Shown: in pieces, positions 1 to 35,675 of the stretch
Position numbering within the stretch: the stretch's first letter is position 1
Layout: every line of letters begins with the position of its first letter
Source of the DNA: Promethearchaeota archaeon Loki_b31
Lineage (GTDB): Archaea > Asgardarchaeota > Lokiarchaeia > Sigyniarchaeales > SOKP01
Assembly (NCBI GenBank): GCA_005222975.1
Contig: NJBI01000037.1
Location: 1 to 35,675, forward strand
Length of the DNA stretch: 35,675 bases
Direction of reading: 5' to 3'
Notes under the pieces: model-generated
Seen by the model: the letters and a program-made list of their open reading frames with translations, nothing else
The model's database searches: none
Told to the model about the DNA's origin: nothing
Translations under genes and position numbers: made by a program

Positions 1-206
1 TTACAATCCTTACAAATGAATGTTACTTTCTCGTATCTTATCCGCCTACAGATCGTCGGCGTGCCAAGGTCTTGAATTGTTCGCATTTTATACGTTTTGC
101 GTTTAATTTTTTCGCTACCGCAAGAGGAACATTTTTCAGGGAAGAAATCTGCGTCCGAATGCTCGCGAATTTCAACTTCTAACTTATCTTCGTGTTTTTT
201 TTCCAT
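1..206 (-). CDS. ISL3-type zinc-finger transposase N-terminus (partial, runs off window edge)
   Basis: Not in ORF track. Manual translation from ATG at 206: MEKKHEDKLEVEIREHSDADFFPEKCSSCGSEKIKRKTYKMRTIQDLGTPTICRRIRYEKVTFICKDC; CxxC...R-x-I-x-D-L...CxxC is the zf-ISL3 pattern. Confidence 0.65.
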   Translation of the reverse strand, partial: MEKKHEDKLEVEIREHSDADFFPEKCSSCGSEKIKRKTYKMRTIQDLGTPTICRRIRYEKVTFICKDC

Positions 207-593
207 GAATAATATTTGGTTTTTGAAGATTTAAGTTTTTTGTTTTAATTGGTTGGTAGAATTGGAGGATACGGGAATTGAGACGTGTAATAAGAAACAA
301 GCTACATCTTTTAGAGGAAATTTGCTTAATAAGCTAAATAAGTTGAATAATACACAAATTTTGTCGAATGAAAACATTTAAATGATTTATTAGCTATTCT
401 TTAATAAACATACTCGAGATTTAAAAAATAATGTTCTTTAAGGAAATAATTATGTCTAATAAATTAATTTAGACATAAAAGTCATATTATATTGAGGTAA
501 TAATATTTTGGAAAAATTAAAAATCTAAAATTAGTTCATTAAGCATTTAATACTTCGTTAGAGAAGATACCATAATAACAGTTAGTCTTAAAA

Positions 594-697
594 TGGGAAA
601 GGGGGGCTTCGAACCCCCGACCTCACGGTTATCAGCCGTGCGCTATACCAGGCTAAGCCACTGAAGAGATACTTCGATTATAAGAATCCTCTCTCCC
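594..697 (-). tRNA. tRNA-Ile(GAU) with 30-nt non-canonical intron (661-690)
   Basis: Anticodon arm CACGG-CTGATAA-CCGTG, T arm GGGGG-TTCGAAG-CCCCC, acceptor GGGAGAG/CTTTCCC plus discriminator A. Removing 661-690 gives a 74-nt cloverleaf. Confidence 0.88.
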
Positions 698-857
698 AAG
701 CCGCTTCCCCATTCAAGGATAAGTAGTAAATTCAATAATTCTTTATTTTTTATATATTTAAATAGTTACTATTAAAGTTTAATGTGATCGAATAATTTAA
801 ATTATATCTACCTAAAAAATTTTTTGAGTATTTATAAAATAAAAATTTCTTTTATAT

Positions 858-2327
858 CTACAAAAAGTCATCTAAAGAACCTTTAATTCTATATGGTTCA
901 TCTTCTCCTAAAGGATCAAATCTAATAAAAGGATCGTATTTCATTCGAACATCATTAAAACCAAATATTTCTTTAATTTGCTTATTAAATTGTTGAATAA
1001 TTTCCTGTATTACTTCTTTTTGATTATTTAATAATTTTCTTCTATCAAAACCGTTTTTCTCTTTTAATCGTATTAATATTCCTTTTTTTTCATAAGAAAC
1101 TTCATTTTTAACAGAATCTCTCGCATTTATTATAGCAAAATCCCTCATATTATTACAGAAAGGATTTTTTTCTAGATCTTCCTCATCATGATGAATACCA
1201 TCATATTCTCCACCTATAGCAAATTCATAATTATCACCGTTATTCCCTACAATGCAAACATTAGGACAAAAATGATCATATCGTAATTGACCAGCGAAAA
1301 CACGAATCTTATATTTTATTCTATTAATTTCTATTGTTCGATTAATAACTTTTTCTCTATCAATTTCACAAGCCTGTTTTAGGCTAACTTGAGCTTCAAA
1401 TTCTTTGTTGAAAAACTGGCTTAAATAATTCCTCATCATCCTTTCACAAAAATGCTCATTGCAATGCGGGCACCAATTATAATCATATATTAATTTTCTC
1501 ACCTGAATCAGAAACTTGTGCCCTTCTCCGCATGATATATTTATATATCTATCAGTAGGATATTCGGACATTGATTCAAAAATTACTTTCGGAGTTAGAA
1601 CATACGCCTTTCCATAACTTCGTTGATGAACGAAGTCTTCAATATCCTCATATTCAATTTTCCTTCGTTTAGCGCACTGCTTCCCCCATATTGCATCATA
1701 AATTGCATGTGATTCTTCAAGACTATAACATTTAGTTTGAATAAGATAGTCTATTACCCACGGTTTAAATGTATTTTTACTGAGTATCCGACATAATTTA
1801 GTGTTTAATAGCCTATTCCTCGTCGGTATTAAAGAGGTTCTCTCAGGATATAATCTAATATAATTTTCAATTATTTCATAAAACCTAATTTTTTTTCTTT
1901 GTTCAGCAGAACTCTCTGGCCAAAATAATTTAATAATATCATCAACTACTTTTTTTCCATATATTATCTCCAGCCAAGTTGAAATATAAGCCCTAAGAGT
2001 TGGTCTTGAAATTCCTAAACGCTCTGAAATTGTTCGTAATGATCCAAATCTGTCATCATATATAATATCTTTAAAACAATTTATTGGGTCATTTCCCAAT
2101 AAATCTATTACATAATTTCTAATTTTTTGTTTTTCTATTTCACTGAGATTTGAACTACTAAGGTGTGAACCCAAATTTATATTGTTAGAAGGATAAAAAC
2201 CTGAATCATTCTCTTCGCAATAAGTAGAATAGCGATCTTTGGAATTACGTAATCCACAATAACCTTTACCACTAACGTAATCTCTTTTCTGAGAATTGTC
2301 ATTCCTTTTTTTATTTTCCTTTTTCAT
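858..2327 (-). CDS. HTH + Zn-ribbon + PD-(D/E)xK (Vsr/DUF559-like) endonuclease
   Basis: HTH LRTISERLGISRPTLRAYI; Zn ribbon CGEGH...WCPHC; nuclease-like motifs LRYDHF, GEYDGIHH, RDSVK, LIRL. Confidence 0.65.
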   Translation of the reverse strand: MKKENKKRNDNSQKRDYVSGKGYCGLRNSKDRYSTYCEENDSGFYPSNNINLGSHLSSSNLSEIEKQKIRNYVIDLLGNDPINCFKDIIYDDRFGSLRTISERLGISRPTLRAYISTWLEIIYGKKVVDDIIKLFWPESSAEQRKKIRFYEIIENYIRLYPERTSLIPTRNRLLNTKLCRILSKNTFKPWVIDYLIQTKCYSLEESHAIYDAIWGKQCAKRRKIEYEDIEDFVHQRSYGKAYVLTPKVIFESMSEYPTDRYINISCGEGHKFLIQVRKLIYDYNWCPHCNEHFCERMMRNYLSQFFNKEFEAQVSLKQACEIDREKVINRTIEINRIKYKIRVFAGQLRYDHFCPNVCIVGNNGDNYEFAIGGEYDGIHHDEEDLEKNPFCNNMRDFAIINARDSVKNEVSYEKKGILIRLKEKNGFDRRKLLNNQKEVIQEIIQQFNKQIKEIFGFNDVRMKYDPFIRFDPLGEDEPYRIKGSLDDFL

Positions 2328-2345
2328 ATAATCCCATACATTTTA

Positions 2346-2483
2346 TTATTTTTCTTTTACTTCATTTTTGATTAAATTTTTATCTTTAAATTTATATACA
2401 TCTTGATAAATTGCTAAGCAATAGAACAAAAATCTATAATTTTTATTTTGAGCCTTATTAGAACTATCTATTTTAAAATTCAT
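2346..2483 (-). CDS. possible 45-aa small protein
   Basis: ATG-to-TAA frame (MNFKIDSSNK...EVKEK) ending 18 nt upstream of the nuclease gene on the same strand; no recognisable motif. Confidence 0.25.
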   Translation of the reverse strand: MNFKIDSSNKAQNKNYRFLFYCLAIYQDVYKFKDKNLIKNEVKEK

Positions 2484-2959
2484 GACATTAATTTTTTTCT
2501 TTTCTCTTTAGAGATATGACTCTTAAAGTTTATAAATTTATATATTTTCTATTCAAACGATTTTGTCTTTATAAATATATTAAAAATCTTTTATGAAATT
2601 TTGCCTTTATAAGTATATCATAAAATTCATGAAAAGGAATACCCCTTAAATACCTTATACTACTGTAAACTATCTTGGGATAATGTTTTATACTTCAATA
2701 AATTATATTCCCTTGGTTTTTAAATTATTAAACAATAAGGGAGTAAAGGTTTAATTATAATTCCCTCTCAAGCTAATAATAATCTTTTAAAAAGTAGAAT
2801 GGTATAACTCTAATATATGTTCAGAGAACACATTTAATAGTGTAAAAATGATTATTTTAAAAAGCATTAACGAACGAATAAATTTACAAAACTTTTGGCT
2901 TCTAAAGCCTCAAATTTTAATAGAATAAAGAGCATACTTTTTTATAATAATCTTAAAAA

Positions 2960-3400
2960 GTGAATTTAATGTCTAATATTTTAAACTATTCTATTATTGG
3001 GTTAGAGGATTATCTAATAAGTTTTGAAAGCTATTGTTCACCATGTGAAATCCAAAAGTTTTGTAAATATGGAAAAACAGAGTCTTTTTCGATAACGATA
3101 AATTGCGGCGATTTAAATAGGGCAAAAGAAAAAATTAAATTTGACCAGCTTCAGAAGCTTCAAAAAAAAGAGGACGTTTCTGTCACTTATGAAGAGCTAA
3201 TTAAGAAAGTGAAGATAAACTTGCAAAGTATTTTTAGTCAAATATGGAAAGAAAAAGTCAAAGCTCAAAAAGAGGAAATTAGATGTCTAGATTCGAGAAA
3301 AACAGACTCTATGCTTGTTGCTCAACAAGGTCAAGATTGGTGGCAAGACTTTGTTACAACAATGAAAGAAATAAATCGAGAGTGTAAAAAAATCCTGTAG
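2960..3400 (+). CDS. hypothetical protein, Cys-containing (possible Zn binding)
   Basis: 146-aa ORF with CSPCEIQKFC and further Cys residues; helical C-terminus. Confidence 0.7.
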   Translation: MNLMSNILNYSIIGLEDYLISFESYCSPCEIQKFCKYGKTESFSITINCGDLNRAKEKIKFDQLQKLQKKEDVSVTYEELIKKVKINLQSIFSQIWKEKVKAQKEEIRCLDSRKTDSMLVAQQGQDWWQDFVTTMKEINRECKKIL

Positions 3401-3599
3401 ATCAACCCTACAATTTGAATATAACATCAAAAAAACGAATTTAATTTTTTAAATTTGAAAGTTTTATATATAAAAGTAGGAACCCTAGAAAAACTAAGAT
3501 AAATTTGGTGATATCTGTTACAAGTGTTATGATTTGTGGATTTACAACTTTTATATCATTAATGCTGTAGGATATTGTAGACAGCAAATAATTTTGATC

Positions 3600-3628
3600 G
3601 AAAGATTTATATATCCAAAGTGGATATA
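3600..3628 (+). promoter_or_regulatory. BRE/TATA promoter with overlapping 8-3-8 palindrome upstream of tfb
   Basis: GAAAGA-TTTATATA (TATA 3606-3613); TATATCCA-AAG-TGGATATA at 3610-3628. Confidence 0.5.
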
Positions 3629-3774
3629 ATTAATTTGCATTCAAGGAAGAAATCGATTTTCAGTCACAAGAAATTTAGATTTTCAAATAAAGCGTTTTTC
3701 AGTTAGTATACACGGGAATTTAGTAGTTTTAATATTTAGTTTGAGAATTATTTTTTTAAAAAGAGGTTTTTAAT

Positions 3775-4662
3775 ATGGAAATAAAATCTGAAGTTAGAAA
3801 TTTATCAAATTTATGTCCAGAATGTGAAGGAAAGACAATTTCAGTTCAAGAAAAGGGAGAAATCGTATGTCGTCAATGTGGGTTAGTTATAAGCGAAAGG
3901 ATTTTGGATACAGCTCATAGCGGTAAAAGAGCTTTTACAAAGCAAGAAAAAGAAAGAAGGGAAAGGATGGGATCTCCAATCTCTATTTTGTTACCTGATA
4001 TGGGTTTAAGTACGATTATTGATAAAAATAATATAACAAATCCTGATTTAAAAAGAGCTGCAAAATGGAATTCTCGTATGACTTGGGATAAAAGGAATAT
4101 GCTAATCGCCACAACTGAGTTAAAAAGAATAGGAAGTAATTTAAATTTACCCATTCATGTAAAAAAAGCCGCCATTAGGTTATATATTGAAGCATTTAAG
4201 AGAAAATTATTACGCGGCAGATCTATAAATGGGATGGTTGCCGCTTGCTTATATTTCGCTTGTAGAGAAAGAAGAATTCCAAGAACTCTTCAAGAAATAT
4301 TAGATGAAACTTCTATTAATGCAAAAAATGTAAGAAGATGTTACAGAACATTAATAAGAGAATTAAATTTGAAAGTGCCTTCTACTGATCCGATTTCTCT
4401 TATACCAAGGTATATTGCTGAATTGGGCTTAGACGCCGAAACTGAAAAAACTGCAATAAAAATTTTACAGTCTTTTATTTCAAAATATTCGACAAGTGGT
4501 AAAGATCCAAAAGGTTTGTGCGCAGGAGCATTATACTTAGTATGTAAAAAGAAAGACAAAAGGATTTCTCAAAAAGAAATTGCTAATGTTGTAGGAGTCA
4601 CAGAAGTGACTCTTCGTTCTAGGTATAAAGAATTGATAAATAAATTAAACATTAAAATATAA
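3775..4662 (+). CDS. tfb: transcription initiation factor IIB (TFB)
   Basis: Zn ribbon CPECE...CRQCGLV, two cyclin repeats (RGRSI...AACLY...PRTL; GKDPKGL), C-terminal VTEVTLRSRYKEL. Confidence 0.96.
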   Translation: MEIKSEVRNLSNLCPECEGKTISVQEKGEIVCRQCGLVISERILDTAHSGKRAFTKQEKERRERMGSPISILLPDMGLSTIIDKNNITNPDLKRAAKWNSRMTWDKRNMLIATTELKRIGSNLNLPIHVKKAAIRLYIEAFKRKLLRGRSINGMVAACLYFACRERRIPRTLQEILDETSINAKNVRRCYRTLIRELNLKVPSTDPISLIPRYIAELGLDAETEKTAIKILQSFISKYSTSGKDPKGLCAGALYLVCKKKDKRISQKEIANVVGVTEVTLRSRYKELINKLNIKI

Positions 4663-4672
4663 TTTTTTTCTT

Positions 4673-5254
4673 TTAAAATTCTTTTTTCAGAAGGAGTTTA
4701 ATAAAATCTGGAAGGGTCATTAAATAGCTTTGAGCATTAGGAAGCTGTTCTTTGATCTTTATAAATAGTTGAGAATAATGTTCTGCCTTATCTTTTTGTT
4801 TTAGAACTTCGTTGCGCGATTGTTCTCGTATTGGCTCAACAGGAATTCCACGTAATACAGATCTAGCAGGAATTATTAAGCCTGGGGGAATTTGGCTTTT
4901 ATTGATAATTATTGAACCTTCACCAATTGAACTTTCTTCGTAAATAAGAGTACCTTCCATAATTTGAACATAATCTTCCATAAAACACCCTAAAATGGTA
5001 ACTCCCGATTCAATAATGCAATATCGCCCTATATGAATTGAGCTTTTTTGGGATCTTGTAAACATCATAACACCATTAAATACGGTAGTGTACTCTCCAA
5101 TGTTAATTTTAGAGTTTTCAGCACGTATAATAGAGCCAGGCCATATAATAGCATTATCATTTACAGTGACATCACCTATTAAAGTAGCAAGTGGAGATAC
5201 ATAACTATTACTACTGATATTAGGACTTCTTCCGTTATATTCAAGTAATACTAT
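4673..5254 (-). CDS. left-handed beta-helix protein of gamma-carbonic anhydrase superfamily, Zn ligands absent
   Basis: Frame stays open 62 codons upstream of the tracked start (IVLLEYNGRSPNISSNSYVSPLATLIGDVTVNDNAIIWPGSIIRAE...); hexapeptide repeats, PPGLIIP..SVLRGIP motif, C-terminal helix. Start inferred at ATA 5254. Confidence 0.85.
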   Translation of the reverse strand: MVLLEYNGRSPNISSNSYVSPLATLIGDVTVNDNAIIWPGSIIRAENSKINIGEYTTVFNGVMMFTRSQKSSIHIGRYCIIESGVTILGCFMEDYVQIMEGTLIYEESSIGEGSIIINKSQIPPGLIIPARSVLRGIPVEPIREQSRNEVLKQKDKAEHYSQLFIKIKEQLPNAQSYLMTLPDFIKLLLKKEF

Positions 5255-5351
5255 TTTTTTTCATCTCTTTAAATAATTTTATTTTATATTAAAACTAAAA
5301 AGAAGGTAAAATTTTAACCATTTAAATTTAATTTATTTATTAATTTCTAAT

Positions 5352-5430
5352 GAGTGTATTTTTAAATCTATAAATAAACCTTATTTTTAAAAGTTTTAAA
5401 TCTTATTCCGACTAAAATCTTGATTATCCT
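5352..5430 (+). repeat. terminal inverted repeat (downstream end of transposase)
   Basis: GAGTGTATTTTTAAATCTATAAATAAACC...GATTATCCT; reverse complement of 7109-7187 with 5 mismatches; contains the transposase stop codon. Confidence 0.95.
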
Positions 5431-6893
5431 ATTCGTAAAAAAGTCGGATTTCGCGAGTATTCCGGTAAGAGTATTTGAAAACCGTCTTTTTTTGCAATTT
5501 CGGGAAATACTGAATAAAAATCAACGCCTTTTGTCATAGTAAAGATACGAGTTTTCCCAATTAGGTCAGGTCTACCGAGTTTATAGGCCGTATTAATTTT
5601 GAGAAGATCTAAAATTAAAATTAAATAACGATGTTTTGACACCATTTCTAATCCACGCACGTTTGCTCGTCTTGCGTGATACACCACTATAATGTGCGAA
5701 AACTGTCGCTCAATTTCAGATCTAATGTTCATCAATAAGATTAAATCTTCTTTAGTCCAATTAGAGGGAATGAAATCCATGTTAACGTAGAAATTGTCAG
5801 TTAATTTCATTATATTTTGATTTTTTATGGACTTTTTCGAGTTGATTAAAGGGATTATACCCATTTCAAACAGCCACCGTAAAATCTCGATGGAATACGG
5901 ACCGGCATCAGCAAGAATTATTAAGGGTCTCTCTAAACCTAACTTAAAAAAATGTTTAAATGTCTCTTTAAAGACTGTATACTCGTCAATATTACCCGAG
6001 AATAACTCACAATAAATCGGAACAGAACGATTACTGCAATAGGCGTATATGGTAGAAACTTTATAGCCCACGCCATAGATCTTTCCTTGATGCATGCAAA
6101 ATCCCGCCTCTGGATCGTTATAAGACCCTTTTTCTTTATTAAAATGATCGCTACTATTTGAATGAACAAATTGACAATCCCAAATAAGTATTCTGTTTTT
6201 AACAATCTTAAACTCATAAGCTTCTTCGAGCAGTTCGAAAAAGAATTGCTTTAGCGCTTTTAAAGGAATAGATCTCATGGCATGACTTACTATATTTACG
6301 CCAGGGAAGTAGTCCGGGTCGTGAAGCACGGTTTTAAGATAATTGGCTTGAAAATATCTAATTGCATTCAAGTATGACGTGTAATTATCAATTCCTATGT
6401 GAATGCGGGAGAGTTCAAAGATGATTATATCGTGTAGGAATCGATTCTTAAAAGAAATATCCCTTGCTTCTAATGTCTCTTGAAGATCATCAAAATAAGA
6501 GAAATTGTTGCAAATTATAATGTGTTCAAAAAAACCAGTAAAGCCAGAAAGTGCTTTCAGCATTAGTTTTTCAACCCGAACAATTCCTTCATAATTTATC
6601 TCTGACTCAGGTACAACCGCCACGTCTCGGAATCTCCTAAGATATTGAGGTTTTGTGGGTGTTAAATCTCCCTTTTTAATAAAACGGTCAATTTTATAGA
6701 ATAATTTTGTAATATCTTTCTTCCTACCACGCTTCTGTTTAGGTTTTCGAGGTACGCTATAAATGAGTTTCATCGCTGTCCTGTAATCCCTTTGAATGCT
6801 CATTACATAAACATATTTCTTAACCCCAAAAATATAATCTGTAATTTGCATTTGGGTAATTGAATCCTTATTTTTATATTTTAAGACAATCAA
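5424..6893 (-). CDS. DDE transposase (DDE_Tnp_1-like, IS4/IS5/IS1182 clan)
   Basis: LIWDCQF (D), DPEAGF...YGVGYKV, IILADAGPYS (D), IRSEIERQFS (R-x-x-I-E); GAGG RBS 7 nt before TTG start. Confidence 0.9.
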   Translation of the reverse strand: MIVLKYKNKDSITQMQITDYIFGVKKYVYVMSIQRDYRTAMKLIYSVPRKPKQKRGRKKDITKLFYKIDRFIKKGDLTPTKPQYLRRFRDVAVVPESEINYEGIVRVEKLMLKALSGFTGFFEHIIICNNFSYFDDLQETLEARDISFKNRFLHDIIIFELSRIHIGIDNYTSYLNAIRYFQANYLKTVLHDPDYFPGVNIVSHAMRSIPLKALKQFFFELLEEAYEFKIVKNRILIWDCQFVHSNSSDHFNKEKGSYNDPEAGFCMHQGKIYGVGYKVSTIYAYCSNRSVPIYCELFSGNIDEYTVFKETFKHFFKLGLERPLIILADAGPYSIEILRWLFEMGIIPLINSKKSIKNQNIMKLTDNFYVNMDFIPSNWTKEDLILLMNIRSEIERQFSHIIVVYHARRANVRGLEMVSKHRYLILILDLLKINTAYKLGRPDLIGKTRIFTMTKGVDFYSVFPEIAKKDGFQILLPEYSRNPTFLRIG

Positions 6894-7108
6894 TTGTTTT
6901 CCTCGTTCTTTTATGATTATAAAATTAAGAGATTATTTAAATGTTTTGGTTGAATTAAGGCGTTTTAATAAATGTTTTCACTCAAAAGATCACTGATTTC
7001 ATTTTTTAAAATTCAGAGTTAGAATAATTAATGTGGAACACTGATATACTATTTGATTTCGTATTAAGACCTAGCTCCATCCTCGATTTTTGCGACAAAA
7101 TTTAAAAG

Positions 7109-7187
7109 AGGATAATCAGAAATTTAGTCGGAATAAGATTTAAAACTTTTAAAAATAAGATTTATTTATAGATTTAAAAATACCCTC
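7109..7187 (-). repeat. terminal inverted repeat (upstream end of transposase)
   Basis: Reverse complement matches 5352-5430. Confidence 0.95.
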
Positions 7188-7257
7188 TAATGGATTCTTT
7201 TCATTATTATTGGTATTATTTCATCTTTATTTTTAAGATAAAAATTAGAAGTCCCGT

Positions 7258-8085
7258 TTAGTTATGAATCTTAATAGGATTTTTGGTATCATAAAAGTAG
7301 AACTCGTCGTGTGGAAATTCTAAACTTAAAAAATTATACAATTTTCTCAATGCTATCGTTTGATAATTGTAAAGAGGTATTTGAATTAAGTTTAAGCCTG
7401 ATTCTCTCGCGTAATCTGCAAAATTATGATTCATGTTTCCTGAAAGATAGCAATCACATCCATGCGTTAAAGCTTTTCTTAAGTAATTTAAATCCGTTAT
7501 TTCCCCTCCTACGATACAAATTTTATTAATTTCTGCACTTGATTCGCCTACAAATGAAATTTTTTCTATTTGTAAATTTGATTTGATCCTATTCAATAAA
7601 TTGTCTAAGTTTAATGCCATTTTAGTCCTTGTGTATAAGTTTGGTAAACAAATCCTCCCGATAGGAACGATCTCGCCTTTATCATTCTCGATATTAAAAG
7701 GTTTATCCAATTTTAAATATAAAGATTCCATAATAGTTTCTGAAATTCCACCTTCTGCAGCAATAAAAGGTGAACCTAGTACAAATACTAATGTTGGATA
7801 TTTAGAAAGCAAAGTTAATTTATTTATTAATAATTGGTTAAAATTAGTAATTGGTTCATTAGTAAGGCCGTAAAGTGAAATAATTAGATTGATTTTATTT
7901 TTGATTGCATAGTGAATTGATTCTAAACTCAAATCAACTGAAAACAATATCCTTTTAATATGCTTTTTTTTGCTGACTTGGCCGTAATGTAACCCGTAGT
8001 TTTCGGAATTAATCCTATATATTTTCGGAGATAATTTTTTTTCAAATAAGGATTTAATCTTATCAAAAAACATATTAACCATCAA
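7258..8085 (-). CDS. NIF3/YbgI-family protein, metal-ligand motifs degenerate
   Basis: ENYGLHYG, ILFSVDLS, NLIIS, IGRI, KICIVGG, DCYLSG match the NIF3 scaffold. Confidence 0.85.
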   Translation of the reverse strand: MMVNMFFDKIKSLFEKKLSPKIYRINSENYGLHYGQVSKKKHIKRILFSVDLSLESIHYAIKNKINLIISLYGLTNEPITNFNQLLINKLTLLSKYPTLVFVLGSPFIAAEGGISETIMESLYLKLDKPFNIENDKGEIVPIGRICLPNLYTRTKMALNLDNLLNRIKSNLQIEKISFVGESSAEINKICIVGGEITDLNYLRKALTHGCDCYLSGNMNHNFADYARESGLNLIQIPLYNYQTIALRKLYNFLSLEFPHDEFYFYDTKNPIKIHN

Positions 8086-8174
8086 CCTTTAAGGCATTAA
8101 TTGAGATTTTAAAAAACTACAAAAATTAAAAGTCTGTGTAGGTTTTTTAAAAATTAATACAAAAAATTATTCAT

Positions 8175-8618
8175 GTGGATCGAAAATTCAGAGTGAAAGT
8201 AATGATAAAAGACGATAAATGCATTTTTTGCAAAATTATTGAGAAAAGTATTCCCTCTAAAGTTTTATTTGAAAATGATAAGAATTTAGCTTTTTTAGAC
8301 ATTTTTCCAGTTTCAAAAGGCCACACGATTGTTATTCCTAAAAACCACTATAAAAATTTAGAAGAAATTCCTAATAATGAATTGTCAGAATTATTTGAAA
8401 TAGTTAAAAAAGTATCTATTTTAATCCATAAAAAATTAAAAGTTGATGGTTATAATATTCTCCAAAATAATTTTAGGGCAGCTGGTCAAGTAGTTAACCA
8501 TTTTCATGTTCATATAATTCCTAGAAGTAATGAAGATGGAAAATTTAAATTATTTATCCCAAAAAAACAAGCTAAAGAAGAAGAACTTAATCAAATACTA
8601 AGAGTTATTAATGGGTAA
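8175..8618 (+). CDS. HIT family hydrolase (Hint-like)
   Basis: CIFCKII, AFLDIFP, GHTIVIPK, histidine triad HFHVHIIPR. True start probably ATG 8202 after GAGTGA. Confidence 0.95.
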   Translation: MDRKFRVKVMIKDDKCIFCKIIEKSIPSKVLFENDKNLAFLDIFPVSKGHTIVIPKNHYKNLEEIPNNELSELFEIVKKVSILIHKKLKVDGYNILQNNFRAAGQVVNHFHVHIIPRSNEDGKFKLFIPKKQAKEEELNQILRVING

Positions 8619-8701
8619 GCAAGTACTGATCAATTTTTAGAATTAGTTTAGTTTAAAAACATATTTTATCATTCTTTTATAAAAATAATTTGTTTTGAAC
8701 C

Positions 8702-8926
8702 ATGAAAAAAAGAGTTTTCATTAAGAAATTCTATAAAATCTTAAAAAACAAATTAAAGGAATACTTTTTAGACGAATATGGGGGAAATCTTCTAGAATAC
8801 GCTTTATTAATTGGATTAGCAATATTCATTTTTTTTATTATAGTTGGAGTTATGACTTCTTTATTAGAATGGCCATTAGAACTATCTAGTAACTTTTGGG
8901 AAGAATTTGGAGCTATTATTACATAA
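8702..8926 (+). CDS. Flp-type (type IVc) prepilin
   Basis: Basic leader, FLDEYG|GNLLEYALLIG (G-1, E+5, Y+6 Flp motif), hydrophobic helix, ~48-aa mature peptide. Confidence 0.85.
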   Translation: MKKRVFIKKFYKILKNKLKEYFLDEYGGNLLEYALLIGLAIFIFFIIVGVMTSLLEWPLELSSNFWEEFGAIIT

Positions 8927-8990
8927 AATATAGCCTTAAAATTGCATTCAATTAGATCAAATTTCAATTAAATAAAATATTAAGGAAATT

Positions 8991-9365
8991 TCAATCAGAA
9001 TTTTTTATAACTAAATTTTCAATAATTTTAATATTGTATCTTTCTGTCCAAATATGAATACTTTCTAATACATATCTACTATCTACTTGTAAAAAATCAA
9101 CAAAATCTTCAAAGGGTATTTTATTTACTCCTTTAAATAAATTCTTAATTTTATTATTAATTGTAATATCATCAGGAGGAAATAGTTCTCTCTTCTTTGC
9201 TTTCATTTTTTCTATAACATCATCAAATTTACCATAGTCAAAAAAATGTTCTACAATCCTGCTGATTACTGAAGCAGGAGTGCTTCCAAAAACACCAACT
9301 AATTCTTTTACTTGGTTCATGCTAATTTTACTTAAAGTAACCGTAGTTCTCGTTGTTTCAGTCAT
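8991..9365 (-). CDS. ribbon-helix-helix DNA-binding protein with C-terminal wHTH-like domain
   Basis: N-terminal strand TRTTVTL followed by two helices joined by G-S-T-P-A-S-V-I. Confidence 0.65.
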   Translation of the reverse strand: MTETTRTTVTLSKISMNQVKELVGVFGSTPASVISRIVEHFFDYGKFDDVIEKMKAKKRELFPPDDITINNKIKNLFKGVNKIPFEDFVDFLQVDSRYVLESIHIWTERYNIKIIENLVIKNSD

Positions 9366-9589
9366 TTTAGTAATTAAAAGATTTTAATTTACAATTATAA
9401 CATTATTTTTGTCGTTTTTAAATTTATGTTTATTGATGATAATAAGGCATAAATAAGCATCTTTATATAAAACTCGATACTATAATATATCATAGAACTA
9501 GGCATTGGTATTTAGGTTAAAATGTCGATAAATTGTCGAATTGACAGTTAATACCAACATTCAAAAATAAATTATTGGAGGAATAAATT

Positions 9590-9838
9590 ATGGCTAATAA
9601 AACAGAAATAAATTTTGGATCTAAAGAATATTTAACACCAATTCAATATAATTTGATTAAAACATTACAAAATGGTGGACCTTATACGCGTAAAGCTTTA
9701 GTTAAAGAGCTAAATACTCCAAGAACTACCATATATGATAACTTGCTTAAATTGCAAAAAAGGAAGTTTATCGAGAAATTTTCGAGGAATAATGGAATGA
9801 GAGGTAGACCCCTGGTTTTTTGGAAACTAAAGAATTAG
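9590..9838 (+). CDS. winged-helix transcriptional regulator (TrmB-like)
   Basis: TRKALVKELNTPRTTIYDNLLKLQKRKFI helix-turn-helix and GRP wing; GGAGG RBS. Confidence 0.85.
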   Translation: MANKTEINFGSKEYLTPIQYNLIKTLQNGGPYTRKALVKELNTPRTTIYDNLLKLQKRKFIEKFSRNNGMRGRPLVFWKLKN

Positions 9839-9911
9839 ATTTTTAAAACAATTTCTTTTCTTTTTCAATTTTTTTTGTTATTTATTGAATATTTAATAAT
9901 CTTATTAAAAG

Positions 9912-10089
9912 CTCCAAAATTTCCATTGCAAGTTTTAATTATAAAACAGTGTGAAGATCATGTTTATAGATTATAAAGCAGCCCCAGTTTTAAATTACTC
10001 ATAGATATTTAAATTATCCTATTAACGAATTAATTTATTAAAGTAAACTTTTATCAAAACCTTAAGATTTTGCAGTGGAAAAATAGGAG
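9912..10089. promoter_or_regulatory. inverted pair of ORB-like boxes flanking AT-rich spacer
   Basis: TTGCAATGGAAATTTTGGAG (minus, 9912-9931) and TTGCAGTGGAAAAATAGGAG (plus, 10070-10089), 16/20 identical. Confidence 0.45.
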
Positions 10090-10128
10090 TACCTTATTTT
10101 CACACTAATTTGATGGTATTTTAGAACA

Positions 10129-11931
10129 CTATTTAGGAATATAATAGTATTCATTAATTCTTTTTTGATAGGCATCTTTAGTACTACCAGTTTTATTAAT
10201 CCGAGGTCGTTTCGTTAATTCATCTCTTCTAAAAGTGATTCCCATTAATTTTAAAAATAAATTAAATCCGTCTCTTAAATTTAATGGGGCAAAAGCCTTA
10301 CCTTCTAACCCAGGCGTTCCTTCAAATACTAAAATAGAATCCGCTATAAAATCTTGGGTTATAATATCATGTTCGACTACAAAGGCCGATTTCTTTAATT
10401 CTTCAATGGATTTTCTTAATAGTTGAGCTACTTGTAATCTCATTTCAACATCTAGAAAAGCAGATGGCTCATCTAACAAATAAATATCAGCTTCAGTTGA
10501 TAAACAATTGGCTATAGCCACTCTTTGTAATTCCCCGCCGCTTAATTCAGAAAACCTTCTTTCTTTAATCTCTTCTAATTTTAAGGCATTTATTAATCGT
10601 TTTTTGTAGGACTGACTTAAATACGGAGCCAATCTAATCTGATTGATAATTTCAGAAACCAATTTTGATTCAATCATTTTAATATATTGAGGTTTGATTG
10701 AAACTTTTAACTTTTTACTTTCAGCGTTTTCAGTATTAGATTTTATTTTATTAGCTATCAAATCGATGAATGTAGTTTTGCCAATTCCATTAGCCCCAAG
10801 AATACCTATAATTTCGCCAGCGTGGATTTCACTCCCATCTACGGTTAGATGGAAATCACCTAATGTTTTTTCTAAATCTTCATAAGAGAGTATAATAGCT
10901 CCAGAATCAAATGACGAATCTATAGGTGGTCTTTCATGAAATCGAATTGGTTCATTTCTAATTCTTACATTTTCATCTTTAATATACCCATTTAAATAAA
11001 TATTAATGCCTACTCTTACGCCTTGAGGATGTGATATAATTCCATATGCTCCAGGAATTCCATAAAGTAGGGATATATAATCGCTTAAATAGTCTAATAT
11101 TGCTAAGTCGTGTTCAACAACTACAACGGTTTTATCGTTATCCGTAAGAGTTCTAATCAATTTAGCCATGTTAATCCTTTCACTAACATCTAAATAAGAG
11201 CTAGGTTCATCAATAAGATATACATCTGCATCTTTGAGATAAGCAGCAGCAATGGCAACCCTTTGCAACTCACCACCCGATAAAACAGATACGCTTCTAT
11301 CTAAGATTTCATTAAGGTTGAGTTGCTTTACAATTGTATCTAAACGATCATTAACGTCGTTTTTTTTTAATAAATTAAAGACTTTTCCGGAAACATGTTT
11401 AGGTATAAGAGTAATATTTTGAGGTTTATGGACAATCTTAGATTTTTTAGTAAACAACTCTTTAAAATACTGCTGTAATTCTGAGCCTTTAAAGTAATTA
11501 ATTATAAAATCATCATTTGGAACCTCATCTTCAAACCTACCAAGATTCATCCTTAATTCTCCTGATAATATATTTAGCATAGTACTTTTCCCTATCCCAT
11601 TTTGACCTATTAACCCCAGTACCTTTCCTTTCTTAGGAATGGCCATTCTAAATAAGGAAAATTGATCTGGGCCATAACGATAAGTCATTTGGTTTTTTAA
11701 TGGATCTGGTAAATTAACAATGTTTATTGCATTAAAAGGACATTTTATTATACAAATTCCACACCCAGTACATAGGCTCTCTGTTATTATTACATTTTTC
11801 CCTTCCGGGCTTAATTCTATAGTTTTTTCTCCTGTTCTTACCTTTGGACAATATTTAATGCATGGTTTTTCCCCAAAAGGGCTACATTTATCAGGTTTAC
11901 AGCGATCTTTATTAAGTACGGCGATTCTCAA
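10129..11931 (-). CDS. rli: ribosome recycling ATPase ABCE1/RLI
   Basis: N-terminal Fe-S motifs (CKPDKC...CP; CTGCGICIIKCP), two NBDs (GQNGIGKS, GANGIGKT, LSGGELQR, DEPS). Confidence 0.98.
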   Translation of the reverse strand: MRIAVLNKDRCKPDKCSPFGEKPCIKYCPKVRTGEKTIELSPEGKNVIITESLCTGCGICIIKCPFNAINIVNLPDPLKNQMTYRYGPDQFSLFRMAIPKKGKVLGLIGQNGIGKSTMLNILSGELRMNLGRFEDEVPNDDFIINYFKGSELQQYFKELFTKKSKIVHKPQNITLIPKHVSGKVFNLLKKNDVNDRLDTIVKQLNLNEILDRSVSVLSGGELQRVAIAAAYLKDADVYLIDEPSSYLDVSERINMAKLIRTLTDNDKTVVVVEHDLAILDYLSDYISLLYGIPGAYGIISHPQGVRVGINIYLNGYIKDENVRIRNEPIRFHERPPIDSSFDSGAIILSYEDLEKTLGDFHLTVDGSEIHAGEIIGILGANGIGKTTFIDLIANKIKSNTENAESKKLKVSIKPQYIKMIESKLVSEIINQIRLAPYLSQSYKKRLINALKLEEIKERRFSELSGGELQRVAIANCLSTEADIYLLDEPSAFLDVEMRLQVAQLLRKSIEELKKSAFVVEHDIITQDFIADSILVFEGTPGLEGKAFAPLNLRDGFNLFLKLMGITFRRDELTKRPRINKTGSTKDAYQKRINEYYYIPK

Positions 11932-12017
11932 AACTTTTTCACCACTTTTTAAAATAATAAATGATAAATAATTTTTATCATTTACTCGGCTTAGGTTTAA
12001 TTAATTAGTGAAATAAT

Positions 12018-13745
12018 TTGGTAAATAAATTATTAGTACATTGGCTAGAAGAGACAGTGGACAAAATTTCTGAAAGAAATTTAACAGAATTAACTCTGTC
12101 TACTGGAAAAACACCTTCAGGACATGTTCATATCGGAATTTTAAGAGAAATAATTATTTGCGACGCTTTAAGAAGAGTATTTGAAGAAAAGGGCTCTAAA
12201 ATAAATTCCTATCTTTTTATGGATGATTTTGACGCAGCTAAAAGGTTTCCATATTACATCGATAAAACGTTTCAGAAAGAGTATTTAGGAAAACCCTTTG
12301 CTTTAATACCCTGTCCTTTTGAAAATTGTGGATGTGAGAGTTATGGAACACATTTTGGAAATGAATTAATTTCTACCTTTAAGTATTTTGGCATAAAAAA
12401 TGAAATCATATGGACTTATAGATTGTACCAAAAAAAAGAAATGCAAGAAAAAATAAAGATTTCTCTAGATAATACAAACCAAATTAAGGAGATATTAAAA
12501 AAATACATTCTACCTACTTTAGATGATGAACGGAAAAAATTATTCAAAGAAACGCAAAAATCATGGATACCTATAATGGCAATTTGCGATAAATGTGAAA
12601 GAATACAGGATCGCGCCAAAGATGGCACAATACAGCCTAATAGGGCAATAAAATATTTAAGTAAAGAACAAGAGGTCTTATATGAATGTCCTGCATGTGG
12701 CTATAAGGGAAGAGTATCCATTTATAGTGGTAAACTAAAATTAAATTGGCGTATCGATTGGCCTGCTAAATGGGCGCTATTTAAAGCTACTTGTGAACCA
12801 GCGGGAAAAGACCATAGCGTAAAAGGAGGCGCATACGATACCGGGTTAGAAATATGCCAAAAAGTTTTTAAATATGAAGGTCCAATAAAACTCCCCTATG
12901 AATGGTTAAGATTAGGGAAACAAGATATGAAAACTTCAAAGGGTATAGTTTTTACTCCACAAAAATATTTAGAATTAGCAGATCCAGAACTTTATAGAAT
13001 GTTAATCTTAAGAACAAACCCTATGAAGCATATATCTTTAAGAATTGAAGAGATTCCTCAATATTACGATTATTACGAAAAAATGGAAAATATATTTTAT
13101 TCTCTCGAACAACCCGAATCTGAGGAAGAGTTTAATTTTTATAAATTTCTCTATCCATTAACCAGAGTTAATGATATTATTGATACAAAACCAATCAGAA
13201 TACCATTAAAACTCTTAATTTTTCTTTCCCAAATGCAAAATATATTGAGTTTAGAAAAATTATATGAAAAGGGAATATCATCTTTAAGAGATAAGAAAAG
13301 TCAAAATATTATTTCGATAGACGAATTTAAATTCCTTTTAAAAAGAACGGAAAATTGGATTAATGAAGTTAAAAAATTCATTGGGAGTATAAAAGATGAC
13401 AAGGTTAAAAGAAATATATCGAGTAAAATTGACATTTTTACGATTCCCGAAACAATAGATAACGATCTCATTAAAAACTTAAGTGAAGACCAATTAGGAG
13501 GTCTAATGTTGTTTAGATCTTATTTTGTGCACAATAATGATCTAGATGCTGATTCAATTCAAAACAAGATTTTTACAATAGCTAAAGAAGAGCAAGAGAT
13601 TCCACCAAGAAAAATGTTTGAAGCATTTTACCTAATCTTATTAGGGAAAAAGTTTGGACCCCGATTAGGACCATTTTTATTGATGATTGATAAAACTTGG
13701 TTTTTAAAGAGATTAAATCAAATACTCGACGAAGACCATAGATAA
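12018..13745 (+). CDS. lysS: lysyl-tRNA synthetase, class I
   Basis: TPSGHVHIG, KLNWRIDWPAKW, EPAGKDH, MKTSKG, GPRLG motifs. Confidence 0.97.
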   Translation: MVNKLLVHWLEETVDKISERNLTELTLSTGKTPSGHVHIGILREIIICDALRRVFEEKGSKINSYLFMDDFDAAKRFPYYIDKTFQKEYLGKPFALIPCPFENCGCESYGTHFGNELISTFKYFGIKNEIIWTYRLYQKKEMQEKIKISLDNTNQIKEILKKYILPTLDDERKKLFKETQKSWIPIMAICDKCERIQDRAKDGTIQPNRAIKYLSKEQEVLYECPACGYKGRVSIYSGKLKLNWRIDWPAKWALFKATCEPAGKDHSVKGGAYDTGLEICQKVFKYEGPIKLPYEWLRLGKQDMKTSKGIVFTPQKYLELADPELYRMLILRTNPMKHISLRIEEIPQYYDYYEKMENIFYSLEQPESEEEFNFYKFLYPLTRVNDIIDTKPIRIPLKLLIFLSQMQNILSLEKLYEKGISSLRDKKSQNIISIDEFKFLLKRTENWINEVKKFIGSIKDDKVKRNISSKIDIFTIPETIDNDLIKNLSEDQLGGLMLFRSYFVHNNDLDADSIQNKIFTIAKEEQEIPPRKMFEAFYLILLGKKFGPRLGPFLLMIDKTWFLKRLNQILDEDHR

Positions 13746-13765
13746 GGAAAAAAATAAATGTTAAT

Positions 13766-13951
13766 CTAATCAGATTCTTCAGTTTTCTTTTTTCTTTTCC
13801 ACTTATACCATTTCTTTTTTTCTTGTAACTTCATATAGCAATCAGAACAATATGTAATACCTTCTTCAATAATTTGGTCGCACTTCTTACAATGCTTATG
13901 TGGATAAATGTATTCTTCTGACTTTTTTTTGTATCTTTCGTATTTACTCAA
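13766..13951 (-). CDS. DUF2116-like Zn-ribbon small protein
   Basis: PHKHCKKC...YCSDC followed by a basic tail. Confidence 0.75.
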   Translation of the reverse strand: MSKYERYKKKSEEYIYPHKHCKKCDQIIEEGITYCSDCYMKLQEKKKWYKWKRKKKTEESD

Positions 13952-13996
13952 TTTAAATCTCCAAACAAGTATTAATTAATTTATATAAGTGATAAA

Positions 13997-15256
13997 TTAT
14001 AACTTTTTCACTCCAGAAACTATTTTTATTCTAAAAAATTGAGCTTTCTTTAACTTTTGTCTTATTTCTAAAGGATACAAAGGGAAATGTGAGAGGAAAG
14101 CTTCTTTATCATTTATTATATCATTTAAATTATACTTCCAATCATGTAGGACTTTATCGATTTTCTCTGGGTTTACTAAAGCAAATACAGATCCTCCCCC
14201 TCCCGCACCTGTTAATTTTGCAGCATAAACATCGAGATGATCTTCAATTAAACTTATTAAAATATTATTAGCTAATCCAATTCCATGGATAAACCCAACA
14301 TATCTCATTATGTCATTCATGATGGCTGTATTTTCTCTAAAATAGTTTCCTAACAAATTCCAATCTTGTTTCATTATCGCAAAACGGGATTTCCAAGAAA
14401 TTTCTGCTAGTTTTAAATAACAATTTAAAATTTTTGGGTCTTTATGTAAATACGCTTTTCTTAATTTCTTATGAACGCTTCCACTTTCATGCGATACCCC
14501 AGAAAAACAAATGATAATTGGTAGACTTTTAATATCATATGATAAATCAATTCTATCATAAATTGCTAAAGGTTCCATTGAAAGCTCTTTATGATGCAAT
14601 TTTCCATAATAAGAACAAAAACTTAGCCCTCCCCTAGCTATTACATAGCGATCTCCATATCCCGCAGTTATTTTTAAATCGTCATCTTCAACTTTAGTTG
14701 CCATTTCTGCAATGGTATCTCTATTTATTGGAAAATCCTCTTTATTTATGCATGTTAAATTTTTATATAATCCAAAATATTTTGCAAAACCATATAAAAT
14801 AGCGATTATTATTGCTGCACTCCCGCCCAGCCCACTTTGGCGAGGGATAGTAGTTATTATACCAATTTCAAAATTATTATTCTTAAATTTCTCCAAAAAC
14901 ACAGAGCATGTTTTAATAAATCTATAAACGCTAGCATAAAAGAGTTTAAAATCTTCATTAAATTTTTTTTTAAACTCTATAACTTGTTTTGAAATTACTT
15001 CTTCTTTCTCAATTTGAACAATAATATTATCTGATATATTTTTAATTGAATATAATCTTACAAAGCTAGAATCTACCCTACTTTTTATATAAACAAATGC
15101 TGATAATGGATTGTTTACGCCATTAATTGCTACAGATGGCATCCAGAAATCCCCCTCTACCGCATCTAAGGGATTTATTAGATTAATCCTTGATGGCGCT
15201 TGAACAGCAACCTCAGGATTTAGGTTATTAATAAAATATAAGATTTGCTCTAACAT
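13997..15256 (-). CDS. GHMP-family sugar kinase (glucuronokinase-like)
   Basis: APSRI, IPRQSGLGGSAA, AGYGDR, SGSVH, AAKLTGAGGGGS. Confidence 0.88.
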   Translation of the reverse strand: MLEQILYFINNLNPEVAVQAPSRINLINPLDAVEGDFWMPSVAINGVNNPLSAFVYIKSRVDSSFVRLYSIKNISDNIIVQIEKEEVISKQVIEFKKKFNEDFKLFYASVYRFIKTCSVFLEKFKNNNFEIGIITTIPRQSGLGGSAAIIIAILYGFAKYFGLYKNLTCINKEDFPINRDTIAEMATKVEDDDLKITAGYGDRYVIARGGLSFCSYYGKLHHKELSMEPLAIYDRIDLSYDIKSLPIIICFSGVSHESGSVHKKLRKAYLHKDPKILNCYLKLAEISWKSRFAIMKQDWNLLGNYFRENTAIMNDIMRYVGFIHGIGLANNILISLIEDHLDVYAAKLTGAGGGGSVFALVNPEKIDKVLHDWKYNLNDIINDKEAFLSHFPLYPLEIRQKLKKAQFFRIKIVSGVKKL

Positions 15257-15444
15257 TTAAATAACGCTTCTTGATGTTTAATTGATTATTTTAAAAAAAA
15301 TGATTTAACCTAGTCTAGTTTTATATAATACTTATAATATTTTTTTACTTTTTCTGAACTTAAAAGTTATTAAAATCTCTCTTTAAATTAGAATCTGTAA
15401 AAAAATGCTAAGTTTTTATAATTTCAACAAAGAAATTTTGTGAT

Positions 15445-16581
15445 ATGGTTAAAAAAGGCAAGTTCAAATTACTCTCCTTTTTAATTGAGAATCAATTAAT
15501 TTATTATAAAAGTTTAAACAAAAATAAAAGATTAGTAGCTTTTTCAATTATAGAGACTAATAATCTACTAAAAACAATTCCAATTCTTAATGATTTCCTT
15601 AAAAAAAGGTTTCTGCTTTATTATTCAATTCAGATTAATATCCCTAAAAAAAGAAGAAAATTAATTTTATTAAATTTTATTGGTAATGATAAAAATAGAA
15701 TTGTAAAATTTTTTAGTTTAATTTGTCAACAAATAAGTGAATGCGATAAATCTGCTAAGTTTTTGAAAAATCGTTATTTAAAAAGACAATTTTTACATGT
15801 TATTTCAAATAAGATTAATGTAGATATTAACACTATGAAATTAGGAGATTCTTTAATATTAAAACATGATGAAGATTTGCAGTTTTTACGTTTTTATCAA
15901 ATAAATTGCCCTTTTATTGAAAATAAAAGCGTTTCTTTGCATAATTTACTAAAATCACTCAATAATTTTAACCGGAAAGGATTTTTGATCTTTAATATAA
16001 AGGTTAATAACAAAGAAGAGCTCATATATCACACTTATTTTATCGACATCAAATATGAACAAAATAATCATTCACTGGACATCGAAAAGGAAGTTAATTC
16101 TCTGTTTAATTGTGAACTATTTAAAAATGTAGAATTAAATTTGAAACTCCTTTACTGTATATTATGGAGGACTAACATTTCTGAGATTTATTACAATTTA
16201 GAAAACGGAGTTAATCTATTTTTATCTTTAAGCCAATTCAATCATCAAAAGTTATCAAAGTTCAATAATCAGTTTGAAAAGGCTTTGCAATTGAATCAAA
16301 TTAATTTTCACAGATTGAATCGAAATCTTTTATTGATTGAAGATAAAATTCTATTTTTAATTTTTAAAGATTTTCATCGCGAAGATATTTTGAGACTTTT
16401 AGAAAAATTCTATTCAAGATACTTTATAATTATTTTAATTTTAAATCAGGATGAGTATAAAAAGTTACTAGATGTTAATAAAATAAAGTTCTTGGAGAAT
16501 CTAAAAACTTTGAACTATATGGATTTTGTAAAACTTAATTTTTCAGTTTTGAAAAATGAAAATGCATTAAAAAATTCCTAA
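15445..16581 (+). CDS. hypothetical protein
   Basis: 378-aa open frame; no motif recognised; 3' end overlaps rpl23 by 15 bp. Confidence 0.7.
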
Positions 16582-16830
16582 ATCAATAGCAATATCTTGA
16601 GCAGAATAATCTGAGCGTAGTTTAATTAAGGCTTTTTTTTCTCCTCGAGGAGTAATTATTGTATTAACCTTAATCACTTTTACATTATGAATTTTTTCTA
16701 TAGCTTGTTTAATTTGACTTTTATTAGCTCTTTTATGAACAATAAAAACCAATTTATTTTCTCTCTCAATTAGATCAAATGTCTTTTCTGTTATTAAAGG
16801 TCTTTGAATAATTTTATAATATCTTTCCAT
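16567..16830 (-). CDS. rpl23: 50S ribosomal protein L23 (uL23)
   Basis: [23 protein letters not shown]. Confidence 0.97.
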
Positions 16831-16831
16831 T

Positions 16832-17620
16832 TTAAATTAACGCCTCATAATTCTTTAAATCATTAAAAGCAGATTGAGCCCATAGAATTAATCGTCCTGA
16901 CAGCCCTCCTGGTGCTAAATTGGCGATTGACAAATTTTCAAACTTAATAACATCCACTCCCGGAATATTTCTTGAAGCCTTTACTATTCCGAAATCGTCT
17001 TTTATAACAACTAAAATGCTTTTTTTATTTTTGTATTTACGTCCTCTTCTTTTCCCTTTTCCGGCTCTAATTTTTTTGCCTTCTTTTACCTTAACCAGTT
17101 CATCTTCCAAACCTAATTCAGAGAGGATTGAATACATTAATTTCGTTTTTTTAACAGTTTGAATTTTATCATCAATTACTAATGGTATTTCTGGGACTTT
17201 GTTAATGAGATGACCTCGATTTTTAACCCAATCTAAATCGCCAGAAGCAGAAATCGCGGAAATTAATGATAATTTGTTTACCTTTTTATTTATTTTTTTC
17301 TTAACAATTTTTTCTGTTTTAATAGGGTGTGCCCTTCTTCCGCCTTTTGCAAAAGGAACCCTCCCAACATTCCGAGCTGTGGGGAATCCTGAACCTTTTA
17401 TTCGTGGAGCTCTTGAAATTCCATGTCCTGTGCCCCAACCCTTAGCTGTATTTCTTAACCCTGCTCTCTTATTTCTACCTTGAACTTGTTTATTTTTACT
17501 GAAAGAAATTTCACTTGCTTTACGAATTAGATCTTTTCTAGGTTTTATACTAAATATTCTTGGCATGTCAACTAAAATTTTTTTTTTACCATCTAAATCA
17601 TAAACATTAACTTTCTCCAT
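16832..17620 (-). CDS. rpl4: 50S ribosomal protein L4 (uL4, archaeal/eukaryotic type)
   Basis: [35 protein letters not shown]. Confidence 0.97.
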
Positions 17621-17627
17621 AAAATCA

Positions 17628-18647
17628 CTATTTTCTTTGTTGACTTTCTCTACTAATAAATGTTATTTCTGGTGATTTAACCATAAACGATTTTACTGGT
17701 CTTATTGTTTTTCTTATCCTAATTAACCGATTTTTTGGTCCCGGTATGGACCCTAACACAAGAAGATAATCACCGTTAACTTTGCCATATCTAATAAAAC
17801 CGCCCTTAGGGTTTATTTCTTCTTCATTTTCTCCAATGACCATAATTCTTTTATGATATTCCGTTCTTTGATGATAACCCATTTGCCCAGGGCGCGGAAC
17901 TGTATAAAGAACTCGTGCCGGATGCCAAGGACCTATACACGCTACAGCTCTTCTAACTTTACTATTTTTTCGGGTTAGGATTTTCACGCCATATCTTTTA
18001 ACGGGTCCTTGAAATCCTTTTCCTTTTGTAACAGCTAACATATCGACTAATTCGCCTTCAATTAAAACATCCCGTGCCTTAATTTCTTTACCTAGATGTT
18101 CTAAAGCAAAATTAAATTCATCTATTGGGGATCCAATAGAGTTCAACTTAATTTCAATAATATCGGGCTTTTTTCTTGGTAAAGATGTAAGATGTGGTTG
18201 AGTTTGAAAAATCCCTCTAATATCACTTGTATTATTTAAGGCTTTAGAGAGTTTTTTTTTAATTTCATCATAATTGTATTTTTCGAAATTCGGAATGTTA
18301 ATTTTGCGATTAAGATAATTATTTAATTCAGTAGAAAAAATATCTCCCTCAATATATTTTCCATACTCATCTTCATTATAAATTCTAATTCCAATGAGGA
18401 TTAAAGGAGGAACTTCAATAACAGTAACTGGTTTCATCAATTCTTTTCCATAATAAGGACTATTTTTTTGATCTTCAATATATGTAATATGAGTCATACC
18501 TGCTTTGAAACCAGCAAACCCTAAAAATATAACATTTTTGGATGTATCTAACCAGTGTCTTACCCTACCTTTAGCAGATGTGGCTCTTTTTCTAGGAAGA
18601 AACGCTAATGAACCGTGTCTTGGAGCATGTTTTTTGCGGTGACCCAT
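17628..18647 (-). CDS. rpl3: 50S ribosomal protein L3 (uL3)
   Basis: PRHGSLAFLPRKR, GFKAGMTH, TKGKGFQG, GQMGYHQRTE. Confidence 0.98.
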   Translation of the reverse strand: MGHRKKHAPRHGSLAFLPRKRATSAKGRVRHWLDTSKNVIFLGFAGFKAGMTHITYIEDQKNSPYYGKELMKPVTVIEVPPLILIGIRIYNEDEYGKYIEGDIFSTELNNYLNRKINIPNFEKYNYDEIKKKLSKALNNTSDIRGIFQTQPHLTSLPRKKPDIIEIKLNSIGSPIDEFNFALEHLGKEIKARDVLIEGELVDMLAVTKGKGFQGPVKRYGVKILTRKNSKVRRAVACIGPWHPARVLYTVPRPGQMGYHQRTEYHKRIMVIGENEEEINPKGGFIRYGKVNGDYLLVLGSIPGPKNRLIRIRKTIRPVKSFMVKSPEITFISRESQQRK

Positions 18648-18778
18648 ATGTAATCACTTATGACTTTAAAACTCTAAATTATTTAAAATAAAAAAAGTTT
18701 TGCATTCAATCATAACATTTAAATCCCATAAATTAAAAAAAGGGCTTTTTAAATTTATGTTATAAAAAATATAGATAG

Positions 18779-20965
18779 ATGACATTAAAATTTGAAAATT
18801 TAAGTTATATACAAGTAAAAGATACTTTAAGCAGCAAAGAAGAGAAAATTTTAGTTATTGATTGTTCTGAGTGTTCAGGGGCACTAGAGACTCTATTTCA
18901 AAATGGAAAATGTATATTATGTGTTCTAAAAAATTTATATTTAAATAGAAAAAAAGTTTTTATAAATTTAACAACAAAAAGCCATGATCCATTAATCGAA
19001 CGCGATCAAATTTCATTATTTTTGAAATATTTTAAAAGAATAAGCTATATTAAAAAAATTTGGAGAAAAATTGAGAGTATAGGAAAAAAGAAATGTATGT
19101 ATCAAGAATTTAATTGTAAAATCACAGCTTTATCTGCTAAATTTCTCTCTTTTAGTAATGATCTTATCTTAAATCCACTTTATGTTTTCAATTTTATTTC
19201 TGGAAAAATTAATGAACTTAAAGATCACGAATTTTTTAATATAGAGTGTCAAAATTGCTCTAAAAAGGTATTAGTTTTACTGGAAGCTCTCTTAAATACC
19301 CTAAATGAACTGAAAATCATTCAAAGTTATAAAAGATTTCTTAAAAGTAATAACAATTCCAAAGATTTAAACAAATTTTACGAAGAATTCTTTTTCAAAA
19401 AATCGTTATTTTTTGAGGAAAAAAAAAGTTTTGACAAAGCTTTAATAGTTTCTACTGGTGATTTATTTGAAAAATATAAAACGGGAGATAATCAAATATT
19501 TCAAATTTCTATCTATAATATTGCTAATGAATATGAAAAAAAATATACTGTACAATATTCATTTGAATCCGTAGTTGATGAAAACTATTTTAAAAAGGTT
19601 GTACAAGATGTCAAAAACAATTTAAAACTCCTCGATATTAATAAAATCACTCCGTTAGAAAATTTAATAAATATATACAAAAAAGAAGCTTTAATTTATT
19701 TAGATTCAAAATATAAGTTTCCATTAATCGAAAGGGAGAGAATTGCGTACATCGCTGCCTTACGTAAATTAAACCTAGAAAAGATTTTTCCTCTATTAAT
19801 TGACGATTTTATTGAAGAAGTTTTTTTAGATTCTCCAAATGATAAGATATATATAAATCATCAGAAATTTGGACGTTGTAGAACAGATATTAAATTTGGA
19901 TTAAAGGAAATTGAACGATTAAAAACATTTTTAAGAATATATAGTGGAAAGAGACTTGACTATTCCAATCCAAGTATTAAAGTAGTAATAAAGAATAAAT
20001 ATTTTTATTGCAGGTTTGCGATCGATGTTGAACCAATTCAGTTAAATCATTTCGCGTTAGATATAAGAAAGTTAAATAAAAACATATTAACTGTTCAAGA
20101 TTTACTGAAAAACGGAACCCTTAATCCCGCAATAGCCGCATTTTTATATTTATCGCTTATAAGAAGAGTGAATATTACGGTTACTGGTGAAACTGATACT
20201 GGAAAAACAACATTAATAAATGCATTAGATTTATTAACACCAAAAGAATTTCGAAAAATATATGTAGAAAATGTAATTGAATCATTAAACCAATCAAAAT
20301 ACGAAAAACATCAACTAAAATATAAAGTTGATTCACTCCAAGTAGGATTAAACCATAAACTTTCAAAACAAAATCAAATTAGGAATTTATTACATCGTAC
20401 GCCTGATATTATTTATTTAGGAGAAATTCTAACTAAAGAGGAAGCGGAGGCAATGTTTCATTGTTTAGCCGCGGGGTTAAAGGGATTTCAAACGATTCAT
20501 TCTAACGACATTGCTTCTTTCATAAATAGAATAATTCATCATTTCAAAATTCATATTTCGTGTTTAAGAGATTTAGGTCTTTTAGTTTTCATGAAAAAAA
20601 ATCGAGAAAAAAGATTTGTTGATTCAATTTCGGAAATAAATAATAATATTGAAGATAATGAAGAAATTTATCAAACCCTTTTCAAATTCAATCCTCAAAA
20701 AAAAAACTGGGCGAACCTAATAAATTTATTTAATTCAAATATTATCTGTAAGCTAAGAAAATACGAAGATATTAGTAAAGAAAAATTTCAAGTATTATTT
20801 AATCTTTATAAAGACATGTTTAATACTCTTCAAAAAATTGATAAACTATCAATTAATAAATTAATTAAGTTTTTTGATCAAGTTTCTTTTCATTCTTCTG
20901 ATAATCTAGAGAATCTTTGTTTATTTTGGGAAAATTGGAAAAACTCATGTAGTTTAAATTTATAA
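18779..20965 (+). CDS. TadA/CpaF/VirB11-family pilus assembly ATPase with Cys-rich N-terminal extension
   Basis: IEEVFLD, LDIRK, Walker A GETDTGKT, Asp box ENVIE, Walker B PDIIYLGEI, His box TIH. Confidence 0.9.
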   Translation: MTLKFENLSYIQVKDTLSSKEEKILVIDCSECSGALETLFQNGKCILCVLKNLYLNRKKVFINLTTKSHDPLIERDQISLFLKYFKRISYIKKIWRKIESIGKKKCMYQEFNCKITALSAKFLSFSNDLILNPLYVFNFISGKINELKDHEFFNIECQNCSKKVLVLLEALLNTLNELKIIQSYKRFLKSNNNSKDLNKFYEEFFFKKSLFFEEKKSFDKALIVSTGDLFEKYKTGDNQIFQISIYNIANEYEKKYTVQYSFESVVDENYFKKVVQDVKNNLKLLDINKITPLENLINIYKKEALIYLDSKYKFPLIERERIAYIAALRKLNLEKIFPLLIDDFIEEVFLDSPNDKIYINHQKFGRCRTDIKFGLKEIERLKTFLRIYSGKRLDYSNPSIKVVIKNKYFYCRFAIDVEPIQLNHFALDIRKLNKNILTVQDLLKNGTLNPAIAAFLYLSLIRRVNITVTGETDTGKTTLINALDLLTPKEFRKIYVENVIESLNQSKYEKHQLKYKVDSLQVGLNHKLSKQNQIRNLLHRTPDIIYLGEILTKEEAEAMFHCLAAGLKGFQTIHSNDIASFINRIIHHFKIHISCLRDLGLLVFMKKNREKRFVDSISEINNNIEDNEEIYQTLFKFNPQKKNWANLINLFNSNIICKLRKYEDISKEKFQVLFNLYKDMFNTLQKIDKLSINKLIKFFDQVSFHSSDNLENLCLFWENWKNSCSLNL

Positions 20966-20981
20966 ATTATTAAAATCATAT

Positions 20982-21395
20982 ATGACAAATCTGTTAGAAA
21001 AGGCATTATTAACGGGTTTTGGAATTTTAGTTTTAACTATTTTTCTATCAATGATTAATCCATTTATTGTACAAATTTCTGAATTTAATGGAACGATAGA
21101 AAATGACATTATAGCCTATGAAAATTTCTTTAATGAGGTAGATATAGCTGTTAAATTCATCATTGAGAATCCAGATGCGATTTATTTAAGAGAAATTGAT
21201 TACCCTAAAAATTTGAATGTTACATTTAATGATTTTTATGTTAAATACGATTTTTTAATTGAAAATAAATTAAATTATAAAATTTATGAATATAATAAAC
21301 CTTTCATCAATATTTTTTACAGAAATTTATCTACAACGACTTTTATATTAAATGTTTCATGTTTTCAAAATTTTATTGCTGTATATTTTAATTAA
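20982..21395 (+). CDS. pilin-like protein lacking a prepilin leader
   Basis: N-terminus MTNLLEKALLTGFGILVL parallels the mature Flp pilin GNLLEYALLIGLAIFIF; sits between the ATPase and the platform gene. Confidence 0.65.
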   Translation: MTNLLEKALLTGFGILVLTIFLSMINPFIVQISEFNGTIENDIIAYENFFNEVDIAVKFIIENPDAIYLREIDYPKNLNVTFNDFYVKYDFLIENKLNYKIYEYNKPFINIFYRNLSTTTFILNVSCFQNFIAVYFN

Positions 21396-21404
21396 TTTTA
21401 AAAC

Positions 21405-22943
21405 ATGACTGATTCTATGGTAATAAACGATATATTAATCAGTTTCTGTCAGAAAATTCATCCTTATAACATCCCTTGTATAAAGTTCAAGGAATTGGAT
21501 TTTAGGTATAAATTAATATACAAAAAAGAATATAAAATTGACGAAAATGATATTAATAAAGCTAGTTTTATAATATTTCTAATATCTTTTATAGTCCTCT
21601 TTATTACTTCAATATTTATCACAAATTTTAGTCTAATAATGGTAACAATTTATTCTTTTATCTTAGCATTAATTTTTTCTTATACTTTTAATATTAGGTT
21701 TTATAAAGAGATTAAAAAGAAAGAGAAGCAAATAAATGCCTTATTGTATCTTGTTAAGATTTATTTTTCCTTAATTCAGAAATCATTAGGAGAAAACGCA
21801 GATTATTCCATCAATTTTATTAAGTTAATCAAAGAGTATAAACTTCCAATATCAAAAGATTTTGGAGAAATATTAAGTAAAATTCAACTGGGTCAAAATC
21901 CAGAAGCCTTGTTGTCTGAGATTATTACACCCTCAGAAGACTTTAATTCGTATTTAAAGGGCTTACTCTTATCAAATTTCAGTCATGATAACATTAGGAA
22001 TGGTTTTAGTGAAAATTCATTAGAAAAACAATTTAGAACATATCTGAGAGAAATTGAATCTAAATTAACTGTTCTATTCTTTATTGGCTTATTTTTCCCC
22101 TTAGGTTTATGTTTTTTAATCTTATTTCAAAGAATTAATTATTTTTTATTAATTTCTATTTTACCGCTCTTTTTCGTCTCTTTAAAATTTTTAAATAAAA
22201 AATTTTTAAAAAATGACTTTTTTTTGTTAGGATTAATAAACAATTACTCAAAGAAGGAGAAAACAAAATTTGATGAATTTATTTCTTTCCTTATTGGGTT
22301 TACTATGAATTTAAAGAGAAATATATCTCCTGAAATAGCATTTCTTAAATCATATTCCCAAAATAAACGACAATTTAAATTATTAGAAAAGCCGTTAAAA
22401 TCACAAATTTCCCAACTTTTAAACTTCTCTTGCTCATTTGACGAAATACTAGAAAATCTACATATTGAATTGAAATCGATACGATTTAAATTAATTTTGG
22501 ATGTTATAGGGAAGATTGTTGCTGAGAATGCTTATCTCTCTCATGAAAAGATAACAGATATCTTAAATGTAATATCAAATCACCAAAAACTCGAAAATCG
22601 GTTAGAAATAATAATACGGGGAGAAAGATTTAAAGTTTTATTGTTTTTATTTTTATTACCTATAATTATTGGAGGAATTGGAGGGTTAATTCCCTTATTT
22701 AATTTTGTGATTAGTAATGTTACTTTTAATCCTAGTTTCAACTTTGCTTCTTTATTCGATTTAATATTTACTTATGATTTTATTATTATATTTTTCTCCC
22801 TCTTATATTGTGTTTATGTATCCTCCTATTATTTTTTGAAAATAATAAACTATGAAAGAAGGAAAATCTTATTGGTTGTTTCTAATACATTATATGGGTT
22901 AGCATTTTTCTTCTCATGTATAAACATATTAAATTACATTTAA
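21405..22943 (+). CDS. TadB/TadC (T2SS-F/ArlJ-like) membrane platform protein
   Basis: Multiple TM segments separating two helical soluble domains (ISKDFGEILSKIQLGQNPEALL; ISPEIAF); located downstream of the pilus ATPase. Confidence 0.78.
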   Translation: MTDSMVINDILISFCQKIHPYNIPCIKFKELDFRYKLIYKKEYKIDENDINKASFIIFLISFIVLFITSIFITNFSLIMVTIYSFILALIFSYTFNIRFYKEIKKKEKQINALLYLVKIYFSLIQKSLGENADYSINFIKLIKEYKLPISKDFGEILSKIQLGQNPEALLSEIITPSEDFNSYLKGLLLSNFSHDNIRNGFSENSLEKQFRTYLREIESKLTVLFFIGLFFPLGLCFLILFQRINYFLLISILPLFFVSLKFLNKKFLKNDFFLLGLINNYSKKEKTKFDEFISFLIGFTMNLKRNISPEIAFLKSYSQNKRQFKLLEKPLKSQISQLLNFSCSFDEILENLHIELKSIRFKLILDVIGKIVAENAYLSHEKITDILNVISNHQKLENRLEIIIRGERFKVLLFLFLLPIIIGGIGGLIPLFNFVISNVTFNPSFNFASLFDLIFTYDFIIIFFSLLYCVYVSSYYFLKIINYERRKILLVVSNTLYGLAFFFSCINILNYI

Positions 22944-22961
22944 GAAAGAGTTAAATATTTC

Positions 22962-23264
22962 CTAACTAAATAAAAAAACATAAATTAATTCTATAAACAA
23001 AAAAATTCCAATAAAAACAACAAGTAATTTAGAATAAGACACCACGGTTTTAAAGAAAATAGTTTCAAATCCTTCACTAAAAGCAAAAACCTCTATTTCA
23101 TTTAAAATTTGAAAAAATGGCATCAAAAAAATAAAAAACAAGACTATAGAAATAAAAATTGTAATAGGCTCAGCAGATATAACAGAAAACGCAAAAATAA
23201 AAATAAAAAATGCCAATAACGAATAGAATTCAAATAGAATTAAATTTAACTCTGACATGTACAT
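22962..23264 (-). CDS. small hydrophobic membrane protein
   Basis: 100 aa, about 3 TM segments; no family recognised. Confidence 0.6.
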   Translation of the reverse strand: MYMSELNLILFEFYSLLAFFIFIFAFSVISAEPITIFISIVLFFIFLMPFFQILNEIEVFAFSEGFETIFFKTVVSYSKLLVVFIGIFLFIELIYVFLFS

Positions 23265-23456
23265 TATTTATTAAAGAAAAAACTATTTAAATTTCTAAGA
23301 TTATAAAAAGTATTATAAATAAAAATAGAGAATTAGGAAGAATTTTATAATATATTATAATGTTAATAATTATTTTGAAATTATATTTTTATTAAAAAGA
23401 TTGCTATAAAATTACGAATTATTATAGAATTATATGAAAATGGGTAGATTAAAATT

Positions 23457-23945
23457 ATGAGAAATTTAAAATTGAAGGGATTAAAGTATAGTAATGGGAA
23501 ATACGACCTATTTAATGAACGGTTTGTATTTTTCCCTCCACAAATCATTAACATTTTATCATCAATTTATGGGGAAGGTGTAAAATCTTTATTAGTGTGG
23601 TTGGGTAAAAAGGTTGGTTGGGCATTAATTCAAAAGTGGGATGAAAATTTAAAATCTAAAACATTAAATGATCTAGTCAATCAATTTAGTAGTATACTAA
23701 GCAATCATGGTTGGGGTCGTTTTACACCCAAAAAAATTTCTGATAATTTAATTGTAATTGAGCTACATCATAACATTTCTAATGATTTAGATAGCAAATC
23801 AAAATATATCTGTTATTATATAACAGGATTATTAGCTGGCTTTGGCGAATATGCTCTATACAGAGTAAATGTTATAGAAAATAATTGTTGTATAGAAAAT
23901 CCTAGTTTTGGCTCATGTGAATTTAGAATTGAGAAAAGTATTTAA
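23457..23945 (+). CDS. V4R-domain protein
   Basis: ERFVFFP, LGKKVG, HGWG, CYYITGLLAG, ENNCC...CEFRI. Confidence 0.88.
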   Translation: MRNLKLKGLKYSNGKYDLFNERFVFFPPQIINILSSIYGEGVKSLLVWLGKKVGWALIQKWDENLKSKTLNDLVNQFSSILSNHGWGRFTPKKISDNLIVIELHHNISNDLDSKSKYICYYITGLLAGFGEYALYRVNVIENNCCIENPSFGSCEFRIEKSI

Positions 23946-23954
23946 AGACATAAT

Positions 23955-24341
23955 TTACCAAGGGTCCCATTCTTCAGGGTTAAGTTCTTCACTTTCATTA
24001 TTTCCAATATTTTCCTCAGTTGGTTTAGCGGGCAATTTAAGATAATCATTATTTTCCTCAACTACTTGTTTTTGGGGTTCAATCTCGCTCGAAATTAAAC
24101 TTTCTGTTAGAATTATTTGATCTTCGCCAATTACAACATCTTTAAAAGCAGTGATTAAGGATAGAAAATTAAAAAATTCTTCTTTAGCCATTTCTACGAT
24201 TATTGACTCGTTATTTTTTAATAAAGTAAGTTTAATTGTCCGAACTTCACCACTAATTTCTACTGAAGTTAATTCTATACTTTCATTTTTATTTTTTAGC
24301 TGAATTTTCCACGACGTTTCTCTAGTTTTTTCAATTTCCAT
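23955..24341 (-). CDS. hypothetical protein with acidic tail ending EEWDPW
   Basis: Apparent four-strand plus helix N-domain followed by a disordered acidic C-terminus. Confidence 0.7.
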   Translation of the reverse strand: MEIEKTRETSWKIQLKNKNESIELTSVEISGEVRTIKLTLLKNNESIIVEMAKEEFFNFLSLITAFKDVVIGEDQIILTESLISSEIEPQKQVVEENNDYLKLPAKPTEENIGNNESEELNPEEWDPW

Positions 24342-24475
24342 TCTTTAAATTACACTCTTAATATAATTAAAATTCAATAATTTAATAAAAATTAACTAAT
24401 TTAAAATTTTCTTTATAATTTTTTTCCTTTTTAACTAATAATACTAAAAAAGGGAACTCACTTTTTTCAAATTAT

Positions 24476-25138
24476 TCAACAAAGATAATTGAATATTAAA
24501 AAATTATATGAAAAAAAAATAAGGATAACGATTGGAGGTCTATATTGGGTTAAAAATTGAAATTTTTCTGTTTTATTATTATAAAATAGAATTAATGATT
24601 TTAGGAGATATTTTTCGCCAGTGGATTTATTGAGTTGTGAAAAATCTATAAATTTATAAAATATTTCAATAAATATTTTTTGTATTTTTGAGAAATTTTC
24701 ATTTTCAATAAAAAGCATCTCAAATACATTCATATTTGTTAAATTGTGTGTAATTAAATAACTAATTATTCCCATTATTAAATATAATAATAATAAAAAG
24801 GAAAAAAATTGAAGTATCCATTGAAAATTTAAATAATATATTGGATTAAAAAGAAACAGCATTGTTAATAACTTACCATCACTCCCCCCTATTATCTTTA
24901 AACAAAATAATATAAATGATAAAAAAAACGCTAAAAAAAGAAACCATATCTTAACTATCATAAAAATTATTATGTTATTATAAAAATGCAAAAATTCAAT
25001 AAAAATTAAGAAGCTACCTATTAAAAAAAACCCCGATAGAACTTTATTGGGTATGATTCTAAACCTGATATCTCGATACAAGCAATAAAATAAAACTATA
25101 TTTGAATAGAAAAAAAAAAAACACACATTTAAAATCAT
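24476..25138 (-). CDS. A24 prepilin peptidase (TadV/FlaK-like)
   Basis: Both catalytic Asp motifs present: YRDIRFRIIPN and IIGGSDGK; multiple TMs. Confidence 0.88.
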   Translation of the reverse strand: MILNVCFFFFYSNIVLFYCLYRDIRFRIIPNKVLSGFFLIGSFLIFIEFLHFYNNIIIFMIVKIWFLFLAFFLSFILFCLKIIGGSDGKLLTMLFLFNPIYYLNFQWILQFFSFLLLLYLIMGIISYLITHNLTNMNVFEMLFIENENFSKIQKIFIEIFYKFIDFSQLNKSTGEKYLLKSLILFYNNKTEKFQFLTQYRPPIVILIFFSYNFLIFNYLC

Positions 25139-25142
25139 TTGT

Positions 25143-25427
25143 TCATAATTCTCCTTCCCAAATTTCTATAAATTTCTTTAAACTCTTAGCGCGAATGTTT
25201 TCAGTTTTATATCGATATATTTTAATCCGTCCAAATACTTTTTCTTGAATTAGATTTAAGGATTTTAAATGATTTAGATGAGATTTAACGCTTGTGTGAT
25301 TCAGTCTTGATTTTTTTATAATTTGAGATATTGATAATTCATGGTTTATAGCAAGTATTTTTAATATTTTTATTCTCGCTTTTGAACCCAATAAATTCTC
25401 TATGTTAAAATTTTCTTTAACTATCAA
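25143..25427 (-). CDS. ArsR-like winged-helix protein
   Basis: LLGSKARIKILKIL...LSISQI...SHLNHL...FGRIKIYRY; start overlaps cdc6 stop (TTGA). Confidence 0.85.
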   Translation of the reverse strand: MIVKENFNIENLLGSKARIKILKILAINHELSISQIIKKSRLNHTSVKSHLNHLKSLNLIQEKVFGRIKIYRYKTENIRAKSLKKFIEIWEGEL

Positions 25428-26638
25428 ATCTTAATTCCCTTAGATTGTAAAATGTTTATGATTATTTCTTCAAATTTTGAAAGTGAAATCTCTTGAACTG
25501 CAACTAAACCCCTTCGACCCTTTATAGCCTCACTTTTGATTTCCACAGTAATTAAATTCTCTCTTTTAAAATCTTGAAGATAATTCCATAATTGTGAATA
25601 CGACCGCGGTTGAATTCCTAAATTTTCGCATAAAATCAAATATGAATTTGTAATTACTAATGAAGAAATTTGAATCTTTCCACTTTTCTTTAAAGCTTTT
25701 ATAATTGCTAATAAGAAAATTACTTTCTGTAATGTCATATATTTTAAAACATCTAGAGTAGAAAATGGAACTATATCTTGATTTCCAAGACGTACGCATT
25801 CCATAGTGATATATTTTAAATCCTGACTTTCAGCAATTTTACTTGATTTCCATAAAAGATTTAACCCATATCTAATATCTCCACTTTGATAAACCAAATC
25901 TGAAATAGTTTTGATTAATTTGTTAGAAATTGCATTTTCTTTTAAACTTATCTCTGCTCTGTACTTCAAAATGTCATACAATTCCTCTTTTGTGTAATAT
26001 TTAAATTTGATTATGTTCCTTTGAAGCGTACTCATAGTACTAACATCTAAGTTATTTAAACACGAGATGTCTCTCGCTATTCCTATAATAGAAATGCGTT
26101 GTAGAGCGTTAAGAGAATCATCGTTAATCCTCGTAAGAGAATATATCAAGTCTCCACCTTTATTTATTAAATAACCTAATTCATCCAATATAATTAAAAG
26201 TTGTAAATTTTGGTTATTAACGGAGTCTACAATAATATCTAATAAATCTTGGGGCGAATATCCTCTTTTTGGAAAATTTTTATTAAGTGCACGAACGATT
26301 TTGATTAGAACTTTGTAACTAGTTCTTTCTTTCCTACAATTTATATGTACATATTTGATTAATATTGATCTTTTTTCTGCAGCATTTATTATCATCTCTC
26401 CAAACAATTTAATTGTTGCTGTTTTCCCTATTCCCGTTTTTCCTATAATTAATATTTTACGCGATAAAGAATTTGGATTTGTTATTAACACTAAAAAAAG
26501 TTGAGATAATAGCGCCAATTCCTTTTCTCGATGTAGTAACTTCTTTGGAACGAAATTATTTTCAAGTTTACTCTCGTTTTTGAATAATGAAGGTTTTTTT
26601 AATAAATCTTCAAAGTAATCTATTGTTATAAAGAACAC
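25424..26638 (-). CDS. cdc6: Cdc6/Orc1 replication initiator
   Basis: LLHRE, Walker A GKTGIGKT, HINC, Walker B IILDE, GDIR, C-terminal winged helix with GRR wing. Confidence 0.95.
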   Translation of the reverse strand: MFFITIDYFEDLLKKPSLFKNESKLENNFVPKKLLHREKELALLSQLFLVLITNPNSLSRKILIIGKTGIGKTATIKLFGEMIINAAEKRSILIKYVHINCRKERTSYKVLIKIVRALNKNFPKRGYSPQDLLDIIVDSVNNQNLQLLIILDELGYLINKGGDLIYSLTRINDDSLNALQRISIIGIARDISCLNNLDVSTMSTLQRNIIKFKYYTKEELYDILKYRAEISLKENAISNKLIKTISDLVYQSGDIRYGLNLLWKSSKIAESQDLKYITMECVRLGNQDIVPFSTLDVLKYMTLQKVIFLLAIIKALKKSGKIQISSLVITNSYLILCENLGIQPRSYSQLWNYLQDFKRENLITVEIKSEAIKGRRGLVAVQEISLSKFEEIIINILQSKGIKI

Positions 26639-26899
26639 CCGATAAAATTATATTAAAAGTTAGAAAATTATTGTATATAATAAAATACAGAGTAGTAGTT
26701 TTTGATTATTAAAATAATAATTTAACATTTGATCAAACAATTTTCTCTTTGGAAATACCAAACACATCTCGCAATATCAATACTCGCTCTCAAAATACTT
26801 TAAAAAAACGCGTAATAATTTTTTGTCGGACATTTCATGCCATCATTGTATCTATAGATTCTACAATTTAAATTAATATTAGCAAATCAAATAAATAAA

Positions 26900-28117
26900 T
26901 TAGAATTTAAATGTTAGATCTCTAATTAATTTGAATTTTGTTCTTTTTCTAATATTAACTTTCATACAAATAGAAGTAAAAAGGATAATTAAAATCGAAA
27001 AAAGAAAAATGTTTGTTGTAAAAAATAAATTGAAAACCCCTTGACTTAAAAAATTTTGAATTTTAAAATTCAAAGTTATTGTTTTATTTTCTAGATATTT
27101 GGTGCCGTTGAAGACGATATCAACATAAAACTTTTTTTCATTTTCTTTAAATCTAAAGTTATTTGGAGAGATTTCAATATCTACATATCCCGATTGGTTG
27201 GTTTTAAATTCATCTTCATATTCCAATGATAAATCATTATAAATAATTGTTTTTAAAATCTGGTTTTTAAGTGGTTTTATACTTTGGTTGAAAAAATAGA
27301 AGTAAAGCTTGATTGTTATTAAATGATCATTTTCTAAATTCTTATCGAATCTCAATATTTCTACGAAAATTGCTAGTTTTTCTACTAAAATTTCATAAGA
27401 AAATGTAGCATTCTTATAAATCATGTTATTTCTTATGTTAAATATTATTGTATTTTCTCCTAAATTTAAATGAGAAATAGTTGATATATTAAATGAAATT
27501 TCCCCACTCTCGTTTGTTGTAAAATTATTTTGATAGAGTATTTTCTTATTAGAAATTATTTCAAAAAGAAAAGTTTCGTTAACTAAATAAGAGTTGTTGT
27601 CTGTGCTATAAAATTTTGCCGTAAAAAAGTTATAATCTCCGTATTTTAGAACGCTTTTTAAACCGATTAATTGACACATCACATTTCTTTTTAACACATT
27701 TACGATTATAATTCCTCTAAAAGCATTTACAGACCCCCCCGCTCCGTTTTGATCTTTGTAAAAATGGTATAATTTAATAAATAATGTATTAGTATAATTC
27801 GAAAATGAAATATTTAAAAATTCAATATTAATTGTCCAATTCTTTTCTGAATAACCAATTTCATGGTGCTCTGAAGAATTCCAAAGAATATTATCAAAAA
27901 TATCAAAAACTTGAACTTGGAAATACGAGATTTCATGGCTAGGGTCATAAATTAATTCCCATGAAGCGTTAATATTAATATTTTCGTTATTATAATAAAT
28001 ATCTTTATCGCTTGTAAAAACAAAAACATCGAAGGAAAAACTTTTAGCGGACTTGGTAATTAGCATTATTGATAGAACGAGACACAGGAATAAAACTATT
28101 TTATTCTTTTTGTTCAC
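26900..28117 (-). CDS. secreted, C-terminally anchored beta-rich surface protein
   Basis: Signal peptide (MNKKNKIVLFLCLVLSIMLI), repeated TNESG/TNQSG beta-sandwich-like motifs, many N-x-S/T sequons, C-terminal TM plus basic tail. Confidence 0.75.
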   Translation of the reverse strand: MNKKNKIVLFLCLVLSIMLITKSAKSFSFDVFVFTSDKDIYYNNENININASWELIYDPSHEISYFQVQVFDIFDNILWNSSEHHEIGYSEKNWTINIEFLNISFSNYTNTLFIKLYHFYKDQNGAGGSVNAFRGIIIVNVLKRNVMCQLIGLKSVLKYGDYNFFTAKFYSTDNNSYLVNETFLFEIISNKKILYQNNFTTNESGEISFNISTISHLNLGENTIIFNIRNNMIYKNATFSYEILVEKLAIFVEILRFDKNLENDHLITIKLYFYFFNQSIKPLKNQILKTIIYNDLSLEYEDEFKTNQSGYVDIEISPNNFRFKENEKKFYVDIVFNGTKYLENKTITLNFKIQNFLSQGVFNLFFTTNIFLFSILIILFTSICMKVNIRKRTKFKLIRDLTFKF

Positions 28118-28222
28118 ATCAATTCTTTATATTAAATTATAAAAACTTAGATAATTTCAAAAAACATTTATTTTATCAAATATTTAAATTCAAAACTAAG
28201 AAATGTGTTTTGCTGAAACTAG

Positions 28223-28420
28223 ATGGGAAAAGTTAGAACTATATTAATAAAAAAGGTTTCAAAAGAGTTAATAAATAAATATCCTGATGTCTTTACTACG
28301 GATTTTGAAAAAAATAAAGAATTATTGGATAAATATCTTGAAGTAGACTCAAAACACTTAAGAAATCGAATTTCGGGATATATCGTTAATCTAATGAAGA
28401 TCAGATCTCGAGAACAATAA
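28223..28420 (+). CDS. rps17e: 30S ribosomal protein S17e (eS17)
   Basis: MGKVRT...FTTDFEKNK...SKHLRNRISGY. Confidence 0.97.
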   Translation: MGKVRTILIKKVSKELINKYPDVFTTDFEKNKELLDKYLEVDSKHLRNRISGYIVNLMKIRSREQ

Positions 28421-28465
28421 AAAATTGAAAAAAATTGAGTTTAATTATAATTATTTATAGAGGAT

Positions 28466-28846
28466 GTGGCGTTTATTAAAGAAGACGCAAAGAAAATGGC
28501 AGATCTTCTAAGAACGGGTCATAAAATGCTAAATTTATCTTGCCCTATTTGTAATAATCCAATTTTTCAAAATAAAGAAGGAGTATCTTTTTGTGCAATT
28601 TGTAATAGAGCAGTAATTATGGCAGACAGCGTTTCAGATAAAAATATTGAGGAAAATGAAACAATTCTGAATAAAGACACCAAACAAGTCAATATACCAA
28701 TCGTATTAATAACCATTCTTACTGATAAACTAAATTGGATTACTCAAAAATTAGAGAAAGAGAATCAATTGGATATTATCGAAAAATATTTAAAAATATT
28801 ATTTGATCTTTTAAACCTATTAGAAAAAGCTAAAGGCTTTAAATAA
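28466..28846 (+). CDS. Sjogren/scleroderma autoantigen 1 (UPF0148)-like Zn-finger protein
   Basis: KKMADLLRTGHKML..SCPIC..PIF...FCAIC plus C-terminal helical hairpin. Confidence 0.85.
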   Translation: MAFIKEDAKKMADLLRTGHKMLNLSCPICNNPIFQNKEGVSFCAICNRAVIMADSVSDKNIEENETILNKDTKQVNIPIVLITILTDKLNWITQKLEKENQLDIIEKYLKILFDLLNLLEKAKGFK

Positions 28847-28877
28847 TAAAAAGCGTGTTAAAAGATTTATGTGTTAA

Positions 28878-28987
28878 TGCTTCTGCCGGGATTTGAACCC
28901 GGGTCACGAGGGTGAGAGCCTCGCATGCTTAATCCTTTTTTCTGTGTTAAGAAATCAGTAAGTTTGACCGGACTACACTACAGAAGC
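28878..28987 (-). tRNA. tRNA-Glu(CUC) with 35-nt D-loop intron (28929-28963)
   Basis: Acceptor GCTTCTG/CAGAAGC-A, anticodon arm CGAGG-CTCTCAC-CCTCG, T arm CCGGG-TTCAAAT-CCCGG. Splicing restores GTGTAGTCCGGTCAAGCAT. Confidence 0.95.
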
Positions 28988-29241
28988 AAATAAAATATTA
29001 TAACGCCAATGTTTTAATAAATTTTAACTAAATTTTAAATTTAATTAAAACAATTTTTAGTCTTATTATATAGATTAAATTCAGTAAAAAGAGCCGAAAA
29101 TCAATTGAATTAACATACAAATTCAAATTATTGACGATTAACGATTAAAAGAAGCAATAAAATAAAAAAATAATATATATTGAGTAATATTAAAAAAAGA
29201 AACATTAATTAAATTGCATTCAATATTTAGCCTTTTATATA

Positions 29242-30276
29242 TTACATTGAAATTTGAACTTCATTTGTTATGAAGATTGGTTTAAGCAGGTTTACATAGT
29301 GGTCTCTAATAGAATATTCTGCGATCTTAGTTGCGTCTGAAATTAATTTTTGAGTTAATACGGTTTTTTGGTTAAACTCTCTAGATAATAACTTATCAGC
29401 TAAATATATTACCGCTCCTGTTAAAATAAAAGGATTTCGGCCACCTCGATGCCATTTAGTCAAGCTACTTAGAATTGTTCTGCATTTACTTGTTAAATTG
29501 CGTTTATAATCTTCTTTTGACCAATTACTTCCTTTTTTAATTAATCTATCTTCCAAATTTTTATGATTTATAATACTATCTATTAATCTAATTAGGTAAT
29601 CTTCACTTTTATGTGGAATTGCATTACTATTCAAATGAAATTTATATCTTATTCCATCTCTCAAAATTAGCCTTGGATTAACTCTATGACCAAAATTTTG
29701 AAAGGCATCAGAAATTTCATTTATTGTAACTGGGGCATTATGATACTCTTTGCGAACAGAATAAAAAATACAAAATGCGATCAAAGAAATATTATTTATG
29801 ATTTTTTCCTCATTTTTAACAATCTTTTTGTAATAATACGCAGCGTTGTTTCGGATATTTTTATTTAAATTAAGGTAAATTGATATTTTATTCAAGATAT
29901 TGAAGATTCTATATTCTGTTTCATGATTTTTAATCCTTAGAAATTGAGTATAGTTTTTCTTTAACCTTCTATATAATTTTTGCTCATCAGGCGGCAATAA
30001 TTTTCCTGTTTTATCTTTAAGATATTTTGACTTCTCATAATCTATAAAGGTCCCCAATCCCCCGATATAATCGGTTCTTTCTCCTAACGCAACATACTGT
30101 TTATTCAAGTTATTTTTAATATTGGTCTCATTAAAGATGTATGACGAATCCTTATAAATTTTATCTAATACTAAACCACATTCCTTACATGTCATTTCGA
30201 ATGAGTTTGTTATGACACGACCCCCACATTCAGAGCATTTTTCATAAACTTTACTCTTTTTTGTATTATTTACCAA
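29242..30276 (-). CDS. divergent TFIIB-family protein
   Basis: Zn ribbon CSECG...CKECGLV, cyclin-like repeats, GRNP..L.GAVIY, TQKLIS...EYSIRDHY. Confidence 0.88.
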   Translation of the reverse strand: MVNNTKKSKVYEKCSECGGRVITNSFEMTCKECGLVLDKIYKDSSYIFNETNIKNNLNKQYVALGERTDYIGGLGTFIDYEKSKYLKDKTGKLLPPDEQKLYRRLKKNYTQFLRIKNHETEYRIFNILNKISIYLNLNKNIRNNAAYYYKKIVKNEEKIINNISLIAFCIFYSVRKEYHNAPVTINEISDAFQNFGHRVNPRLILRDGIRYKFHLNSNAIPHKSEDYLIRLIDSIINHKNLEDRLIKKGSNWSKEDYKRNLTSKCRTILSSLTKWHRGGRNPFILTGAVIYLADKLLSREFNQKTVLTQKLISDATKIAEYSIRDHYVNLLKPIFITNEVQISM

Positions 30277-30483
30277 ATTTATTTCACACCAATTAATTGT
30301 TATAATGTAATTAATTTAGAAACCATTTATCTCGATTTTGTAGAATTTTAGTTGTTTACAATTGGAAAATAATTCCATTAAAATACATAGAACATCTATA
30401 GCGAAGGGCTGAGGGATTATTGGAAGTAAAAAAAAAATATAGTATTTTTTAACTTTTAATTTATACTACATTTTACATCAGAT

Positions 30484-30777
30484 TTGTTATTCTTAAAAAA
30501 AATCATTTTAAAAAGAGATATTTCAATGAGTCAATCTCCAAATAAACTCGAAAAGATAAAAAAAATAACTTCAAGCCACAGTAATTTGTTTAAAAGAATT
30601 TTCAAAGAATTAAACCTTATTATAAAAGGGAAGAGAGAAATTATGTATTCCGATATTATTAATCTTATTATACGAGAAGGTTATAAAGGAGAAATATATA
30701 ATGAAATAATTTTATGGTGTAATTATAATATAAGACAAGGGAAATATATTGTAGTGATTGAACAAATAAAGCTTTAG
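30484..30777 (+). CDS. hypothetical protein
   Basis: Open frame; ATG at 30526 is a plausible true start. Confidence 0.55.
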   Translation: MLFLKKIILKRDISMSQSPNKLEKIKKITSSHSNLFKRIFKELNLIIKGKREIMYSDIINLIIREGYKGEIYNEIILWCNYNIRQGKYIVVIEQIKL

Positions 30778-31036
30778 AAAAATCTTTGAAATTAAATAAA
30801 GAAAAGAAGTTTTATATATTAATAAAAAAGGTTAATTTGAAAATTGATTTTCATTTTAATCTTTACTCTTCTAAATTGCTAAGAAATGAAAACTAAAATA
30901 AAATTATAAATGTGTAATTATATTAATATTTAATAATATTATTATATAAAGACCAAAGCGATCTTTCTTTATGTATATAATTTAATAATATGTTTTTTCA
31001 GCCTTTTAAATATTAAACTTCAATGAGGATTTTTCT

Positions 31037-31717
31037 ATGGTTCGATGGACGGCAGATCATAATGTATATATAAAAATACTCTATTGGGGTATGGGAGGAT
31101 CAGGAAAAACAACTATAGTAGACACATTATATAGATTAACTAAGGAACAAAAAAAAGACATTACTCCAACTGGAAATCTAACTAAAATTTCTATGGCAAG
31201 CGGGTCAACATTATATTTTGATAGAGGTATTTTTCAATCAACTAAACAGAATAAAGTATATTACCATGTCTATACTGTTGCTGGGCAGAGCAGGTTCTCT
31301 CCTTTAAGAAAGAAGATTTTCAAGGGTACAGATGGGGTTATTTTTGTCGTTGATTCACAAACACATTTTTTTGAAGATAATATTGAGTCCCTAAAAGAAT
31401 TAAAAAATATTACAAGGGGTAAGTTAATTAAAGAAATTCCCTTGATAACAATGTTAAATAAGCAAGATCTTAGTGAAACTATTGGAGAAGAAGATTTTAA
31501 ACAAGTTCTCAAGGAGGAAAAACTCTGGTATGAACCTGATCATGAATTATATATTTGGAATCCCATAATATACAAAACATGTGCATTATACGACAAGAAA
31601 ATAGATGTTTATCGTAGTTTTACCGAATGCGCAAGAAGAACAGGGCTATATCAAATATATGGGGATGGCAAAGCACCTGTTGGAAATAATTTTAGCAGAG
31701 ACCTCCCTAAATTTTAG
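31037..31717 (+). CDS. MglA-like small GTPase
   Basis: G1 GMGGSGKT, G2 STLYFD, G3 YTVAGQ, G4 NKQD, G5 TCA. Confidence 0.92.
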   Translation: MVRWTADHNVYIKILYWGMGGSGKTTIVDTLYRLTKEQKKDITPTGNLTKISMASGSTLYFDRGIFQSTKQNKVYYHVYTVAGQSRFSPLRKKIFKGTDGVIFVVDSQTHFFEDNIESLKELKNITRGKLIKEIPLITMLNKQDLSETIGEEDFKQVLKEEKLWYEPDHELYIWNPIIYKTCALYDKKIDVYRSFTECARRTGLYQIYGDGKAPVGNNFSRDLPKF

Positions 31718-32076
31718 AAATAGATACGAATATTCAATTTTTTCTTATTATGCTAATGATTACATTTTAATCAAAATTTAATAAAAAGATAAAATTCTCA
31801 TTTTTTAAATAGGTATAATGCGTTTTATTTTTTAGAATTATTAAATAAAATTTATTATTTCAAAGGATACTAGGATTTCCCTAAGGTTATAAAAATTCAA
31901 TGAAAATAACTAACATACATGACCTATTAAATTCAGGAATGAAATGTTATAGTTACCTTGAGGATTATAAGAACCAAAATCTCTTAAATATAAATTTTCC
32001 CATAATTTAATAATTTATATAAATTCTTAATCATTTTATCTAGCATAAACCAATATTAATTTATGTTGAAATAGTT

Positions 32077-32259
32077 ATGGGAGTTTATAATAGCATAAAA
32101 GAAGAATTACCTAACCAATTTTCAATTTTTCAGTTAATTAGTATTTTAGGAGTAGATGCTCAAGAAGGACGTAAGGTCAGAAATTTATTAAAGCAATTTC
32201 ATAATAAAGGTTTTATTAAAAGACTCTCAAAAAATATGTATGAAAAAATTGAAAAATAA
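32077..32259 (+). CDS. small winged-helix-like protein
   Basis: FSIFQLISILG...VRNLLKQFHNKGFIKRLSKNMYEK. Confidence 0.7.
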   Translation: MGVYNSIKEELPNQFSIFQLISILGVDAQEGRKVRNLLKQFHNKGFIKRLSKNMYEKIEK

Positions 32260-32267
32260 ATAAATTA

Positions 32268-32876
32268 TTAATTTGTTATACTCATTTTTAAAGTTAATTG
32301 TGGAAAAATAAAAGTTATAACCCGATTAAAAGAATCTAAAACTCCTTTTCCTTCAATTGCTATTGTCTTATTAACAGAAATAAACTTAAACATATTGAAA
32401 TTTATTTCACTTAAAAACTCGTATTCGTTTAATTTTTGAGGATCTTCTACATCGTATTTATTTAATGAAATAACTATGGGAAGGTTATAAAATTCATTTT
32501 TAAACATAGTTTTTAATTCATTCCATGATCTCAAATTATGTTGTAAACATTGAGCTCTTGAATCAACAACAAAAATTAATCCATCAACACCGTTTAAAGT
32601 AGCGGGCCGGGTGCTTGCATAGAAATCTTGCCCGGTAGCAGAATAAATAAGAAATTTTAAACTCCATTCCGCACCCTTAAATTGTAAAACACCAAAATCA
32701 AACAATAAAGTTCTCCCAACGGTACTATCAATAGAATTTAGGTTTTCCTCTTTGTTGAAATAAGAAAATAATTGTTTTATTGATGTCGTTTTTCCTGACA
32801 TGGCAGGACCGTAATACACGATTTTAACTTGCAAATTTTTTTTCTCATAATCATATATCAAATTAATTAACCCCAT
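32268..32876 (-). CDS. MglA-like small GTPase
   Basis: KIVYYGPAMSGKTT, RTLLFDF, YSATGQ, DGLIFVVDS, NKYD. Confidence 0.92.
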   Translation of the reverse strand: MGLINLIYDYEKKNLQVKIVYYGPAMSGKTTSIKQLFSYFNKEENLNSIDSTVGRTLLFDFGVLQFKGAEWSLKFLIYSATGQDFYASTRPATLNGVDGLIFVVDSRAQCLQHNLRSWNELKTMFKNEFYNLPIVISLNKYDVEDPQKLNEYEFLSEINFNMFKFISVNKTIAIEGKGVLDSFNRVITFIFPQLTLKMSITN

Positions 32877-33763
32877 AAAGATTGCATACTATCTAAGGCA
32901 TTGACTTTTTTACCATTTTCAATTAAAATTGAAAAGTCTTCACCCCATTCTTTATTAATAAAAGATATTATTCTATCAATGGGAGCGTCTTCATAATCAA
33001 TAGTTTCTAAAAGAGTTTTACTCCCAATTTGCGTTTTCATTTCTATGTTATTTAATAGATTTAACCTAGATAAAATAGAAAATGCTCGTTTAGAACCTAA
33101 ATAAAAATTTTGAACCTCTTTTTTAAGGATATTCTTTTTCAATTCTTCTTTTTCTCTATTAAAATCTAATAGAACATCTACTAAATCTTCATCAATTTCT
33201 TCAGATTTAATTTTCCCTAATAAAACTCTTTTCATTTTGATGATGGATTTCTCAGTATCTTGGGAAATTTTTTGTAAAATAGTGTGTTCAAATTGAAGAT
33301 CAAGTAGTTTCCAATTTATGCCCACTAATTCGATAGAAAATGAGTTAGAAAAGAAAGCAATACCCAAAAAACAATTAATTTTTTTTTTAATGCTGTTAAT
33401 AAACTGACGAATCTTATCTTTTTGCTCAAGTATTTCAATTCCAATTAACCAAGAATTAAAACGCTCAAATTGGTTCAGAGCTTTGAGAGCAACACTAGTA
33501 GGACATCGTATATATATTTTTTGAGTATTGTAATCAATATTTTCATTCATTACTAAGTCATGATATTCTGTGTTAGAAATAAAATCCGTATAAAAAATAA
33601 ATTCTTTCCGAAAATGAATCAATTCTGATAAATCTATTAAAAAATCATCGATTTTCTCTGCGTTATTACCATAAACGATAATTGGGATTCTATTTAAGAG
33701 GGTATAAAGTATTAATGTTATATCAGTTGTTTTTAATTTTTCCAATAACTCAAAAAAAATCAT
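32867..33763 (-). CDS. core-DENN-like domain protein
   Basis: LILYTLLNRIPIIVYG...LIDLSELI...WLIGI resembles the cDENN alpha/beta pattern, followed by a helical region; lies between roadblock and GTPase genes. Confidence 0.55.
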   Translation of the reverse strand: MIFFELLEKLKTTDITLILYTLLNRIPIIVYGNNAEKIDDFLIDLSELIHFRKEFIFYTDFISNTEYHDLVMNENIDYNTQKIYIRCPTSVALKALNQFERFNSWLIGIEILEQKDKIRQFINSIKKKINCFLGIAFFSNSFSIELVGINWKLLDLQFEHTILQKISQDTEKSIIKMKRVLLGKIKSEEIDEDLVDVLLDFNREKEELKKNILKKEVQNFYLGSKRAFSILSRLNLLNNIEMKTQIGSKTLLETIDYEDAPIDRIISFINKEWGEDFSILIENGKKVNALDSMQSLWG

Positions 33764-33772
33764 TTTTTCACC

Positions 33773-34789
33773 TTAACCTTTGATAATTAATTCTCCTAGC
33801 ATAGTCTTAATATCAAAGGGCCTTTGATCCTGAATTTCAGACGCTCTCTTAATAAGAGAATGTATTTTGTTTGAGAATTGAGGAATAATTAATCGTATCA
33901 AACCTAGCTTTTGTCGGGATTTACCCATCTCAGTACTAAATATTGCTTTTCCCAAACCATGTATAAATTGAAATGAATTTTCACAATCTAACAATATACT
34001 CTCCGCATTCATTTTTTTAAGCAACCAAGCGCACCTATTTGCTGTTTGAAAAAGCGAATAGCTCATTGCGGAGATATTATCTAAATTTTTTTCCTTATCA
34101 TTGGTGTTTTTCAAAATTTTTGATGCAATAAATCCCCCTTCTATGGTAATATATGCATATTTTAAATCAGGAATTGCAATAGAAAAATTGCTTAAAACTT
34201 TTCTTAGCTCCATAGATATATTTTCTGATAAATTTAACGAAAAAGAAGACACTTTGAAATTAAAATTCTCATTCTCTTTAACATTGAAGCCTTTTATTAT
34301 GCTTTGAATCCGTTGTTCATCAAATTGAACTAATGGTGGTTTAAAAGATTCGCCAGAAGTAATGAGAGTAGTTTTGATCTTTTTTAAACATTCACTAGTT
34401 TGTAAAAAAATCCCCCCTAAATTTGTATTTGGCTGAGCAGTAATTGCTATAAAAAACTCGTGTTTATTATCGAGAATTCCTTGCTGTTGCAAAATCCTAT
34501 TCAAAGAATAATGTATTGGACTATTAAGAGGAGCTATTAAAATTTTTGCTTTCTTTCCCTCTATTAAGATATATTTTAAATCGTTTGGATGTAAATGTAT
34601 TCCAACATTAAAGATCGCACTAGTGGCAGAACTAACGTTAAAAATTTCATCTTTAGAAAACCAGACTCCTGCTGACTGAATTGGATTCCCATCTCTTTGA
34701 GTTAAAACCGCATTTTCTACTCCTTTCAACTGTTTTATTTGATCTAGGTGAATACCTATCTTTTCTCTTAAATCCATTTTAATTCGCAA
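33773..34789 (-). CDS. tandem Roadblock/LC7 (MglB-like) domain protein
   Basis: Two repeats: GVENAVLTQRDGNPIQS...SSATSAIF and DLKYAYITIEGGFIAS...ISAMSYSL...KLGLI. Confidence 0.88.
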   Translation of the reverse strand: MRIKMDLREKIGIHLDQIKQLKGVENAVLTQRDGNPIQSAGVWFSKDEIFNVSSATSAIFNVGIHLHPNDLKYILIEGKKAKILIAPLNSPIHYSLNRILQQQGILDNKHEFFIAITAQPNTNLGGIFLQTSECLKKIKTTLITSGESFKPPLVQFDEQRIQSIIKGFNVKENENFNFKVSSFSLNLSENISMELRKVLSNFSIAIPDLKYAYITIEGGFIASKILKNTNDKEKNLDNISAMSYSLFQTANRCAWLLKKMNAESILLDCENSFQFIHGLGKAIFSTEMGKSRQKLGLIRLIIPQFSNKIHSLIKRASEIQDQRPFDIKTMLGELIIKG

Positions 34790-34909
34790 CGTTCCTTTTT
34801 TAAATTAGTATTTTTAAATTAAAACTTAGATTTTTAAACTACGAATATTTGGAAAATTAACAAAACAAAAAAATTTAAAATGAACCCTTCTTATATATTA
34901 CTATAACAA

Positions 34910-35019
34910 ATCGCATCTTTACCGGTGTGAGCTTGGATTACGGTATGCAACCGTTAGATGAAAAGTTAATTCACTGATGCGATATAAAAAATGTAGTTAT
35001 AATTTTATCGATTATAACT
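34910..35019 (+). ncRNA. structured leader, probably 16S 5' external transcribed spacer
   Basis: Stems ATCGCATC/GATGCGAT, GTGA/TCAC, ACGGT/ACCGT and AGTTATAAT/ATTATAACT between TATA-like boxes and the 16S start. Confidence 0.5.
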
Positions 35020-35107
35020 GAAGAAAGTTAAATTAATAACCCTAAAAGTAAATTAATTCCAAATTTAAGAACTAATTTGCGACTAACTCAATATTTATTT
35101 GATAATT

Positions 35108-35675
<568 letters not shown>

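Follow-up and report, generated by a model that had tools for sequence, protein, structure and literature searches.

Three tightly packed open reading frames lie on the minus strand at 32268-34789 of the Loki_b31 contig NJBI01000037.1, in the 35,675-nt stretch of DNA analysed here (the window). In their direction of reading they encode a tandem-roadblock protein, a protein with a predicted DENN plus d-DENN fold and a small GTPase predicted to be of the MglA type (Table 1). On the plus strand, divergent from this operon, an archaeal 16S rRNA gene begins at 35109.

Table 1. Features of the operon and of its surroundings in the window
Feature	Position	Strand	Remarks
Gene 1, tandem-roadblock protein	33773..34789	-	338 aa from TTG at 34789
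Spacer between genes 1 and 2, GGTGAAAAA	33764..33772	-	9 nt, with Shine-Dalgarno-like GGTGA; read from sequence
Gene 2, predicted DENN plus d-DENN protein	32867..33763	-	298 aa
Gene 3, predicted MglA-type small GTPase	32268..32876	-	202 aa from ATG at 32876
Divergent intergenic region, operon to 16S rRNA gene	34790..35108	.	319 bp
TATA-like A/T-rich stretch, TTTAAAAA	34817-34810		about 35-40 nt upstream of ATG at 34777
T2SSE-family ATPase gene	18779-20965		with the next two genes, 7-13 kb from the operon
Polytopic membrane protein gene	21405-22943
A24 prepilin peptidase gene	24476-25138

Gene boundaries and spacing

The junction between genes 1 and 2 reads TAA, then the 9-nt spacer GGTGAAAAA, then ATG, and genes 2 and 3 overlap by the 10 bp ATGGGGTTAA. 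The arrangement that the earlier note had described (a tandem roadblock gene, a 9-nt gap with GGTGA, a DENN-like gene, a 10-bp overlap and a GTPase gene) was confirmed. The exact starts of two of the genes can be refined. Orthologues of gene 1 have their start codon where this gene has the ATG at 34777, rather than the TTG at 34789, and a product of 334 aa from this ATG is more likely than one of 338 aa. Many GTPase orthologues have a start that corresponds to the TTG at 32861; from there the product has 197 aa, and the overlap with gene 2 gives way to a gap of 5 nt. The ATG at 32876 may simply arise from the conserved LWG-stop with which gene 2 ends. The tight packing of the trio holds with either GTPase start.

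Upstream of the operon, the stretch TTTAAAAA is a candidate promoter element. A T8 run at the start of the DENN gene was counted against co-transcription. Metatranscriptome contigs from one study held 24-35% of the sampled words of the stretch, a figure that we did not count as evidence of co-transcription.

The three encoded proteins

Two roadblock domains can be delimited in the product of gene 1, RD1 at about residues 7-144 and RD2 at about residues 189-319, followed after a linker by a short, conserved C-terminal helix; RD1 carries a 20-aa insertion in the order to which the source genome belongs. Pfam Robl_LC7 covers residues 13-90 only, within RD1 (E 4e-6). In the AF2 model (pLDDT 79, pTM 0.80) both halves form an alpha-beta-beta-alpha-beta-beta-beta-alpha unit, and the pTM suggests a defined arrangement of the two domains relative to each other. 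RD2 matches Thermus MglB (3t1r_A) with Z 16.8 and rmsd 1.9 A over 132 of 133 residues; RD1 matches SpLam (8fw5_G) with Z 11.9 and a Thorarchaeota roadblock protein (7f8m_A) with Z 11.3. Foldseek matches of the protein include MK-D1 Roadblock3, Ragulator and MglB (E ~1e-6), and hhalign aligns RD1 with RD2 over 117 columns (E 8e-5). The modelled fold, Foldseek, the structure matches and the hhalign comparison thus agree on a tandem roadblock protein, as the earlier note had proposed.

The best phmmer matches of the GTPase in the PDB are MglA of Thermus (3t12_A, E 3.3e-23) and of Myxococcus (E 1.4e-22), with Ran/GSP1 next at E 2e-6 and Rab and Arf proteins at about 1e-4. The P-loop GPAMSGKT, the segment GRTLLFDF with its intrinsic Arg, the G3 motif SATGQ, which lacks Asp, and NKYD are conserved in 18 of the 18 aligned orthologues. 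GRTLLFDF aligns with ERTLFFDF of MglA and TGQ with PGQ. Both R55 in switch I (compare Arg53 of the Myxococcus xanthus protein) and the catalytic Gln Q83 after G3 are conserved in the same 18 orthologues, and G3 is SATGQ or TATGQ in all of them, placing Ser/Thr where Asp would stand (MglA has TxxG). Together, the E-value of 3.3e-23 and these hallmark residues bear out the call of a small GTPase for gene 3 and clearly assign its 202-aa product, as far as sequence comparison goes, to the MglA type rather than to a Rab-like one.

The 298-aa product of gene 2 was placed by predicted structure. Used as a query itself, it had no match in Pfam or NCBIfam, and phmmer and profile searches of the PDB sequences gave no DENN match; ferritin matches among these sequences (E ~4e-3) were rejected as spurious, being confined to a helical stretch of the protein. 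Among 41 members of its family, Pfam Folliculin_C was hit in two (best E 4.8e-4) and DENN in one (E 0.09). The AF2 model (pLDDT 89.5, pTM 0.85) has an alpha/beta core at about residues 1-150 and an all-helical d-DENN part at about 157-297; strands at 28-32, 53-57, 83-87, 105-110 and 132-147, with helices between them, make up the five-stranded sheet of a DENN core. Foldseek searches of the PDB with this model returned nothing at E <= 0.001, and DENN proteins were recovered from structures by the wide VIA-align search only. The best match there was the C-terminal domain of FLCN (3v42_B; Z 12.2, 187 aligned residues, model residues 1-275), and other DENN matches were DENND10 (Z 11.1), SMCR8 (Z 10.8), C9orf72 (Z 10.2) and DENND1A (Z 10.1). 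Sequence identity to the eukaryotic DENN proteins is 8-11%. The named neighbours in the ESM Atlas are C9orf72-like, Folliculin_C, SMCR8_C, SPA, Avl9 and DENND11. A longin (u-DENN) domain is absent from the chain: the model begins directly at the DENN core, its residue 1 aligns with FLCN residue 346, past the longin domain of FLCN, and the homologues are all about 298 aa long.

It could be argued that this protein is instead a degenerate remnant of a P-loop/RecA-like ATPase of the secretion-ATPase type, and that its resemblance to DENN is that of any three-layer alpha/beta sandwich. HP0525 (Z 11.0), GspE (Z 10.7) and FlaI (Z 9.7) come within about 1.5 Z units of the DENN matches, the alignments of GspE and FlaI reach residue 260, and Foldseek lists T3SS and F1 ATPases first, none of them significant. 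The DENN-protein alignments, however, run to model residues 275-284, whereas most ATPase matches end near 150, and five DENN-module proteins, at ranks 1-3, 5, 8 and 9, cover the core together with the helical tail (model residues 1-275 or further). The protein has no Walker A motif; the residues conserved in its family are R25, P27, R52, E74, R82 and W105. No ATPase is found among the named ESM Atlas neighbours, which are all DENN-related, and the Folliculin_C and DENN matches in some family members point the same way. A likeness between the DENN core and a minimal P-loop alpha/beta domain had, moreover, already been drawn by Zhang et al. (2012). We consider an ATPase remnant very improbable. 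A DENN plus d-DENN fold without a longin domain is supported by the model, and the DENN-like character that had been proposed for the middle protein is upheld by the matches to FLCN, DENND10, SMCR8, C9orf72 and DENND1A and by the ESM Atlas neighbours.

Conservation of the trio and its genomic neighbours

We found the DENN gene in 108 of 201 sampled Asgard genomes, including 62 of the 85 high-quality ones, and in single copy in all but five of the 108. Operon conservation, a check that the earlier note had proposed, was borne out: 46 of 49 distinct genomes, drawn from nine Asgard families, retain the order roadblock-DENN-GTPase, and neighbouring genes of the trio overlap by a few bases or lie a few bases apart. 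Because the same order and the same tight spacing recur in so many genomes, the adjacency of the three genes is far beyond chance. Only the trio itself is universally linked in these 49 genomes, and no further gene is. With the tandem-roadblock profile as query, all that turned up in families f5, f13 and f19 were single roadblock domains, each about 130 aa long, so that these searches did not find the operon there. A lone DENN gene lies at two loci, G138 and G183 (the latter a divergent paralogue), among unrelated neighbours.

Two features of the neighbourhood might be taken as clues to function. The first is the divergent 16S rRNA gene, from which the earlier note drew a hint of coupling to growth or nutrients. 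The gene is retained beside the operon in 27 of 30 loci of family f1 and in both of the f2 loci examined, as would suit a functional tie between the switch and ribosome synthesis or growth rate. In no locus from seven other families, however, does a 16S gene lie within 4-5 kb of the operon, so that the adjacency is best seen as lineage-specific synteny, confined to f1 and f2 of a single order; nothing in the trio proteins links them to rRNA either. The suggested coupling was therefore not borne out and is rejected as a general feature; we regard it as extremely improbable.

The second is the set of type IV filament genes in the window (Table 1). MglAB controls type IV pili in Myxococcus, and by analogy the trio could be a polarity switch of the MglA/MglB type for a type IV filament machine (Tad/archaeal pilus-like), with the DENN protein as adaptor or effector. 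The T2SSE-family ATPase, membrane protein and prepilin peptidase genes of the window would suit such a role, and so would the membrane-protein and ATPase homologues seen at distances of 2.4 to about 13 kb from the operon in f1, f2, f3 and f12. Three families lack the linkage, however: f15, f26 and f7, the largest family, have the membrane-protein gene on a different contig, and the neighbours of the f7 operon are housekeeping genes. The membrane protein is also present in families where the operon was not found. The block holds TFB and cdc6 as well, plus FtsZ in f12, and the linkage to filament genes may thus be simple conserved synteny of core genes. We think such a filament switch improbable, and treat the presence of type IV filament genes, TFB and cdc6 nearby in four families, and not in three others, as a lead only.

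Known systems and a possible mechanism

Our preferred reading, which we consider quite likely, is that the trio is a conserved Asgard operon encoding an MglA-type GTPase switch and two dedicated partners. It resembles the MglA-MglB system of Thermus thermophilus and Myxococcus xanthus in its GTPase (E 3e-23, with the intrinsic Arg, the non-Asp G3 and the Gln), in the superposition of RD2 on MglB (Z 16.8, rmsd 1.9 A) and in having the genes of regulator and GTPase in one operon. In MglB, however, two chains with one roadblock domain each form a homodimer, whereas the Asgard protein joins two diverged domains in one chain, and in the Asgard operon a DENN-fold gene stands between those of the regulator and the GTPase. 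We know of no bacterial MglAB system that has a DENN-fold gene.

With the eukaryotic DENN modules, FLCN-FNIP and C9orf72-SMCR8, the trio shares the DENN alpha/beta core with its helical d-DENN part, and the association with a roadblock/longin-type platform and a small GTPase, which in Asgard archaea is seen as gene linkage. In eukaryotic DENN proteins, by contrast, longin (u-DENN) and DENN domains share one chain and the targets are Rab, Rag or Arf GTPases, whereas in the trio the platform would be a separate roadblock protein, the GTPase is of MglA type and identity is 8-11%. RD1 and RD2 also match LAMTOR, Lam and Rag C-terminal domains (Z 10-13), which recalls Ragulator with its roadblock heterodimers of LAMTOR2-5. 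The operon differs in that it encodes no Rag-type GTPase equipped with a C-terminal roadblock domain of its own, and a wrapping subunit like LAMTOR1 was not identified.

These comparisons suggest how the trio may work. The tandem-roadblock protein would be the single-chain equivalent of the MglB homodimer, and its pseudo-dimer face most likely binds one GTPase, whose hydrolysis of GTP it would most likely speed, as MglB does, by bringing the intrinsic Arg and Gln of the GTPase into place. Since the DENN protein has no longin of its own, it is reasonable to suppose that the roadblock protein serves it as a platform in trans, and the DENN protein most likely docks on this platform, on the GTPase or on both. 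The pair of platform and DENN protein would be comparable to a eukaryotic DENN or FLCN-type module split in two, with a role as exchange factor, effector or scaffold. [quoted passage not shown] The earlier note had read the trio as a self-contained GAP/GEF switch. Our analysis shows the anatomy of the genes, the folds, the motifs of the GTPase and the conservation of the operon, whereas such a switch, the formation of a complex, the GAP and GEF roles and the cellular process under control are inferred. The literature searched contained no bench test of the Asgard trio.

DENN and folliculin-type regulators were long held to be exclusive to eukaryotes, and the Asgard trio is a concrete candidate for the prokaryotic system from which those acting on Rab, Rag and Arf GTPases arose. 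Zhang et al. (2012) had proposed an origin of longin domains from MglB-like roadblock domains, and the trio agrees with this. Taken further, the trio might be an ancestral split DENN/FLCN module, in which the MglB-derived pseudo-dimer, acting in trans, is the platform from which the longin (u-DENN) domain later arose, the stand-alone DENN protein genuinely serves the MglA-type GTPase as exchange factor or co-GAP, and the switch directs a type IV filament machine in several Asgard lineages. We hold this reading as a whole to be rather unlikely; if true, it would tie the origin of Rab and Rag regulators directly to a prokaryotic polarity switch.

An Asgard operon of this kind is already in print, reportedly in Nature in 2021. 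Liu et al. (2020/21) predicted a Roadblock / small GTPase / DENN operon (their Fig. 5b), labelled its GTPase 'Rab-like' and proposed an FLCN-like module regulating a small GTPase outside the Rag family. Their operon and the one described here have the same three components, the same phylum, wide conservation and the same proposed FLCN analogy, and three adjacent genes in one orientation, kept across Asgard lineages, are also what we found (46/49 genomes). The Loki_b31 trio is very probably the same operon; the finding is therefore not new, and with the prediction in print since 2020/21 the value of this locus is confirmatory. Compared with their description, the GTPase is here clearly of MglA type, the roadblock protein is a tandem with an MglB-like RD2, and the DENN protein is predicted to be without a longin domain. 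What is added here is structure-level support, the MglA-type identity of the GTPase and the limitation of universal linkage to the trio.

Gene layout and folds of the trio

Three minus-strand genes in the AT-rich window (~27% G+C) encode a roadblock protein, a DENN-fold middle protein and a GTPase. The gene layout claimed in the earlier note is correct, as both coordinates and sequence agree: three ORFs, a roadblock/DENN gene junction that reads TAA-GGTGAAAAA-ATG, a 10-bp overlap of the DENN and GTPase genes (ATGGGGTTAA), and a 319-bp spacer separating the operon from a divergent 16S gene. Roadblock-gene orthologues start at the position of ATG 34777, not TTG 34789, and many GTPase orthologues start at that of TTG 32861, which would mean a 5-nt gap and no overlap; the ATG at 32876, which falls where the middle gene ends in a conserved Leu-Trp-Gly-stop, may be incidental. 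The tight packing of the three genes holds whichever start codons apply. A run of eight T's lies on the coding strand just past the DENN start codon (ATG ATT TTT TTT; window 33752-33760, minus strand). Because oligo-T can terminate archaeal transcription, it is not safe to assume that the first two genes are co-transcribed; at 27% G+C, however, such runs occur often.

Features of the window in and around the operon
Feature	Position	Strand	Remarks
T2SSE-family ATPase, 728 aa	18779-20965		type IV filament gene set
Polytopic membrane protein, 512 aa	21405-22943		type IV filament gene set; no Pfam match
A24 prepilin peptidase	24476-25138		type IV filament gene set
Cdc6/Orc1	25424-26638	minus	pilus/operon synteny block
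TFB	29242-30276	minus	pilus/operon synteny block
Second MglA-like GTPase	31037-31717	plus	convergent to operon; PDB MglA E 3e-20
GTPase, 202 aa	32268-32876	minus	operon; ORF reading
Middle (DENN) protein, 298 aa	32867-33763	minus	operon; ORF reading
Roadblock protein, 338 aa	33773-34789	minus	operon; ORF reading
16S rRNA gene, archaeal	starts 35109	plus	cut by window end

Pfam finds one Robl_LC7 domain in the roadblock protein (residues 13-90), and the AF2 model (23 orthologues; pLDDT 79, pTM 0.80) contains a pair of roadblock units, spanning residues ~7-144 and ~189-319. In structure comparisons the second unit matches Thermus MglB (Z 16.8, rmsd 1.9 A, 132 of 133 residues) and also resembles MK-D1 Roadblock3 (Z 16.3) and Myxococcus MglB (Z 15.6); the first is closest to a Lam/Ragulator-type chain (Z 11.9) and a Thorarchaeota roadblock (Z 11.3). 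Compared as profiles, the halves are in register with each other (hhalign E 8e-5, 117 columns, 17% identity), which fits an old internal duplication. After a low-confidence linker comes a short conserved C-terminal helix (residues 327-337; window 33773-33810, minus strand), with the motif FDIK..LGEL in the window's own family (f1) and its sister of the same order (f2), and D/E-L-[KR]-[DE]-L-L in another Asgard family, f7. This helix recalls that of MglB, which contacts MglA allosterically.

The best solved relatives of the GTPase in a PDB sequence search were Thermus MglA (E 3.3e-23) and Myxococcus MglA (E 1.4e-22), with Rab, Arf and Ran reaching only 1e-4 to 2e-6. Its GRTLLFDF aligns with the ERTLFFDF of MglA, which bears the intrinsic arginine, and its SATGQ with TVPGQ, the G3 aspartate being missing and the catalytic Gln kept. 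The orthologues (n = 18, nine families) share GPAMSGKT, the Arg, [ST]ATGQ and NKxD. Where the intrinsic switch-I Arg would be, the second MglA-like GTPase of the window has Ser; it also carries a C-terminal extension, and it was seen beside the operon in no family other than that of the window (79% identity in sampled genome G147).

Pfam, NCBIfam and PDB sequence searches returned nothing meaningful for the middle protein. Its 355 close homologues (~298 aa) are all from Asgard MAGs and all labelled hypothetical; 88 more representative clusters extend down to ~20% identity. The AF2 model, built on 41 homologues, is confident (pLDDT 89.5, pTM 0.85) and shows an alpha/beta core of five to six strands (1-150) with an all-helical part (157-297) after it. 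This model gave no significant Foldseek match, and the top match of an exhaustive VIA-align search was the DENN domain at the C terminus of folliculin (3v42_B and 6nzd_H, Z 12.2; 187 residues, model 1-275), followed by DENND10 (Z 11.1), SMCR8 (10.8), C9orf72 (10.2) and DENND1A (10.1). These DENN-protein matches all span core plus helical tail; P-loop secretion ATPases matched at Z 8-11, mostly over the core alone, and the middle protein has no Walker A motif. Independent evidence comes from ESM Atlas neighbours, which are C9orf72-like, Folliculin_C/SMCR8_C, SPA, Avl9 and DENND11 clusters (scores 0.84-0.94), and two family members match Pfam Folliculin_C (best E 4.8e-4). The protein begins at the DENN core and therefore lacks the longin (u-DENN) domain. 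The three domain calls (roadblock, DENN-like, GTPase) are thus right, given the Robl_LC7/MglB folds, the FLCN-type matches and the MglA similarity.

Conservation of the operon

Of the 201 Asgard genomes sampled, 108 had a match to the middle-protein profile (62 of the 85 high-quality ones), and only five of the 108 had more than one; the matches were confined to nine of 27 families. Among 50 fetched loci, the one-strand order roadblock-DENN-GTPase was kept in 46 of 49 distinct genomes; the exceptions were one locus ended by a contig edge and two with a lone or divergent DENN gene. Clustering of neighbouring ORFs found the trio to be the only genes common to all families, with overlaps or few-base gaps throughout. 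In sampled genome G183, a divergent DENN-gene paralogue (23% identity; L039:4088-5969) is preceded by a 293-aa ORF without a Pfam match, with no GTPase gene nearby.

A predicted MglA-type switch

The best-supported reading of the trio is an MglA-type switch; its folds, motifs and gene linkage are demonstrated here, and binding, GAP and GEF activity and the cellular target are inferred. The tandem-roadblock protein would be a GAP-like platform equivalent to a single-chain MglB, implying 1:1 binding with the GTPase, whose own Arg and Gln would drive hydrolysis. The longin-less DENN protein would be the third partner, forming with the roadblock platform a split DENN/FLCN-like module. Because FLCN-FNIP and C9orf72-SMCR8 have their catalytic arginine in a longin domain, their DENN domains mainly dimerising, the DENN protein could instead be a scaffold or effector, not a GEF.

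The trio is already known as a prediction. Liu et al. placed the GTPase of their module in a family distinct from Rag and regarded the module, by analogy with FLCN, as a strong GEF candidate; components, phylum and conservation are alike, so that our trio is very probably their operon. According to an earlier argument by Zhang et al. 2012, the longin domains of DENN arose from MglB-like roadblock domains. Tran et al. 2024 described MglA-like GTPases in MK-D1, stated that the GTPase genes of MK-D1 generally do not share operons with roadblock genes, and did not treat the trio; the later literature searched neither mentions nor tests the module. The reading of the operon as a self-contained GAP/GEF switch is partly supported: its domain calls and conserved operon stand, the switch function is predicted, and neither its novelty nor its hint of growth coupling is supported. 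Little is new here: the GTPase is of MglA type, the second roadblock domain resembles MglB, and the 16S and pilus neighbourhoods extend over some families only.

Neighbouring genes

The growth coupling had been suggested by the divergent 16S gene, which is found at 27 of the 30 loci from the window's family and at both sister-family loci, and absent beside the operon in all loci examined from seven other families. The adjacency thus reflects synteny within one order and does not speak for growth coupling.

The type IV filament gene set (window 18779-25138) also includes a small 137-aa protein. Homologues of its membrane protein and ATPase lie 2.4 to ~13 kb from the operon in f1, f2 and two further families (f3, f12), accompanied by TFB in all four and by cdc6 in f1-f3; a replication origin may be close to this block. 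The proximity of both genes to the operon is lost in f7, f15 and f26, where the membrane-protein gene lies on a different contig, and in f7 the operon is flanked by housekeeping genes (GPN-loop GTPase, HD hydrolase, CTP synthase, NurA/HerA). Given this distribution the pilus link is a lead, and it may be merely conserved synteny of core genes. In f12, the operon is separated from the pilus platform-like gene by an FtsZ gene, which is divergent from the roadblock gene (L034:1445-2785, L043:7577-8917). A tRNA match at window 28878-28987 (minus strand) spans 110 nt and thus probably contains an intron; a second, at 600-662 (minus strand), covers model positions 6-65 only.
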